Assembly (NCBI GenBank): GCA_016211095.1
Contig: JACQSW010000090.1
Coordinates: 1 to 29,148, forward strand
Direction: 5' to 3'
Length of the DNA stretch: 29,148 nucleotides
Source of the DNA: Candidatus Woesearchaeota archaeon
GTDB lineage: Archaea > Nanobdellota > Nanobdellia > SCGC-AAA011-G17 > GW2011-AR17
Shown: positions 1 to 29,148 of the stretch, one piece after another
How positions within the stretch are numbered: position 1 is the stretch's first letter
Layout of the letters: each line of letters starts with the position of its first letter
The notes under the pieces: model-generated
What the model saw: the letters and a program-made list of their open reading frames with translations, nothing else
Database searches by the model: none
Told to the model about the DNA's origin: nothing
Translations under genes and position numbers: made by a program

Positions 1-34
1 CTTATTAAGCATATACTTCTTATAGTTTTTAAAG

Positions 35-155
35 AGTGTTAGTGTGGGGCGACTTAGCGACTAATGCCTTCGGGCGTTATAGCAAATTTTCGGATTTGCT
101 CATTCAAACTTGGTCTTCGTATCGATTTTGAACTAAGCCTAGGCGCGCTAACACT
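35..155 (+). ncRNA. Unassigned structured RNA-like element (four-way junction, three UUCG-capped hairpins, long closing stem)
   Basis: Manual folding gives a closing stem 35-46/144-155 (12 bp, 2 G-U) and an inner stem 53-57/133-137. Hairpins are 62-79 (7 bp, cUUCGg), 81-100 (8 bp, UUCG) and 103-132 (11 bp with mismatches, UUCG in loop). Many G-U pairs fix the + orientation. Function and expression are unknown. Confidence 0.6.
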
Positions 156-177
156 TCAAAATTCTTGTAACAAAAAA

Positions 178-185
178 TTATTAAA
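178..185 (+). promoter_or_regulatory. Archaeal TATA box (TTATTAAA) with A-rich BRE; leaderless promoter of the P-type ATPase
   Basis: Lies 25 nt before ATG 211. The same spacing recurs at several other genes in the window. Confidence 0.55.
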
Positions 186-210
186 CCTGAAAAGGCAAAT
201 AACATAAACT

Positions 211-2805
211 ATGCGCGCTTTTAATGTTGGTGAAGTTCTAAAAGGATTAGAAACAGATAGTGGTGGGTTAAGCAGCGAAGAGGCAAAAGGTCGGCTAACG
301 AAATATGGTTTTAACGAGTTGCGTGGCGAAAAAAGGGTTTCTCCTCTAAAAATTTTTTTAAGCCAATTCAAAGACCCCCTTATTGTTATTCTTTTTGTAG
401 CAACGCTTGTGTCTGTTTATATAAATGAAGTTGCAGATGCTTTTATCATTGCTGCGATTATTGTTCTTAATGCTGTGGTCGGCTTTTTTCAAGAATTCAA
501 GGCAGAAAGGGCTTTTGAGTTGTTGAAAAAAATGAGTGTGCCGCACTGCATTGTCTTTAGGGATAGAAAAGAAGAGGTTATAGAATCAAGATTTTTAGTG
601 TCAGGCGATATAATCATTTTAGGGGCTGGTAATAAGGCGCCAGCTGATGCCCTGCTAATCGAATCGATGAGTTTAGAGGTTGACGAATCTGCTTTAACAG
701 GCGAATCTATCCCTGTCCAAAAGAGTATAGCCGAGGTAGACGAAGGTACCGCCTTGAGCGAAAGAAGCAACATGATTTTTTCTGGAACAACAATCACGCG
801 TGGCACGGGAAAAGCCGTTGTTGTTTCTACTGGTATGAATACTGAGTTTGGAAAAATAGCCAAGCTTGTGCAAACAATTGAAACAGCAACCACCCCTCTC
901 CAGAAAAAACTTCAAGGATTAGGCAAATGGCTAGGGGCAGTGATCCTGTTTATTTGTTTAATAATATTCGGCCTTGGTATCTTAACCGGTAAGTTTAATT
1001 TTTTTGAGCTATTCATGACTGTCTTAAGTTTAGCTGTTGCTGCTATACCTGAAGGATTGCCAGCAGTAGTGACTATTTGCTTGGCTTTAGGCTTGCGGAG
1101 GATGCTTAACCGTAAAGCTCTTATTCGAAGGCTAAAGGCTGTAGAAACTCTTGGAAGCATTACGGTCATCTGTACCGACAAGACTGGTACTCTGACAAAG
1201 AACGAAATGACTGCTATCCAATTATTTGTAAACAACCAGTACATAGATGTTAGCGGTTCAGGCTATGAAACTAGCGGCGAATTCAAAATCAACAACAAAG
1301 CAATCGATCCGAAACGAGTGAAGTTATTGCTGGAAATTGCAGCTTCTTGCAATGACTCAACATTAGAAATTGGTGACCCCACAGAGAGAGCGCTTGTTGT
1401 ATTGGCAAAGAAGGGGTTTGTTGAGAAGGATGAGGCAAGGATTGGTGGGATCCCCTTTGATTCAGACAAAAAGTATATGGCTACATTTCATAAGAATGGC
1501 TTGGCTTATTTTAAGGGTGCTCCAGAAAAAATCCTTGAAATGTGTGGTTACATACAAATAAACAGTTCTAAACGGCGAATAACTTCAAAAGAAAAAAGTG
1601 CAATCCTAAACGAGAGTGGGGAAATGGCTGCTTCTGCATTAAGGGTATTGGCTTGTGCGTATAGCCATGACAAGAAACTGCGAGACCTGACTTTTGTTGG
1701 TTTGGTTGGAATGATTGATCCACCAAGAGATGAAGCCCAAGAATCAATTGCGTTGTGTGAAAAAGCAGGAATAAGGGCAGTAATGATCACAGGGGATCAT
1801 TTGGTGACAGCGAAAGCGATAGCCAACAGAATTGGCTTAAAAGGCGATGCTATCAATGGAGACGAAATTGATAAGCTAAGCATGCCAGAGATGCAGGAAT
1901 TGGTAAAAAAAGTAACAATATTCGCGAGGGCGTCTTCAACGCATAAAGTCAGAATTCTTTCTGCCTTGCAAAAAAATGAAGAGATTGTGGCGATGACTGG
2001 GGATGGTATTAATGATGCGCCTGCACTAAAAAAAGCAAACGTCGGTGTGGCAATGAACATAAAAGGCACAGATGTTAGCCGGGAAGCTGCAGACATGACT
2101 CTTTTGGATGATAATTTTGCGACGATTGTTTCTGCAATAAGGGAGGGTCGCACAATTTATGACAATATCAAAAAGTTTGTCAAGTTCCTCTTAGCAGCTA
2201 ACCTTGGAGAAGTTTTACTTATCCTTATAGCGATAATTGTTAGCCTCCCTCTTCCGCTTCTGCCAATTCATATTCTTTGGATAAACCTTGTTACTGATAG
2301 TTTGCCTGCGCTTGCTTTAAGTGTGGAGAAGTCGGACCCAAAAATTATGGAGAGAAAGCCTCGGCCGGTTAATGAGAGCATATTCCATAATATAAAATTC
2401 TTTTTGATAGTTGCAGGCTTGTTAACAGCAATGAGCAGCTTAGCAGCGTTCTTGGTTTATTATTGGGATGGCGGGGATATTGTTAAAGCTCGGACGATTG
2501 CGCTCACAACAATAGTTGTATTTGAGTTGCTTCTTGTTTTTGCTTGCAGATCAAAAAAATTAACTTTGGTAGAGTTAGGCTTGTTTTCTAATAGGTATTT
2601 AGTTGGAGCAGTCGCTGTCTCATTCATTGCGCACCTCTTAATAATTTATACTCCGCTAAGCGCATTTTTCAAATTGGCCAGTCTAGGGTTGAATGATTGG
2701 CTGATAGTCTTAGCTTTCGGCGCTAGCGGCTTGTTATTTTTTGAAATAAAAAAGTTTTTCTTTCCAAACAAAGAATTAATTGTGCAGCCTTATGCACGTT
2801 TATAA
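211..2805 (+). CDS. P-type ATPase, P2A (Ca2+-transporting, SERCA/PacL-like), 864 aa
   Basis: Motifs [13 protein letters not shown] (M4), DKTGTLT (phospho-Asp), [29 protein letters not shown] and [14 protein letters not shown] (M6); about 10 hydrophobic segments. Confidence 0.96.
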
Positions 2806-4227
2806 AAAATTCTCCGGGTTTATCTTGCTTGTGATAAGCATTCTTTTAATGTTGTAGTCTATTAATAATTCCGTCTTTTTGTCATTATTCTTTTGCAACT
2901 CCCTCTCTAAATCTATTAAAGCTGAGAAGTCCAATTTTTTGTTAGTGTAAGCTTTTATCGTTGATATTCTGGTATTTTCTAAGTTGCTTATGTTCTCGTT
3001 TGTTGCTTTTATCCTGTTTTCTGCTTCCCTTAAGGCGCTGTATAAGTTTGTTATTTCAAGCTTTATGTTATTCTCTTCTTTTTGCATTTCCAAGGAGATG
3101 ATTATTTGGTCTGATTCTGATTTGGATTGCCTTGCTTCTGTATTTTTATCAAAAAATGGGAGGGGTATGTCTATACCTAATCCGAATTTGTACTCCTCTG
3201 TTTCTGGGTTGAATTTTCCTTCTAGGCCTATTTTTGCGTCACGAGTTGGACCTTTTTTGGCGGCTTTTGCTTCTTTTTGTATTGCTTGTTGGAATGCCCT
3301 TAATTTTTTTAGTTCGAGGCTGTTTTGTATTGAATTTTTGATGCAGTATTCTAAGTCTTGATTGAAAGGCAAATATTCTGGTGATGCAGTTATGCTAATT
3401 TCGGTGGTTAGTGCTAATCCTAAAAGGCTTTTGAGATTGTTAAGGATTCTTTCATAGTTGTTTTGCCTATTGTTAAGTGCGTCCTGCGCTGAGGATAGCT
3501 CTGTCGCTGCCCTCATCAAATCTGCCTCGAAGTTTGTTGTTTTTTTAATGATAGAATCATCTTCTTTTATGTTTAAGACGTAACTCTTTTGGTTGCCAAC
3601 GAAGGCGGTTATTTTTAGGACTTCGTAATAGTTTTGGGTTACAAATAGTTTAACGTCCCTAACGGCCTGTTCGTAGGTTATTTCTGCCGCTTCAAGCGTT
3701 GCATCTGCTATTGCCTGCTTTGCCTTTTCGTTAGCAGGAGTGGTGGATAGGTATGGGGTGGGGAAGCTAAATTTTAAGATTAGTTCGGGTTCAAATGTGC
3801 GAAATTGATTGTTTTCTGTAGAAGGTTTTTCTATTAATTCTTCTTTTCTTGTTTCCCGGATTATCCATTCGAGTTCCACTGCGTTTTTGAATTTTTGTTT
3901 TAGGTAGAGGTCTATGTTTGATTCTATTTTTGATTCTTCTTTGTCGTTATCGCCAGTTAAATCTTCTTTTCCTGTGTGGAGGTAGTTTGTTTTAAACCTT
4001 AACCCTACTTGTGGGGCATAATTTGCGTCGAACAAGTTTTTTTCTGCCTTAGCAAGGTTTAGCCTTTCGTTGGCTTGCTGTAATAACAAACTTTCGTGGA
4101 GAGCTAAGTCTAAGGTTGTTGTTTGATCTAATTTTAATGGTTGTGAGCCATTTGAGTAGGTTAATGTGGGGATTAGCAGAGAAGTTGTTGTTATAATTGC
4201 TGCAATTTTTTTAATTCGTTCCTTCAT
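2800..4227 (-). CDS. TolC/OEP-family outer-membrane efflux channel-like protein, 475 aa
   Basis: N-terminal signal-like peptide and two OEP-like repeats: LDLALHES...AKAEKNLFDANYAPQVGL; VKLFVTQNYYEVL; DLMRA...LKSLLGL; CIKNSIQNSLEL; GLGIDIPLPFFD; KAYTNKKLDFSALIDLEREL...DY. Confidence 0.8.
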   Translation of the reverse strand: MKERIKKIAAIITTTSLLIPTLTYSNGSQPLKLDQTTTLDLALHESLLLQQANERLNLAKAEKNLFDANYAPQVGLRFKTNYLHTGKEDLTGDNDKEESKIESNIDLYLKQKFKNAVELEWIIRETRKEELIEKPSTENNQFRTFEPELILKFSFPTPYLSTTPANEKAKQAIADATLEAAEITYEQAVRDVKLFVTQNYYEVLKITAFVGNQKSYVLNIKEDDSIIKKTTNFEADLMRAATELSSAQDALNNRQNNYERILNNLKSLLGLALTTEISITASPEYLPFNQDLEYCIKNSIQNSLELKKLRAFQQAIQKEAKAAKKGPTRDAKIGLEGKFNPETEEYKFGLGIDIPLPFFDKNTEARQSKSESDQIIISLEMQKEENNIKLEITNLYSALREAENRIKATNENISNLENTRISTIKAYTNKKLDFSALIDLERELQKNNDKKTELLIDYNIKRMLITSKINPENFL

Positions 4228-4252
4228 TTTTGTTAGTGGCGATTGTTTTTAG

Positions 4253-4260
4253 TTTATAAA
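4253..4260 (-). promoter_or_regulatory. TATA box (TTTATAAA) with AGAAAA BRE for the TolC-like gene
   Basis: Lies 25 nt upstream of ATG 4227 on the minus strand. Confidence 0.6.
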
Positions 4261-4350
4261 ATTTTCTATCGTGACTATAATTAAGTGGTGAAGATGCTTG
4301 GGGGTTGCTTATTTTATGACTCGCCACACAAAATTTCTTTCTTTTTTTGA

Positions 4351-4683
4351 TTACGCTTTGAACGATTTTTTTCTTCTATTTGTTACGTCATCTTTAAATT
4401 TGTGTTTGATGCAGTTCTCCAACTCCTCACAGACCTTATTAATCGTTCTAGCCAAGTCCCAATCAGCATTCGTGCTAGTAACTAAAACGTTAGGGGCTTG
4501 CAGCCTAAGGTGTATAGAAAATTTTGGAGTATTACCACTTTTCTTATATTTCTTTACAGTAACTATCAATTCGCCTTCTTCGAAATGCCTGCCTACTTTT
4601 TTACTAAAAGAGCCTAGGTGGTCTTGTAGTTTAGCAATCTCAAAGCTGTCAAGGCTGTTTGCGCCTATATAACTTATTTTCAT
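4351..4683 (-). CDS. HPF/RaiA (S30AE)-like ribosome hibernation factor, stand-alone, 110 aa
   Basis: The segment KFSIHLRLQAPNVLVTSTNADWDLARTINKVCEELENCIKHK parallels the HPF beta-beta-alpha pattern (ending DLYAAID...KLERQL.K). A GGAGG SD precedes the ATG. Confidence 0.7.
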   Translation of the reverse strand: MKISYIGANSLDSFEIAKLQDHLGSFSKKVGRHFEEGELIVTVKKYKKSGNTPKFSIHLRLQAPNVLVTSTNADWDLARTINKVCEELENCIKHKFKDDVTNRRKKSFKA

Positions 4684-4918
4684 AAAAATTCCTCCCCAAA
4701 TTTTTTTTATCTTTTTTATCGGAATAAAACTGTTAGGCTTTTAGCCTGCAAATGAATTCCAATGCATATTCTTTTAAAATTAGCATTTAAGTTTTTTTAA
4801 ACCTTTTGTATATGATTTAATAGATATTTTAAAGAACTATTGGCAAAGTTCAAAAATTTCCTCCTTAACATTTATATATCCCTCCTCTTTACTATTCTTA
4901 AACTTTGAAAGGGGGTGT

Positions 4919-6535
4919 TTGAGTATCGTTAATTATTCGAAAGATGAAAAAACTGTTTTGGAACATTTCTTCTCAAACATTGACAAAAATGTCTATTTTG
5001 TGAAAAATTTGCCTGAGGAAGTGTGGGCAACGCTCAAAGGCTCTTACAGCAGGGAACATCTTTCTATGCGTGACAACTTCTTAAAAAAGATGAAAGAAGG
5101 GGGAGCAGACATCAAAGCCTTGGCTGAAGCTATCCGCATAACAAAAGAAGGAACTTCGTTGCAGAGGATAAAATCAAAAATCACCAGAAAACCGGTTGAG
5201 CAGTTAAGCCTTGAATATCTAATAAGCAAGGCGGGAAAGTTTTTGGAGACATGGGCGGTCAAGTATGGGCATAACTCGCTGAAGGAGGGTGCAGTCGCCA
5301 AAATTGCAGTTGAAGACGTTTCAATAATCTTAACTAAAATTATCGAGGATAATAGGTTAGCTTCTTACATAGAAAAATCAACTCGGTATTTGGATTTTAC
5401 AAAGAGCAGCCTCTTCTATGATTCAACATTAATAAGCTCGCATCACTCAAGGAGAGTTGAGGATAATGGAAACATGCTGATGGAGACTTACACAGAAATA
5501 CTCGAAAAACTTACGCCATTTGTTATTAAAAAAAGAGATGCGCTTAAGCCAGAAAAAGAAAAAATGAAAGCGTGGGAGAATGCTTGTAGGGCCGAGGCAT
5601 TCGACTCAGCGAGGTACGTGCTACCCGCGTGTGTCAAAACAAGTTTGGGATGGACTGTGAACGCTAGGGAACTAGAGCACGCAATCACTAAACTTTTATC
5701 AAGCGAGCTTGAAGAGGCGAAAAAGATAGGGGCGCTGCTTAAGGATGAAGGGACAAAAATTTTTCCAACACTCATAAGGCATGCAAAAGAATCTGAATAC
5801 TTAAAAGAAACAAACAAATCAATGAATAATTTATCCAAAAATTTGTTAAAAGATGATCCAAAAGAAGCAAATTTTGTTTCATTAGTTCACTCCGATGAAG
5901 GCTTAGAAGACAAACTGGTGGCTGCAATACTTTACAAATACTCCCAACAACCTTACTCACAAATATTTAAGCAGGTAAAAATTTTTTCTGAAAAACAAAA
6001 AAACGAAGTTTTCGAAGAATATTTGAAAAGGCGCAGCAACCATGAAGCCATGCTTAGGGGGATGGAAGCGGGGGAATTTGTTTTCGACATCCTAATTGAT
6101 TTTGGAGCTTTCAGGGATATACAGCGGCATAGGATTGGAACGCAGATACCCCAAACATTAACCACCTTTCACGGCTACACAACGCCTGAGTTAATAGTTG
6201 AGGCAGGCTTGGAAAAAAAGTTTCGAACAGCAATGGAAGAATCTGCCAAGAACCACCAACTAGTCTACAAAGATTATCCTGAACAAGCTCAGTATATGGT
6301 TCCGTTAGCATTCAAAAAACGGGTTTACCTAAAGTTTAATCCGAGGCAAACAGCATATTTCATTGAACTCAGGTCAGGGGAGCAGGGCCACGTATCTTAC
6401 CGAAAGCTTGCAATAATGATGCATCAGATTATAGAAGAAAAATACCCAAACTTTGCTAAATTCATAAAAGTCAACAAGAACAATATTGATATGCCGAGAT
6501 TAAATGCGGAACTAAAAGCTTTGAACAAGAAATAA
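4919..6535 (+). CDS. thyX: FAD-dependent thymidylate synthase ThyX, tandem two-domain form, 538 aa
   Basis: EKSTRY (SxRY) and ARYVLP..T..G.T.NARELEH in domain 1; DIQRHR and YFIELRS in domain 2. TTG start with a GGGGG SD. Confidence 0.88.
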   Translation: MSIVNYSKDEKTVLEHFFSNIDKNVYFVKNLPEEVWATLKGSYSREHLSMRDNFLKKMKEGGADIKALAEAIRITKEGTSLQRIKSKITRKPVEQLSLEYLISKAGKFLETWAVKYGHNSLKEGAVAKIAVEDVSIILTKIIEDNRLASYIEKSTRYLDFTKSSLFYDSTLISSHHSRRVEDNGNMLMETYTEILEKLTPFVIKKRDALKPEKEKMKAWENACRAEAFDSARYVLPACVKTSLGWTVNARELEHAITKLLSSELEEAKKIGALLKDEGTKIFPTLIRHAKESEYLKETNKSMNNLSKNLLKDDPKEANFVSLVHSDEGLEDKLVAAILYKYSQQPYSQIFKQVKIFSEKQKNEVFEEYLKRRSNHEAMLRGMEAGEFVFDILIDFGAFRDIQRHRIGTQIPQTLTTFHGYTTPELIVEAGLEKKFRTAMEESAKNHQLVYKDYPEQAQYMVPLAFKKRVYLKFNPRQTAYFIELRSGEQGHVSYRKLAIMMHQIIEEKYPNFAKFIKVNKNNIDMPRLNAELKALNKK

Positions 6536-6552
6536 CGTCGTGTTAAAGCTTT

Positions 6553-6663
6553 TTACCTTTTCTTTTTTAAACAGGGTTCACACCTGAATTTAGGGATGTA
6601 GAGGTTTTCGCTTTCAAAAACTTCCAGCGGTTTTCCACAATCAAAACATTTGACTTTTTGCAT
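6553..6663 (-). CDS. 36-aa CxxCG/CxxC zinc-finger microprotein (absent from the ORF track)
   Basis: Manual translation: MQKVKCFDCGKPLEVFESENLYIPKFRCEPCLKKKR*. It has two Cys pairs and its own TATA (TTTATAAA, 6697-6704). Confidence 0.65.
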   Translation of the reverse strand: MQKVKCFDCGKPLEVFESENLYIPKFRCEPCLKKKR

Positions 6664-6696
6664 ATCGTCTCAATTTACAAAGAAAAAGCAGATTCT

Positions 6697-6704
6697 TTTA
6701 TAAA
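6697..6704 (-). promoter_or_regulatory. TATA box (TTTATAAA) upstream of the zinc-finger microprotein
   Basis: A-rich BRE plus TTTATAAA, 33 nt upstream of ATG 6663. Confidence 0.45.
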
Positions 6705-6723
6705 GTTTTTGGAAAAAAAATCT

Positions 6724-7320
6724 TTATCTGCTGGCATCCGCCTGCCTTTCAAGTTCTAGTTTTTTTGCTATCGCGTTTGATGCTTGATCGCAGTTATAAG
6801 CCTTCATTATTTCTTCAGCTAGGCATTCGGTGATACTCTTCTTGGTTTTGAATGATTTTGAGTAAGAACCCTGAATCATTATTCTTAAAGCTATGTCAAT
6901 CCTTCTTTGTGGGCTGCATTCCACTGCTTTAGGATACCTTGCTCCGCCGTATTCAATTGTGGTTATTTCTTCTCTAGGCGCAGCCATCTCTATTGCTTTA
7001 ATAAAAACTTCGATGGGGTTTTTCTTTGTTTTTTGTTCTATCATCTCAAAACATTGTTTTACTATTTTGCTCTTGTTCGCTGCTTTTCCTGGGCAGTGCC
7101 CTGAGCTTATCCTATGTTTTTTCCCTTTGTGACCTGGCACCATCAGTTTGTTGATTAGCCTCTCAACGATATGGTTTTTTGATTTCCAGAAGACCGTTTT
7201 GACATTTCTTCCGCCTGTTTTTGGGATAATTATTGGTTTGATATTTATGTATCTTTGTAAACCTGGGTCTTCAACTTTTATTTGTGAAGTGTCCCATTTG
7301 TTGAATAGTTTGATCATCAT
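6724..7320 (-). CDS. rps7: 30S ribosomal protein S7 (uS7)
   Basis: [29 protein letters not shown] and [20 protein letters not shown] overlap with the S12 stop. Confidence 0.97.
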
Positions 7321-7754
7321 CTTCTACCCTTTTCTATTTTTCCTCTCACCAATGCGTTTAGTGATTGGTCGTTGACTTTTATTACTTGCCACCTAACGGT
7401 TGGGATGTCGCCTTTTGCCCTCCCCATTTTTCCGCCTATGCATTCAATTAGGACTTCGTCGTGTTCATCGACAATTTTTATAGCGTTATTGCCTGGTACG
7501 AAGGCAGTAATCTTTTTGCCGTTTTTGATTAGTTGGCATCGTACACACTTTCTCATCGCTGAGTTGGGCTGTTTTGCTTCTAATTGTATTTTTTCTAGAA
7601 CGATAGCTTTGGCTTGAGAGCTGCCTTTAAGCGGGTCTGATTTTGCTTTGCGTTTCATAATCCGCTTTACGTAATATGGATCGCGCCATCTACCGCTGTC
7701 TCTCCTCTCTTTGAGTTTTTTTGCAGTGTTTAATCCTCGACTTTTTTTGCCCAT
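7317..7754 (-). CDS. rps12: 30S ribosomal protein S12 (uS12, archaeal type)
   Basis: [27 protein letters not shown] and [14 protein letters not shown]. Confidence 0.98.
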
Positions 7755-7780
7755 TTTTTAAAAGCTGAGATTTGTGGGTG

Positions 7781-7788
7781 TATTTAAA
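7781..7788 (-). promoter_or_regulatory. Internal TATA (TTTAAATA) with BRE (CGAAACG) for S12-S7
   Basis: Lies 26 nt upstream of ATG 7754, in the nusA-S12 gap. Confidence 0.55.
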
Positions 7789-7804
7789 CGTTTCGGAAGC
7801 TTTT

Positions 7805-8209
7805 TTAGACGATTTTTACATCGAGATTGAAGTATCTCTTCATTAAATCGTGGAGTTTTTTAAGGTTTTGTTTATCTCTCCCGAACAGCATACCCTTTTC
7901 TTTATTATTGTTAGTCTTGATAAGTGCAACGCCTTCCTTGATTTCCACTTCGGCAATTATGGGTTTAATAATCCTTTTAAGAAATTCAGACGAATCCGGG
8001 CTGAATTCTATTACCTTTATTGACTTTTTTAGTAAGTTGCCAACTTTTTTTACGTGTGAGCCATTCTTGCCTAACGCTTTTGCCATCTCTCCTGATTGGA
8101 CAACAAAAACAAGTTGGCTGTTCTCGATGAAGCAATCTTTTACTTTAGCTTTTGTTACGTTTTCAAAAAAATTGATGTAACCTATAGTTTCTGCAGAATA
8201 CTCTATCAT
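7805..8209 (-). CDS. nusA: Archaeal NusA (KH domains)
   Basis: FENVTKAKVKDC, ALGKNGSHVKK, IKVIEFS and KGMLFGRDKQNL; canonical position after L30e. Confidence 0.92.
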   Translation of the reverse strand: MIEYSAETIGYINFFENVTKAKVKDCFIENSQLVFVVQSGEMAKALGKNGSHVKKVGNLLKKSIKVIEFSPDSSEFLKRIIKPIIAEVEIKEGVALIKTNNNKEKGMLFGRDKQNLKKLHDLMKRYFNLDVKIV

Positions 8210-8214
8210 TTTTT

Positions 8215-12199
<3,985 letters not shown>

Positions 12200-12203
12200 T
12201 TTT

Positions 12204-14006
12204 TTAGTATTTGTTCTCAAGTTTTACTTGAGGGTATATGCATAGTGATCTTAATTCGTCGTATAATAGTTTGAAAGCGTAGCTTATTTCTATAGGAGCG
12301 ATATCAACATTGCCTCCGCATTTTGGGCATGAGGGTTTCTTTTTGAAACTGTCATGTATCGCTAGCATTCCACATTTTTCGCACACATAAACTTCAGTTC
12401 TGTCTGAGTCAAATCTTTCTTTTAGCAATAATGACGCTCCATGAGCAACAAAGCAGTCTTTTTCCATTTCTCCAAGCCTTAATCCTCCGCCTTTGCTTCT
12501 CCCTTCAATTGGCTGCCTTGTTAGGAGCTGTATCCTTCCAGCTGCCCTTGCGTGCAATTTGTTAGCTACCATGTGCTTAAGTTTTAAGTAGTACATATTT
12601 CCGACGAAGATATTTGCTTCGAATTCTTCTCCGGTTATTCCGTTGTACATCCTTTCTGTTCCGTTCTCTCTGAATCCGCGTTCGAGAAGTTCTTTTCTTA
12701 GATCTGTTTCTGCTTCTGCGCTGAAGACGCTTCCGTTAACGAATCTTCCGCTTAGCGCACCAACTTTTCCTGCTATTATTTCGATTAAGTGTGAGATTGT
12801 CATCCTGTTTGGGATGCAGTGTGGTGAGAAGATTATGTCAGGGGTTATTCCAGCTGCGGTGAATGGCATGTCTTCTTGTGGGATTATTGCCCCTATTACT
12901 CCTTTTTGTCCGTGTCTCGATGCAAATTTGTCGCCTACTTCAGGAGTTCTTTGGTCTCTTATTCTTATTTGGATTAGTTTGTTGCCTTCCTCGTTTTCTG
13001 TGAGTACGACCATGTCGACTACACCTTTTTCTCCTTGCCGAATTGTGACCGAGCTTTCTCTTCTGATGTTTGCGGCGATGCTGAATTCTTCAAGCTCTCC
13101 GAGGAATCTTGGTGGAGATGTTTTTCCGATTATGACATTTCCTTCTTCTACTACTGCTTCTGGGAAGATTATTCCATCATCTTCAAGTAGTTTGTAATCT
13201 TCTTCTAGGCGGTAGCCCTTTACTTCTTTGTCAGGTATCCCTATTTCGTCGATTAGCCCCCCTTGATATCTTAATTCGTCAACGCTGTATGGCCTAAAGT
13301 AGAATGATCTGGCAAGCCCTCTTTTGACTGATCCCTCGTTTAGGATTATTGCATCTTGCATGTTGTATCCTTCATGGCTCATTAGGGCTATTACGATGTT
13401 CTGCCCTGATGGGTGTTTATCATATTTGCATACTTCATGCATGAATGATTGAACTATTGGAACTTGAGGGTATTGGAGAACGCTGACATCGGTGTCCATT
13501 CTTAGTAGGTAATTGCTTGCGTATAGCCCTAATGCTTGTTTTTGTGTTTTTGATCCCCTGTTTAGCCTTGAAGACTGCCCGAAATTTGCGTAAGGGACGA
13601 GAGAGGTTACAATTCCAAGAATTGTTATTGGGCTGATTTCGAGGTGGGTGTGTTCTTTTGTGACATATTTATCGGCTAATGCTACATAGGCATCTTCTTC
13701 TTCGCTTGCGTCGAGGTACTCAACTATGCCTTGGTCTTCGAGGTCTTTCCAACTTAATTTTCCTTCTTTGAGAAGTTTGAGGTGTTCCTCTTTTAATTTT
13801 GGAACGCCGTCTTCAACTATGATTAGGGGCCTTCGAGCTCTGCCTGTCCCGGTTGTTATGTGTATGTCATTTAGCTTTTTTTCAAAAGATATGTTTAGGA
13901 GGGGAGGTATTCTTTGTTTTCTTCTTTCGCTCTTTACCGTTTTGACAAATTCTTCAGGGTTTTCTACTGTTCCAACAAATTTTTCGTTTATGAATACGTC
14001 AGCCAT
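12204..14006 (-). CDS. rpoB1: RNA polymerase subunit B' (Rpo2C), 600 aa
   Basis: GDKFASRHGQKG, RQPIEGRSKGGGLRLGEMEKDC and a C-terminal Zn finger (CEKCG...CPKCG). Confidence 0.98.
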   Translation of the reverse strand: MADVFINEKFVGTVENPEEFVKTVKSERRKQRIPPLLNISFEKKLNDIHITTGTGRARRPLIIVEDGVPKLKEEHLKLLKEGKLSWKDLEDQGIVEYLDASEEEDAYVALADKYVTKEHTHLEISPITILGIVTSLVPYANFGQSSRLNRGSKTQKQALGLYASNYLLRMDTDVSVLQYPQVPIVQSFMHEVCKYDKHPSGQNIVIALMSHEGYNMQDAIILNEGSVKRGLARSFYFRPYSVDELRYQGGLIDEIGIPDKEVKGYRLEEDYKLLEDDGIIFPEAVVEEGNVIIGKTSPPRFLGELEEFSIAANIRRESSVTIRQGEKGVVDMVVLTENEEGNKLIQIRIRDQRTPEVGDKFASRHGQKGVIGAIIPQEDMPFTAAGITPDIIFSPHCIPNRMTISHLIEIIAGKVGALSGRFVNGSVFSAEAETDLRKELLERGFRENGTERMYNGITGEEFEANIFVGNMYYLKLKHMVANKLHARAAGRIQLLTRQPIEGRSKGGGLRLGEMEKDCFVAHGASLLLKERFDSDRTEVYVCEKCGMLAIHDSFKKKPSCPKCGGNVDIAPIEISYAFKLLYDELRSLCIYPQVKLENKY

Positions 14007-14008
14007 TT

Positions 14009-16996
14009 TTATTTGAGTTTTAATCCAACCCCTTCAAGTATTTTTTTAGCTCTGTCTTCAGGTATTTCGTCTTGAGTTATTTGGCAAAGCATGCTCAAGT
14101 TTTTTCTTAAACCAATCGGTGTTCCTTCAGGAGTTTCTATTGGGCAATTATGGGTGATGAAGCCATTTGCTATAAATGAATGAGTATTTTCCGCTGTAGT
14201 GAAATCCCTCACATCATCCAAATCCTCGACTTCTTTACACACTATTTTTTCCCATACCGCCCCAGAAGCCCCCAGTTTAGACTCTTTTAGCCATACATCA
14301 TAAGGCAGTAACATGTTTTGAGAAAGCCTTGTATTTTCATATTTGGAAGGCTCAAAAAGCCACCCCTGCACAACCCTATAATTAAGATTTAAAATAGCCG
14401 AAATTTTCTTAGGCTTAACGCCGCCTTTATACAATTTTTTTGCTTCATTTTTTAGGTTGATTCTCTTGTTGACGGCGAAATCGTGTAGCCTTAGCCACTC
14501 CCCAATATAATTTGCTTCCCTCTCTTTTTGTATGCAATACCTGTATCCTATCCTCGTTAATAGGGTTTTAATATTCTTTTGAGATTTTCCAAAAATAATT
14601 TCGCATTTTAGCATAGTTGAGCCATCTTTTCTTAGATAGTCTTCCTTAAGGCGTATATTTTTGATAACGAATCCAAACTCGCCGAATAATTTCTTAATGT
14701 CTTGGGAAAATTTAATGATATTCTCTTTCATATCGGCTCTTTTGTGGAATATTAGGCTGTCAATATGCAGTTTAGAACCGGATTTTCTGTCTATTCTTTT
14801 AGTAAATCTTGGCTTAGGGCCATCTCCGCCAAGCAAAGCGGCTAAAAATTCCCTTTTCGCAGACAGGCTTGCTTTAAGGACCCAACTAGGAAGTTCGACA
14901 TTAACATCAGTTTTTTTACCAACAGGTGCGCCACTACAAACTAGCAAAGCATGTAAGGCCCCACCTTTACTTAACATAAAAGTTTTATAATTCACTATCT
15001 TATCCCCTATTTTTATTCTTGTGTGTTTTTCCATTATTTTCGAAGGCTCAAAGCCCAATAATCTTATATCGTTGGCTATTGCTTCAGCATCTTCTTTAGT
15101 TCCGCAATAAAACTCTAAATTATTTTTTCCGCAATGCCCATCAGAAAAGATGTGCCCTAATAACCTAGCTACTATTTCAATCTTATAGTTGTTTATTGTA
15201 AAAGGGATAAGTTCGTTGGTTTTCAATTGCTTAATGTAATGCTTGAATCTGTTTGGATAATTTTTTACAAGATTCTCTTCGCTTACAATAGCCAAGCCAA
15301 GATTATTTGTTGGAAGCTGAGGCAGTTCGGTACCGTCTAGAGCAGGGTAAACAGCAACCTTATCCCCTGCTTTTAGCTTTGAGGCATCGGTCCATCCGTT
15401 TTCTGTATAGAAAGGATGGTCTTCGGTGGCGGTTACCTCTCTACCACTTTCAGAGATTAATTTGTAAACTTTTTTGCCCATAAGTTTTGGATTTGAGGTA
15501 TAGTAATTAGATATTGAGGAAGACCTTAAACTTTTAGTGGCACTATCAAAACTGCTAACCTTGTGATGACTCCAGCAATTCTGCAATAATTCTAAGGTTC
15601 GATGAGAATATTTATCAGCTAATAACACGCGAGTGTCTTTCTTTAAGCATAACCGCCCCCAATGGGTCGGGTGCAGTTCCCTTGCTTCGAAGTTTTCTTG
15701 TGAAGCTGATAGCATTGAGACAACTCTTTGCAGGTGTGAGGTAGTTGCTAGGAAGTTTATTCTATCAATATTTTGGCTTATTCCTTTTCTTCCACCAACC
15801 CATGACCCTGTTGCCATTGCGCTTTTTATTCGGGAACTGAGTAGTTTGTCCCTTATGATTATCCTTACTGATTGGAATTTGCCTCTTTTGACTAGCCTTT
15901 GGAAGTTGTATATTATGTCGTTTACTAGCAATCTCATGTTTACTCGTAGCAAGTCTGCAAGTAAGTCACCGCTGAGTTTCAGTTTTTTGTTTTTGTAATG
16001 GTCCTTGTCAGGTATGGTCACATTCCTTTTGGAGACCCTTAACATTTTTTTCATTACCTTGCATAAATTGTAAGCCTTGTATAATCTTTCTTTTGGGGTG
16101 ATGCCTATGTGTGGAAGCAGATAGAGGTCAAGTTGTTCAAGTGTTTTTTCTTCTTTAAACTCTTTTGGCTGCAGCATGCCTGCTTTTTTAGATAAGAACT
16201 CAACTGCTTGATTTACTGTCCTTAAGTCTATAGAATTGTAAAGGTTTATGTAGACTTCGTCGTATTCTTCGCCTTCTTCGCAGACCAGATTCATTATTTC
16301 TTGATCTGTTGTTAGCCCCAAGGCTTTTATTACTGCGATTATGGGTATCTTTTTGAATCTAGTGAATGAGATGTAGATTATGCCATCCTTCATTTGTTCT
16401 ATCAAATGGGGTATGCTGTATGAACCTTTTTGTGAGAATAATTTTGCTGTGTAAGGGCTCGGCCCAGTCAAGTTTTTTTGTATAAAAACTTTATTTGTTA
16501 CTAAGTCTTCTACAGTTATTAATACCCTTTCGTTTCCGTTAAGAATAAAATATCCTCCTGGATCAGTTGGGTCTTCTCCGTATTTTATAAGTTCCTCTTC
16601 GTTTAATTCGCTTAGGTGGCACAATTTTGATTTAAGCATGACAGGTAGTTTGCCTATTTGTGCGTTAAAGGATTCTCGCGCTACACCGTCAGAGTATGTA
16701 CTTACGTCAAGTTGCATTGGCGCAGAATAAGTTAACTTTCTTAGTCTCGCTTCTATAGGGAAAATCTTTTTTGTTGAGCCATCAGCTTCAATTAGCTGCG
16801 GCTTGTTTATTGTTATATTATCAAATCTTATTTTGAAGTCTTGCATCTCTGGAGGGATTATTGTTGGAACAATATCTCCTACTTCGTTTACGATTTGTTG
16901 TACTTCCCTGCTTATGAATTTGTTAAATGATTTGATGTTGGACTCTATGAAGGAGTGCTCTTCAAAGTATTTTTTAACTAATAATTCTTTAGTCAT
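14009..16996 (-). CDS. rpoB2: RNA polymerase subunit B'' (Rpo2N) precursor with intein (494-aa extein after splicing)
   Basis: EARLRKLTYSAP, DPGGYFILNGNERV and FEARELHPTHWGRL|CPIETPEG, which is rejoined after removing residues 450-950. Confidence 0.97.
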   Translation of the reverse strand: MTKELLVKKYFEEHSFIESNIKSFNKFISREVQQIVNEVGDIVPTIIPPEMQDFKIRFDNITINKPQLIEADGSTKKIFPIEARLRKLTYSAPMQLDVSTYSDGVARESFNAQIGKLPVMLKSKLCHLSELNEEELIKYGEDPTDPGGYFILNGNERVLITVEDLVTNKVFIQKNLTGPSPYTAKLFSQKGSYSIPHLIEQMKDGIIYISFTRFKKIPIIAVIKALGLTTDQEIMNLVCEEGEEYDEVYINLYNSIDLRTVNQAVEFLSKKAGMLQPKEFKEEKTLEQLDLYLLPHIGITPKERLYKAYNLCKVMKKMLRVSKRNVTIPDKDHYKNKKLKLSGDLLADLLRVNMRLLVNDIIYNFQRLVKRGKFQSVRIIIRDKLLSSRIKSAMATGSWVGGRKGISQNIDRINFLATTSHLQRVVSMLSASQENFEARELHPTHWGRLCLKKDTRVLLADKYSHRTLELLQNCWSHHKVSSFDSATKSLRSSSISNYYTSNPKLMGKKVYKLISESGREVTATEDHPFYTENGWTDASKLKAGDKVAVYPALDGTELPQLPTNNLGLAIVSEENLVKNYPNRFKHYIKQLKTNELIPFTINNYKIEIVARLLGHIFSDGHCGKNNLEFYCGTKEDAEAIANDIRLLGFEPSKIMEKHTRIKIGDKIVNYKTFMLSKGGALHALLVCSGAPVGKKTDVNVELPSWVLKASLSAKREFLAALLGGDGPKPRFTKRIDRKSGSKLHIDSLIFHKRADMKENIIKFSQDIKKLFGEFGFVIKNIRLKEDYLRKDGSTMLKCEIIFGKSQKNIKTLLTRIGYRYCIQKEREANYIGEWLRLHDFAVNKRINLKNEAKKLYKGGVKPKKISAILNLNYRVVQGWLFEPSKYENTRLSQNMLLPYDVWLKESKLGASGAVWEKIVCKEVEDLDDVRDFTTAENTHSFIANGFITHNCPIETPEGTPIGLRKNLSMLCQITQDEIPEDRAKKILEGVGLKLK
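14147..15649 (-). mobile_element. Intein with LAGLIDADG homing endonuclease, 501 aa, in RpoB''
   Basis: Begins CLKKDTRVLL (Cys1) and ends FIANGFITHN before extein Cys+1. Block B is TATEDHPFYT. Endonuclease motifs are RLLGHIFSDG and FLAALLGGDG. Removal restores GRLCPIETPEG. Confidence 0.96.
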
Positions 16997-17222
16997 TTAG
17001 AACCACCCTAAAGAAATCGGATTTGCCTGTTGTTGGGCTTATTCGCGTTATTTTTATTACGTCGCCAGGATTAACGTTTAATTCTTTTATTGCTGGATCG
17101 CTCTTCAAAATTTTTGGCAATTGCCTTAATGCAACGTTATACTTTTCTAATACTTCTTGGATTTCTTTTTCGTCCAGTTTTGTGTGTTTTGGCACCAAAA
17201 TGTGTTCTTGTTCTTTTCCCAT
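16989..17222 (-). CDS. rpoH: RNA polymerase subunit H (Rpo5), 77 aa
   Basis: HILVPKH, QLPKILKSDPA and GDVIKITRISPTTG. Start set to ATG 17222 because the longer ORF runs into tRNA-Lys. Confidence 0.96.
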   Translation of the reverse strand: MGKEQEHILVPKHTKLDEKEIQEVLEKYNVALRQLPKILKSDPAIKELNVNPGDVIKITRISPTTGKSDFFRVVLND

Positions 17223-17251
17223 TTTGTTTCTTTTCTCTCTTTTTCTTTTAA

Positions 17252-17374
17252 AGGACCGGACGGGATTTGAACCCGCGACCACCTGATATCTTCTTTTTTT
17301 GAAGTTAAAAGTTTCACCTTAACAACTTTTTTTTCGTTGTTAACAGGTGCTCTACCAGGCTGAGCTACCGGTCC
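17252..17374 (-). tRNA. tRNA-Lys(TTT) with two introns: 31 nt at 30/31 (17313-17343) and 18 nt at 37/38 (17288-17305)
   Basis: Exons join to GGACCGG TA GCTC AGCCTGGTA GAGC A CCTGA CTTTTAA TCAGG TGGTC GCGGG TTCAAAT CCCGT CCGGTCC, a complete cloverleaf. Both introns show a BHB-type central helix (CACC/GGTG; CTTT/GAAG). No encoded CCA. Confidence 0.88.
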
Positions 17375-17384
17375 GCGTTTGAAA

Positions 17385-17458
17385 CGCCCTGACCGGGATT
17401 CGAACCCGGGTCGTAGCCTCGACAGGGCTACATGATAGGCCAGCTACACCATCAGGGC
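17385..17458 (-). tRNA. tRNA-Asp(GTC), intronless
   Basis: GCCCTGA/TCAGGGC acceptor stem, TAGCC-CTGTCGA-GGCTA anticodon arm, CCGGG-TTCGAAT-CCCGG T arm, discriminator G. Confidence 0.96.
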
Positions 17459-17721
17459 TTGGATAAGAGGCGACCTGAAATTATTTTTGTTTGTGATACT
17501 GCTATTTTTGAATATAAATCTGTTGTGGGAAGTGTAACTTTTTTTAAACTTTGCGCTTAGAACTTGTTTGATTTTGGAGCATGGTAGGATAATCATTTTT
17601 TCTCGGTTTCGATCTTTTTCCGAATGTAACGGCTATCCCTCCATTTTTTGGTTGATTTAAACCTAGCTAGAAGGATTTTACCCTCTTTTTGGAAAATTTA
17701 CTTATTTATAAGCTTTGTGGT

Positions 17722-18207
17722 TCATTTTTTGGGGGTTTTTTGAATGACTTCTTCAACAAGGTCTCTTAACTTTTTTGTTGTTGTATCAAGAACTATGATT
17801 CGATGTTTTAATTCTAACGCTTCATTCAAACAGACATCAAATATTTCTGCATCTAGGTTCTCTCTTATTTTTTCTTCGTTGTATCCCCTTTTTTGTAGGC
17901 GTTTCTTCAAGACTTTTAAATCGCATTTGGTTATTATGCATAAATCCACATATTTTTTTGGGATAAAGTGGGATAGGTGGGAGTCTATAATTAATTCTTT
18001 TTCTTTCTGGATTAGCTCAATAAGGATATTGCTTAATTTTTCTTCGTCAACGATGGCGCAGTTTCTTTTCTCATCGAAGCCTTCTTCTAGTTTGTTTGCT
18101 TTAATTATTTTGTTTACGTCAATATATTTTGCATTAAGTTTTTTGGCTAAAGCCTTTGCTAACGCAGTTTTTCCAGTTCCAGGGGTTCCACTTACACAAA
18201 TTATCAT
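17722..18207 (-). CDS. AK6/Fap7-family (COG1936-type) nucleotide kinase/ATPase, 161 aa
   Basis: P-loop SGTPGTGKT, IIDSHLSH, RLQKRGY and KIRENLDAEI. Confidence 0.9.
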   Translation of the reverse strand: MIICVSGTPGTGKTALAKALAKKLNAKYIDVNKIIKANKLEEGFDEKRNCAIVDEEKLSNILIELIQKEKELIIDSHLSHFIPKKYVDLCIITKCDLKVLKKRLQKRGYNEEKIRENLDAEIFDVCLNEALELKHRIIVLDTTTKKLRDLVEEVIQKTPKK

Positions 18208-18233
18208 CTCAAAACTATTGATTGATAGAAATC

Positions 18234-18241
18234 TTTATAAA
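18234..18241. promoter_or_regulatory. Palindromic TATA box (TTTATAAA) shared by the divergent AK6 and TldD genes
   Basis: The self-complementary octamer lies 26 nt from ATG 18207 (-) and 27 nt from ATG 18269 (+). Confidence 0.6.
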
Positions 18242-18268
18242 TTTTAGTCAAACTAACCATCCATTGTT

Positions 18269-19900
18269 ATGGGGTTGGATATTGTTCTTGAAGCAATGGA
18301 TGAGGAGTTACATCGCTCTAAAAAATTAAAGATTGAGGGTTACAAGGAAAAGCCTTATTTTATTTCTTATTTAGCAAAAGAAATTGAAGAGGTTTCAATA
18401 GAGTCTAGCCACGGTTGCTTAGACACTTCTGAAGTTTGTAAATCTTTAGAGGTTATGGCAACTGTCCATGTTGGAAGCTATAAAGAGGATGGCGTGGGTA
18501 TAGCTTTTGTGAACCTTCCATTACCTGATTTAAAAAAAGGTGATAGGAAGAAAGTGAAGCAGGCTATTAAAACTAAGCTGTGGTCAATAACTGATTCGGC
18601 TTTTAAACAGGCGTTAACGGATTTTTTTTCAAAAAAAAGCCAAGATGTTGAGCGTGTTGTCGATGATAAAGCCAAAATAGCTGATTTTTCTAGAGAAGAT
18701 CCCCATAAGTACCTTGAAAAAGATAAAGAGCTAGTGATTGAAACAACAAAATGGCAGGAAATATTAAGAAAGACGAGTAATGAGATAATGGATTATAAAA
18801 ATGTTTTAGGGGGATCCGTTTCATTTTTAGCGAAAAAAGAAAAAAATTATTTTTTAAGCACCGAAGGAACAAGATTAAGGCATCAAAACATCTATTATAA
18901 TCTTCTTATGGAAGCAACAACGAGGGGCATAGACCTATTGACAAAAAAAGAAGACGGCTCGGTTTTGCTAAACGTAAAAACTTATGACATTGGAAAATAC
19001 AAAGATTTGCCAACCCCTAAACAATTGATAACAGATGTTGAGCAACTCGTAAATGAGCTTATGATGATGCGTGAAGCAGAAAGGTTAACTCCGGGGGTTT
19101 ATCCCGCTATAATATACCAGTGTGTGCACGGATTTTTGTGGCATGAAGTGATAGGTCATAGGCTTGAAAGCCAAAGTGTAAACGAAGCTGAACTTTCAAA
19201 CCCTTTTGAGGGGAGGTTGGGAGAAAAAATAACAAAAGAGTTTATAACGATAGAAATGGATCCGACAAAGAAAGAGTATAAAGGCAAATTTTTGAATGGC
19301 CAATACAAATTTGATGATGAGGGAGTTCCAGCGCAAAAAGTGACTCTAATAAAAAAGGGGGTTTTACAAAATTTCTTAACAACCCGAAAACCGATAAAAC
19401 CAATGAATGGGAAACAGTTCATAAAATCAAATGGCCATGGACGAATAGAGACTATAGGCTATGAGCCAGTTGCGAGAATGAGCACTCTTGTTATAAAATC
19501 AGATAACGAAGTCTCTTACGAAGAGCTAAAGAAAAAGTTGATTCATCTTTGCGTGCAACAAAAAAAGCCTTATGGCTTAATCATTTATGGGGCGTCTGGT
19601 GGGGAAACGGATCTTGTGAACGAATCTTTTGTGCTGTACCCCTCTGTGGCGTATAAAATTGATGCAAGGACAGGCAAAGAAACGCCTATAAGAGGATTTG
19701 AAATTAATGGTACGTCCCTATCGATATTGGAGAATATAGTTGCGACAGATAACAATTATGAGGTGGCTGGCGGTTATTGCGGGGCAGAATCAGGATTAGT
19801 TCCAACAGCTGAAGTTGCGCCTCGAGCTTTAATTAATAACTTAGAAGTAAAAAAGGCTTCGGAAGAGAAGAGTCGCGGGCCAATAATACCCCCTCCATAA
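18269..19900 (+). CDS. TldD/PmbA-family zinc metalloprotease (TldD-like, catalytic), 543 aa
   Basis: HEVIGHRLE (HExxGH), YKFDDEGVPAQ, LIKKGVLQNFLT, NGHGR, ARMSTL and GYCGAESGLVP. Confidence 0.9.
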   Translation: MGLDIVLEAMDEELHRSKKLKIEGYKEKPYFISYLAKEIEEVSIESSHGCLDTSEVCKSLEVMATVHVGSYKEDGVGIAFVNLPLPDLKKGDRKKVKQAIKTKLWSITDSAFKQALTDFFSKKSQDVERVVDDKAKIADFSREDPHKYLEKDKELVIETTKWQEILRKTSNEIMDYKNVLGGSVSFLAKKEKNYFLSTEGTRLRHQNIYYNLLMEATTRGIDLLTKKEDGSVLLNVKTYDIGKYKDLPTPKQLITDVEQLVNELMMMREAERLTPGVYPAIIYQCVHGFLWHEVIGHRLESQSVNEAELSNPFEGRLGEKITKEFITIEMDPTKKEYKGKFLNGQYKFDDEGVPAQKVTLIKKGVLQNFLTTRKPIKPMNGKQFIKSNGHGRIETIGYEPVARMSTLVIKSDNEVSYEELKKKLIHLCVQQKKPYGLIIYGASGGETDLVNESFVLYPSVAYKIDARTGKETPIRGFEINGTSLSILENIVATDNNYEVAGGYCGAESGLVPTAEVAPRALINNLEVKKASEEKSRGPIIPPP

Positions 19901-19922
19901 AAGTTTCCATCAACATTGCCCG

Positions 19923-20267
19923 TTAATATTTGGTTATTCTTAAGTTGTTGCCTTCTTGTTTTACAACGCTGAAAACTCCGGCTACATGCTTGAAGTACCT
20001 CTTTGCCCTCCTTGCCTGCTCCTTTATTCTTCTTTTTGCTTTAGTTGTTGTGCTTGTGGTTACTTCAACAATATAGGGTTGGCCGTATGTATTCCACAAA
20101 ACGAGGTCCACTTGCCCTAATTTTCTTCCATCGCTGAGGTAGGGTACTTCTTCCTTGTAGGAGATTATTTTCTCTAATGCTAGAACACCAGGGTTGTCGA
20201 TGATGCTTCTTTTTAATGCTTCATGCTCCGCGAAGGAGCCGTTGCATTTATGCCGCGACCTATGCAT
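19923..20267 (-). CDS. Small PD-(D/E)xK-fold nuclease-like protein, 114 aa
   Basis: EEVPY...GQVDLVL...YIVEVTT...EQARRAKRYF follows the E...D-x(n)-E-x-K plus Q-xxx-Y layout, but has Thr at the Lys position. Confidence 0.55.
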   Translation of the reverse strand: MHRSRHKCNGSFAEHEALKRSIIDNPGVLALEKIISYKEEVPYLSDGRKLGQVDLVLWNTYGQPYIVEVTTSTTTKAKRRIKEQARRAKRYFKHVAGVFSVVKQEGNNLRITKY

Positions 20268-20271
20268 GAAT

Positions 20272-22806
20272 TTAAATTATTGAGTTGTTGAATAATTTTT
20301 CGGTGTTTACCTTAGGCTTTTCATTAGCCCATTTAGTTATGTATTCTACTGGGAATTCTATCGTTACTATTGGGCCTTTGGCTGGGCCATCAATTGGGAA
20401 GCCGTTAATCTTGAATCCCCTCATTGGTGAACCGTAATTAAGCATTTCTCCAAACTCGTTTCTGTCCATGAAACAGTAGCCTATGTCGTGTAAAACATTT
20501 TTTGAGGTTGTTTGCCCACCCATGTGGGTGTGCCCTGCCCTGTTGATAACGTATTTTTCTTTGAATTCTGGAAAGTCTTGGCCACGCCTGTCGAATGCTA
20601 ATCTTGTGGTTCTCGTTGGGTCCTTGGAGCTTTTTGAGCTACCTTGTTTGTGCCTGCAGTATTCTCCCCATAAGTAGTGGTCTTTTACGCCAAAAGTTCC
20701 TGAATAAACCCCTCCTTTTCCAAGAATTTTTGCCTGTATTTCTTCATTCGCAGCTTTTAGCCTTATCTTTAACTCTCTTGCAAGTTCTTCTGATGTGTTT
20801 TGCAATCCTTCAAATGTGTGGACGTTATGGTTTCCGTTTAGGATGTTTATTACTGGGCCGTAAAGCTTTGCATCTCGAGCCCTTTTTAGTGTTTTGGCCA
20901 ATAACTCTTCTATTAATGAGTCAAGGAAATCAAATCTTTGTTTTTGCGGCGAGATTATTCCGCTTCTTATTGTGTTACGCTTCAAGAGTTTTGTTAGCTC
21001 TTTTTGTTTCTTTTCAGGATTATCCTTGTACATTTCCATTATTCTTCCAATTTCTTTTTCTAATTGTGCAGGGTAGAGGTATTCTTCATGTTCCTCTTTT
21101 TCTGTGTCGTAGTTTTTTTCTTGGAGCTCATCCCCTAATGAGTTAATTTTTATTATTGGGGCGTTTATTGCGAGGACGAGTTCTTGAGCTACGGTGAACG
21201 CATATTTTATGTCAGACTCTGTTTCTATCACAGAGACATATTTTGAGCCATGATGTTGGTCAGATATGTTAAGTTCATACAACATTTTATGTTCTGTAAC
21301 TTTTTCTTTTTCGCTGAATGCATCATCGTTTGTTAAGAAATTGCTTGTTAATAGTTTTCTTTTCTGTATTCCAGTGATATATTCTAAGATTAGCGCTCCA
21401 GAATTAAAATCGTATTTTGTTGCGAGTTTAGTCATTTTGTTGCCGGCTACCCGAACCCTATCCTTTAGGATGTCTTCCAGGCTTTCCTCGTCTAGGCATG
21501 TAGGCAGTTGGATTAGGGTTATAGTTCCCTGTTTTTTATCAATGTAAGGGACTAAGTCTTGAGTGTATGTTGCGCTTAACCCGCCAGCAACAACTATATC
21601 GGGAGCTTCGCCCTTTGCTGACAAATTCATCCTTGTTACTTCAACCAATTTATCCATTAGGTTGTCTGCTATTTTGCTAGTCAGTTTATCCGTGCTCGCT
21701 ACAACCTTTATTATTTTGTTGCCGATTTTGATGTGGGCTTCTCCAGTTGAGATGACCTTGCTGTTTGGTATAGCTGATTCTATTTTGTCAATTATGTACC
21801 CTTTCATTTTTTCGTCCCCAAGCCTCATATATTCGTCGTTAGTGTTGCTCATCAGTACCCTTGTTTTGTATTCTTCTATGTCTGCTAGCTGTTGGACGAT
21901 TTTTTCTTTTGTTATCTCTAAACTTCTATGTTGCTTGATCTGTTTTTCAGAAACTTCTTCCTCGCTTTCTGATAGTTTGACAAATTCTTTTATTTGCTTG
22001 TTTACCCCTTTTAATTCAGATTTTAGTTCAGCGATTCTGACTCGTGTTGATTCTTTTTCTTTTGCTATTTCTATCCTTAATGCTTCTACGGTGTGCTGCC
22101 GTGTTAGCTCTTCTTCTACGTCGCCAAAAACTATGTAAACCTTGTTGTTAAAGAGGGGTTTTCCTTCTTTGTTTAGGAATAGTGGTCTTAGGGCGTCTTG
22201 TATAACCATCTCTAGCCTTTCCTTGAATGTTACGTAAATCGGCTTTTTTTCTTTTAGCAGCGTTTTAGGATCCCTTCCGGCAGCTTTTATTGCGTCAGGG
22301 TAGATTACTGTTTGTGAGTCGGTTTTTAGTTCTGTTGTTACTGCTCGGTCCACTTTGTATTTGGAGAATCGTGTGATGTCCATCCAGATGGTGTTGCCTG
22401 TTAGCACTATGCCGTCAACTTTGTCTGCTTCTGCATATCTTAGGAAGTTTCTGAATAGCTTCTTGTTCGTTTTTCCCCCAGCATAGATTGTGTTTGCAAA
22501 CCCTAGTTTGAAGTCTTCGCCGTCTTTCGAGGGGACTTCTGTTGGTTGGAGATAAGTTGATATTGGTGATTGATAAGTTGAGTTGGAAACTATTTCTTCT
22601 ATTGATGAGATGGCACTGTAAAGCGGTGTGCTTTCGTTGCCTATAGGTTCTATTTGCAGATGTTTTCCTGCTGTCTGCAACTTTTTCAGTTTTCTTGTTA
22701 TCGTGCTTTCAGGCAGGTTAAACCTTTTTGCCAATGCTTTTTTTGTAGAAGGCTTTTTTTTGAGGTATTCCCAAATTTTTATTTCATCTGGTGATAGTTC
22801 AATCAC
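20272..22806 (-). CDS. HTH + degenerate metallophosphoesterase + coiled coil + intact calcineurin-like metallophosphoesterase, 844 aa
   Basis: N-terminal wHTH (KKALAKRFNLPESTITRKLKKL). The C-terminal domain has all five motifs (SDQHHG, LGDE, GNHN, RHK, GHTH). The N-terminal copy has degenerate equivalents (NTIYAG, TGNT, FGDV, AGGLS). GTG start with a GGGGGG SD at 22814-22819. Confidence 0.8.
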   Translation of the reverse strand: MIELSPDEIKIWEYLKKKPSTKKALAKRFNLPESTITRKLKKLQTAGKHLQIEPIGNESTPLYSAISSIEEIVSNSTYQSPISTYLQPTEVPSKDGEDFKLGFANTIYAGGKTNKKLFRNFLRYAEADKVDGIVLTGNTIWMDITRFSKYKVDRAVTTELKTDSQTVIYPDAIKAAGRDPKTLLKEKKPIYVTFKERLEMVIQDALRPLFLNKEGKPLFNNKVYIVFGDVEEELTRQHTVEALRIEIAKEKESTRVRIAELKSELKGVNKQIKEFVKLSESEEEVSEKQIKQHRSLEITKEKIVQQLADIEEYKTRVLMSNTNDEYMRLGDEKMKGYIIDKIESAIPNSKVISTGEAHIKIGNKIIKVVASTDKLTSKIADNLMDKLVEVTRMNLSAKGEAPDIVVAGGLSATYTQDLVPYIDKKQGTITLIQLPTCLDEESLEDILKDRVRVAGNKMTKLATKYDFNSGALILEYITGIQKRKLLTSNFLTNDDAFSEKEKVTEHKMLYELNISDQHHGSKYVSVIETESDIKYAFTVAQELVLAINAPIIKINSLGDELQEKNYDTEKEEHEEYLYPAQLEKEIGRIMEMYKDNPEKKQKELTKLLKRNTIRSGIISPQKQRFDFLDSLIEELLAKTLKRARDAKLYGPVINILNGNHNVHTFEGLQNTSEELARELKIRLKAANEEIQAKILGKGGVYSGTFGVKDHYLWGEYCRHKQGSSKSSKDPTRTTRLAFDRRGQDFPEFKEKYVINRAGHTHMGGQTTSKNVLHDIGYCFMDRNEFGEMLNYGSPMRGFKINGFPIDGPAKGPIVTIEFPVEYITKWANEKPKVNTEKLFNNSII

Positions 22807-23094
22807 TCATAATCCCCCCTTTTTTGTCTTAAATTTTGTAAAATGATTAGCTGTATAAAAAGATTTGTATACAAAAAGAGTGATTTGAACAAGATACCGG
22901 TACAAAAATGAAAGAAATATGCTTTTGACCCCTTTTGTGAACCCATCTTCTTTTTTTGTAAAAGTCCACTTTTAGTTATTCCTAATCATTAATGCATATG
23001 AGAAGTATTTAAGCCTTGCTTTTTTTTTTGCAGTCTATTTCAGATTAACCGAATTTTGTCGAATAAGCTCCCAAAAATGCGTGTTAAGCAAACT

Positions 23095-23102
23095 TTTATA
23101 TA
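23095..23102 (+). promoter_or_regulatory. TATA box (TTTATATA) for the CoaD-HD gene
   Basis: Lies 26 nt before ATG 23129 and supports that start over 23081. Confidence 0.55.
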
Positions 23103-23128
23103 ATCCTTTTAAAATCCCTTGTCTCGAA

Positions 23129-24229
23129 ATGAATAAGGCTGTTTATGCGGGAAGTTTCGACCCAATAACAAATGGGCACTTATGGATGATTGAGCAGGGC
23201 GCAAAATTATTCGGCAAATTAGTCGTCGCTATTGGTGTAAACCCTGATAAGAAGCACGCATTTTCTTTAGATGAAAGATTAACGATGTTAAGAAAGACGA
23301 CGCGCAATTTTTCAAATGTAACTGTAGAGTCTTTTGAGAATAATTTTCTAGTGAATTATGCAAGTTCGGTTAATGCTCAATATGTCCTAAGGGGGATAAG
23401 GAGTGTTGGGGATTATGAATATGAACGCGAAATGAGATACATCAATACAGATTTAAATTCTGATATCACAACAATATTCCTGACGCCGCCAAGAGAAATA
23501 GCAGAGATTAGCTCAAGCTTAATCAAGGGTCTTGTCGGGCCGGAGGGATGGGAAGAAGTGATAGAAGGGTACATACCGAGAAATGTTTACAACAAGTTCC
23601 TCACAAAGTTCAATGGCCTGCATACTGGATGGAATTCTCTTTGGAGCGCGATAAATGCGAAAGGCAACTCTGAAAGTGTTTATAACGAAATTATAAATTT
23701 GTACGGAGAACCAGCTAGGGCTTATCACAATTTGGTGCACATTGCTCACGCTCTACGTGAATGCGCAACCATTAAAGGGTTGTTAACAAATCCAAGCCAA
23801 GTTGAGGCTGCAATCTGGTTTCACGACGCCGTTTACAACACATCCGCAAAAGACAATGAAGACAAGAGTGCACAGCTTGCCCAAAAAAAATTAAGCGAAG
23901 CAGGATTGCCCGAGCAGTTCGTGACGAATGTTTCTCAACTAATCCTCGCAACTAAACATACAAATATCCCGCAGGACAAAGATGCACAATACATCATCGA
24001 TATTGATTTGGCAATACTTGGAAAAACTGCAAAGGAATTTGACGAGTACGAACGAGACATAAGGGATGAGTATGCTTGGGTGCCAGAAGAACAATTCAAA
24101 CAGGGCAGGCGGGCAATCTTAAAATCTTTTCTCGAAAGACCATCTCTTTATACAACTGGCTTCTTTAAGGAAAAGTATGAAAAGGAAGCGAGAAAAAACC
24201 TTGAAAGGTCCATTACTCAATTAAGTTGA
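23129..24229 (+). CDS. coaD: Fusion of bacterial-type phosphopantetheine adenylyltransferase (CoaD) and an HD-superfamily phosphohydrolase (COG4339-like), 366 aa
   Basis: CoaD part: AVYAGSFDPITNGH, LRGIRSVGDYEYE, ISSSLIK. HD part: YHNLVHI, WFHDAVY, DIDLAILG, IRDEYAWVP...GRRAIL. Confidence 0.88.
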   Translation: MNKAVYAGSFDPITNGHLWMIEQGAKLFGKLVVAIGVNPDKKHAFSLDERLTMLRKTTRNFSNVTVESFENNFLVNYASSVNAQYVLRGIRSVGDYEYEREMRYINTDLNSDITTIFLTPPREIAEISSSLIKGLVGPEGWEEVIEGYIPRNVYNKFLTKFNGLHTGWNSLWSAINAKGNSESVYNEIINLYGEPARAYHNLVHIAHALRECATIKGLLTNPSQVEAAIWFHDAVYNTSAKDNEDKSAQLAQKKLSEAGLPEQFVTNVSQLILATKHTNIPQDKDAQYIIDIDLAILGKTAKEFDEYERDIRDEYAWVPEEQFKQGRRAILKSFLERPSLYTTGFFKEKYEKEARKNLERSITQLS

Positions 24230-24278
24230 AGCCTTTTTCTAAAAGCTTAAATAATTCACAAATCATCTTGCAAAATTG

Positions 24279-24881
24279 ATGATAAGGGAAAACTTAGAAA
24301 ATTTGGAATTAGGAAATGCTAAACTTGTTGCTGTAACAAAAACCTTGTCCAAAGAAACTATATTGGAAGCGATTGAGTGTGGAGTGACTGACATCGGCGA
24401 GAATTATGTGCAGGAAGCAGAAAAAAAGTTTGTAGCAATAGGGAAGAAGGTGAGATGGCACTTCATTGGGCACCTACAACTCAATAAGGTAAAAAGGGCT
24501 GTTAAAATTTTTGATTTAATCCAAACTGTTGATTCTTTTGAACTAGCAAAGAAGATAAGCGCCGAAGCTAAAAAGATTGGCAAAACTCAAGAAATTCTTA
24601 TTCAACTTGATAGTTCCGGGGATAAGTTTGGAATAAAACCTGAAGAGGTTCACAACTTCTTAACTCAGATTGATGGACTGCCTTACATAAATGTTCGGGG
24701 CTTGATGACTATTGCCCCACTAGAAAAACCTCAACCCGCGTTCAAAAGGATAAAACAAATTTTTGACAAAGAAAAACTTAGTATTCTCTCGATGGGGATG
24801 AGCAACGATTATAAAATAGCTATTGGGGAAGGAAGCACCATGGTGAGGATAGGTACGGCTATCTTTGGCAAAAGAAGCTAA
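24279..24881 (+). CDS. yggS: YggS/PLPBP pyridoxal phosphate homeostasis protein
   Basis: LVAVTK (PLP Lys), IGENYVQEA, WHFIGHLQLNK, LSMGMSNDY and STMVRIGTAIFG. TTAAATAA lies 24 nt upstream. Confidence 0.95.
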   Translation: MIRENLENLELGNAKLVAVTKTLSKETILEAIECGVTDIGENYVQEAEKKFVAIGKKVRWHFIGHLQLNKVKRAVKIFDLIQTVDSFELAKKISAEAKKIGKTQEILIQLDSSGDKFGIKPEEVHNFLTQIDGLPYINVRGLMTIAPLEKPQPAFKRIKQIFDKEKLSILSMGMSNDYKIAIGEGSTMVRIGTAIFGKRS

Positions 24882-25558
24882 GAGATTATTGTTCCAACAA
24901 ATTCTTTTTCTTCCAAGCACTTTTTTAGGTTGTCTGTCCCTTTTAAGATTATTATTCTTATTTTTGATTTTCTTGCAGTTTTAGCAGCAAATGAATCAAG
25001 CACAAAGTGTTGACCAGGCCCCTCTTTGACTTTACTGATTATCTTTTCAAACTCTTCATGGCTTATTTTTTGAATAAGCTTGGCGTCCTTAAATTTTTTT
25101 GGGTCCTTGTCAAATAAGCCGTCGACGTTTGTTATGTTGATAAACATTGGCGCCTTTAGGTATTCTGCTATTTCAGCTGTTGTACCATCAGATGTTCTTC
25201 CAGGCGATAACCCGCCGCATACAACGATATTGTTTGATTCTAATAGCTTAGCTATTTCTTCTAGTGTGGTTGGGATGTTTTGATTACAATTTTGTAGGAA
25301 TGAAGCGACAAGTTTGGCGTTTAAGCGGGTTACATCGATGCCCATTAAGTCTTGTGCGTAGTCGTTTAGCCCTCCCTTTTTTAGAGTGTCAATATAGTTT
25401 CTTGCTGTTTTTCCGCCGCCTGTGCAAATGACTATCTTGTAACCTTTTAGTGTGTGGATTGTTTCTTTGAATTTTTTGAGAAAGTCATAGTCCACATTCT
25501 CGGGAACAATTATTGATCCACCGAGAGATATCACAACTATTTTTTGTTTGTTAGCCAT
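24878..25558 (-). CDS. pyrH: UMP kinase (archaeal type)
   Basis: VISLGGS, TGGGKTARNYI, DLMGIDVTRLNA, PGRTSD and NVDGLFDKDP. Confidence 0.93.
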   Translation of the reverse strand: MANKQKIVVISLGGSIIVPENVDYDFLKKFKETIHTLKGYKIVICTGGGKTARNYIDTLKKGGLNDYAQDLMGIDVTRLNAKLVASFLQNCNQNIPTTLEEIAKLLESNNIVVCGGLSPGRTSDGTTAEIAEYLKAPMFINITNVDGLFDKDPKKFKDAKLIQKISHEEFEKIISKVKEGPGQHFVLDSFAAKTARKSKIRIIILKGTDNLKKCLEEKEFVGTIIS

Positions 25559-26094
25559 TTTGCAAATTTTTCTAGTGCCTGCGCCCGATGTGAGATTTTT
25601 GCTTTTTCCTCTTTGGTTAATTCGGAAAAAGTTTTTTTGTGCCCTTCAGGTATGAATATGGTGTCGTAATCAAAGCTTATTTCTTTGCTTGGTTTGGTTG
25701 CTATTTCACCATTGCAAGTTCCTTGGAAGTTAACTATTTTTCCATTTGGTTCATAGTAAGCTATTGTTGTTCTGAAGAATGCTTTCCTGTTTTTGCCTTC
25801 TAACAGTCTTAGTACTCCTTCATACCCTATCGTTTTGAATATGAATGACGCGTTTACTCCAGGGAAGTTTTGGAAGGCTTCAAAGTATATTCCAGTGTCT
25901 TCTGCTATTAGCGATTTTTGCAGCCTTTGCATAGCTGTTAATGCTTTGTCTATTGCTGTTTCTTTTTCTGTCGGCAGTTTTTTTTCTATTACCTCAATGT
26001 CTGATTTTAGCAGGTTTATCCCGTATTTTTCGAGTATTTTTTTGGCTTCTTCAAATTTGTCGTAGTTGCTTGTGGCAAAGAAGATTTCTTTCAT
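25537..26094 (-). CDS. rdgB: Ham1/RdgB non-canonical purine NTP pyrophosphatase (ITPase), 185 aa
   Basis: FATSNYDK, EDTG, FPG, FDYDTIFIP and ISHRAQA. Start set to ATG 26094, an ATGA overlap with the upstream HD gene. Confidence 0.92.
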   Translation of the reverse strand: MKEIFFATSNYDKFEEAKKILEKYGINLLKSDIEVIEKKLPTEKETAIDKALTAMQRLQKSLIAEDTGIYFEAFQNFPGVNASFIFKTIGYEGVLRLLEGKNRKAFFRTTIAYYEPNGKIVNFQGTCNGEIATKPSKEISFDYDTIFIPEGHKKTFSELTKEEKAKISHRAQALEKFAKWLTNKK

Positions 26095-26573
26095 GCTTCT
26101 TCCCCGATGAGCTCTTTTTCTAAGCTTTTTGTGTATTCGTAGAATTGCCCCCAGTTTTGGTTTGGTCCGTATCTTTCTTTTAACTTTTCGAATCTTTCTT
26201 CCAATGTTACAATTTGCCCCCATTCGTCTCTTTTGTCGGCGTAGAACACGATTTTTTCTTCTATTGTTTTTGGCGGATTTTTTTCAAGGCATTCAAAGCC
26301 GTGTTTTTTTACAATTTCCGCCACTTCTTCATAGCCGAGATTTTCTAGCAGTTCCGCACCTTCTTTTGTATGGTGTTTTGCGTTTAGCTTTTTTATGTCG
26401 TGAAGGAGGGCAGCGGCCAGCACTAATTCTTTGTTTATTTTGTGCCCTTTTTTTTCTAGTGTTTCTGCAGTTTTTAGTGCGTAGTTGGCGACTGAGAATG
26501 AATGGAAGAAGATTGTTTCTTTTACTGCATATTCTGTTAGCAGATTGACGCATTGCCTGAAGTTGGGTATCAT
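26091..26573 (-). CDS. HD (HDIG-type) domain phosphohydrolase, 160 aa
   Basis: FFHSFSVA, AALLHDI, HTKEGAELL, VKKHG and EKIVFYADKR. Start set to ATG 26573, with TTTTAAAA 27 nt upstream. Confidence 0.85.
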   Translation of the reverse strand: MIPNFRQCVNLLTEYAVKETIFFHSFSVANYALKTAETLEKKGHKINKELVLAAALLHDIKKLNAKHHTKEGAELLENLGYEEVAEIVKKHGFECLEKNPPKTIEEKIVFYADKRDEWGQIVTLEERFEKLKERYGPNQNWGQFYEYTKSLEKELIGEEA

Positions 26574-26709
26574 TCTCGTTGTTTTTTGTGCTTTTTTTCT
26601 TTTTAAAAGTTGTTGAATAAACCCAAATTTATTTACCACTAATAAATTGCTACAATAGAAAGGCTTATATACATCCATTATCACCAAAATGCCAACAAAA
26701 GTGAGTCAT

Positions 26710-27012
26710 ATGGAACTATCAGACAAAATTTGTGCTATCGCTAAGGATGTTGGAAAAGAGGCTAAGATTAGAGCTACTGGTCTATACGTTTCCTTGCCTA
26801 TCATTATGGCGGGCGCACCAGCTCAAGCTGGTGAGAATAATATGGCTGATCAAAGTAATAATGGCGATGTCCTAATGTACAGCCTTTGTTCGGTGATTAC
26901 CTTCGGTGCAGGGCATATTGCGCGCAAAGCAAGATTCGGTGAATTGACGGTACTTTCTTATGCCAGCTCAGTTTTTTTTGCAAGCTTGGCGATTTATAAT
27001 CTTTTTAAATGA
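26710..27012 (+). CDS. Hypothetical small membrane protein (about 100 aa)
   Basis: ORF with 2-3 hydrophobic segments and a TATA-like TTATATAC at 26665-26672. The start is uncertain (26689 or 26710). Confidence 0.5.
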   Translation: MELSDKICAIAKDVGKEAKIRATGLYVSLPIIMAGAPAQAGENNMADQSNNGDVLMYSLCSVITFGAGHIARKARFGELTVLSYASSVFFASLAIYNLFK

Positions 27013-27110
27013 ATTTCTAAACAAAGTAATACACTATTTTAAAGTGGTAACAAAACGAAACATTTATATATTAGTTCCGCTTTACATATATTATCACCTC
27101 TTTTTCCCCA

Positions 27111-27202
27111 GCAAGAAACTCGTAAGGGTTTCTTGCCAGGGTTTTATAATTCTCCAAAAAATTTAAAACCCTGCATAGGAATATCCCTAAAACGGCAAGA
27201 AA
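27111..27202 (+). promoter_or_regulatory. Structured 5' leader with mutually exclusive stems
   Basis: Hairpin A 27111-27136 (11 bp, GUAA tetraloop) and hairpin B 27137-27173 (10-bp perfect arms). 27194-27202 is complementary to 27129-27137. TATA-like TTTATATA at 27063-27070; ATG at 27204. Confidence 0.45.
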
Positions 27203-27203
27203 A

Positions 27204-28103
27204 ATGGAGCTTAAATTAAAAACCTTAAACAAAACAAAAGACTTTGAAGAACTCAAACCTTACGTTAAGAAAGGGGCATTAAACATCGTCGTTCACCCAT
27301 TTTATTCAACCTATTTTGAGCTAGAAAATCAAAAACAGGACGCAATAAAAAACTCAATAGAAGAGAGAATAAAAAATTGTTTACTAGCAAACGACAATGA
27401 AACAAAAATAGAGAACTACATCTTAGCATTGCAAACAATAAAAGAATACACCAACATAAAAGCAATTTTGGATAGAAAAGAGCTAACAATACTCTTGCTT
27501 CCAAGAAAATACACAAAAAACAAGAGAGTCTATGAATATATTGGGCTGACCAAATCCCCCGAAAAAATTGTAAAAAACATAAACGTTGAAGATTACTTGG
27601 TGACATTGAGCCAAATAACACAAAACCAGCCAAATTTCCTAATAGCTGAATCCAAAAACTGGGATACCGGCGAAATTTCTAAAAAAGAAATAAAAAAATT
27701 GAGGCGGCTAATAGACAAGACAAATATTAGCGCTATAACCCTCTCCGGTGGATTTATTGACGGCTGCCTGGATAATGCCGCAGAATCATTAGACAGAAAA
27801 TTCAGAGACAAAAGTATTTTTGTAATAAGCGACGAAGCTGTTTTAAGCCACGAAATGATAAATCACTATTGCCAAAGATCAATATCGCGTAACGCAATTA
27901 ATAGCATAATCTCAGTTATCCCCCAAAATTTTTTTGGCATATTAACCGAGGCATTACAACATAGCCAACATATAATGGATTATGAAAAATTCTTAAACCA
28001 AATGCAGGACCTAAACAAAAAAATATTAAGTTTTTTAAAACTCCAATGCGAAAGCATAAGCTACCCCTCAGTAAGGGTTGTGGAGACGCGACAATGCCTT
28101 TAG
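27204..28103 (+). CDS. Hypothetical protein, 299 aa; weak isochorismatase-like cysteine hydrolase pattern
   Basis: Long ORF. ITLSGGFIDGCLDNAAESL...IFVISD resembles the GxxxxxCV...vvsD segment of isochorismatase-like hydrolases, but no DxQ motif is visible. Confidence 0.55.
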   Translation: MELKLKTLNKTKDFEELKPYVKKGALNIVVHPFYSTYFELENQKQDAIKNSIEERIKNCLLANDNETKIENYILALQTIKEYTNIKAILDRKELTILLLPRKYTKNKRVYEYIGLTKSPEKIVKNINVEDYLVTLSQITQNQPNFLIAESKNWDTGEISKKEIKKLRRLIDKTNISAITLSGGFIDGCLDNAAESLDRKFRDKSIFVISDEAVLSHEMINHYCQRSISRNAINSIISVIPQNFFGILTEALQHSQHIMDYEKFLNQMQDLNKKILSFLKLQCESISYPSVRVVETRQCL

Positions 28104-28549
28104 ACCAAGAAATTTGGAGCTGTGAAATGCAAGAATACCTAATTAACAATAATCCTTATGTGCTGTTAGGGACGAAAGACGCTTTTATTTGCAAAATTAT
28201 AACAGTGGAATACTCAATCATCAAAGGGATATGCCATTCTCCAACAACAAAAGAAGAAATCATTCCCAAATTCAGAACTGCATTTTATGAGTATGGGCTT
28301 AAAAATTTCGAAAATGCAACCATCACCCTTTACCGAGGGAATGGAGAGGTAAACAAATTTGACAAAGTTAATATCGCTGAAATGTTCGGGGTCGACACAA
28401 AGAAGGTAATCACGCCCCCTTTAGAGGTGAAGTGTGCAAAAACAGCCGTTATAATTGGAACTGATAAACATTTAGTTTTAAGGGAAGAATTTAACGGGAT
28501 AGAAGCAGGTAGACTATTTGAAAAGGCAAAACAAAAAGGAAAGAAGTGA
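28094..28549 (+). CDS. Hypothetical protein, 151 aa; putative NTAN1/CheD/CNF1-fold Cys-His deamidase
   Basis: EMQEY...LLGTKDAFICKIITV...GICH parallels the NTAN1-type Q.EF...LGSDDATTCHIVVL...H pattern (Cys33/His48). Overlaps the upstream stop by 10 nt. Confidence 0.5.
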   Translation: MPLDQEIWSCEMQEYLINNNPYVLLGTKDAFICKIITVEYSIIKGICHSPTTKEEIIPKFRTAFYEYGLKNFENATITLYRGNGEVNKFDKVNIAEMFGVDTKKVITPPLEVKCAKTAVIIGTDKHLVLREEFNGIEAGRLFEKAKQKGKK

Positions 28550-28552
28550 AGC

Positions 28553-28747
28553 TTAAGCTTTCTTGCCTGAGTAGCCGTCTTTATACCAGCCATCGCCTTT
28601 AAGTATGAATGTTGTTGGGCAGATTAACCTTTCTAAAACTCCGCCGCATTCTTCTTTTAAACAGTTCGCTAGTTTGTTGTCGCTTATCTTTTGAACGACT
28701 TCAAATGTTTCTCCACATTTTTTGCATTCATAAACATATGTCGGCAT
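28553..28747 (-). CDS. FmdB-family zinc-ribbon regulatory protein, 64 aa
   Basis: MPTYVYECKKCG.TFE...C...CGG.LERLI...F.LKGDGWY. Confidence 0.9.
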   Translation of the reverse strand: MPTYVYECKKCGETFEVVQKISDNKLANCLKEECGGVLERLICPTTFILKGDGWYKDGYSGKKA

Positions 28748-28851
28748 TTTGTTTTCTCCCTAATTTGTTACTATTTTATAGTAATTACTTATATTTAAAG
28801 TTTTCTACACCCAAAAAACAGCCCCAAAGAAGGTCCCCGCAGCCCTAAAAT

Positions 28852-29139
28852 TCAGTCTACAGTAAACAAGCTAGAATCATGATCAACGTCGAAAACGCCG
28901 AGCCTAGCCCCAGCATCCAGCCAGCCATGCGCGTAATTCAAGGCAGCAAAAGCGTTAACAACGTCCCCCTTAGCAGCAAAATGCTTAGCATCATCATAAT
29001 ACCTTTGGGCCATATCCAAGAAATCCTCGCCAACCTTACGAAAATCAACATTCTTCGGCTCAGCCAATTTAACCTTCTTCAAAGCCTTACCTGTAACGTC
29101 AAAATATTTCTTCAACTTCTCATCACTTATCTCTTTCAT
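28852..29139 (-). CDS. DUF357-family protein, 95 aa
   Basis: MAQRYYDDAKHF...GDVVNAFAALNYAHGWLDAGARLG. Start set to ATG 29139. Confidence 0.88.
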   Translation of the reverse strand: MKEISDEKLKKYFDVTGKALKKVKLAEPKNVDFRKVGEDFLDMAQRYYDDAKHFAAKGDVVNAFAALNYAHGWLDAGARLGVFDVDHDSSLFTVD

Positions 29140-29148
29140 AACAAACAC

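What the first reader, a model, noticed from the sequence alone, without database searches (positions are those of the whole stretch)
35..155. Unrecognised 121-nt four-way-junction RNA with three UUCG-capped arms
Seen: every segment from 35 to 155 pairs. A 12-bp closing stem (35-46/144-155) and a 5-bp inner stem (53-57/133-137) enclose three hairpins (62-79, 81-100, 103-132), each with TTCG in its loop. Six or more G-U pairs would be mismatches on the other strand, so the structure looks selected as + strand RNA rather than as a DNA palindrome. A TATA-like TTATTAAG at 2-9 would start a transcript near 33-35. The ATPase has its own TATA (178-185), so the element looks independent of that mRNA. 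I cannot match it to tRNA, 5S, SRP, RNase P, C/D sRNA or a riboswitch I know. Inference: a novel ncRNA, or a non-autonomous mobile or REP-like element.
Basis: partly seen in the sequence, partly recalled or inferred. Interest (0 to 1): 0.82.

Follow-up and report, generated by a model that had tools for sequence, protein, structure and literature searches.

The report
Free-standing intron-like hairpin RNA gene
A tiny groundwater archaeon (Woesearchaeota) carries a small RNA gene that is essentially an intron with almost no host gene: a textbook cut site for the archaeal splicing enzyme closing a bundle of very stable hairpins. The enzyme probably releases the bundle as a 90-base, possibly circular, RNA of unknown function.

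Summary
The structure is real. Window 35-155 folds on the + strand as described (-41.6 kcal/mol, z -3.9), matches no Rfam family and is single-copy in this 0.93-Mb Woesearchaeota MAG. The four-way junction is not the defining feature. The base of the stem is a canonical archaeal bulge-helix-bulge (hBHBh') motif: 12-bp outer helix, 3-nt bulge, 4-bp helix, 3-nt bulge, inner helix, with the handedness of a tRNA intron. The same cut rule turns the two-intron tRNA-Lys gene on this contig into a normal tRNA.

Homologues exist in only 3 of 240 genomes of the order (G000; G004 with two copies plus a metagenome strain; G052). All share a BRE/TATA 27-33 nt upstream and a near-identical core (rGGY|RAC|UUAG...CURA|GCCY|AGR). 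The outer stem and hairpins covary (6 double changes by the tool's conservative count, 9 by hand; 98.8% paired). The cargo has 3 UUCG-capped hairpins in G000 and G004 and 2 in G052; an adjacent element in G004 with a different core has 1.

Best reading: a free-standing small RNA gene cut by EndA and ligated by RtcB into a 90-nt, probably circular, RNA and a 31-nt hairpin. Processing and function are inferred. No RNA data were found. The scan noted an analogous element in another Woesearchaeote (e1-2569186).

The parts
2..9 (+). TATA box of the element's own promoter (TTATTAAG). The contig starts inside the BRE/TATA, so the BRE is cut off.
   Evidence: Aligns with AGAAARATTTATAWAT of the G004a, G004b and G052 loci. 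It lies 33 nt before the outer stem, against 27-32 nt in the homologues.
35..46 (+). Outer ('exon') helix h, 5' strand. It pairs with 144-155.
   Evidence: Fold. 12 bp with 2 G-U. Covaries with G004: the tool counts 2 double and 2 single changes on A5; by hand there are 3 double changes, the third falling in a gap column of A5.
47..50 (+). Central 4-bp helix H, 5' strand (GGGC). It pairs with 137-140 (GCCU).
   Evidence: Conserved as rGGY/GCCY in all copies.
51..53 (+). 5' 3-nt bulge GAC. Predicted EndA cut between 52 and 53.
   Evidence: Unpaired probability 0.64-1.0. RAC in all copies. The cut rule was validated on the tRNA-Lys introns of this contig.
54..57 (+). Inner helix h', 5' strand (UUAG). 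It pairs with 133-136 (CUAA).
   Evidence: Invariant in G000 and G004a; UUAGC/GCUGA in G052.
62..79 (+). Hairpin 1: 7 bp with a cUUCGg loop.
   Evidence: Two double compensatory changes against G004.
81..100 (+). Hairpin 2: 8 bp with a UUCG loop.
   Evidence: Single-side changes preserve pairing.
103..132 (+). Hairpin 3: 6 + 5 bp with two C-U mismatches and UUCG in the loop.
   Evidence: Sequence-homologous to G004 hairpin 3 (UUCxxAxUUGxUC), with AA/UU changed to GG/CC.
133..136 (+). Inner helix h', 3' strand (CUAA).
137..140 (+). Central helix H, 3' strand (GCCU).
141..143 (+). 3' 3-nt bulge AGG. Predicted EndA cut between 142 and 143.
   Evidence: Unpaired probability about 0.9. AGR in all copies. 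It abuts the outer helix, as in a 37/38 tRNA intron.
144..155 (+). Outer helix h, 3' strand.
53..142 (+). Predicted excised RNA, 90 nt, probably circularised. It contains the three UUCG hairpins, and the junction loop would be GCCUAG^C.
   Evidence: Inference from BHB geometry and the cut rule. EndA and RtcB are encoded. There is no RNA evidence.
173..188 (+). Boundary, not part of the element: separate BRE/TATA (AAAAAATTATTAAACC) of the P-type ATPase gene (ATG at 211).
   Evidence: Aligns with a second BRE/TATA in front of the downstream gene at all four loci.

Best explanation
Window 35-155 is a small, independently transcribed RNA gene of a Woesearchaeota archaeon whose transcript is little more than a canonical bulge-helix-bulge (hBHBh') substrate. 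Shown: a promoter (BRE/TATA) about 30 nt upstream. The RNA folds so that its two ends form a 12-bp helix, followed by a 3-nt bulge, a 4-bp helix and a 3-nt bulge on the other strand, and an inner helix that closes three UUCG-capped hairpins. This geometry, its core sequence and the promoter are conserved in the few homologues, while the stems covary and the number of hairpins changes. Inferred: the tRNA splicing endonuclease EndA cuts after the second base of each bulge (52|53 and 142|143). RtcB then joins the ends, giving a 90-nt RNA made almost entirely of hyperstable hairpins, most likely a circle, and a 31-nt ligated hairpin. Because the intron-side residues of the core and the UUCG caps are the most conserved parts, the excised hairpin bundle is the more likely selected product. 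What it does (stable scaffold, decoy or sponge for an RNA-binding factor or for the splicing machinery, or nothing) is not known.
For: The fold is significant and strand-specific. There is no Rfam match. The exact 3-4-3 geometry appears in the MFE and the ensemble. The BHB definition matches the literature (PMC5829648). Handedness and cut rule were checked on this contig: splicing the tRNA-Lys gene by the same rule gives a tRNA that ARAGORN accepts. EndA (201 aa, N and C domains) and RtcB are encoded in G000 and G004. Homologues were found by covariance model: G004 C19 (E 7e-9), G004 C11 (E 4e-11) and G052 (E 1e-5), plus a metagenome strain. The core rGGY|RAC|UUAG...CURA|GCCY|AGR is conserved while the stems differ. 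On A5, 98.8% of cells are paired against 27-48% with slid partners; 6 pairs changed on both sides against 0-1; 0 of 500 shuffles reach the observed values. All three differences between the two G004 copies of element A, and the single strain difference in L074, are pair-preserving transitions. BRE/TATA is shared upstream. A T7 run follows the stem directly in G052. Each downstream gene has its own BRE/TATA, and the downstream genes are unrelated in function. Of 509 strict BHB candidates in the genome, this is the only strongly folding one that keeps the motif in its MFE.
Against: There is no expression or processing evidence: no RNA run was listed and the DNA runs show no variants. Only three lineages carry it, two of them in one family, so the covariation rests on few independent comparisons. 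In G000 the H helix competes with an alternative C53-G137 pair (probability 0.58-0.67). In G000 and G004a no strong T-run terminator follows, so read-through into the next gene is possible. One G004 copy has lost its UUCG loops and most of its outer stem, as expected for a dispensable element. The conserved core sequence is more than generic EndA recognition is known to need, so another factor may read it. G004's own rRNA flanks showed no strict 3-4-3 motif in my scan, so I could not confirm what this lineage's EndA prefers beyond tRNA introns.
Confidence: 0.6

Rival explanations
1. A low-copy selfish or mobile intron-like element: a BHB intron family that has escaped from tRNA genes and persists, or moves occasionally, as a minimal 'intron in a mini-helix', with no benefit to the cell.
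For: The distribution is patchy: 3 of 240 genomes of the order, in two families. There are two copies in G004 in unrelated contexts, one decaying. Woesearchaeota tRNA genes are crowded with BHB introns (scan notes e1-4470650 and e1-3802768, unchecked).
Against: The BRE/TATA is conserved between families, and a terminator follows in G052, which is unexpected for a passenger. No similarity was found to any other sequence in G000, its tRNA introns included. No transposase, integrase or homing endonuclease lies next to any copy. No target-site duplications were seen. It is absent from viral contigs.
Confidence: 0.2
2. A BHB intron in the 5' UTR of the downstream gene, like the HVO_1309 leader intron of Haloferax volcanii. 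The upstream promoter would drive a long leader, and splicing would tune expression of the ATPase.
For: At all four loci a same-strand ORF starts 47-78 nt downstream. G000 and G004a lack a strong terminator after the stem. There is a precedent in PMC7714728.
Against: Each downstream gene has its own BRE/TATA 22-33 nt before its ATG. G052 has a T7 run directly after the stem. The downstream genes are unrelated (P-type ATPase, MetK, Pop5, a 474-aa protein). G004's ATPase orthologue has no such element upstream.
Confidence: 0.12
3. A structured ncRNA whose bulged base is a binding site for some protein and is never cut by EndA. The 3-4-3 geometry would be coincidental.
For: The core is conserved in sequence, not only in shape, which EndA recognition is not known to require.
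Against: The exact geometry and handedness of a BHB are kept in every B copy. The neighbouring element A has a BHB-like base with a different sequence. There is no K-turn signature (no tandem G.A), and no C/D or H/ACA boxes (read directly).
Confidence: 0.06
4. A disrupted or permuted tRNA, or another housekeeping RNA (5S, RNase P, SRP) that standard tools miss.
For: Woesearchaeota tRNA genes are often missed by tools. The four-way junction and 121-nt size are suggestive. No 5S, rRNA or SRP RNA was found in the G000 assembly.
Against: All loops are 4 nt, with no 7-nt anticodon loop or T-loop. In G004a only about 42 nt lie outside perfect UUCG hairpins. The hairpin number varies across elements (3, 2; 1 in element A). 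The circle's junction loop GCCUAGC lacks U33. Relatives have a normal 117-nt 5S. RNase P RNA is present in G000, G004 and G052, and SRP RNA in G004 and G052.
Confidence: 0.02

Closest known systems
Canonical archaeal hBHBh' introns of pre-tRNA (position 37/38), cut by EndA and ligated by RtcB
   Same: The geometry is identical: two 3-nt bulges on opposite strands, a 4-bp helix between them and flanking helices, with the same handedness. The same rule splices the tRNA-Lys gene on this contig. The definition is in PMC5829648.
   Different: There is no tRNA around it. The 'exons' are only a 12-bp helix, the unit has its own promoter, and the 'intron' (90 nt) is three UUCG hairpins.
Processing stems of archaeal pre-16S and pre-23S rRNA with BHB motifs, giving circular pre-rRNA intermediates
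   Same: A long helix formed by the leader and trailer carries a BHB, and the enclosed RNA is released and circularised (PMC7714728, PMC12558985, PMC12918454).
   Different: The enclosed RNA is 90 nt of hairpins, not an rRNA. G004's own rRNA flanks showed long perfect helices but no strict 3-4-3 motif in my scan.
BHB introns in mRNAs: cbf5 of Crenarchaeota and the 5' UTR of HVO_1309 in Haloferax volcanii
   Same: These are BHB substrates outside tRNA and rRNA, and the excised intron was recovered as a circle (PMC7714728).
   Different: Those sit inside a defined mRNA. Here every downstream gene has its own promoter, and the downstream genes differ between loci.
Circularly permuted tRNA genes (leader-trailer BHB, circular intermediate)
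   Same: A leader-trailer BHB encloses a four-way junction with three hairpins (PMC3978253, PMC3218864).
   Different: The hairpins are not D, acceptor or T arms: the loops are 4-nt UUCG, the stems reach 14 bp, and the hairpin number varies.
Scan note e1-2569186: two-copy multi-helix RNA with a 'helix / 3-nt bulge / 4-bp helix' base in another Woesearchaeote
   Same: Same phylum. It is intergenic, covarying, not in Rfam, and its base resembles an EndA site.
   Different: No sequence similarity was detected by the scan's word index. That base was described as a relaxed motif, whereas this one is canonical. I did not inspect that sequence.
Engineered BHB-based circular RNA expression scaffolds (e.g. 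HARBOR, bioRxiv 10.64898/2026.10.12.758436)
   Same: The design principle is the same: a BHB stem brackets a cargo so that the splicing endonuclease and ligase release a stable circle.
   Different: Those are artificial. This would be a natural, promoter-equipped counterpart with a cargo of unknown function.

Membership tests
Archaeal bulge-helix-bulge (hBHBh') substrates of the splicing endonuclease EndA | Two 3-nt bulges on opposite strands | tested here: met
   51-53 (GAC) and 141-143 (AGG) are unpaired in the MFE, with unpaired probability 0.64-1.0. The same holds in G004a and G052.
Archaeal bulge-helix-bulge (hBHBh') substrates of the splicing endonuclease EndA | Bulges separated by exactly a 4-bp helix | tested here: met
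   47-50/137-140, GGGC/GCCU, 3 Watson-Crick pairs plus 1 G-U. Pair probability is 0.58-0.67 in G000 and 0.76-0.96 in the homologues.
Archaeal bulge-helix-bulge (hBHBh') substrates of the splicing endonuclease EndA | Flanking helices h and h', with the handedness of a tRNA intron (3' bulge abuts the exon helix) | tested here: met
   The outer helix is 12 bp and the inner 4 bp. The same arrangement and cut rule splice the tRNA-Lys gene of this contig into a tRNA that ARAGORN accepts.
Archaeal bulge-helix-bulge (hBHBh') substrates of the splicing endonuclease EndA | Endonuclease and ligase present in the organism | tested here: met
   EndA is at G000:C49 (201 aa, PF02778 + PF01974), and RtcB is present.
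Archaeal bulge-helix-bulge (hBHBh') substrates of the splicing endonuclease EndA | Actual cleavage at the bulges and ligation or circularisation in vivo | not testable with these tools
   No RNA run was listed for this sequence.
tRNA (including multi-intron and permuted genes) | Cloverleaf with 7-nt anticodon loop and T-loop, about 70 nt or more of exon sequence, recognised by the tRNA model | tested here: not met
   No RF00005 or ARAGORN hit at 35-155. All loops are 4 nt. In G004a only about 42 nt lie outside the hairpins.
5S rRNA / RNase P RNA / SRP RNA | Match to the family model, and absence of an ordinary copy elsewhere | tested here: not met
   No Rfam match. Relatives have a normal 5S. 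RNase P RNA is present in all three genomes, and SRP RNA in G004 and G052.
REP / MITE-like dispersed structured repeats | Many dispersed copies per genome | tested here: not met
   One copy in G000 and two in G004. UUCG hairpins are not enriched in G000.
Cis-regulatory leader or riboswitch | Conserved association with one gene family downstream | tested here: not met
   The downstream genes are a P-type ATPase, MetK, Pop5 and an unrelated 474-aa protein. G004's ATPase orthologue has no such element.
Kink-turn (L7Ae-binding) or C/D, H/ACA sRNA | 3-nt bulge followed by tandem sheared G.A pairs; C/D or ACA boxes | tested here: not met
   The bulges are followed by UU and CG, not GA. There is no RUGAUGA or CUGA box (sequence read).

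The most novel reading that the evidence does not exclude
Woesearchaeota possess dedicated 'circular RNA genes': promoter-equipped transcription units whose only purpose is to feed a canonical BHB to EndA and RtcB, making a covalently closed, almost fully double-stranded RNA built from UUCG-capped hairpins. The conserved junction loop (GCCYAG^C) would be the functional face. This would be a natural counterpart of engineered BHB circRNA scaffolds and a new class of EndA substrate beside tRNA, rRNA and mRNA introns.
Probability: 0.35. Interest if true: 0.72.

Novelty: new variant of a known kind. Interest (0 to 1): 0.56.

Why it matters
The known substrates of the archaeal splicing endonuclease are pre-tRNAs, pre-rRNAs and two mRNA cases (PMC7714728). 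A small gene that consists of nothing but a canonical BHB and a hairpin cargo, with its own promoter, would add a fourth kind of substrate. It would mean that archaea can make a stable, probably circular, RNA on purpose rather than as a by-product of splicing. It is also a compact natural test substrate for the poorly studied EndA of DPANN archaea, whose tRNA genes are unusually rich in introns. It may bear on how BHB introns arise and spread. On the practical side, the family is missing from Rfam, and elements like it will go unannotated in DPANN genomes.

Tried and rejected
- **5S rRNA.** Rfam 5S finds nothing in G000, but 50 of 61 relatives have a normal 117-nt 5S. G000 simply lacks assembled rRNAs.
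- **RNase P RNA.** One G004 copy sits next to Pop5/Rpp14, but all three genomes have a standard RNase P RNA.
- **SRP RNA.** Present in G004 and G052.
- **tRNA, permuted tRNA or multi-intron tRNA.** Rejected on loop sizes and exon length.
- **ATPase leader.** No element lies upstream of G004's orthologue.
- **Dispersed hairpin module (lead from e1-3802768).** UUCG hairpins are not enriched in G000.
- **BLAST searches.** BLAST of the element in 60 relatives gave only chance hits. BLAST of the G004 module in 240 genomes of the order hit only G004.
- **Exact-core pattern scans.** The phylum sample of 400 gave 0. Genome contigs gave 1 (G004). Metagenome contigs gave 2: one strain of G004 and one chance hit in coding DNA.
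- **Degenerate-core scans.** The order gave only G000 and G052. Viral contigs gave 0 in four scans.
- **Model R3 on 150 genomes of the class.** Nothing new.
- **Genome-wide strict BHB scan of G000.** It is noisy: 2210 hits against about 1440 in shuffles at outer stem >=6. The first two versions of the script failed, one on a time-out and one on an artefact from adjoining reverse complements.
- **C130:3027-3086.** It shares GGGC|GAC...GCCU|UAG, but it has 4 G-U pairs in its outer stem, lies in coding-looking DNA, and does not keep the motif in its MFE. Judged to be chance.
- **Loop-anchored arm comparison.** It put hairpin 3 and the G004b arms out of register and inflated the compensatory counts. 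It was replaced by the tool count on A5 and a base-anchored hand count.
- **G004 rRNA flanks.** My script found no strict 3-4-3 BHB there, so they gave no comparator.
- **Sequencing runs.** Only groundwater DNA runs were found, with no variants and no RNA.

Full report
**1.

There is a 12-bp closing stem (35-46/144-155) and three hairpins (62-79, 81-100, 103-132), each with UUCG in its loop. MFE is -41.6 kcal/mol, z = -3.94, and none of 200 dinucleotide shuffles folds as well. The reverse complement folds clearly worse (-29.3, z = -2.18), and the + strand uses 7 G-U pairs. So this is an RNA-level, + strand structure.

Rfam 15 gives nothing at gathering score. At E<=10 it gives only a meaningless lncRNA fragment, and ARAGORN finds no tRNA here. 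The window is a whole contig (C64) of a 0.93-Mb, 152-contig, 85%-complete archaeal MAG, and the element is single-copy in it. Gene content is archaeal (split RpoA, S12, S7, NusA-KH). A near relative is titled Candidatus Woesearchaeota, and the DNA comes from groundwater metagenomes.

**2.

Read from the outside in, the MFE structure runs as follows:
- outer helix 35-46/144-155;
- a 3-nt bulge on the 3' strand (141-143, AGG);
- a 4-bp helix (47-50 GGGC / 137-140 GCCU);
- a 3-nt bulge on the 5' strand (51-53, GAC);
- an inner helix (54-57 UUAG / 133-136 CUAA).

Two 3-nt bulges separated by a 4-bp helix is the definition of the archaeal BHB motif recognised by the splicing endonuclease EndA (PMC5829648).

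The handedness is also right. In a 37/38 tRNA intron the 3' bulge abuts the exon helix, and the 5' bulge lies four bases in from it. I tested this on the same contig. The tRNA gene at 17252-17374 (- strand) has 49 extra bases in its anticodon arm. Cutting after the second base of each bulge, with this same arrangement, removes a 31-nt and an 18-nt intron. The product is a 74-nt tRNA-Lys(UUU) that ARAGORN accepts, whereas ARAGORN finds nothing in the unspliced gene.

Applied to the element, the rule cuts at 52|53 and 142|143. That releases a 90-nt RNA (53-142) and leaves a 31-nt hairpin with a 7-nt loop. The genome encodes a 201-aa EndA with both Pfam domains, and also RtcB.

In the homologues the probability is 0.76-0.96. 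Of 509 strict BHB candidates in this genome (outer helix >=7 bp), only three keep the motif in their own MFE. This element is the only strongly folding one of the three.

**3. Homologues**

BLAST found nothing, but covariance models did:
- A single-sequence model found G004:C19:19934-20072 (E 7e-9).
- A two-sequence model found a second G004 copy on C11 (E 4e-11).
- A three-sequence model with an explicit structure found G052:C11:2811-2903, in a different family of the same order (E 1e-5).
- A metagenome contig (L074) is a strain variant of the G004 C19 locus. Its single difference in the element turns a U.G pair into U-A.

Nothing more was found in any of these searches:
- 240 genomes of the order, by BLAST and degenerate-core patterns;
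- 150 genomes of the class;
- 400 genomes of the phylum, by exact core;
- the species-representative genome collection and the JGI metagenome collection, by exact core;
- IMG/VR.

The family is therefore real but rare and patchy: 3 of 240 genomes, in two families.

**4. What is conserved and what is not**

The core is almost invariant:
- G000: GGGC|GAC|UUAG...CUAA|GCCU|AGG
- G004a: GGGC|AAC|UUAG...CUAA|GCCU|AGG
- G004b: GGGU|GAC|UUG...CAA|GCCC|AGA
- G052: AGGC|AAC|UUAG...CUGA|GCCU|AGA

. The outer helix keeps pairing but not sequence, and the hairpin stems differ.

The G004a copy is a near-perfect version of the architecture. It has a 10-bp outer helix, the BHB, and three 13-14-bp UUCG hairpins with no unpaired junction bases (-79.4 kcal/mol, z = -10.7).

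On the alignment of G000, G004a and L074 with an explicit structure, 98.8% of cells are paired, against 27-48% when partners are slid. Six pairs changed on both sides, against 0-1 in the slid controls, and 0 of 500 shuffles reach the observed values. By hand, counting three hairpin-2 pairs and one outer-stem pair that fall in gap columns of A5, G000 against G004a shows 9 double and 9 single pair-preserving changes. The only non-pairs are two C-U mismatches in G000's hairpin 3. This rests on few independent lineages and should be read with that limit in mind.

The cargo is variable. There are three hairpins in G000 and G004 and two in G052 (z = -4.7). In G004 a second BHB-like element (A) lies 2 nt upstream of each B copy. 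It has a different core sequence (GAAG / CUUC; bulges AC(U) and GGA) and encloses one 21-bp UUCG hairpin (z = -9.8). The three differences between the two G004 copies of A are all pair-preserving transitions.

So neither the four-way junction nor the number three is essential. The BHB and the UUCG-capped, fully paired cargo are. UUCG hairpins are not a genome habit: 27 with stem >=6 in G000, against about 21 in shuffles.

**5. It is its own transcription unit**

All loci share a BRE/TATA (AGAAARATTTATAWAT) 27-33 nt before the outer helix. In the window, the contig begins inside this TATA box (TTATTAAG, 2-9). In G052, a run of seven T follows the 3' strand of the outer helix directly.

Between each element and the next ORF lies a second BRE/TATA, 22-33 nt before the ATG. 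In the window this is 173-188, before the ATPase ATG at 211. The downstream genes are unrelated: a P-type ATPase (G000), MetK (G004a), Pop5/Rpp14 (G004b) and a 474-aa protein (G052). G004's ATPase orthologue has no such element upstream. This argues against a riboswitch-like leader.

It also weakens, but does not exclude, a 5'-UTR intron like that of HVO_1309 in Haloferax (PMC7714728). All four copies point towards the next gene, and G000 and G004a lack a strong terminator.

**6. Housekeeping RNAs are excluded**

- Relatives have an ordinary 117-nt 5S.
- G000, G004 and G052 all have a standard archaeal RNase P RNA.
- G004 and G052 have SRP RNA.
- A tRNA, permuted tRNA or multi-intron tRNA is excluded. 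All loops are 4 nt. In G004a only about 42 nt lie outside the perfect hairpins. The junction loop of the predicted circle (GCCUAGC) lacks U33.
- There is no K-turn (no tandem G.A after either bulge) and no C/D or H/ACA boxes.

**7. Mechanism, with shown and inferred steps marked**

Shown:
- a conserved promoter;
- a conserved canonical BHB in the right handedness;
- covarying helices;
- the enzymes encoded in the genome;
- the same rule producing a valid tRNA on the same contig.

Inferred:
- EndA cuts at 52|53 and 142|143.
- RtcB ligates the ends. In other archaea this gives circular introns and circular pre-rRNAs (PMC12558985, PMC7714728, PMC12918454).
- The products are a 90-nt circle of three UUCG hairpins plus a short arm capped by GCCUAG^C, and a 31-nt hairpin.

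The intron-side residues are the most conserved: the C of the 5' bulge, the AG of the 3' bulge, GCCY, the inner helix and the UUCG caps. The exon side varies more (R-A, R, outer helix). That suggests the excised RNA is the selected product. Archaea generally use EndA rather than an RNase III for double-stranded processing sites (established knowledge, not tested here), so such an RNA should be long-lived. Its function is unknown. I rank the options in this order:
- a stable scaffold or decoy for an RNA-binding factor or for the splicing machinery;
- a selfish, low-copy intron-like element;
- a leader intron.

**8. Comparison and novelty**

It works like a BHB intron or an rRNA processing stem, and it passes every sequence-level test for a BHB substrate. 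Cleavage itself could not be tested. It differs from all described substrate classes (pre-tRNA, pre-rRNA, cbf5 mRNA, HVO_1309 5' UTR; PMC7714728) in being a free-standing gene with essentially no exon. I therefore rate it a new variant of a known kind.

The scan has noted an analogous but sequence-unrelated element in another Woesearchaeote (e1-2569186). I did not inspect that one. If the two are of one kind, such genes may be a wider feature of this phylum.

**9. Limits**

There are no RNA data and only three lineages. The contig ends 1 nt before the TATA box, so the upstream neighbour is unknown. Logan contigs extend 178-276 nt further, but their sequence was not shown. One G004 copy is decaying: its loops have changed from UUCG to UUUG/UUUA and its outer helix is down to about 5 bp. 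That fits either a redundant paralogue or a dispensable element.

Noticed in passing
window 17252-17374 (- strand): A tRNA-Lys(UUU) gene interrupted by two BHB introns: 31 nt at 30/31 and 18 nt at 37/38, with a 7-nt middle exon. ARAGORN misses the gene but finds the 74-nt spliced product.
   Followed up: yes
L085 about 3030-3165 (G004:C10, 16S-23S spacer): The spacer tRNA-Ala(UGC) of G004 appears to carry a ~31-nt insert after GGGTTCAAA in the T-arm (AATAAGTTTAGCGTTGCTAAACTTATTGAAC). This is probably a non-canonical T-loop intron.
   Followed up: no
L085 1440-1500 and 2978-3020; L085 3200-3226 with L086 4463-4490 (G004:C10): G004's 16S and 23S are flanked by long perfect helices (12 bp and 18 bp). 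The 23S helix directly abuts both mature ends. My strict 3-4-3 scan found no canonical BHB in them. This may relate to reports of circular 23S rRNA in some archaea (PMC12918454).
   Followed up: partly
G000:C36:7660-8385 (-) and G000:C81:9242-9391 (+): RtcB matches in two pieces. Positions 186-426 lie inside a 645-aa open frame on C36, and positions 1-48 lie on another contig. This could be an intein-containing or split RtcB, or an assembly break.
   Followed up: no
L082 1062-1454 (-) and 370-1074 (-) (G004:C11): The second G004 copy of the module lies 47 nt upstream of the RNase P protein gene Pop5/Rpp14, which is followed by proteasome subunit alpha. All three genomes have a normal RNase P RNA elsewhere, so the adjacency looks incidental.
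   Followed up: partly
L088 280-1203 (+) (G052:C11): An AbiEii-type nucleotidyltransferase toxin gene (type IV toxin-antitoxin family) lies about 300 nt upstream of the G052 element.
   Followed up: no
G000:C35:3692-3768 (+) and G000:C47:5720-5915 (+): These are the only other loci in G000 whose own MFE keeps a strict 3-4-3 BHB with an outer helix of 8 bp or more. Both fold weakly and neither has UUCG hairpins. Their nature is unknown.
   Followed up: no
window 2800-4227 (- strand): A 475-aa ORF matches the outer-membrane efflux protein family (Pfam OEP, E 7e-21), a TolC-like protein on an archaeal contig.
   Followed up: no
G000 whole assembly: No 5S, 16S, 23S or SRP RNA was found in the assembly (85% complete), and no metK. 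RNase P RNA is present at C112:7676-7997 (-).
   Followed up: partly

What the first reader, a model, noticed from the sequence alone, without database searches (positions are those of the whole stretch)
35..155. Unrecognised 121-nt four-way-junction RNA with three UUCG-capped arms
Seen: every segment from 35 to 155 pairs. A 12-bp closing stem (35-46/144-155) and a 5-bp inner stem (53-57/133-137) enclose three hairpins (62-79, 81-100, 103-132), each with TTCG in its loop. Six or more G-U pairs would be mismatches on the other strand, so the structure looks selected as + strand RNA rather than as a DNA palindrome. A TATA-like TTATTAAG at 2-9 would start a transcript near 33-35. The ATPase has its own TATA (178-185), so the element looks independent of that mRNA. 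I cannot match it to tRNA, 5S, SRP, RNase P, C/D sRNA or a riboswitch I know. Inference: a novel ncRNA, or a non-autonomous mobile or REP-like element.
Basis: partly seen in the sequence, partly recalled or inferred. Interest (0 to 1): 0.82.

Follow-up and report, generated by a model that had tools for sequence, protein, structure and literature searches.

The report
Splicing-motif-flanked small RNA, probably circular
A small stand-alone RNA gene in an uncultured Woesearchaeota-type archaeon folds so that its two ends form the exact motif cut by the archaeal tRNA-splicing enzyme, so its real product is probably a very stable 90-nucleotide RNA circle of unknown function.

Summary
The structure at 35-155 is real: -41.6 kcal/mol, z = -3.9, and much weaker on the other strand. 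It matches no Rfam family and is single-copy in this genome.

[quoted passage not shown] The 3-nt bulges are 51-53 and 141-143, and the inner helix is 54-57/133-136. The handedness matches bona fide tRNA introns of the same genome.

Homologues exist in only two other genomes of the 240 held for the order: two loci in G004 and one in G040. All keep the BHB core, a covarying clamp helix, UUCG-capped hairpins, and a TATA box 27-29 nt upstream. The neighbouring genes are unrelated, and the number of inner hairpins varies (2-3).

EndA and RtcB are encoded in the two genomes checked (G000, G004). Canonical RNase P RNA is present in G000. G004 also has canonical 5S and SRP RNA, so the element is none of these.

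Best reading: an independent ncRNA gene whose transcript is cut at 52|53 and 142|143 and ligated into a 90-nt four-arm circle. Cleavage, circularity and function are inferred, not shown.

The parts
2..9 (+). TATA-like box (TTATTAAG) of the element's own promoter; the BRE is lost at the contig end
   Evidence: Read from the sequence. The box centre lies 27-29 nt before the first paired base, as in G004-C19, G004-C11 and G040. tRNA genes of this genome carry A-rich + TTTATAAA boxes at a similar distance. Inferred, not mapped.
34..46 (+). Outer clamp helix h, 5' strand (pairs with 144-156)
   Evidence: MFE. Two double and two single compensatory changes against G004. 8-13 bp in G000, G004-C19 and G040, and 5 bp in G004-C11.
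47..50 (+). Central 4-bp helix H of the BHB, 5' strand (GGGC), pairs with 137-140
   Evidence: MFE. Conserved as GGGC/GGGC/GGGU/AGGC with matching partners GCCU/GCCU/GCCC/GCCU.
51..53 (+). 5' three-nucleotide bulge (GAC); predicted EndA cut between 52 and 53
   Evidence: MFE. The cut position follows the tRNA-Gly/Leu introns of the same genome, which are cut after the second bulge base. Inferred.
54..57 (+). Inner helix h', 5' strand (UUAG), pairs with 133-136
   Evidence: MFE. Conserved with one U-A to U-G change in G040 and co-deletion of one A-U pair in G004-C11.
62..79 (+). Hairpin 1, 7 bp, cUUCGg loop
   Evidence: MFE. Two pairs with double changes against G004.
81..100 (+). Hairpin 2, 8 bp, UUCG loop; its apex AAUUUUCGGAUUU is the most conserved inner sequence
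   Evidence: MFE. The AAUYUUCGGAUUU apex recurs in G004 (3 copies) and G005 (2 copies), and as GAUCUUCGGAUUU in G040.
103..132 (+). Hairpin 3, 6 bp + 1x1 mismatch + 5 bp, CUUCGU loop
   Evidence: MFE. G004 has the same layout, with two double changes.
133..136 (+). Inner helix h', 3' strand (CUAA)
   Evidence: MFE.
137..140 (+). Central helix H, 3' strand (GCCU)
   Evidence: MFE.
141..143 (+). 3' three-nucleotide bulge (AGG); predicted EndA cut between 142 and 143
   Evidence: MFE. AGG/AGG/AGA/AGA in the four loci. The cut site is inferred.
144..156 (+). Outer clamp helix h, 3' strand
   Evidence: MFE.
53..142 (+). Predicted excised piece, 90 nt, probably ligated into a four-arm circle
   Evidence: A circular fold gives three capped arms plus a junction hairpin CUAAGC-CUA-GCUUAG. 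EndA and RtcB genes are present. Not shown experimentally.

Best explanation
Positions about 33-156 are an independent small RNA gene. Transcription starts about 25 nt after the TATA-like box at 2-9. Three hairpins nucleated by UUCG loops fold first and pull the 5' and 3' ends together. A 12-13-bp clamp helix then presents a canonical hBHBh' motif. The tRNA-splicing endonuclease EndA cuts after the second base of each bulge (52|53 and 142|143). RtcB joins the ends of the 90-nt inner piece into a covalently closed four-arm RNA. The two short flanks are either ligated into a 12-bp hairpin or degraded. Shown here: the fold, its strand, its conservation with covariation, the BHB geometry, the enzymes' genes, and independence from the neighbouring gene. 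Inferred: transcription start, cleavage, ligation, and that the circle is the functional product. My best guess at the circle's role is a nuclease-resistant trans-acting RNA whose conserved AUCUUCGGAU hairpin or junction hairpin is a binding site. That role is unknown.
For: The fold is stable: z = -3.94 on + against -2.18 on -. For G004 the values are -130.7 (z -15) on + against -97.3 on -.

A strict 3-4-3 BHB appears in the MFE of the element but in 0 of 3000 dinucleotide shuffles. The handedness and cut rule match tRNA-Gly(CCC), Leu(GAG) and Leu(UAG) introns of the same genome.

CM searches found homologues at G004:C19 (49.5 bits), G004:C11 (70 bits) and G040:C11 (34 bits). All keep the core rGGy-rAC-UUrG ... 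CyrA-GCCy-AGr with pairing-preserving changes, and a clamp helix of different sequence. On the G000/G004 alignment, 42 pairs are 100% paired. Six pairs changed on both sides, and slid controls are 25-46% paired.

G004-C11 lost all its UUCG loops but kept every helix (z -11.5). G004 carries a second, one-hairpin BHB-like module upstream. Its predicted 52-nt circle closes into a second cUUCGg cap, giving a perfect dumbbell.

EndA and RtcB are present in G000 and G004. Downstream genes differ: P-type ATPase, MetK, Pop5 and another ORF, each with its own TATA box. A T7 tract follows the clamp in G040.

BHB-flanked RNAs are cut by EndA and circularised in archaea (PMC7714728, PMC12558985).
Against: There are no expression, cleavage or junction data.

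A genome-wide sequence scan shows that the bare motif is not significant alone. The element has the most stable strict BHB in G000 (-24.1 kcal/mol, next -20.2). However, four Markov-simulated genomes gave best values of -16.8, -20.4, -23.9 and -23.1.

The neat closure of the circle junction in the main module is not distinctive, because 2 of 3 tRNA introns of this genome allow the same.

In G004-C19 the MFE shifts the 3' bulge by one U-A pair, giving a 5-bp H.

Only three lineages are known, so covariation statistics are thin. All four loci point the same way as the next gene, and terminators are weak in G000 and G004-C19, so read-through cannot be excluded.
Confidence: 0.55

Rival explanations
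1. A linear structured ncRNA. The BHB-like internal loops are only part of its architecture, or a protein-binding site, and are not cut.
For: The bare motif can arise by chance at genome scale. The BHB core is more conserved in sequence than EndA recognition is known to need, which could point to another binding partner.
Against: The exact 3-4-3 geometry and handedness are kept in four loci of three genera while the clamp and inner hairpins change. It occurs in 0 of 3000 shuffles. The genome demonstrably uses this geometry for tRNA introns.
Confidence: 0.2
2. A BHB intron in a long 5' leader of the downstream mRNA, like the HVO_1309 5' UTR intron of Haloferax. Its removal would tune expression of the next gene.
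For: All four loci lie upstream of, and co-oriented with, a gene. No clear oligo-T terminator follows the clamp in G000 or G004-C19. A precedent exists in PMC7714728.
Against: The downstream genes are unrelated. Each has its own A-rich/TATA box about 25 nt before its start codon, which implies leaderless mRNAs. G040 has a T7 tract directly after the clamp. The exon parts are not conserved beyond pairing.
Confidence: 0.12
3. A selfish, intron-like or non-autonomous mobile element (or its relic) that persists because it is harmlessly spliced out.
For: The distribution is patchy: 3 of 240 genomes of the order. G004 has two diverged loci with duplicated modules. Three of five occurrences touch contig ends.
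Against: It is single-copy in G000. I saw no target-site duplications or terminal repeats in the flanks. There is no associated homing endonuclease or transposase. Each copy carries its own promoter at a fixed distance. No related hit was found in viral contigs.
Confidence: 0.08
4. A divergent copy of a known RNA (5S rRNA, tRNA, SRP RNA, RNase P RNA, riboswitch) or a DNA-level cruciform.
For: The length of about 120 nt is like 5S. The element lies upstream of a cation ATPase.
Against: No Rfam hit was found even at E <= 10. G004 has the element as well as canonical 5S (82 bits), RNase P RNA, SRP RNA and an rRNA operon. G000 has canonical RNase P RNA. The G004 rRNA processing stems are unrelated in sequence. 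As single-stranded DNA the same strand gives -19.3 kcal/mol, z -2.9, and the seven G-U pairs are mismatches on the other strand.
Confidence: 0.03

Closest known systems
Excised archaeal tRNA introns and tRNA-intronic circular RNAs (BHB cut by EndA, ends joined by RtcB)
   Same: The hBHBh' geometry and handedness are identical to tRNA-Gly/Leu introns of the same genome. The size range is similar, and the enzymes are encoded.
   Different: There is no host tRNA: the flanks are only a clamp helix with no tRNA features. The element has its own promoter, a far longer outer helix (12-13 bp against 5-7) and a hyper-stable UUCG-capped interior.
BHB-dependent circularisation of functional ncRNAs: permuted SRP RNA of Thermoproteus (PMC4731332), circular pre-16S/23S rRNA, permuted 23S of Thermococcales (PMC7758197)
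   Same: A stand-alone transcript whose ends form a processing stem with a BHB, so that the inner RNA is released and ligated.
   Different: The inner RNA is not a recognisable known RNA. Canonical 5S, SRP and RNase P RNAs exist elsewhere in G004, and the G004 rRNA processing stems share no sequence with it.
BHB intron in the 5' UTR of Haloferax HVO_1309 and in crenarchaeal cbf5 mRNA (PMC7714728)
   Same: A BHB outside tRNA/rRNA, located upstream of a protein-coding gene.
   Different: Here the downstream genes are unrelated and have their own promoters. The element itself, not the host transcript, is what is conserved.
Engineered circRNA cassettes that use a pre-tRNA/BHB scaffold (for example bioRxiv 10.64898/2026.10.12.758436)
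   Same: The layout is promoter, clamp, BHB, then a stable payload.
   Different: This one is natural and the function of its payload is unknown. The likeness rests only on that preprint's title and abstract as listed.

Membership tests
Substrates of the archaeal splicing endonuclease (BHB motif) | Two 3-nt bulges on opposite strands separated by a 4-bp helix (definition in PMC7714728, PMC5829648) | tested here: met
   The MFE has GAC 51-53 and AGG 141-143 around 47-50/137-140. No such motif occurs in 0 of 3000 shuffles.
Substrates of the archaeal splicing endonuclease (BHB motif) | Flanking helices h and h', with the same handedness as bona fide introns | tested here: met
   h is 12-13 bp and h' is 4 bp. 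The bulges lie 3' of H on both strands, as in tRNA-Gly(CCC), Leu(GAG) and Leu(UAG) of G000.
Substrates of the archaeal splicing endonuclease (BHB motif) | Motif conserved in homologues | tested here: met
   It is kept in G004-C19, G004-C11 and G040 with pairing-preserving changes. In G004-C19 the MFE register is ambiguous by one U-A pair.
Substrates of the archaeal splicing endonuclease (BHB motif) | EndA and an RNA ligase encoded by the organism | tested here: met
   PF01974 scores 100.9 bits in G000 and 103.6 in G004. PF01139 RtcB is present in both, and in G000 it lies in two pieces on two contigs.
Substrates of the archaeal splicing endonuclease (BHB motif) | Actual cleavage at the bulges and a circular junction | not testable with these tools
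   No transcriptome or biochemical data are available.
Substrates of the archaeal splicing endonuclease (BHB motif) | Motif rarer than chance in the genome | tested here: inconclusive
   It is the best strict BHB in G000 (-24.1), but simulated genomes reach -23.9 and -23.1.
tRNA intron / tricRNA | Exons that form a tRNA | tested here: not met
   Neither Rfam tRNA nor ARAGORN hits 1-260. The ligated flanks would be only a 12-bp hairpin with a 7-nt loop.
5S rRNA (RF00001) | Match to the covariance model, being the only 5S-like RNA in the lineage | tested here: not met
   There is no hit at E <= 10. G004 has a canonical 117-nt 5S as well as the element.
Cis-regulatory leader / riboswitch of the ATPase | Conserved association with the regulated gene family | tested here: not met
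   The downstream genes are a P-type ATPase, MetK, Pop5 and another ORF. No riboswitch family was hit.
REP / MITE-like dispersed repeat | Many copies per genome | tested here: not met
   BLAST and CM searches find one copy in G000, two loci in G004 and one in G040.
Permuted known ncRNA restored by circularisation (Thermoproteus SRP type) | The circle corresponds to a known RNA that is otherwise missing | tested here: not met
   Canonical RNase P RNA is present in G000, G004 and G005, and SRP RNA in G004 and G005. The linker and loop pattern does not fit a tRNA cloverleaf (my reading).

The most novel reading that the evidence does not exclude
A few Woesearchaeota-type lineages carry dedicated genes that work as natural circular-RNA cassettes: own promoter, long clamp, canonical BHB, and a payload of UUCG-capped helices. 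In G004 they would yield a 52-nt double-capped dumbbell and a 109-nt cruciform. That would be a class of very small, hyper-stable, trans-acting circular RNAs made by the tRNA-splicing machinery, with no tRNA, rRNA or mRNA host.
Probability: 0.4. Interest if true: 0.78.

Novelty: new variant of a known kind. Interest (0 to 1): 0.62.

Why it matters
The substrates of the archaeal splicing endonuclease named in the papers consulted are tRNAs, rRNA precursors, a permuted SRP RNA and two mRNA cases.

A stand-alone gene whose only conserved content is the BHB plus a hyper-stable payload would add a new substrate class. It would also give DPANN archaea, whose RNA biology is almost unexplored, a candidate regulatory or structural circular RNA.

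It is directly testable with one divergent-primer RT-PCR or one in vitro EndA assay. It also offers a compact natural scaffold for making small circular RNAs.

Tried and rejected
- **Rfam.** The search at gathering thresholds over the whole window, and at E <= 10 on 1-260, gave only a chance lncRNA fragment.
- **BLAST.** Searching 1-210 in 40 relatives gave only AT-rich noise.
- **5S hypothesis.** Rejected, because relatives including G004 have canonical 5S.
- **RNase P RNA idea.** Prompted by Pop5 lying next to the G004-C11 copy. Rejected, because canonical RNase P RNA is present in all three genomes checked.
- **Relic of an rRNA processing stem.** Rejected, because the G004 16S and 23S stems are unrelated in sequence.
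- **Permuted or disrupted tRNA.** Rejected: the loops are tetraloops, the linker order does not fit, and the spliced flanks have no tRNA features.
- **Exact-protein lookup of the ATPase** for longer contigs found nothing on record.
- **Synteny through MscS/MetK** was not informative.
- **Metagenome pattern scan.** It gave one near-identical copy of the G004 locus (L056) and two chance matches, L055 and L057.
- **Viral contigs.** One chance match inside coding sequence.
- **AATYTTCGGATTT hairpin motif in the family.** 18 hits against 5 control hits, but outside G000, G004 and G005 these are isolated hairpins.
- **G005:C58 candidate** (15 bits, cut by the contig end, 2-nt/3-nt bulges) is left as unproven.
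- **Sliding-window MFE scan of G000** found no second element of this kind.
- **Junction closure of the main circle** as evidence for circularity was dropped after the tRNA-intron baseline.
- **Genome-wide BHB significance** failed against simulated genomes.

Full report
**Setting.** The window is contig C64 of a 0.93-Mb, 85%-complete archaeal MAG. A member of the same GTDB family, G004, is labelled Candidatus Woesearchaeota archaeon Meg22_1618_Bin_98. The element starts 34-35 nt from the contig end, so nothing upstream of position 1 is known.

- The + strand of 35-155 folds to -41.6 kcal/mol (z = -3.94, 0 of 200 shuffles as good). The other strand reaches only -29.3 (z = -2.18).
- As single-stranded DNA the + strand gives -19.3 (z = -2.9).
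I count seven G-U pairs.
- No Rfam family matches at gathering thresholds or at E <= 10. ARAGORN finds nothing there.
- The element is single-copy in the genome by BLAST and by covariance model.

  - Outer helix: 35-46/144-155.
  - 4-bp helix: GGGC 47-50 / GCCU 137-140.
  - 3-nt bulges on opposite strands: GAC 51-53 and AGG 141-143.
  - Inner helix: UUAG 54-57 / CUAA 133-136.
- This is the published definition of the motif cut by the archaeal splicing endonuclease (PMC7714728, PMC5829648).
- I checked the handedness against introns of the same genome. In tRNA-Gly(CCC), Leu(GAG) and Leu(UAG) the bulges also lie 3' of the central helix on both strands. The ARAGORN intron boundaries imply cutting after the second bulge base.
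- Applied here, that rule predicts cuts at 52|53 and 142|143 and a 90-nt excised piece.

**Is the BHB more than chance?** The answer is mixed, and I report both sides.
- None of 3000 dinucleotide shuffles of the element has a strict BHB anywhere in its MFE.
- In a sequence scan of the whole genome, this is the most stable strict BHB with an excised part under 160 nt: -24.1 kcal/mol, next -20.2.
- Four Markov-simulated genomes gave about as many raw hits, with best energies of -16.8, -20.4, -23.9 and -23.1. A motif this good could therefore arise about once per genome by chance.
- The decisive evidence is conservation, not the motif count.

**Homologues.**
- BLAST found nothing in 40 relatives.
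- A single-sequence covariance model found G004:C19:19934-20072 at 49.5 bits.
- A two-lineage model then found a second G004 locus (C11:29310-29439, 70 bits) and G040:C11:2811-2903 in another family of the order (34 bits, E 5e-6).
- A relaxed core pattern over all 240 genomes held for the order hits only G000, G004 and G040, with no control hits.
- The exact core with a 70-100-nt gap occurs in only G004 among the 185,579 species representatives.
- One metagenome contig (L056) is a near-identical copy of the G004 locus. Its one visible difference in hairpin 1 turns a U-G pair into U-A.

**What is conserved.**
- The four loci share the core rGGy-rAC-UUrG ... CyrA-GCCy-AGr.
  - Its changes keep pairing: G-U to G-C or A-U, C-G to U-G, and U-A to U-G.
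  - In G004-C11 one A-U pair of the inner helix is deleted on both strands.
- The clamp helix differs in sequence and length: 13, 10, 5 and 8 bp.
- The interior holds 3, 3, 3 or 2 hairpins, and the excised length would be 90, 109, 105 or 66 nt.
- On the G000/G004 alignment, all 42 tested pairs are paired in every sequence. Six pairs changed on both sides and eight on one side. Slid controls are 25-46% paired.
- The folds are far better than shuffles: G004-C19 z = -15, G004-C11 z = -11.5, G040 z = -4.6.
- G004-C11 has lost every UUCG loop but kept every helix.
- The most conserved inner sequence is the hairpin apex AUYUUCGGAUUU.
- In G004-C19 the MFE slides the 3' bulge by one U-A pair. The canonical register is available but not uniquely favoured.

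**A second module in G004.** Both G004 loci carry an upstream module.
- It has a 10-bp clamp, a GAAG/CUUC helix, bulges AC(U) and GGA, and one 21-bp UUCG hairpin.
- If cut by the same rule and ligated, the junction reads A-C(UUCG)G-U. The 52-nt circle would then be a perfect double-stranded rod capped by cUUCGg at both ends.
- This looks purpose-built for circularisation, but it is a post hoc observation.
- For the main module, the junction would close as CUAAGC-CUA-GCUUAG. Two of three tRNA introns of this genome allow a similar closure, so I give that no weight.

**Independence from neighbours.**
- The genes downstream are a P-type ATPase (G000), MetK (G004-C19), RNase P subunit Pop5 followed by proteasome alpha (G004-C11), and another ORF in G040.
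- Each has its own A-rich/TATA box about 25 nt before its start codon, which suggests leaderless mRNAs.
- In all four loci a TATA-like box sits 27-29 nt (centre) before the first paired base of the first clamp. tRNA genes of G000 carry similar boxes at a similar distance.
- G040 has a T7 tract immediately after the clamp, and G004-C11 a T-rich run. G000 and G004-C19 do not.
- All loci are co-oriented with the next gene, so read-through into it cannot be excluded.

**Not a known RNA.**
- G004 has a canonical 5S (82 bits), RNase P RNA, SRP RNA and a 16S-23S operon in addition to the element.
- G000 has canonical RNase P RNA. Its rRNAs and SRP RNA are simply not assembled.
- The G004 rRNA processing stems share no sequence with the element.
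- The ligated flanks have no tRNA features.

**Machinery.** EndA (one gene, 179-213-aa frame, so alpha4-like) and RtcB are encoded in G000 and G004. ARAGORN predicts introns in about half of the G000 tRNA genes it detects.

**Mechanism and confidence.**
- I consider it very likely (about 0.9) that this is a genuine, selected + strand structured RNA with its own promoter.
- I consider it more likely than not (about 0.55) that it is cut at the BHB and the 90-nt piece circularised.
- The function of the product is unknown. The conserved parts that would remain in the circle are the junction hairpin and the AUCUUCGGAU hairpin, which I propose as binding sites.
- Rivals, in order: an uncut linear ncRNA, a 5' leader intron of the downstream mRNA, and a selfish intron-like element.

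**Novelty.** Processing at a BHB and circularisation are known for tRNA introns, rRNA precursors, a permuted SRP RNA and two mRNAs (PMC7714728, PMC4731332, PMC7758197, PMC12558985). I found no description of a stand-alone gene whose conserved content is just clamp, BHB and UUCG-capped payload. I therefore rate it a new variant of a known kind. Its known distribution is very narrow: three genera of uncultured archaea.

Noticed in passing
window 17252-17374 (-) and 17385-17458 (-): Two adjacent tRNA genes. The first carries an intron of about 51 nt; ARAGORN calls it Ile(AAT) with the intron at position 35. My strict BHB scan found no canonical motif at the predicted boundaries, so the anticodon and intron limits are uncertain.
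   Followed up: partly
window 2800-4227 (-): A 475-aa ORF with a TolC-like outer-membrane efflux protein domain (PF02321, 75 bits) lies convergent with the P-type ATPase. This is an unusual family for an archaeon.
   Followed up: no
window 4919-6535 (+): A 538-aa ThyX-like protein with two matched Thy1 stretches, about twice the usual length.
   Followed up: no
G000:C36:7660-8385 (-) and G000:C81:9242-9391 (+): RtcB appears in two pieces on different contigs. Profile positions 186-426 lie inside a 645-aa open frame, and positions 1-48 lie elsewhere. This suggests an intein, a split gene or an assembly break.
   Followed up: no
G000:C33:758-1348 (-): ARAGORN predicts tRNA-Asn(GTT) with a 515-nt intron, far longer than the other introns of this genome.
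   Followed up: no
G000:C12:41-240: An AT-rich intergenic stretch packed with nested palindromes (GTCGACATGTCGAC, repeated GTCTAC/GTAGAC). It folds to -67.5 kcal/mol and is also strongly structured on the other strand. It may be a DNA-level element such as an origin or binding-site array.
   Followed up: no
L096 about 3020-3130 (G004:C10 16S-23S spacer): The spacer tRNA-Ala appears interrupted by an insertion of roughly 30 nt (AAUAAGUUUAGCGUUGCUAAACUUAUUGA, boundaries not mapped) in the T-arm region. That would be a non-canonical intron position. Read from the sequence only.
   Followed up: no
L066 1501-1615 (G005:C58:3209-3323, contig end): A possible distant relative. A TATA box is followed by a GAUG/GUGG clamp with 2-nt and 3-nt bulges and two AAUCUUCGGAUUU hairpins. 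It is cut off by the contig end and scores only 15 bits with model R2.
   Followed up: partly
window 1-35; L056 end; L066 end: Three of the five occurrences of this RNA family lie within about 60 nt of a contig end. Such loci may break assemblies, through paralogous modules or strain variation.
   Followed up: no

What the first reader, a model, noticed from the sequence alone, without database searches (positions are those of the whole stretch)
2800..4227. Full-length TolC-family channel in an archaeal chromosome, with no pump or adaptor in the window
Seen: a signal-like peptide plus two OEP-like repeats. The gene has an archaeal TATA/BRE 25 nt before the ATG and the same codon-end bias as neighbouring archaeal minus-strand genes, which argues for a resident, ameliorated gene. 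Established: TolC spans the outer membrane and periplasm of diderm bacteria and works with an MFP adaptor plus an RND/ABC/MFS pump; most archaea have one membrane. No adaptor or such pump lies in these 29 kb. Inference: a double envelope in this lineage, or a repurposed conduit across the S-layer or into a host cell at a symbiont-host contact.
Basis: partly seen in the sequence, partly recalled or inferred. Interest (0 to 1): 0.8.

Follow-up and report, generated by a model that had tools for sequence, protein, structure and literature searches.

The report
Orphan TolC-like channel gene in archaeon
A tiny groundwater archaeon (Woesearchaeota, DPANN) carries an intact, very diverged copy of the bacterial outer-membrane channel TolC, wired to a native archaeal promoter, yet no pump, adaptor or outer-membrane machinery was found in its genome, so what the channel does there is an open question.

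Summary
ORF 2800-4227(-) encodes a 475-aa protein that matches Pfam OEP above threshold (75 bits, two repeats). Its AlphaFold model (pLDDT 86) superposes over its full length on CusC, VceC, TolC and OprM. The gene is resident in a Woesearchaeal chromosome:
- It lies between two native genes.
- Contigs from four groundwater samples bridge both junctions.
- Its codon use is typical of the genome.
- Its TATA box sits at -33, the genome-wide promoter position.

It is an orphan. No MFP, RND pump, MlaD, TamB, BamA or LptD was found in the 85%-complete genome. None of 40 relatives has an OEP or an MFP. The nearest of 1.84 billion representative proteins is 25% identical, and all seven best hits examined sit beside partner genes in bacteria.

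The protein keeps amphipathic barrel strands. It has lost both tip-turn glycines, which from memory form the adaptor-docking site. It also carries about 42 extra residues in the first extracellular hairpin.

My reading: an old bacterial acquisition kept as a partner-independent exported channel. The double-envelope idea has no support. The host-contact conduit idea is untested.

An earlier unchecked scan note (e1-3764932) reports a similar TolC-like gene in another Woesearchaeote. A word look-up found no look-alike of this protein among the scan's windows.

The parts
2800..4227 (-). Gene for a 475-aa TolC/OEP-family protein (P0001)
   Evidence: Open frame. Pfam OEP 75.4 bits, two repeats. AlphaFold2 pLDDT 86, pTM 0.80. 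Foldseek hits to CusC, VceC, TolC, OprM with TM 0.6-0.76.
4150..4227 (-). Codons 1-26: probable Sec signal peptide (MKERIKK, hydrophobic core, TYS/N), no lipobox Cys
   Evidence: Read from the translation. No signal-peptide predictor was available. SecD and SecF genes are present in the genome.
4253..4267 (-). Archaeal TATA box TTTATAAA (4253-4260) with a purine-rich BRE-like stretch upstream; implies a leaderless or near-leaderless transcript
   Evidence: Sequence. The TATA starts at -33, inside the genome-wide positional peak at -36..-30.
3979..4011 (-). Barrel strand S1 (residues 73-83); one face is VLFTY
   Evidence: DSSP of the model; alternating hydrophobic pattern.
3799..3978 (-). Residues 84-143: enlarged first extracellular hairpin or loop. 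The P72-T157 span is 86 residues against a family median of 44. It is modelled with low confidence and has one extra amphipathic strand.
   Evidence: pLDDT 42-58 in this stretch; length comparison across 90 homologues.
3760..3798 (-). Barrel strand S2 (residues 144-156); one face is FPLLFF
3169..3234 (-). Second barrel hairpin S4-S5 (residues 332-353); faces ILGF and YFLI
3538..3540 (-). Residue 230, tip turn between the long helices of repeat 1: Thr where 90% or more of homologues have Gly
   Evidence: Alignment A1.
2938..2940 (-). Residue 430, tip turn of repeat 2: Lys where 90% or more of homologues have Gly
   Evidence: Alignment A1.
2798..2813 (+). Copy 1 of a 16-nt direct repeat (GTTTATAAAANNTTCT). 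It covers the stop codons of the OEP gene and of the convergent ATPase gene.
   Evidence: only two matches in 29 kb, 0.06 expected by chance. The pattern was chosen after seeing the data.
4252..4267 (+). Copy 2 of the direct repeat; it contains the OEP gene's TATA box. The two copies bracket the gene (spacing 1454 nt).
211..2805 (+). Native flank: P-type cation ATPase, convergent with the OEP gene; the two ORFs overlap by 6 bp at their 3' ends
   Evidence: Pfam. Homologues in 41 of 41 genomes searched (own genome included), mostly 42-54% identical.
4351..4683 (-). Native flank: 110-aa gene with a weak S30AE/HPF-like match, same strand as the OEP gene, with its own GGAGG
   Evidence: In 7 of 11 relatives its homologue lies next to the ATPase with no OEP between them.

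Best explanation
This is a genuine gene of a Woesearchaeal (DPANN) chromosome, acquired once from a diderm bacterium on the branch leading to this genome.

Shown:
- It was inserted between a small S30AE-like gene and a P-type ATPase that are neighbours in related genomes.
- It has since drifted far from every sampled TolC-family protein while keeping the whole fold.
- It has a native promoter geometry and native codon use.
- No partner genes were found.

Inferred mechanism: the protein is made from a leaderless transcript, exported by Sec and cleaved. It assembles, like its relatives, into a trimer with a 12-stranded lipid-embedded beta-barrel and a long alpha-helical tunnel. It then works without the canonical adaptor and pump.

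Two features support partner-independence. The lipid-facing stripes of the barrel strands are kept. The two tip-turn glycines, which from memory are where adaptors dock, are gone. The lipid-facing stripes imply a lipid membrane that is not a classical outer membrane of this cell, for example a partner cell's membrane or shed vesicles. The gene's residency and family assignment are far better supported (about 0.85) than this functional step (about 0.3).
For: Family and fold:
- Pfam OEP 75 bits, two repeats.
- Model pLDDT 86, pTM 0.80.
- Foldseek hits only TolC-family channels at E 1e-13 to 1e-9, TM 0.6-0.76.

Residency:
- The ATPase whose ORF overlaps the OEP ORF by 6 bp has homologues in all 41 genomes searched.
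- The small gene on the other side is the ATPase's neighbour in 7 of 11 relatives.
- Contigs from four groundwater samples, 100% identical, bridge 2643-3027, 4179-4537, 4103-4391 and 4108-4506 at even depth.
- Codon fit is at the 78th percentile.
- The TATA box is at -33, in the genome-wide peak.

Single-lineage acquisition:
- 0 of 40 relatives have an OEP.
- Other OEP-like genes in the phylum share no detectable similarity with it (under 8 bits).

Long divergence:
- The best of 1.84 billion representatives is 25% identical, 66 bits.
- It keeps only 2 of the 9 columns conserved at 90% or more, the lowest of 91 sequences.
- It has only 11 Gly and 8 Val.

Orphan status: no HlyD_D23, HlyD_3, RND, MlaD, Omp85 or LptD. 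The weak RND match is SecDF. Local phmmer/hmmsearch with MFP, MlaD, MlaE, TamB and BamA taken from the best hits' loci found nothing. 0 of 40 relatives have an MFP.

Barrel kept: the strands show clean alternating hydrophobic faces.
Against: - The genome is 85% complete in 152 contigs, so a partner could be unassembled.
- The trimer could not be tested: the full-length trimer exceeds the tool's size limit, and a truncated trimer job gave no verdict.
- No expression data: no RNA run holds the locus.
- No close homologues exist, so purifying selection cannot be measured.
- Loss of near-invariant residues could equally mean relaxed constraint.
- The gene is a singleton in one MAG.
- A beta-barrel with no BamA and no outer membrane has no demonstrated place to insert.
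Confidence: 0.5

Rival explanations
1. Canonical or near-canonical duct. The channel docks onto an inner-membrane transporter through a partner that was missed. The partner could be in the unassembled ~15% of the genome. Or it could be a non-canonical adaptor such as the C-terminally anchored NEW3/CARDB-like proteins or the coiled-coil two-TM protein encoded beside the MacB-type ABC permeases on contigs C78 and C144.
For: Three MacB_PCD/FtsX permeases and an ABC ATPase exist in the genome. Their operons encode exported, C-terminally anchored Ig-like proteins and a coiled-coil membrane protein with no Pfam match. Three of the seven best bacterial hits sit in OEP-MFP-MacB operons. An earlier scan note (e1-3115466, unchecked) proposed NEW3-domain adaptors for a TolC-like protein elsewhere.
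Against: From my own knowledge, MacB plus S-layer-domain operons of this kind are common in archaea that have no OEP. The OEP gene is unlinked to these operons. The tip glycines are lost. No MFP was found in the genome or in 40 relatives. The barrel would still need a second lipid membrane.
Confidence: 0.2
2. Functionless passenger: a transferred bacterial gene that is still intact but no longer does anything and is drifting towards loss.
For: Partners are absent. It is found in one genome only among 41. It has the lowest retention of family-invariant residues among 91 sequences. There is no expression evidence.
Against: The frame is intact for 475 codons in a 0.93-Mb reduced genome. The long helices are modelled at pLDDT 93-98 and the dyad pattern of all four barrel strands is preserved. 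The TATA box is correctly placed. Codon use is fully native, which implies long residence without decay.
Confidence: 0.2
3. This lineage has a true outer membrane (a diderm archaeon) and the protein is its outer-membrane channel.
For: The barrel strands keep a lipid-facing surface. A few archaea such as Ignicoccus do have two membranes (PMC7613921, PMC6349945).
Against: No Omp85/BamA, LptD, TamB or MFP was found. The gene was found in none of the 40 genomes of the same family or order that were searched, so it cannot mark a shared cell plan.
Confidence: 0.05
4. Assembly chimera or bacterial contamination of the bin.
For: It is a MAG of 152 contigs. Another MAG of the phylum (G346) carries AcrB plus OEP on a 3.1-kb, 51%-GC contig that looks like contamination.
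Against: Both flanks within 125 bp are lineage-typical genes. The ATPase and OEP ORFs overlap at their 3' ends. Per-sample contigs bridge both junctions at matching depth. Codon use and promoter are native. The protein resembles no sampled bacterial protein above 25% identity.
Confidence: 0.03

Closest known systems
TolC / outer membrane factor family (Pfam PF02321 OEP; structures 1EK9 TolC, 3PIK CusC, 1YC9 VceC, 1WP1 OprM)
   Same: Two tandem OEP repeats, the same order of helices and strands, a full-length structural match (TM 0.6-0.76), a cleavable-looking signal peptide and amphipathic barrel strands.
   Different: The host is archaeal. No MFP, pump or BamA was found. Both tip-turn glycines, R303 (RPEL motif), P331 and G470 are replaced. 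The first extracellular hairpin is about 42 residues longer than the family median. It fits no NCBIfam TolC subfamily (TIGR01844 29.9 bits against a cut-off of 225).
OEPs encoded in MlaE-MlaF-MlaD-OEP(-TamB-BamA) clusters of uncultured bacteria. From my own knowledge, this gene order and the neighbouring SpoIVB-type peptidase (Peptidase_S55) suggest diderm Firmicutes; one further top hit belongs to a cluster named 'TolC family protein [Selenomonas sp.]'.
   Same: These are among the best sequence hits (P0006, P0007, P0009; 22-26% identity, 64-65 bits).
   Different: Those genes lie directly after an MlaD with a helical-needle region. This genome has no MlaD, MlaE or TamB.
MacAB-TolC type operons (OEP-MFP-ABC-MacB)
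   Same: Three other top hits (P0011, P0012, P0013) have this layout. MacB-type permeases exist in this genome.
   Different: There is no MFP here, and the OEP gene is unlinked to the MacB genes.
Other OEP-like genes in DPANN MAGs (G359: HlyD-type MFP plus OEP beside a PelF-like glycosyltransferase; G086: orphan OEP; earlier scan note e1-3764932)
   Same: Sporadic TolC-family genes occur in small archaeal genomes of the same phylum (8 of 401 genomes over the Pfam cut-off, this one included).
   Different: They share no detectable pairwise similarity with this protein, so they are separate acquisitions or extremely diverged. G359 has an adjacent MFP; this genome does not.

Membership tests
TolC / OEP (PF02321) outer membrane factor | Sequence match to the family profile above the curated threshold, in two tandem repeats | tested here: met
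   75.4 bits against a cut-off of 22, two stretches. The first repeat is weak (17.9 bits).
TolC / OEP (PF02321) outer membrane factor | Protomer fold: four barrel strands plus long coiled helices and an equatorial domain | tested here: met
   AlphaFold2 pLDDT 86. The top 39 Foldseek PDB hits are all TolC-family channels, TM 0.53-0.76.
TolC / OEP (PF02321) outer membrane factor | Amphipathic, lipid-facing beta strands | tested here: met
   Alternating hydrophobic faces VLFTY, FPLLFF, ILGF and YFLI.
TolC / OEP (PF02321) outer membrane factor | Homotrimer forming one barrel | tested here: inconclusive
Three copies of residues 144-475 gave no verdict.
TolC / OEP (PF02321) outer membrane factor | Conserved glycines at the two periplasmic tip turns (adaptor docking site, from my own knowledge of TolC-AcrA/MacA tip-to-tip contacts) | tested here: not met
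   T230 and K430 stand where 90% or more of 90 homologues have Gly.
Tripartite efflux / type I secretion system | Membrane fusion protein (HlyD/AcrA/MacA type) in the genome | tested here: not met
   No HlyD_D23 or HlyD_3. An HMM built from 7 MFPs finds only a lipoyl domain of an E2 enzyme. The genome is 85% complete. 0 of 40 relatives have one.
Tripartite efflux / type I secretion system | Inner-membrane RND, ABC (MacB/HlyB) or MFS pump linked to the channel | tested here: inconclusive
   No RND pump; the weak hit is SecDF. Three MacB-type permeases exist but are unlinked and lack an MFP. MFS pumps and HlyB-type exporters were not searched.
Diderm envelope | Outer-membrane biogenesis genes (BamA/Omp85, LptD, TamB) | tested here: not met
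   None found, within the limit of 85% completeness.
Mla-associated OEP | Adjacent MlaE, MlaF and MlaD genes | tested here: not met
   No MlaD or MlaE in the genome.

The most novel reading that the evidence does not exclude
A DPANN archaeon has domesticated a bacterial TolC as a stand-alone, secreted channel. The channel inserts its beta-barrel into another cell's membrane (a host's, possibly a diderm bacterium's or a double-membraned archaeon's). Its roughly 10-nm helical tunnel then serves as a bridge for taking up metabolites or lipids at the symbiont-host contact. The enlarged surface hairpin and the remodelled tunnel tip would be adaptations to that role.
Probability: 0.1. Interest if true: 0.85.

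Novelty: new variant of a known kind. Interest (0 to 1): 0.42.

Why it matters
TolC-family channels are understood only as the outer-membrane third of bacterial tripartite machines. An intact, long-resident copy in an archaeon raises two possibilities. The fold may be able to work alone in a new setting, which bears on how DPANN symbionts exchange material with partner cells. Or reduced genomes may be able to carry a useless 1.4-kb gene for a long time. Either answer is informative, and the protein can be tested by expression, bilayer recording and structure determination. It also warns that 'OEP present' in a MAG should not be read as evidence for a diderm envelope. The weight of the finding is limited: one gene in one medium-quality MAG, and sporadic OEP genes occur in roughly 1-2% of sampled genomes of this phylum.

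Tried and rejected
- Word-indexed search of 5.8 billion proteins found only the query itself.
- Trimer prediction with three copies of residues 144-475 gave no verdict; the full-length trimer is over the size limit.
- Other OEP-like ORFs of the phylum were compared as possible relatives and showed no usable similarity. One of them (G263) is an MFP whose hairpin cross-hits OEP, not a channel.
- The weak ACR_tran match on C135 is SecD/SecF.
- The marginal MFP-HMM hit on C25 is the lipoyl domain of a 2-oxoacid dehydrogenase E2.
- PF25917 is not in the genome-search library.
- Rfam finds no RNA element at the locus.
- The sigma-70 promoter and terminator scan is at background level.
- Literature searches for TolC in archaea or DPANN found no paper on an archaeal TolC.
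- No donor could be named: the best hits are unnamed metagenomic proteins at 25% identity or less, and I built no tree because it would be unresolved at this divergence.
Full report
**What is there**

The minus-strand ORF 2800-4227 is open for 475 codons. It matches Pfam OEP (PF02321) at 75.4 bits against a cut-off of 22, in two stretches. The C-terminal repeat is strong and the N-terminal repeat weak (61.5 and 17.9 bits in the six-frame search). It fits no curated TolC subfamily: NCBIfam TIGR01844 scores 29.9 bits against a cut-off of 225.

I built an AlphaFold2 model on an alignment of 90 distant homologues. It has mean pLDDT 86 and pTM 0.80. It shows the TolC protomer order:
- helices 35-68
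- strand 73-83
- strand 144-156
- long helices 165-230 and 234-268
- an equatorial segment
- helix 304-325
- hairpin 332-340 / 345-353
- long helices 361-428 and 434-469

Foldseek against the PDB returns only TolC-family channels at the top (CusC, VceC, SilC, OprN, TolC, OprM, CmeC, MtrE). E-values run from 1e-13 to 1e-9 and TM-scores from 0.6 to 0.76 over about 455-475 aligned columns.

**Is it really an archaeal, resident gene?**

The window is the longest contig (C64) of a MAG of 0.93 Mb in 152 contigs, 85% complete and 1.3% contaminated. It carries the split rpoB (with an intein), rpoA', rpoA'', NusA-KH, S12 and S7. RpoA'' is 58-68% identical to proteins named Woesearchaeota or Nanoarchaeota. 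The DNA comes from groundwater metagenomes.

Several lines place the gene in this chromosome:
- **Left flank.** The convergent P-type ATPase ORF overlaps the OEP ORF by 6 bp at their 3' ends (211-2805 against 2800-4227). The ATPase has homologues in all 41 genomes searched, mostly 42-54% identical.
- **Right flank.** The 110-aa S30AE-like gene lies 123 nt from the OEP start. In 7 of 11 relatives examined its homologue lies next to that same ATPase, upstream and on the same strand. Here the OEP gene sits between the two and the ATPase is inverted.
- **Independent contigs.** Per-sample contigs from four samples of one study match at 100% and bridge both junctions (2643-3027, 4179-4537, 4103-4391, 4108-4506). 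Depth is similar on the gene and its flanks. One of these samples may be the source of the MAG.
- **Codon use.** Synonymous codon fit is at the 78th percentile of 527 long ORFs of the genome, and GC3 is at the 24th percentile.
- **Promoter.** TTTATAAA begins 33 nt before the ATG. Across the genome, TATA-like hexamers pile up at exactly -36 to -30: 23% of 504 long ORFs, against 4-5% at control offsets. This is the signature of leaderless archaeal transcripts.

A chimera or contaminant is very unlikely.

**How it got there**

None of 40 genomes of the same family or order has an OEP. In an even sample of 400 genomes of the phylum, ten others gave a match and seven of these passed the Pfam cut-off. 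Those I inspected are heterogeneous:
- G359 has a divergent HlyD-type MFP next to an OEP, beside a PelF-like glycosyltransferase.
- G086 has an orphan OEP.
- G263 is an MFP-MacB operon with no channel.
- G346 has AcrB plus OEP on a 3.1-kb, 51%-GC contig that looks like contamination.

None shows usable similarity to this protein (under 8 bits). This gene is therefore a separate, single-lineage acquisition.

A 16-nt direct repeat, GTTTATAAAANNTTCT, occurs only twice in the 29 kb. One copy covers the two stop codons (2798-2813). The other contains the TATA box (4252-4267). Together they bracket the gene, and 0.06 matches are expected by chance. The pattern was chosen after seeing the data, so this is only a hint. 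It could be a footprint of insertion, and it could mean the promoter arose from duplicated native sequence.

**How far it has drifted**

An exhaustive HMMER scan of 1.84 billion representative proteins gives a best hit of 66 bits and 25% identity. Only 13 hits fall below E 1e-10.

I looked up the genomic context of seven of the best hits. All are bacterial and all have partner genes adjacent:
- three in MlaE-MlaF-MlaD-OEP(-TamB-BamA) clusters
- three in OEP-MFP-ABC-MacB operons
- one in an MFP-OEP pair

In the alignment, this protein keeps only 2 of the 9 columns conserved at 90% or more, the lowest of 91 sequences. At columns conserved at 70% or more it keeps 52%, against a mean of 80%. The replaced residues include:
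- the glycines at both turns between the long helices (T230, K430)
- R303 of the RPEL motif
- P331
- G470

From my own knowledge, the tip turns are where AcrA/MacA-type adaptors dock. I did not test that here.

The protein is poor in Gly (11) and Val (8) and rich in K, N, E, I and L. That fits long residence in a 39%-GC genome. The first barrel hairpin spans 86 residues against a family median of 44 (4 of 90 homologues are as long). The second is the shortest in the set. The extra stretch (84-143) is modelled with low confidence.

The four core strands have clean alternating hydrophobic faces: VLFTY, FPLLFF, ILGF and YFLI. A lipid-facing barrel surface has therefore been kept.

**Partners**

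Nothing was found in the assembled 927 kb for the following:
- HlyD_D23 or HlyD_3
- RND pumps; the one weak ACR_tran hit is SecD/SecF
- MlaD
- Omp85/BamA
- LptD

Local phmmer and hmmsearch runs used MFP, MlaD, MlaE, TamB and BamA sequences taken from the best hits' own loci. They found only a lipoyl domain of an E2 enzyme. None of 40 relatives has an MFP either.

The genome does encode three MacB-type permeases and an ABC ATPase on C78 and C144. They sit with exported, C-terminally anchored Ig-like (NEW3-type) proteins and a coiled-coil two-TM protein with no Pfam match. From my own knowledge such operons are common in archaea without any OEP. They remain the only conceivable non-canonical partners.

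All absences carry the caveat of 85% completeness.

**Interpretation**

Well supported (about 0.85): a bacterial outer-membrane-factor gene was acquired once, is resident and natively expressed-looking, and is now an orphan.

Inferred only (about 0.3): it still works, as an exported trimeric channel independent of adaptor and pump. If so, its barrel must sit in some lipid membrane other than a classical outer membrane of this cell.

Ranking of the alternatives:
- Missed or non-canonical partner: about 0.2.
- Functionless but intact passenger: about 0.2.
- True outer membrane in this lineage: about 0.05. It has no support, because the biogenesis genes are missing and the gene was not found in any relative searched.
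- Chimera: about 0.03.

The trimer test gave no verdict and is not evidence either way. I found no paper describing an archaeal TolC. Reviews confirm that double membranes are rare exceptions in archaea and that gene transfer involving DPANN is common (PMC7613921, PMC6349945).

An earlier unchecked scan note (e1-3764932) reports a comparable diverged TolC-like gene in another Woesearchaeote. A word look-up with this protein found no look-alike among the scan's windows. The phenomenon therefore recurs, but not through one shared gene.

**Verdict**

This is a real and mildly surprising feature: a strongly diverged, partner-less TolC-family gene domesticated in a DPANN archaeon. It is a new variant of a known kind. 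Interest is moderate (0.42), because the evidence is one gene in one incomplete MAG and its function is untested.

Noticed in passing
window 2798-2813 and 4252-4267: A 16-nt direct repeat GTTTATAAAANNTTCT brackets the OEP gene exactly. It has only two matches in 29 kb, with 0.06 expected by chance. One copy holds the two stop codons and the other holds the TATA box. It may be an insertion footprint, but the pattern was chosen after seeing the data.
   Followed up: partly
window 211-4683 versus loci L041-L044, L046, L048, L050: In 7 of 11 relatives the S30AE-like small gene lies upstream of the P-type ATPase on the same strand. Here the ATPase is inverted and the OEP gene lies between them.
   Followed up: partly
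window 211-2805: The native P-type ATPase has the poorer codon fit: 1.7th percentile of 527 ORFs, against the 78th for the OEP gene. Codon fit alone is therefore a weak marker of foreignness in this genome.
   Followed up: no
L009 (own genome C78) 27-4593 and L008 (C144) 4481-8212: MacB-type ABC operons carry exported, C-terminally anchored Ig-like (NEW3/NPCBM_assoc-type) proteins. C78 also encodes a 423-aa coiled-coil protein with TM segments at both ends and no Pfam match. These are possible non-canonical envelope-spanning partners.
   Followed up: partly
L051 (G359:C4) 6443-10335: Another small genome of the same class (0.7 Mb, 9 contigs, 28% GC) has a HlyD-type MFP divergently adjacent to a 438-aa OEP. 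A DUF3492/GT1 (PelF-like) glycosyltransferase and sugar-modifying genes follow. This may be a polysaccharide export set in a DPANN genome.
   Followed up: partly
L055 (G346:C18) 1-3100: A 3.1-kb, 51%-GC contig in a 0.8-Mb Nanoarchaeota MAG carries AcrB plus a canonical OEP (91 and 88 bits). It looks like bacterial contamination of that bin.
   Followed up: no
L022, L024, L059 (best bacterial hits): The closest OEPs lie in MlaE-MlaF-MlaD-OEP-TamB(-BamA) clusters. Their MlaD carries weak 'Helical_needle' and Aq_493_lipo matches, which suggests an MCE needle docking into a TolC-like channel.
   Followed up: no
window 4919-6535: The ThyX ORF is 538 aa with two Thy1 stretches, about twice the usual length. 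Relatives have matching open frames of 316-623 aa.
   Followed up: no
   Followed up: no

What the first reader, a model, noticed from the sequence alone, without database searches (positions are those of the whole stretch)
17252..17374. Cryptic tRNA-Lys(UUU) split into three exons by two introns, with a 7-nt middle exon
Seen: intron 1 (31 nt, 17343-17313, non-canonical position 30/31) has a CACC/GGTG central helix and an inner TTAACAAC/GTTGTTAA hairpin. Its outer helix forms only by re-pairing the D arm (AGAG) with the anticodon loop (CTTT). Exon 2 is ACTTTTA (17312-17306). Intron 2 (18 nt, position 37/38) has a CTTT/GAAG helix but no clear inner stem. Both motifs use the same CTTT bases, so they are mutually exclusive and splicing must be ordered. 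The base after the acceptor stem is T, atypical for Lys. Established: multi-intron tRNAs occur in Thermoproteales and ARMAN-type archaea and need broad-specificity endonucleases. Standard scans can miss or mis-assign them.
Basis: partly seen in the sequence, partly recalled or inferred. Interest (0 to 1): 0.65.

Follow-up and report, generated by a model that had tools for sequence, protein, structure and literature searches.

The report
Two-intron lysine tRNA, DPANN archaeon
The only gene found for the lysine tRNA that reads AAA codons in this tiny uncultured archaeon is cut into three pieces by two short protein-spliced introns, leaving the anticodon on a 7-base piece; it is real and shared by about a third of related genomes, but it is another example of a known archaeal gene type.

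Summary
Confirmed. Window 17374-17252 (- strand) is tRNA-Lys(UUU) with BHB-type introns at 30/31 (31 nt) and 37/38 (18 nt) around a 7-nt anticodon exon. Spliced in silico it gives a clean 74-nt tRNA; ARAGORN misses or mislabels the gene. The host is a Nanobdellota ('Woesearchaeota') MAG. Related Lys(UUU) genes carry both introns, either one or none. Intron 1's central helix is 4/4 in 40 of 40 sequences, with compensatory changes. Of 112 genomes of the order, 46 have the 30/31 intron, and none of these has a second Lys(UUU) gene without it. Folding favours intron 1 first (38/38). T73 also occurs in intronless orthologues, but is unusual beside this genome's class II LysRS. The one open point is the endonuclease: a single-subunit (alpha4-like) EndA without the CSL, ASL or N. 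equitans loop insertions credited with cutting relaxed motifs. Multi-intron tRNAs and nested, ordered splicing are published, and this scan already found the same layout in other genomes. New member of a known kind.

The parts
17344..17374 (-). tRNA-Lys(UUU) exon 1 (positions 1-30): 5' acceptor strand, D arm, 5' anticodon-stem strand; bases 25-28 (CACC) form intron 1's central helix
17313..17343 (-). Intron 1, position 30/31, 31 nt; relaxed BHL motif (central helix with GGTG, 3+1 loop, 7-bp inner hairpin with an A-rich loop)
   Evidence: same position in 40 related sequences, 12-67 nt long, helix 4/4 in all
17306..17312 (-). Exon 2, 7 nt (positions 31-37), carries the UUU anticodon
   Evidence: ACTTTTA in 33, GCTTTTA in 4, CCTTTTA in 1 of 38 two-intron genes, with base 31 always pairing with base 39
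17288..17305 (-). Intron 2, canonical position 37/38, 18 nt; hBH-type (central helix CTTT/GAAG, no inner helix, competing CTTC/GAAG self-hairpin)
   Evidence: 46 related introns, 12-48 nt, helix 4/4 in 39
17252..17287 (-). Exon 3 (positions 38-73): 3' anticodon-stem strand, variable loop, T arm, 3' acceptor strand, T73; CCA not encoded
17385..17458 (-). Intronless tRNA-Asp(GUC), 10 nt upstream; probably co-transcribed
   Evidence: the Asp-Lys pair recurs in relatives
17511..17518 (-). TATA-like box (TTTATATT) about 53 nt upstream of tRNA-Asp; candidate promoter (inference)
   Evidence: read from sequence; not tested beyond a sigma70-type scan at chance level
16989..17222 (-). rpoH, first gene of the RNA polymerase operon, ATG 30 nt after the tRNA (the listed GTG start at 17282 lies inside the tRNA and is spurious)

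Best explanation
A functional, single-copy archaeal tRNA-Lys(UUU) gene with two protein-spliced introns of the BHB family. Inferred: it is transcribed with tRNA-Asp and probably the rpo operon. Computed, not measured: the precursor first folds with the D and anticodon arms rearranged, so bases 25-28 pair with the end of intron 1 and the relaxed 30/31 motif is presented. Inferred from the family's known chemistry: EndA cuts after base 30 and before base 31, and RtcB ligates. The anticodon stem then forms without a break and gives the 37/38 intron its outer helix. EndA and RtcB remove that intron and yield the 74-nt tRNA that reads AAA, the commonest codon (7.7%). The likely enzyme is the genome's single 201-aa EndA acting as a homotetramer (inferred).
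For: Spliced product called Lys(ttt) for this gene and all 61 distinct orthologues. All four intron states occur among orthologues, mostly beside tRNA-Asp or rpoB: 38 both, 8 only 37/38, 2 only 30/31, 13 none. Intron 1 helix 4/4 in 40/40 (shuffle mean 0.005), with coordinated changes on both sides (CACC/GGTG, CATC/GATG, CACT/AGTG). Mature anticodon stem 5/5 in all 61, with compensation across the splice junctions (pair 31-39 A-T, G-C or C-G; pair 30-40 G-C or C-G). In 112 genomes, 46 have the 30/31 intron, 48 lack it and none has both forms. No other Lys(UUU) in G000; only Lys(CUU) on C14. Folding: the intron 1 motif costs +1.8 kcal/mol in the precursor versus +9.8 for intron 2 with pair 31-39, falling to +1.4 once intron 1 is gone; same ranking in 38/38. 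EndA and RtcB present. Nested, ordered splicing is reported for archaeal multi-intron pre-tRNAs, and in C. merolae the 37/38 intron is removed last (PMC3978253).
Against: No RNA data. The genome is 85% complete, so a second copy is excluded only by analogy with complete relatives. If intron 2 needs only its 4-bp central helix, its cost (+2.2) is close to intron 1's (+1.8) in this gene, and intron 1 wins in 32 of 38, not 38. Energies are for unmodified RNA at 37 C without protein. T73 is unique among the 26 class II LysRS genomes compared, and A73 substitutions lower charging by E. coli LysRS (PMC9976931). Loop-less alpha4 enzymes are described as narrow (PMC6379350).
Confidence: 0.9

Rival explanations
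1. Same gene and product, but no fixed order: the enzyme tolerates a missing outer helix, so either intron can go first, and the shared CTTT only prevents simultaneous cutting.
For: Genes with only one of the introns exist, so each can be removed without the other. The outer helix of intron 1 is broken at one pair in 4 sequences. The cost of intron 2's central helix alone is near intron 1's in this gene. HBh' motifs without an outer helix are known substrates of broad enzymes (PMC5829648).
Against: Intron 2's helix is barely populated in the full precursor (probability 0.025 here, median 0.00 over 38) while intron 1's is 0.98 (median 0.74). Most intron 2 motifs lack an inner helix (28 of 46), so without the outer helix they are a bare 4-bp stem.
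Confidence: 0.25
2. One long intron, or another register, giving a different tRNA: Ile(AAU) as ARAGORN calls it, Val(AAC), or a UCA anticodon read from the start of intron 2.
For: ARAGORN calls Ile(aat) with a 51-nt intron. Intron 2 starts with ACTTCAA, a near-repeat of exon 2.
Against: These registers give no BHB central helix and no matching anticodon stem. The AAT and TCA stretches lie in intron sequence that is not conserved, whereas exon 2 is invariant apart from base 31. Intronless orthologues at the same locus are Lys(UUU).
Confidence: 0.02
3. A decaying pseudogene or poorly charged copy (T73, long A runs), with the working Lys(UUU) gene in the unassembled part of the genome.
For: Genome 85% complete. 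T73 with a class II LysRS is not seen in 25 relatives (22 A, 3 G).
Against: All stems and both splice helices are perfect. No genome with the 30/31 intron has a second copy without it, including genomes rated 100% complete. A/T runs fill many other introns of this genome.
Confidence: 0.05

Closest known systems
Multiple-intron tRNA genes of Thermoproteales (Sugahara 2007/2008; Tocchini-Valentini 2009; as reviewed in PMC4090602, PMC4033280, PMC3978253)
   Same: Two or three short BHB-family introns per gene, canonical plus non-canonical positions, relaxed motifs, nested motifs that form only after another intron is removed.
   Different: Different phylum (Nanobdellota/DPANN); the endonuclease is single-subunit and lacks the CSL, whereas Thermoproteales use an (alpha-beta)2 enzyme with CSL. 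I could not read the primary papers, so whether this exact Lys(UUU) 30/31+37/38 pair is listed there is untested.
Disrupted tRNA genes of DPANN: ARMAN-2 (epsilon2 EndA; PMC3239211) and alpha4-type, L3-bearing DPANN lineages (PMC5829648)
   Same: DPANN host, cryptic tRNAs missed by standard tools, non-canonical introns. Kaneta 2018 already links alpha4-type EndAs in DPANN to more tRNA disruption and included one Woesearchaeote.
   Different: No ASL. The Tyr-His segment here is 9 aa, the M. jannaschii length, against 15 in N. equitans and 14 in ARMAN-2, so there is no L3-length insertion. Whether that paper scored such short loops as L3 could not be seen (figure not held).
M. jannaschii alpha4 EndA (PDB 1A79) and N. 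equitans alpha subunit (PDB 3IEY)
   Same: Catalytic Tyr137/His147/Lys178; acidic L10-type loop as in 1A79; closest by score to 3IEY chain A (E 2.7e-38), then 1A79 (3.4e-32).
   Different: Has Arg171 plus a C-terminal Trp198, the Arg/Trp pair described for broad (alpha-beta)2 and epsilon2 enzymes (PMC12397907); 1A79 aligns Tyr there. No beta subunit found, unlike N. equitans.
Intron-rich tRNA genes of Asgard archaea (bioRxiv 10.64898/2026.10.13.758758)
   Same: Many introns missed by annotators, repeated change across the tree, EndA loops do not explain the load.
   Different: Different lineage; mostly (alpha-beta)2 EndA there.

Membership tests
Archaeal BHB-family (EndA-spliced) tRNA introns | 4-bp central helix between the exon bases 6-3 nt before the 5' cut and the intron bases 6-3 nt before the 3' cut | tested here: met
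   4/4 for both introns; 40/40 and 39/46 in relatives against shuffle rates 0.005 and 0.066
Archaeal BHB-family (EndA-spliced) tRNA introns | Strict hBHBh' (two 3-nt bulges closed by outer and inner helices) | tested here: not met
   Intron 1 is BHL (3+1), intron 2 hBH; across relatives intron 1 is strict in at most 16/40 and intron 2 in 17/46. Relaxed forms are recognised subtypes (PMC5829648), so this excludes only the strict class.
Archaeal BHB-family (EndA-spliced) tRNA introns | Removal restores a standard cloverleaf | tested here: met
   74-nt Lys(ttt); anticodon stem 5/5 in all 61 orthologues
Archaeal BHB-family (EndA-spliced) tRNA introns | EndA and RtcB encoded in the genome | tested here: met
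   PF01974/PF02778 on C49; PF01139 on C36 and C81
Archaeal BHB-family (EndA-spliced) tRNA introns | Cleavage by EndA and mature RNA in vivo | not testable with these tools
   Needs tRNA-seq or an in vitro assay
Nested multi-intron pre-tRNAs (ordered splicing) | The last intron's motif forms only after the other is removed | tested here: inconclusive
   Folding supports it (cost +9.8 to +1.4 kcal/mol; 38/38), but not if a bare central helix suffices; no experiment
alpha4 homotetrameric EndA | One single-unit gene with catalytic triad and acidic L10 loop, no beta subunit | tested here: met
   201 aa, one hit per genome in most relatives including ones rated 100% complete; an N. equitans-type beta scores E 1.8e-14 and should have been seen. 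Tetramer assembly itself not tested.
Broad-specificity EndA with a specific loop (CSL/L1, ASL/L2, N. equitans loop/L3) | Insertion in the N-terminal domain (L1/L2) or between catalytic Tyr and His (L3) | tested here: not met
   N-terminal segment 6-7 aa with no CSL-size insert; Tyr-His segment 9 aa in 27/27, same as M. jannaschii
Group I self-splicing tRNA introns | Several hundred nt with a ribozyme core | tested here: not met
   31 and 18 nt; no Rfam intron hit in the window

The most novel reading that the evidence does not exclude
A widespread Nanobdellota lineage splices relaxed (BHL/hBH) introns at non-canonical sites, in fixed order and in an essential single-copy tRNA, using a homotetrameric EndA with none of the three loop insertions thought to confer broad specificity. 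That would be a further route to broad specificity, perhaps through the Arg/Trp bulge clamp or the nearly invariant RG[VI]KPG[ED]DH active-site loop.
Probability: 0.45. Interest if true: 0.5.

Novelty: new member of a known kind. Interest (0 to 1): 0.3.

Why it matters
Practically, it recovers an essential tRNA that ARAGORN misses or calls Ile, in about a third of the genomes of this order. For RNA biology, the locus is a ready natural series (no intron, 30/31 only, 37/38 only, both) for testing splicing order. It also suggests why 30/31 is an easy site: the outer helix already exists in the intronless tRNA. The point a specialist would care about most is the enzyme. A loop-less single-subunit EndA facing relaxed, non-canonical introns tests the view that broad specificity needs a CSL, ASL or L3 insertion, and can be settled with one recombinant protein.

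Tried and rejected
ARAGORN on the window finds only tRNA-Asp; with intron search it calls Ile(aat), rejected. Alternative registers (Val-AAC, UCA anticodon from the start of intron 2) rejected for lack of a central helix and conservation. The YrlA hit (E 0.08, far below cut-off) is a by-product of two adjacent tRNAs. T73 as a pseudogene sign rejected as sufficient evidence. The D-arm/anticodon-loop outer helix cannot be tested by covariation, since both sides are fixed by tRNA function. The CTTC/GAAG self-hairpin of intron 2 as a designed switch: not evident in most orthologues, so treated as local. The conserved Lys142 of EndA as the specificity residue is weakened: the aligned ARMAN-2 K241 is dispensable (PMC3488258). 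The RpoB' tree did not finish its careful search; the quick tree needs 9 state changes against a shuffled mean of 16.7, with weak backbone support, so gains versus losses are not resolved. The Sugahara 2007 and Tocchini-Valentini 2005/2009 papers are not held and are cited only through reviews. No structure or complex prediction was run: a tetramer would pass by likeness to solved structures and says nothing on specificity. The promoter scan is sigma70-only and at chance level.

Full report
Observation. The minus strand at 17374-17252 holds a tRNA body with a long insert in the anticodon arm (RF00005, 50.5 bits, 58-nt insert). The unspliced gene is missed or called Ile(aat). For shuffled introns the chance of a 4/4 central helix at the required place is 0.0015 and 0.034.

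Host and context. RpoB' relatives at 65-76% identity are records named Ca. Woesearchaeota, Nanoarchaeota or Nanoarchaeia, so the host is a Nanobdellota (DPANN) MAG of 0.93 Mb, 85% complete. The gene lies 10 nt after tRNA-Asp(GUC) and 30 nt before rpoH, at the head of the RNA polymerase operon. The genome is intron-rich: in silico splicing recovers Val(CAC), Val(TAC), Phe(GAA) and Ser(GGA) with D-arm introns, a three-intron Gly(UCC), and several anticodon-loop introns.

Comparative proof of the parse. From related genomes and rpoB-flanking loci I recovered 61 distinct Lys(UUU) sequences: 38 with both introns, 8 with only 37/38, 2 with only 30/31 and 13 with none. Intron 1 varies from 12 to 67 nt and intron 2 from 12 to 48 nt with little sequence conservation, while exon 2 is fixed apart from base 31. 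Intron 1's central helix is 4/4 in 40 of 40 and changes on both sides together (CACC/GGTG 26, CATC/GATG 5, CACT/AGTG 1, wobble forms 8). Intron 2's is 4/4 in 39 of 46. The mature anticodon stem is 5/5 in all 61, with compensation across the splice junctions: pair 31-39 is A-T, G-C or C-G, and pair 30-40 is G-C or C-G. These sequences are kin and not independent, but coordinated changes on both sides of two different helices are hard to get from a wrong parse.

Is it the only copy? No other Lys(UUU) was found in G000; the only other Lys gene is Lys(CUU) on C14. By standard wobble rules CUU cannot read AAA, which is the commonest codon in long ORFs at 7.7%. Two exact patterns over 112 genomes of the order (at least 90% complete, plus G000) found the 30/31 intron in 46 (40 with both introns, 6 with that one alone) and a gene without it in 48 (13 with 37/38 only, 35 intronless). 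No genome had both forms, and 18 matched neither pattern. Within the family, 18 of 22 have it. The states are patchy on a quick RpoB' tree (9 changes; shuffled mean 16.7), which does not resolve gains versus losses.

Motif geometry and order. Intron 1 is a bulge-helix-loop: central helix, a 3+1 internal loop, then 7 bp. Intron 2 has an outer helix and central helix but no inner helix, and carries a competing CTTC/GAAG hairpin. Across relatives most motifs are relaxed (strict in at most 16/40 and 17/46). In the full precursor intron 1's central helix is predicted at probability 0.98 (median 0.74 over 38 genes) and intron 2's at 0.025 (median 0.00). Forcing intron 1's motif costs 1.8 kcal/mol; forcing intron 2's helix with pair 31-39 costs 9.8, dropping to 1.4 after intron 1 is removed; the ranking holds in 38 of 38. 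So intron 1 first, then the canonical intron, is the best model. It matches reviews stating that some archaeal introns are nested so that the last motif forms only after the others are removed, and that 37/38 goes last in C. merolae (PMC3978253). The AGAG/CTTT pairing exists in 12 of 13 intronless genes and is broken at one pair in 4 two-intron sequences, so it is a pre-existing feature, and perhaps the reason position 30/31 tolerates an intron. If intron 2's bare central helix were enough, its cost (2.2) would rival intron 1's here, and intron 1 would win in 32 of 38. I put the fixed order at about 0.7. In relatives, deleting intron 2 lowers intron 1's helix probability from a median 0.74 to 0.05, but not in this gene (0.996).

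The enzyme. G000 has one EndA gene, 201 aa, with both Pfam domains once each, and RtcB. Relatives also show one hit each, including genomes rated 100% complete; an N. equitans-type beta subunit scores E 1.8e-14 against this protein and should have appeared. It keeps Tyr137, His147 and Lys178 and an acidic L10-type loop, so alpha4 is the likely form. It has no CSL/ASL-size insertion, and the Tyr-His segment is 9 aa in 27 of 27 homologues, the M. jannaschii length, against 15 in N. equitans and 14 in ARMAN-2. Published work credits such loops with cutting relaxed motifs and lists M. jannaschii alpha4 as narrow (PMC5829648, PMC6379350). The same NAR paper already reports L3-bearing alpha4 enzymes with disrupted tRNAs in DPANN; I could not see whether it scored short loops like this one as L3. 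The protein does carry Arg171 and a C-terminal Trp198, the pair described for broad enzymes (PMC12397907). A recent Asgard preprint finds that EndA loops do not explain intron load. This mismatch is the one open, testable point; it is inferred from sequence only.

T73. It occurs in 6 of 61 sequences, three of them intronless. The five relatives with T73 and a known synthetase use class I LysRS, where the discriminator matters little, whereas G000 has class II (PMC9976931). Among 25 class II relatives, 22 have A and 3 have G. It may be a mildly suboptimal variant or a consensus error beside a T run; it does not outweigh the evidence for function.

Verdict. A real, almost certainly functional two-intron tRNA-Lys(UUU), common in this DPANN order. 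Multi-intron tRNAs, non-canonical positions, relaxed motifs and nested splicing are all described. Earlier notes of this scan report the same layout in other genomes; they did not set my score. New member of a known kind, interest 0.3. The loop-less alpha4 reading has probability about 0.45 and would merit about 0.5.

Noticed in passing
G000 C19:1051-1204 (+): tRNA-Gly(UCC) with three introns (D arm 22 nt, 37/38 32 nt, T arm 28 nt), each with a 4/4 central helix; splices in silico to a 72-nt Gly(tcc); missed by ARAGORN and below the Rfam cut-off.
   Followed up: partly
G000 C24:8331-8436 (-), C145:1160-1265 (-), C128:7-103 (+), C2:3440-3554 (+): D-arm introns in Val(CAC), Val(TAC), Phe(GAA) and Ser(GGA); the two Val introns are both 33 nt at the same site. 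ARAGORN mislabels three of them as SeC, Ala and Arg.
   Followed up: partly
G000 C33:758-1348 (-): tRNA-Asn(GUU) with a 515-nt intron that looks like a group I intron holding an HNH-like ORF; group I introns are reported in archaea (PMC6125680, abstract only). Not tested.
   Followed up: no
window 14009-16996 (-): RpoB'' (995 aa) carries an intein of about 500 aa at residues ~450-951 (intein N- and C-terminal models).
   Followed up: no
L001:2133-3050 (+): A gene that looks like RNase Z lies divergent to the EndA gene, 53 nt away; not run against a family library.
   Followed up: no
G009, G019, G031: No EndA found in three genomes of one genus that carry the two-intron gene, one rated 100% complete; other members of the genus have it, so probably unassembled.
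   Followed up: partly
family and order of G000: Class I and class II LysRS are patchy and mutually exclusive in the 61 genomes searched (18 versus 36), even within one genus, and T73 in Lys(UUU) goes mostly with class I.
   Followed up: partly
G000 C36:7660-8385 and C81:9242-9391: RtcB matches lie on two contigs and the C36 frame is 645 aa, longer than the matched part; possibly an intein-bearing gene broken by the assembly.
   Followed up: no

What the first reader, a model, noticed from the sequence alone, without database searches (positions are those of the whole stretch)
19923..22860. Candidate undescribed two-gene system: sensor/phosphoesterase plus PD-(D/E)xK-like nuclease
Seen: the 844-aa gene stops 4 nt before a 114-aa nuclease-fold ORF on the same strand. 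The pair has one promoter (TTTTATAC, 22853-22860, and a GGGGGG SD) and is bounded by a convergent and a divergent gene, so it is a self-contained cassette. The small protein has D...E-x-T instead of D...E-x-K. Established: large multidomain sensor plus small PD-(D/E)xK effector pairs, and calcineurin-like phosphoesterases, recur in prokaryotic antiviral and nucleotide-signalling systems. Inference: a new defence or DNA-end-processing module. This is my leading protein-coding candidate for a novel system here.
Basis: inference. Interest (0 to 1): 0.82.

Follow-up and report, generated by a model that had tools for sequence, protein, structure and literature searches.

The report
Tandem phosphoesterase with small nuclease partner
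A tiny symbiotic archaeon carries a conserved two-gene unit: an uncharacterised 844-residue protein (DNA-binding head, dead phosphoesterase domain, coiled-coil arm, intact Mre11-like phosphoesterase domain) and a small restriction-endonuclease-fold protein; it is probably a nucleic-acid-cutting machine, and nothing shows it is an antiviral defence system.

Summary
An 844-aa ORF (20272-22806, minus) ends 4 nt before a 114-aa ORF (19923-20267), between a convergent and a divergent gene.

The large protein has four parts: wHTH, a histidine-less pseudo-metallophosphoesterase (MPE) domain, a ~115-residue coiled-coil hairpin inserted in it, and a C-terminal MPE domain. The C-terminal domain keeps all metal-ligand motifs (D516-x-H518, G558-D559, G658-N659-H660, H719, H759-x-H761). 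Pfam, NCBIfam, PADLOC and PDB sequence searches recognise neither MPE domain. Structure comparison does: Z 14 to PolD DP1 and polymerase B-subunits for the N domain, Z 12 to Mre11/SbcD for the C domain.

The small protein has the PD-(D/E)xK fold with D54 and E68. Thr replaces the motif Lys in all 18 close homologues.

The superfamily is small (259 clusters at 50% identity among 1.84 billion proteins). It occurs in DPANN archaea, with at least one CPR bacterium, and in about 5% of sampled phylum genomes. A sister family, undetectable by BLAST, occupies the same slot.

The Thr-type small gene was found only beside a large gene. The large gene often lacks it.

All contexts are housekeeping and none is a defence island.

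Best reading: an accessory nucleic-acid phosphodiesterase module. Defence is unsupported. The scan's only other note (e1-5286795) covers this same stretch, not other DNA.

The parts
22853..22860 (-). TATA-like box TTTTATAC, 47 nt upstream of the GTG start; candidate archaeal promoter element
   Evidence: Read directly. Function not tested.
22809..22824 (-). Purine-rich leader carrying the run of six G (Shine-Dalgarno-like) just before the GTG start
   Evidence: Inference only.
22609..22806 (-). Large protein residues 1-66: winged helix-turn-helix domain
   Evidence: Weak Pfam HTH hits in P0001 (E 0.004) and up to 4.9e-8 in 11 of 16 family members. PDB profile hit to AdcR/MarR, E 3e-5. Foldseek and VIA matches to ArsR/MarR wHTH, TM by target 0.55, Z 10.3.
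21322..22524 (-). Large protein residues 95-495: pseudo-metallophosphoesterase domain (95-228 and 346-495), interrupted by the coiled coil
   Evidence: VIA-align Z 14.1 to PolD DP1 (5ihe_A), 13.8 to Pol delta p50 (3e0j_A), 13.4 to MJ0936 (1s3l_A), over model residues 67-495. No invariant His and no DxH, GNH or GHxH motif in alignment A7.
21772..22122 (-). Large protein residues 229-345: antiparallel coiled-coil hairpin inserted in the pseudo-MPE domain; its length varies between homologues
   Evidence: AF2 helices 229-281, 287-319 and 324-345. Length variation in A1 columns 300-400. VIA matches to SMC coiled coil and helical hairpins. No CxxC hook at the apex (read).
20275..21294 (-). Large protein residues 505-844: intact metallophosphoesterase domain with a helical insert (about 579-645). 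Motifs: D516-x-H518, G558-D559, G658-N659-H660, H719, H759-x-H761, H773
   Evidence: Motifs are invariant in 16 family-A sequences. H518, G658-N659-H660, H719 and H761 are also invariant across families A and B. VIA-align Z 12.1 to human Mre11 (3t1i_A), 11.9 to Mre11-Rad50 (9bi4_B), 11.0 to SbcD (7dog_B), 11.6 to purple acid phosphatase.
19923..20267 (-). 114-aa PD-(D/E)xK-fold protein: H15-E16 in helix 1, D54 in strand 2, E68-V-T70 in strand 3, Q84 in helix 2
   Evidence: AF2 pLDDT 88.7 with alpha-beta-beta-beta-alpha-beta-beta topology. Top matches are all PD-(D/E)xK nucleases: Foldseek PDB, VIA Z 7.3-7.9, AFDB E 5.6e-5, Atlas TM 0.66-0.71 to PDDEXK_1/PDDEXK_3 clusters. Motif conservation.

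Best explanation
The locus encodes an accessory nucleic-acid phosphodiesterase module that is almost confined to ultra-small symbionts (DPANN archaea, with relatives in CPR bacteria).

The large protein is a single-chain pseudo-dimer of two metallophosphoesterase folds. The N-terminal fold has lost every metal ligand and carries a coiled-coil hairpin. The C-terminal, Mre11/SbcD-like fold keeps the full two-metal site. An N-terminal wHTH is attached.

Proposed mechanism (inferred, not shown):
- The wHTH and the dead domain hold DNA, or a structured nucleic acid.
- The live domain hydrolyses phosphodiester bonds at ends or structures, without an ATPase partner.
- The coiled-coil arm mediates oligomerisation or partner binding.
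- The co-transcribed small protein, RecB/Cas4-like in fold and with Lys replaced by Thr, is an optional second subunit that adds endonucleolytic or structure-recognising capacity.

The module is non-essential. It is inherited together as a unit, often lost, and its large gene has been replaced in situ by a very distant homologue.
For: Shown:
- MPE motifs I-V are intact and invariant in the C domain.
- Both domains have the MPE fold (Z 14.1, 13.8, 13.4 for the N domain; Z 12.1-10.5 to Mre11/SbcD for the C domain).
- The N domain lacks any invariant His.
- A wHTH is present.
- The small protein has the PD-(D/E)xK fold, with E16, D54 and E68 invariant.
- Distant stand-alone homologues of the small protein carry the canonical E-V-K, so the lineage descends from ordinary nucleases.
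- The pair recurs. All nine Thr-type small genes with readable context follow a large gene. The two proteins co-diverge (r = 0.84 over 28 comparisons of 8 loci).
- A K-type small gene lies directly upstream of a family-B large gene in G264.
- Families A and B are homologous over 645 columns (hhalign probability 98.7%) and occupy the same slot.
- DNA-repair genes are near neighbours in two independent contexts: XPF/ERCC4, and Nre plus an XPD-type helicase.

Inferred: the substrate, the role of the arm, and the role of the small protein.
Against: - No sequence model recognises the MPE domains.
- The fold matches Mre11 no better than it matches purple acid phosphatase, GpdQ or Rv0805 (Z 11-12). 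A non-nuclease phosphoesterase is therefore not excluded.
- Catalytic loops of the model have pLDDT below 50.
- The motif Lys of the small protein is missing, so it may be inactive.
- The large gene works without the small one in many genomes.
- The genome already has canonical Mre11-Rad50 and Hjc, so no repair gap needs filling.
- The interface prediction gave no verdict.
Confidence: 0.5

Rival explanations
1. Antiviral or anti-plasmid defence system. The large protein recognises foreign DNA and degrades it, alone or with the PD-(D/E)xK partner as effector.
For: - Patchy, accessory distribution: 15 of 300 phylum genomes and 5 of 14 in the window's own family.
- In-situ replacement of the large gene by a homologue of about 14% identity, while the small gene stays about 50% identical.
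- Architecture-level look-alikes among phage proteins: an Atlas 678-aa Metallophos cluster that is 60% viral, TM 0.50/0.61, plus the feature hits.
- Nuclease pairs are common in defence (established knowledge).
Against: - No PADLOC model matches beyond the HTH.
- None of about a dozen independent neighbourhoods contains a recognisable defence gene. All are housekeeping.
- The gene keeps a fixed syntenic slot next to NT5C, a Fap7-like kinase, S10 and EF-1alpha. It is not in a variable island.
- No relatives were found on IMG/VR viral contigs by the pattern scan.
- There is no sensor, ATPase or methylase component.
Confidence: 0.18
2. Scavenging enzyme. It degrades imported or host-derived nucleic acid to nucleotides or phosphate, for organisms that cannot make nucleotides de novo.
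For: - Restricted to DPANN archaea and a CPR bacterium, which are reduced symbionts.
- Neighbours include an NT5C-type nucleotidase and a nucleotide-kinase-like P-loop protein, IMPDH in the CPR locus and NDK.
- An AbrB-PhoU protein lies next to the large gene in L085 and next to a distant small homologue in L043.
Against: - The P-loop neighbour looks like the universal Fap7/AK6 and belongs to an old S10/EF-1alpha cluster. Its adjacency may therefore be accidental.
- NT5C is absent from the window's own locus.
- Only about 5% of genomes carry the gene although nearly all of these organisms need salvage.
- A wHTH and a coiled-coil arm are unnecessary for bulk degradation.
Confidence: 0.15
3. Not a nuclease. 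Instead a wHTH-tethered phosphoesterase acting on a small molecule or a phosphoprotein (cyclic or linear nucleotide signal, Ap4A, Ser/Thr phosphatase), functioning as an enzyme-regulator. The small protein would be an unrelated or degenerate passenger.
For: - The C domain matches purple acid phosphatase, GpdQ, Rv0805 and SMPDL3B about as well as it matches Mre11 (Z 10.7-11.6).
- HTH-MPE fusions annotated as ApaH-type occur in phage clusters.
- The small protein lacks the motif Lys.
Against: - The recurrent, co-diverging adjacency with a nuclease-fold protein occurs in three arrangements: family A plus T-type small, family B plus T-type small, and K-type small plus family B.
- The acidic catalytic residues of the small protein are invariant, which is unexpected for a passenger.
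- DNA-repair neighbours are present.
Confidence: 0.15

Closest known systems
Mre11/SbcD nucleases (with Rad50/SbcC)
   Same: The C-terminal domain has the MPE fold with a complete two-metal motif set. Its best solved matches include human, archaeal, fungal and bacterial Mre11/SbcD (Z 10.5-12.1). Two MPE folds side by side recall the Mre11 dimer, and a long coiled coil recalls Rad50.
   Different: - No sequence-level relation to Mre11.
- The two MPE folds are in one chain and one of them is dead.
- The coiled coil is an insertion in the dead domain, about 115 residues long, with no zinc hook.
- There is no ABC ATPase partner.
- The genome has its own canonical Mre11-Rad50 operon on contig C96.
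PolD DP1 and eukaryotic DNA-polymerase B-subunits (MPE domains, inactive in the eukaryotic ones)
   Same: These are the best structural matches of the N-terminal domain (5ihe_A Z 14.1, 3e0j_A Z 13.8, 6p1h_B, 5vbn_A, 3flo_A). As in the eukaryotic B-subunits, the domain has lost its metal ligands and probably serves as a scaffold.
   Different: No sequence similarity. No polymerase partner lies in the neighbourhood. The domain carries a coiled-coil insertion and is fused to an active MPE domain and a wHTH.
RecB/AddB/Cas4-type PD-(D/E)xK nuclease domains (Pfam PDDEXK_1, PDDEXK_3) and archaeal Hjc
   Same: The small protein has the same core fold: Atlas TM 0.66-0.71, AddAB and SSO0001 Cas4 Z 7.7-7.8, Hjc Z 7.3. 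The acidic residues sit in the expected elements (E16, D54, E68).
   Different: - No sequence-level hit: best Pfam E 0.12 and no PDB hit.
- The motif Lys is Thr in all 18 close homologues.
- No Fe-S cysteines.
- At 114 aa it is a minimal domain.
- The genome has a separate canonical Hjc.
Phage HTH-metallophosphoesterase proteins (uncharacterised ESM-Atlas clusters, Uroviricota)
   Same: An HTH followed by MPE domain(s). One 678-aa cluster aligns over residues 4-837 (TM 0.50/0.61). Language-model feature scores are 0.93.
   Different: These are leads only. There is no sequence alignment and their function is unknown. No close relatives were found in IMG/VR.

Membership tests
Metallophosphoesterase (calcineurin-like) superfamily, C-terminal domain | Motifs DxH / GD / GNH(D/E) / H / GHxH that bind two metals | tested here: met
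   D516-x-H518, G558-D559, G658-N659-H660, H719 and H759-x-H761 are invariant in 16 sequences. H518, GNH, H719 and H761 are also invariant across families A and B.
Metallophosphoesterase (calcineurin-like) superfamily, C-terminal domain | Four-layer alpha/beta-sandwich MPE fold | tested here: met
   VIA-align Z 10.5-12.1 to Mre11, SbcD, purple acid phosphatase, GpdQ and Rv0805 over residues about 505-825. Catalytic loops have low pLDDT.
Metallophosphoesterase (calcineurin-like) superfamily, C-terminal domain | Match to the Pfam models PF00149 / PF12850 | tested here: not met
   No Metallophos hit at E <= 0.1 in any of the 27 scanned members of families A and B.
Metallophosphoesterase superfamily, N-terminal domain (as an active enzyme) | Metal-ligand motifs | tested here: not met
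   The fold is MPE (Z 12.5-14.1), but alignment A7 has no invariant His and no DxH, GNH or GHxH motif. It is a pseudo-enzyme domain.
Mre11/SbcD family | Sequence-level homology, a capping domain, and partnership with a Rad50/SbcC ABC ATPase | tested here: not met
   No PDB or HMM sequence hit. No ATPase gene is adjacent in any locus. Canonical Mre11-Rad50 is present elsewhere in the genome. The capping domain was not assessed.
PD-(D/E)xK nuclease superfamily (small protein) | alpha-beta-beta-beta-alpha-beta core fold | tested here: met
   AF2 topology. Nearly all top matches in four libraries are PD-(D/E)xK proteins.
PD-(D/E)xK nuclease superfamily (small protein) | Catalytic D ... (D/E)-x-K triad | tested here: not met
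   D54 and E68 are invariant, but the Lys position is T70 in all 18 close homologues. Distant homologues have E-V-K. Activity therefore remains open; BamHI and BglII lack this Lys and are active (from memory, not checked here).
Known anti-phage defence systems (PADLOC-DB v2) | Match of either protein to a defence-system model | tested here: not met
   Only the wHTH gives weak hits (E >= 4.6e-4), to CARF/Csa3 HTH regions. The small protein's best hit is E 0.007.
Defence-island resident | Enrichment of defence genes among neighbours of homologues | tested here: not met
   About a dozen independent contexts are all housekeeping. Only Pfam labels were used and no statistical test was run.

The most novel reading that the evidence does not exclude
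An undescribed, ATPase-independent single-chain 'Mre11-like pseudo-dimer with its own coiled-coil arm', shared by DPANN archaea and CPR bacteria. It would work with a RecB/Cas4-like partner (Lys replaced by Thr) as a new kind of DNA-end or DNA-structure processing machine. Its use could be conflict with mobile DNA or handling of DNA taken up from hosts.
Probability: 0.3. Interest if true: 0.7.

Novelty: new variant of a known kind. Interest (0 to 1): 0.55.

Why it matters
DPANN archaea and CPR bacteria are a large, mostly uncultured part of microbial diversity, and much of their small proteome is unannotated.

This work gives a domain-level reading to a superfamily of 800-1100-residue proteins that databases list as 'hypothetical' or mislabel: the sources name cluster members 'FliE', 'biotin operon repressor' and 'HTH domain-containing protein'. 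Both enzyme-like domains are metallophosphoesterase folds, one dead and one live, joined to a coiled-coil arm, with a recurrent nuclease-fold partner.

If the protein is a nuclease, it would be a compact alternative to Mre11-Rad50-type machines that needs no ATPase. It would also be a marker of gene sharing between the two groups of ultra-small symbionts.

The work also removes an over-reading: nothing here shows a defence system.

Tried and rejected
- Pfam, NCBIfam, PADLOC and PHROGs scans of both proteins gave only weak HTH hits. Pfam scans of all members of families A and B did the same.
- PDB sequence-profile searches of the whole protein, the C domain, the N domain and the small protein found nothing beyond wHTH and coiled-coil noise.
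- Foldseek of the whole 844-aa model against PDB found only the wHTH. VIA-align was needed to see the MPE domains.
- hhalign of the two domains against the genome's own canonical MPE proteins gave nothing significant. The same held against the 249-aa MPE P0036.
- Complex prediction on large plus small gave no verdict (score 0.00). This counts neither for nor against binding.
- Pattern scans of IMG/VR with the C domain and with the small protein found no relatives.
- The idea that the pair replaces Mre11-Rad50 or Hjc was rejected, because the genome has both.
- The idea that the large gene is a conserved core gene, suggested at first by its housekeeping synteny, was rejected. Only about 5% of sampled phylum genomes carry it, and G301 lacks it at the syntenic site.
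- The genes downstream of the CPR homologue are not relatives of the small protein.
- Two literature searches found no description of this family.
Full report
**1. Observation**

- An 844-aa ORF (GTG at 22806, TAA at 20274-20272, minus strand) is followed after 4 nt by a 114-aa ORF (ATG 20267, stop at 19923).
- TTTTATAC lies at 22860-22853, and a run of six G lies just before the GTG.
- The pair sits between a convergent TldD/PmbA-like gene (18269-19900) and a divergent gene (23081-24229).
- The window belongs to a 0.93-Mb, 85%-complete genome of a DPANN archaeon. Homologues carry Woesearchaeota, Nanoarchaeota, Aenigmatarchaeota and Nanohaloarchaea labels.
- The rest of the window is housekeeping: an RNA-polymerase subunit H-like ORF and a Fap7-like P-loop kinase (read by eye from the translations) and tRNA-Asp.

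**2. Both genes are real and conserved**

The large protein has 15 homologues at 37-56% identity over its full length. The small one sits in an alignment of 18 sequences; the 17 others are 43-61% identical to it.

**3. What the large protein is**

No sequence library recognises anything but a weak N-terminal wHTH.

The alignment shows the classic metallophosphoesterase signature in the C-terminal third. D516-x-H518, G558-D559, G658-N659-H660, H719, H759-x-H761 and H773 are all invariant.

An AlphaFold2 model (pLDDT 78.5, pTM 0.77) was compared with solved structures.
- Foldseek saw only the wHTH.
- The exhaustive VIA-align search placed residues about 67-495 on PolD DP1 (Z 14.1), Pol delta p50 (13.8), MJ0936 (13.4), LpxH and the Pol epsilon/alpha B-subunits.
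- It placed residues about 505-825 on Mre11 from human, archaea, fungi and bacteria and on SbcD (Z 10.5-12.1). Purple acid phosphatase, GpdQ and Rv0805 scored about the same.

So there are two MPE folds. The N-terminal one has no invariant histidine and none of the motifs, which makes it a pseudo-enzyme domain. A hairpin of long helices (229-345) is inserted in it. The hairpin's length varies among homologues and it has no CxxC hook.

The architecture is therefore wHTH, then dead MPE with a coiled-coil arm, then live MPE. No sensor domain was found.

**4. What the small protein is**

The model (pLDDT 88.7) has alpha-beta-beta-beta-alpha-beta-beta topology. In four structure libraries almost all top matches are PD-(D/E)xK nucleases:
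- AddAB/AdnAB nuclease domains, Cas4, NucS, Bax1, Can2 and cap-snatching endonucleases in PDB (Foldseek E about 0.008);
- VIA Z 7.3-7.9, including Hjc;
- AFDB E 5.6e-5;
- Atlas TM 0.66-0.71 to PDDEXK_1 and PDDEXK_3 clusters.

Each single score is modest. The consistency of the matches is the argument.

E16, D54 and E68 are invariant, and the Lys position is Thr in all 18 sequences. More distant stand-alone homologues in other families of the phylum have E-V-K. The Thr form is thus a derived subfamily of ordinary nucleases.

**5. Co-occurrence**

Every Thr-type small gene whose context could be read lies directly after a large gene. The cases are the window, L001, L003, L008/G163 and L009, plus four more pairs inferred from shared contig lengths. 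Large and small proteins co-diverge (r = 0.84 over 8 loci), which shows co-inheritance but not binding.

The converse does not hold. The large gene lacks the small one in G303 (58% identical), G302, G179/P0016, P0012, P0013 and P0018. In G179 the small gene was not found anywhere in the genome. The small protein is therefore an optional partner.

**6. A hidden sister family**

In G163 the small gene (49% identical to the window's) follows a 1000-aa protein that BLASTP cannot relate to the window's large protein. This protein occupies the same slot, before NT5C, a P-loop kinase, S10 and EF-1alpha.
- Profile-profile comparison shows the two are homologous over 645 columns (probability 98.7%, E 1.5e-16).
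- They share the catalytic residues.
- In G264 an E-V-K-type small gene lies immediately upstream of a family-B gene.

Three arrangements thus link a small PD-(D/E)xK protein to this superfamily.

**7. Distribution**

A merged profile finds 259 clusters (at 50% identity) among 1.84 billion proteins, 209 of them at E <= 1e-10 and nearly all 800-1100 aa. The named ones are DPANN.

In 300 near-complete genomes of the phylum, 15 carry a full-length copy. Five of the 14 sampled from the window's own family do, and G301 lacks it at the syntenic site.

A full-length homologue exists in a CPR bacterium (Ca. Spechtbacterales; hhalign probability 99.9%), flanked by IMPDH and YceG. Two AFDB clusters are full-length structural matches at 17% identity. 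The ESM Atlas points to HTH-MPE proteins of phages, but the pattern scans found no close relative in IMG/VR.

**8. Context**

About a dozen independent neighbourhoods contain ribosomal proteins, EF-1alpha, tRNA synthetases, RNase P, NMD3, RNA-polymerase subunits, CCA-adding enzyme, NT5C, NDK, IMPDH and PLD-type proteins. Two contain DNA-repair genes: XPF, and Nre plus an XPD-type helicase. None contains a recognisable defence gene.

The genome has its own Mre11-Rad50 operon and Hjc, so the pair is an addition and not a replacement.

**9. Interpretation**

Shown:
- the domain architecture;
- an intact two-metal site in one of the two MPE folds;
- the nuclease fold of the partner, with the motif Lys lost;
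- recurrent but facultative pairing;
- accessory distribution in DPANN and CPR;
- a fixed housekeeping locus with in-situ displacement between distant homologues.

Inferred (confidence about 0.5): the substrate is nucleic acid. In this reading the wHTH and the dead domain position DNA, the live Mre11-like domain cuts it without an ATPase, and the small protein adds endonuclease or structure-recognition capacity.

Rivals:
- Defence (0.18). The patchiness and the displacement favour it. The contexts and the lack of any known component speak against it.
- Scavenging of nucleic acid for nucleotides or phosphate (0.15).
- A non-nuclease phosphoesterase-regulator (0.15).

The complex prediction returned no verdict.

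**10. Novelty**

The folds are known. The architecture, the pairing and the DPANN/CPR restriction are not described in the libraries or papers searched. I rate it a new variant of a known kind, of moderate interest. The scan's other note on this protein (e1-5286795) is the same stretch read again, and its domain reading agrees with mine.

Noticed in passing
L083:1393-4140 (Ca. Spechtbacterales MAG, CPR bacterium): A full-length 915-aa homologue of the archaeal large protein (hhalign probability 99.9%, 670 columns) sits in a bacterial context between IMPDH and YceG. This implies sharing of the family between DPANN archaea and CPR bacteria.
   Followed up: partly
L043:2956-5765 (G243) and L085:3945-8327: An AbrB/MazE-PhoU fusion protein lies divergently next to a distant E-V-K small homologue in L043, which also has a 249-aa Metallophos gene (phrog_7339, 'DNA repair exonuclease') about 670 nt downstream. 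The same kind of fusion protein lies next to a large tandem-MPE gene in L085. This may be a phosphate/nuclease theme.
   Followed up: no
window 18269-19900 (+): A 543-aa TldD/PmbA-like metallopeptidase (PF19289, E 1e-32) occupies the position where relatives have an NT5C-type nucleotidase, between the pair and the Fap7-like kinase.
   Followed up: partly
L015 (G258:C79:14148-16820) and G264:C22:70021-72543: The matches to the large-protein family in these two genomes each contain one in-frame stop (TAG and TAA respectively). This could mean pseudogenes, sequencing errors or recoding.
   Followed up: no
L084 and L085 (two Woesearchaeota lineages): A third subfamily of 1108-1120 aa sits in its own conserved slot: PLDc_2, (AbrB-PhoU), large gene, NMD3, RNA-polymerase subunits. 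One source annotates it as 'flagellar hook-basal body complex protein FliE', which is clearly a mislabel.
   Followed up: no
G006:C20:37348-37521: A wHTH hit lies inside an open frame of 4895 aa (one TAG) in another genome of the class: a giant protein.
   Followed up: no
G268:C24:20417-20776: A 739-aa ORF in a genome of the same family (genus g7, whose two other sampled genomes carry family B) gives only a weak match to the last 110 profile positions (E 2.3e-6). It may be a still more divergent or truncated relative.
   Followed up: no

What the first reader, a model, noticed from the sequence alone, without database searches (positions are those of the whole stretch)
20272..22806. 844-aa protein pairing a degenerate and an intact metallophosphoesterase, with an HTH and a coiled-coil arm
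Seen: the order is wHTH, phosphoesterase copy 1, phosphoesterase copy 2. Copy 1 has lost its metal ligands (DxH to NTI, GD to GN, GNH to GDV, GHxH to GGL) and carries a long charged coiled-coil insert after motif III. Copy 2 has all ligands (SDQHHG ~21250, GD ~21135, GNH ~20830, GHTH ~20530). The SDxHxGSK...GxCF pattern resembles DP1/Mre11-related and phage-type HTH-phosphoesterases. Inference: internal duplication gave a pseudo-enzyme (ligand or nucleic-acid sensor) gating an active nuclease or phosphodiesterase. I do not recognise this architecture as a described family.
Basis: partly seen in the sequence, partly recalled or inferred. Interest (0 to 1): 0.75.

Follow-up and report, generated by a model that had tools for sequence, protein, structure and literature searches.

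The report
Tandem dead-plus-live archaeal phosphoesterase
This 844-residue protein of a tiny groundwater DPANN archaeon joins a DNA-binding-type winged helix, an inactive phosphoesterase domain with a long helical arm, and an intact DP1/Mre11-like phosphoesterase domain. It belongs to an unnamed, very fast-evolving family of DPANN archaea and CPR bacteria, and it is probably a nuclease whose substrate is still unknown.

Summary
ORF 20272-22806(-) is real and full-length, and it has homologues (37-56% identical in Woesearchaeota, Nanoarchaeota and Aenigmatarchaeota; about 20% in a Parcubacteria bacterium). A confident AlphaFold model (pLDDT 93, pTM 0.89) shows four parts:
- a winged helix (residues 1-75);
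- a metallophosphoesterase (MPE) fold (about 86-494) that has lost its metal ligands in the whole family;
- a helical hairpin arm of about 117 residues inside that fold;
- a second MPE fold (503-844) with all ligands and the catalytic His.

Both halves are structurally closest to the PolD small subunit DP1 (Z 16.7 and 19.0). The protein is not DP1, because the genome has its own DP1 and an Mre11-like gene. Pfam, NCBIfam, PHROGs and PADLOC do not recognise the body.

Two points are new here. A small PD-(D/E)xK-like gene follows directly in 5 genomes. In relatives, the same chromosomal slot holds either a homologue visible only by profile comparison (hhalign 99.8%) or two separate MPE genes, one of which lacks the catalytic His.

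The profiles of the two halves show no similarity, so internal duplication is unsupported. The 'sensor gating' idea was not tested. The most likely function is a single-site, metal-dependent nuclease. This scan had already noted the same superfamily on other genomes.

The parts
20272..22806 (-). Whole gene, 844 aa plus stop codon (GTG start)
   Evidence: Full-length homologues.
22582..22806 (-). Winged helix-turn-helix, residues 1-75 (three helices plus a beta hairpin wing)
   Evidence: Sub-threshold Pfam HTH_24/TrmB/HTH_11/MarR hits at residues 2-52. The family profile matches MarR-type AdcR (E 3.6e-5) and PH1932. The model shows H6-17, H22-28, H33-45, E50-55, E60-65.
21325..22551 (-). Inactive metallophosphoesterase fold, residues about 86-494. 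The ligand positions read N105-T-I107, G137-N138, G228-D-V230 and G408-G-L-S411.
   Evidence: N-half folded alone has pLDDT 94.7. VIA hits: DP1 Z 16.7, p50 Z 15.3, MJ0936 Z 14.4 with 165/165 residues aligned. Family-wide loss of ligands, with G110 in 66/66, E231 in 63/66 and N105 in 57/66 kept.
21772..22122 (-). Helical hairpin arm (coiled-coil-like) inserted after motif III of the inactive domain, residues 229-345
   Evidence: Helices 229-281, 287-316 and 324-345. SMC coiled-coil and CHMP4B hairpin hits at Z about 10. Present in all 66 members at 86-181 residues.
20275..21300 (-). Intact metallophosphoesterase domain, residues 503-844: D516, H518, D559, N659, H660, H719, H759, H761
   Evidence: VIA: DP1 PDE domain Z 19.0, rmsd 3.1, 228 residues aligned, 16% identity; p50 Z 14.6; Mre11 Z 14.4. 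Foldseek PDB and Swiss-Prot lists are headed by DP1. Conservation: D559, H660 and G658 in 66/66; H518 and H761 in 62/66.
20869..21072 (-). Four-helix insert between motifs II and III of the active domain, residues 579-646, carrying R614, G616, P620 and the invariant Q623
   Evidence: Helices 579-592, 597-614, 620-630 and 633-646. Q623 in 66/66 and G616 in 60/66. The insert is present in all members at 87-137 residues.
19923..20267 (-). Small downstream gene (114 aa, P0131), 4 nt after the stop codon. It is PD-(D/E)xK-like; invariant residues are H15, E16, K19, E39, E40, D54, E68, T70, R80, Q84 and K89.
   Evidence: The same family lies directly downstream in 5 genomes, aligned as A6. The fold assignment is only a lead: Pfam HSDR_N_2 / SduA_C at E about 0.1, and Atlas neighbours AHJR-like, PDDEXK_3 and Hjc at 0.84-0.88.
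22814..22860 (-). Upstream signals, by inference only: TTTTATA (22854-22860) and a G-run (22814-22819) 8-13 nt before the GTG
   Evidence: Read directly from the sequence. Not tested statistically.

Best explanation
The gene encodes a cytoplasmic, metal-dependent phosphodiesterase with a single active site, most likely a nuclease acting on DNA (or RNA) ends or strands.

Shown:
- One chain holds a winged helix.
- It holds a catalytically dead MPE fold with a helical hairpin arm that is always present.
- It holds a live MPE fold with the full set of dinuclear-metal ligands, the catalytic His of motif III, and a conserved helical insert with an invariant Gln.
- Both MPE folds are nearest to the PolD proofreading subunit DP1.

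Inferred:
- The live domain cuts phosphodiester bonds in the DP1/Mre11 manner.
- The dead domain is a built-in partner that takes the place of a second subunit. It scaffolds the active domain and, with the winged helix and the arm, holds substrate or partner proteins.
- In part of the family, the product works with the small PD-(D/E)xK-like protein encoded directly downstream.

The gene is an accessory, very fast-evolving gene of DPANN archaea and CPR bacteria. It is not the cell's DP1 or Mre11.
For: Model quality:
- pLDDT 93.1 and pTM 0.89 for the whole chain.
- pLDDT 94.7 for the N-half folded alone.

Folds:
- C-half: DP1 Z 19.0, about 4 Z units above p50 and Mre11.
- N-half: DP1 Z 16.7, and all top 40 hits are MPE folds.
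- DP1 also heads the Foldseek PDB and Swiss-Prot lists.

Active-site conservation in 66 members:
- D559, G658 and H660 in 66/66.
- H518 and H761 in 62/66.
- N659 in 61/66.
- H719 in 55/66.
- Q623 in 66/66.

Dead site, family-wide: motif I Asp is never present and no His sits at the motif I His position, yet G110, E231 and N105 are conserved.

The winged helix is supported.

The 'dead plus live pair' recurs in one chromosomal slot, upstream of the small gene, NT5C and AAA_18:
- the P0001 type (L033);
- a type that BLAST cannot relate (E 0.41) but hhalign aligns end to end (99.8%, E 6e-28, 782 columns);
- in G001, two adjacent paralogous MPE genes, one intact and one with GNH changed to GNA and GHxH changed to GYxH.

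The genome has a separate genuine DP1 (478 bits, cut-off 445) and an Mre11-like gene.
Against: - No biochemical evidence exists, and no substrate is indicated by any characterised close relative.
- MPE folds with these motifs also hydrolyse cyclic nucleotides, Ap4A, lipid A precursors and phosphoproteins. Rv0805, CpdA, SapH, LpxH and CPPED1 are all in the hit lists.
- Sequence profiles of the family find no MPE in the PDB or Pfam, so kinship to DP1 rests on structure alone (15-16% identity).
- The winged helix could serve protein contacts or regulation rather than substrate binding.
- The small-gene association holds in only part of the family, and each gene occurs without the other.
- The relative placement of the two MPE domains could not be inspected, because no coordinates or PAE were available.
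Confidence: 0.5

Rival explanations
1. Nucleotide-salvage nuclease. The enzyme degrades DNA or RNA to mononucleotides that feed the salvage enzymes encoded around it. Small symbionts that cannot make nucleotides de novo would need such an enzyme.
For: Nucleotide-metabolism genes in the window:
- AAA_18 nucleotide-kinase-like;
- AA_kinase (UMP-kinase-like);
- Ham1 ITPase;
- HD/YfbR-like 5'-deoxynucleotidase;
- ThyX.

In relatives:
- NT5C deoxynucleotidase and AAA_18 lie directly beside the gene.

Other loci:
- Q_salvage follows the gene in the Aenigmatarchaeota locus.
- Tmk and UMPH-1 sit at the same place in genomes that lack the gene.
- The family is confined to DPANN and CPR as far as searched.
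Against: - The nucleotide genes are present and adjacent even where the MPE gene is missing. The neighbourhood may therefore be only positional.
- A bulk degradative nuclease needs neither a winged helix, nor a dead partner domain, nor an arm.
- Extreme sequence divergence is unusual for a metabolic enzyme.
- CPR loci show no such neighbours.
Confidence: 0.17
2. Conflict or defence module. The large protein and the small PD-(D/E)xK-like protein form a two-gene system against viruses or other foreign DNA, or one used on the host's DNA. The dead domain and arm sense a trigger, and one or both nucleases execute.
For: - Sequence turnover is very fast, and mutually exclusive variants fill one slot: six genomes carry the P0001 type and five others the G006 type.
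- Distribution is patchy: 3 of 300 high-quality genomes of the phylum with the family profile. The gene is truly absent from the slot in G003 and G011.
- The small gene is tightly coupled in 5 genomes.
- The nearest look-alikes of both proteins are phage proteins.
Against: - No PADLOC model matches the body. Only the HTH gives weak Csa3/CARF-HTH-type hits.
- No defence genes, integrase or mobile-element marks are nearby.
- GC content is as in the flanks.
- Neighbours are housekeeping genes, with synteny kept across genera.
- Either gene occurs without the other.
- No sequence relatives were found in GenBank phages or IMG/VR.
Confidence: 0.15
3. Small-molecule phosphodiesterase or phosphatase (cyclic or linear nucleotides such as cAMP, c-di-NMP, Ap4A, 2',3'-cyclic ends) fused to a winged helix. 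It would be a signalling or regulatory enzyme, not a nuclease.
For: - Class III cyclic-nucleotide phosphodiesterases (Rv0805, CpdA), GpdQ, the Ap4A hydrolase SapH and MJ0936 are all in the structural hit lists.
- The conserved helical insert with the invariant Gln could form a lid over a small substrate.
Against: - These hits score 4-6 Z units below DP1 for the active domain.
- The SD-x-H-x-GS and GNH motif forms, the size, and the arm are more like the nucleic-acid enzymes.
- No cyclase or receptor gene is nearby.
Confidence: 0.1
4. Polymerase accessory subunit. The protein is a DP1/B-subunit paralogue that docks on a replicative or repair polymerase, as DP1 does on DP2 and the inactive B-subunits do on eukaryotic polymerases.
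For: For both halves the best structural matches are DP1 and the inactive B-subunits p50 and Pol31.
Against: - There is no PF04042 match, whereas the genome's own DP1 matches it.
- No OB fold was identified in front of either PDE domain.
- Members occur in CPR bacteria. By general knowledge, not tested here, CPR bacteria lack PolD.
- Distribution is patchy.
- No polymerase gene is adjacent.
Confidence: 0.03

Closest known systems
PolD small subunit DP1 (3'-5' proofreading exonuclease; PDB 5ihe, 6hmf, 8ppt, 6t8h)
   Same: - Best structural match of both halves: C-half Z 19.0, rmsd 3.1, 228 residues; N-half Z 16.7.
- Same SD-x-H-x-GS, GD, GNH and GHxH motif set in the active half, including the His whose mutation (H451) makes the proofreading-deficient DP1 variant listed.
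   Different: - 12-16% identity, and no PF04042 or NCBIfam DP1 match.
- Two PDE folds instead of OB + PDE.
- It carries a winged helix, a helical arm and a helical insert.
- The genome has its own DP1.
- The family also occurs in CPR bacteria.
Eukaryotic polymerase B-subunits (Pol delta p50, Pol zeta Pol31, Pol alpha and epsilon B; PDB 3e0j, 8tlq, 5vbn, 3flo)
   Same: Their PDE fold has lost catalysis and serves as a scaffold, which is the reading proposed for the N-half (Z 15.3 to p50, 14.3 to Pol31).
   Different: - Those are separate subunits with an OB fold that dock on polymerase C-terminal domains.
- Here the dead fold is fused to a live one and carries a hairpin arm.
Mre11 / SbcD nucleases
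   Same: - MPE nuclease fold (Z 13-14.4 for both halves).
- Mre11 works as a pair of MPE domains beside the long coiled coils of Rad50 (established knowledge). This protein also pairs two MPE folds and has a helical arm.
   Different: - No capping domain was recognised.
- No Rad50/SbcC gene is adjacent.
- The arm is an insert in the MPE fold itself.
- One of the two domains is dead.
- The genome has a separate Mre11-like gene.
- NCBIfam Mre11 and SbcD models do not match.
Phage HTH-metallophosphoesterase proteins, including SPbeta YonJ (uncharacterised) and phage 'DNA polymerase II small subunit'-annotated proteins
   Same: - Nearest neighbours by language-model features (0.93) and by shape in ESM Atlas, BFVD and Swiss-Prot.
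- Many combine an HTH with one DP1-like MPE.
- One 678-aa, partly viral cluster aligns across residues 6-837 (TM 0.53/0.64).
   Different: - No sequence-level match in GenBank phages or IMG/VR or PHROGs.
- Most are single-domain proteins of 250-450 aa.
- Their function is also unknown.

Membership tests
Calcineurin-like metallophosphoesterase superfamily (C-terminal half) | Alpha/beta sandwich MPE fold | tested here: met
   Residues 503-824 align to DP1 (Z 19.0), p50 (14.6), Mre11 (14.4), Rv0805 (13.3) and others. Foldseek probability is 1.00 for many MPEs.
Calcineurin-like metallophosphoesterase superfamily (C-terminal half) | Five motifs with metal ligands: DxH, GD, GNH, H, GHxH | tested here: met
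   D516/H518, D559, N659/H660, H719 and H759/H761. They are conserved across 66 members.
Calcineurin-like metallophosphoesterase superfamily (C-terminal half) | Match to Pfam Metallophos (PF00149) or Metallophos_2 (PF12850) | tested here: not met
   No hit even at E <= 10. None in 36 distant members. The profile of the C-half finds no MPE chain in the PDB by sequence.
Calcineurin-like metallophosphoesterase superfamily (N-terminal half) | MPE fold | tested here: met
   Folded alone, the top 40 of 48,161 chains are all MPE: DP1 Z 16.7, p50 15.3, MJ0936 14.4 over its whole length.
Calcineurin-like metallophosphoesterase superfamily (N-terminal half) | Metal ligands present (active enzyme) | tested here: not met
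   Positions read N105/I107, N138, D229/V230 and G409/S411. Across the family the motif I Asp is never present and the motif I His is never present.
DP1 / DNA_pol_E_B family (PolD small subunit) | Match to PF04042 or to the NCBIfam DP1 equivalogs | tested here: not met
   No hit for P0001. The genome's real DP1 on contig C91 scores 54 bits against PF04042 and 478 bits against NF003118.
DP1 / DNA_pol_E_B family (PolD small subunit) | OB fold preceding the PDE domain | tested here: inconclusive
   Alignments to DP1 cover its PDE domain (chain 345-619). No OB-fold match was listed, but the linker regions were not folded or searched alone.
DP1 / DNA_pol_E_B family (PolD small subunit) | Partnership with DP2 (large subunit) | not testable with these tools
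   No DP2 gene is adjacent. Binding was not examined.
Mre11 / SbcD | Match to Mre11/SbcD models, and a Rad50/SbcC partner gene adjacent | tested here: not met
   No NCBIfam Mre11 or SbcD hit for P0001. Neighbours are TldD-like, CoaD-like and the small gene. A separate Mre11-like gene lies on C96.
PD-(D/E)xK nuclease fold (small downstream protein P0131) | Core motif with acidic residues and Lys on a beta-strand scaffold, and a recognised family match | tested here: inconclusive
   Invariant E16, D54, E68-x-T70 and K89 fit a variant motif. Only sub-threshold Pfam and PADLOC hits and Atlas leads at 0.84-0.88.

The most novel reading that the evidence does not exclude
The dead-plus-live MPE giant, with the small PD-(D/E)xK-like protein where present, is a lineage-specific nuclease machine of episymbiotic DPANN archaea and CPR bacteria. 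It evolves under an arms race. It would be either a new kind of defence system or a device for cutting up host or foreign DNA. That would explain why one chromosomal slot holds versions so diverged that BLAST no longer relates them.
Probability: 0.2. Interest if true: 0.8.

Novelty: new variant of a known kind. Interest (0 to 1): 0.55.

Why it matters
DPANN archaea and CPR bacteria have tiny genomes, so a retained gene of about 850-1250 codons that belongs to no named family is notable.

The protein offers a natural case of a pseudoenzyme fused to its active paralogue-like partner within the DP1/Mre11 type of nuclease fold. The same genomic slot shows three solutions: two fused types that are barely related in sequence, and a split gene pair. 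That gives a ready comparative system for asking what the dead domain and the arm do.

If the enzyme is a nuclease tied to DNA scavenging or to conflict with hosts and viruses, it bears on how these symbionts live. The result also shows that single-query homology counts badly underestimate how widespread this family is.

Tried and rejected
Searches that recognised nothing beyond the HTH:
- Pfam, PHROGs, NCBIfam and PADLOC on P0001 give only weak HTH hits.
- Pfam on 36 distant members gives only HTHs.
- phmmer and profile searches of PDB sequences match only wHTH regulators and coiled coils.
- tblastn against GenBank phages finds no match.
- IMG/VR pattern scan finds no relative.
- Four literature searches found no paper describing the family.

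Internal duplication:
- hhalign of the N-half profile against the C-half profile gives probability 0.3%. Protein comparison on the two alignments failed.

'It is the cell's DP1 or Mre11':
- Rejected, because both exist elsewhere in the genome.

'Provirus or mobile island':
- No integrase and no GC shift; neighbours are housekeeping genes.
- The nearby tRNA-Asp is not flanked by element marks that I could see.

Binding of the small protein to the large one:
- Complex prediction returned 'no answer' (score 0.00), after seven refusals because the machine was busy.
- This counts neither for nor against binding.

Other:
- Expression: no RNA holder is listed. The DNA is held by four groundwater metagenome runs of one study.
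- The pseudo-dimer geometry of the two MPE domains could not be examined, because the tools give no coordinates or PAE.
Full report
**Setting**

The window is a chromosomal piece of a small archaeon.
- It carries the archaeal RNA-polymerase cluster: RpoH, a split RpoB whose first part holds an intein, RpoA' and RpoA''. It also carries NusA-KH, S12 and S7, a tRNA-Asp, and many nucleotide-metabolism genes.
- The assembly is 927 kb in 152 contigs and 85% complete.
- The DNA is held by groundwater metagenome runs.
- Named homologues of the target come from Woesearchaeota, Nanoarchaeota and Aenigmatarchaeota. The organism is therefore a DPANN archaeon.

**The observation**

- ORF 20272-22806(-) encodes 844 residues from a GTG.
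- Homologues align from the first residues. A G-run lies 8-13 nt upstream and a TTTTATA about 46 nt upstream.
The active-type motifs are SDQHHG at 515-520, GD at 558-559, GNH at 658-660 and GHTH at 758-761.
- The degenerate counterparts are NTI at 105-107, GN at 137-138, GDV at 228-230 and GGL at 408-410.

**Family**

- A word-indexed search found 16 full-length relatives at 37-56% identity.
- An exhaustive HMMER search found 117 clusters at 50% identity, mostly 800-1270 aa.
- One distant member is annotated from a Parcubacteria bacterium. Its contig carries bacterial ribosomal proteins, RF-1 and EF-Ts.
- No curated library recognises the body of the protein: Pfam, PHROGs, NCBIfam and PADLOC. 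The same holds for 36 distant members and for family profiles against PDB sequences.

**Structure**

With a 66-sequence alignment, AlphaFold2 gives pLDDT 93.1 and pTM 0.89.
- Residues 1-75 form three helices and a beta hairpin, a winged helix. This agrees with weak HTH_24/TrmB/MarR hits and a profile match to MarR-type AdcR.
- Residues 78-500 folded alone (pLDDT 94.7) were aligned to 48,161 PDB representatives without a Foldseek prefilter. The top 40 are all metallophosphoesterases. They are headed by DP1 (Z 16.7, 231 residues, rmsd 3.6), Pol delta p50 (Z 15.3) and MJ0936 (Z 14.4 over all its 165 residues).
- The inserted helices 229-281, 287-316 and 324-345 match SMC coiled-coil and CHMP4B hairpins (Z about 10).
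- In the whole model, residues 503-824 match the PDE domain of DP1 at Z 19.0 (rmsd 3.1, 228 residues, 16% identity). That is about 4 Z units above p50 and Mre11.
- DP1 also heads the Foldseek PDB and Swiss-Prot lists.

**Dead and live sites**

Counts come from the 66-member alignment.

N-half:
- The motif I Asp is Asn in 57 members and never Asp.
- The motif I His is Pro, Ile or Leu and never His.
- The motif II Asp is Asn in 38, Gly in 16 and Asp in 6.
- The motif V histidines are Gly in 50, and Ser in 32 or Asn in 27.
- G110 (66/66), E231 (63/66) and N105 are nevertheless kept, so the dead pocket is under selection for something.

C-half:
- D559, G658 and H660 are invariant.
- H518 and H761 are present in 62, N659 in 61, H719 in 55.
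- H759 alternates with Asp (34 to 30).
- Q623, on the four-helix insert between motifs II and III, is invariant.

The arm (86-181 residues) and the insert (87-137 residues) are present in every member. The N-terminal region varies from 18 to 381 residues.

**Duplication**

Profile-profile comparison of the two halves gives probability 0.3%. Both halves resemble DP1 most, which is compatible with an old duplication, but nothing here shows it.

**Not DP1, not Mre11**

The genome has a genuine DP1 (PF04042 at 54 bits; NF003118 at 478 bits against a cut-off of 445). It also has an Mre11-like gene, YfcE-type phosphodiesterases and an SbcD-related archaeal phosphoesterase on other contigs.

**Neighbourhood and the small gene**

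- Four nucleotides after the stop codon begins a 114-aa gene.
- Its family lies directly downstream of the large gene in five genomes: the window, L001, G016, L033 and L034.
- It has invariant acidic and basic residues that fit a variant PD-(D/E)xK motif. The fold is only a lead.
- The pairing is not obligate. G002, G005 and others have the large gene without the small one. G001 and G006 have the small gene without a P0001-type protein.

**The slot in relatives**

Following the small gene into G006 and G001 gave the most informative result.
- In G006 the slot is [X] - small gene - NT5C - AAA_18 - S10 - EF-1alpha, as in L033. It holds a 1000-aa protein that BLAST cannot relate to P0001 (E 0.41).
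- That protein's family (five genomes) aligns to the P0001 family end to end by hhalign (99.8%, E 6e-28, 782 columns, 15% identity). It shows the same order of motifs.
- The six genomes with the P0001 type and the five with the G006 type do not overlap.
- In G001 the syntenic slot holds two overlapping, paralogous MPE genes (35% identical). Both reach Pfam Metallophos. One has all motifs. The other has GNH changed to GNA and GHxH changed to GYxH.
- So at least 12 of 25 genomes of this GTDB family carry some form.
- The low counts from single queries (5 of 24 in the family; 3 of 300 high-quality genomes in the phylum) are underestimates.
- In G003 and G011 the place beside AAA_18 holds UMP-kinase-like, Tmk, UMPH-1 and gyrase genes and no such protein. 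There the gene is absent from that place.

**Look-alikes in viruses**

- By language-model features and by shape, the nearest clusters are phage HTH-phosphoesterase proteins. Among them are SPbeta YonJ (uncharacterised) and phage proteins annotated 'DNA polymerase II small subunit'.
- No sequence-level relative was found in GenBank phages or IMG/VR.

**Reading**

Shown:
- the architecture;
- the family-wide dead-plus-live pattern;
- the DP1-like nature of both folds;
- the accessory and fast-evolving character of the gene;
- the recurrent slot.

Inferred:
- The live domain is a nuclease, by likeness to DP1 and Mre11.
- The dead domain, arm and winged helix scaffold it or hold substrate and partners.
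- The small protein cooperates in part of the family.

Rivals differ mainly in the biological role:
- nucleotide salvage, because the neighbourhood is rich in nucleotide enzymes, although these remain where the gene is missing;
- a conflict or defence module, because of fast turnover, patchiness and phage look-alikes, although there are no defence neighbours or known models;
- a small-molecule phosphodiesterase;
- a polymerase accessory subunit.

A complex prediction of the large and small proteins gave no answer and counts for nothing.

**Earlier notes of this scan**

- A first-stage note on this same stretch proposed a two-gene system (e1-5286796).
- Four follow-up notes on other genomes describe tandem dead-plus-live phosphoesterase giants of DPANN archaea, with DP1 or Mre11 as closest known (e1-5317979, e1-4808215, e1-3319172, e1-5304386).
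- They agree with what I found independently on this protein. They are AI notes, not independent evidence.

**Verdict**

This is an undescribed variant within the metallophosphoesterase superfamily, and its function is open.

Noticed in passing
window 14009-16996 (-): The first part of the split RNA polymerase subunit B (995 aa) carries an intein (Intein_splicing across residues 469-950, with a weaker PT-HINT match at 482-547) inserted after Rpb2 domain 3.
   Followed up: no
window 2800-4227 (-): A 475-aa protein has two Outer-membrane-efflux-protein (OEP/TolC-type, PF02321) stretches at E 6.6e-21. That is odd for an archaeon without an outer membrane.
   Followed up: no
window 4919-6535 (+): The ThyX-type thymidylate synthase ORF is 538 aa and has two Thy1 stretches. 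It is about twice the usual length, which suggests a tandem or fused ThyX.
   Followed up: no
window 23081-24229 (+): A bacterial-type phosphopantetheine adenylyltransferase (TIGR01510 CoaD, 172 bits, residues 20-176) carries about 200 extra C-terminal residues of unknown nature. It is transcribed divergently from the target.
   Followed up: no
L036 2865-4991 (G001:C5): Two overlapping paralogous short MPE genes (282 and 311 aa, 35% identical) precede the small PD-(D/E)xK-like gene, in synteny with the window's slot. The second lacks the catalytic His and one metal His.
   Followed up: partly
L035 1943-4945 (G006:C8); also G013, G015, G021, G022: A second, 920-1000-aa type of the same superfamily is unrecognisable by BLAST but scores 99.8% by hhalign. 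It is found only in genomes that lack the P0001 type.
   Followed up: yes
L041 2300-6058 (G003:C2): Gyrase subunit A of a related genome carries an intein with a LAGLIDADG homing-endonuclease domain.
   Followed up: no
window 17722-18207 (-) and related loci L001, L020, L022, L033, L035, L036, L041, L043: An AAA_18 (Fap7/adenylate-kinase-like) gene anchors a conserved cluster of nucleotide-metabolism genes: NT5C, UMP-kinase-like, Tmk and UMPH-1. The MPE giant is inserted into this cluster in some genomes and not in others.
   Followed up: partly
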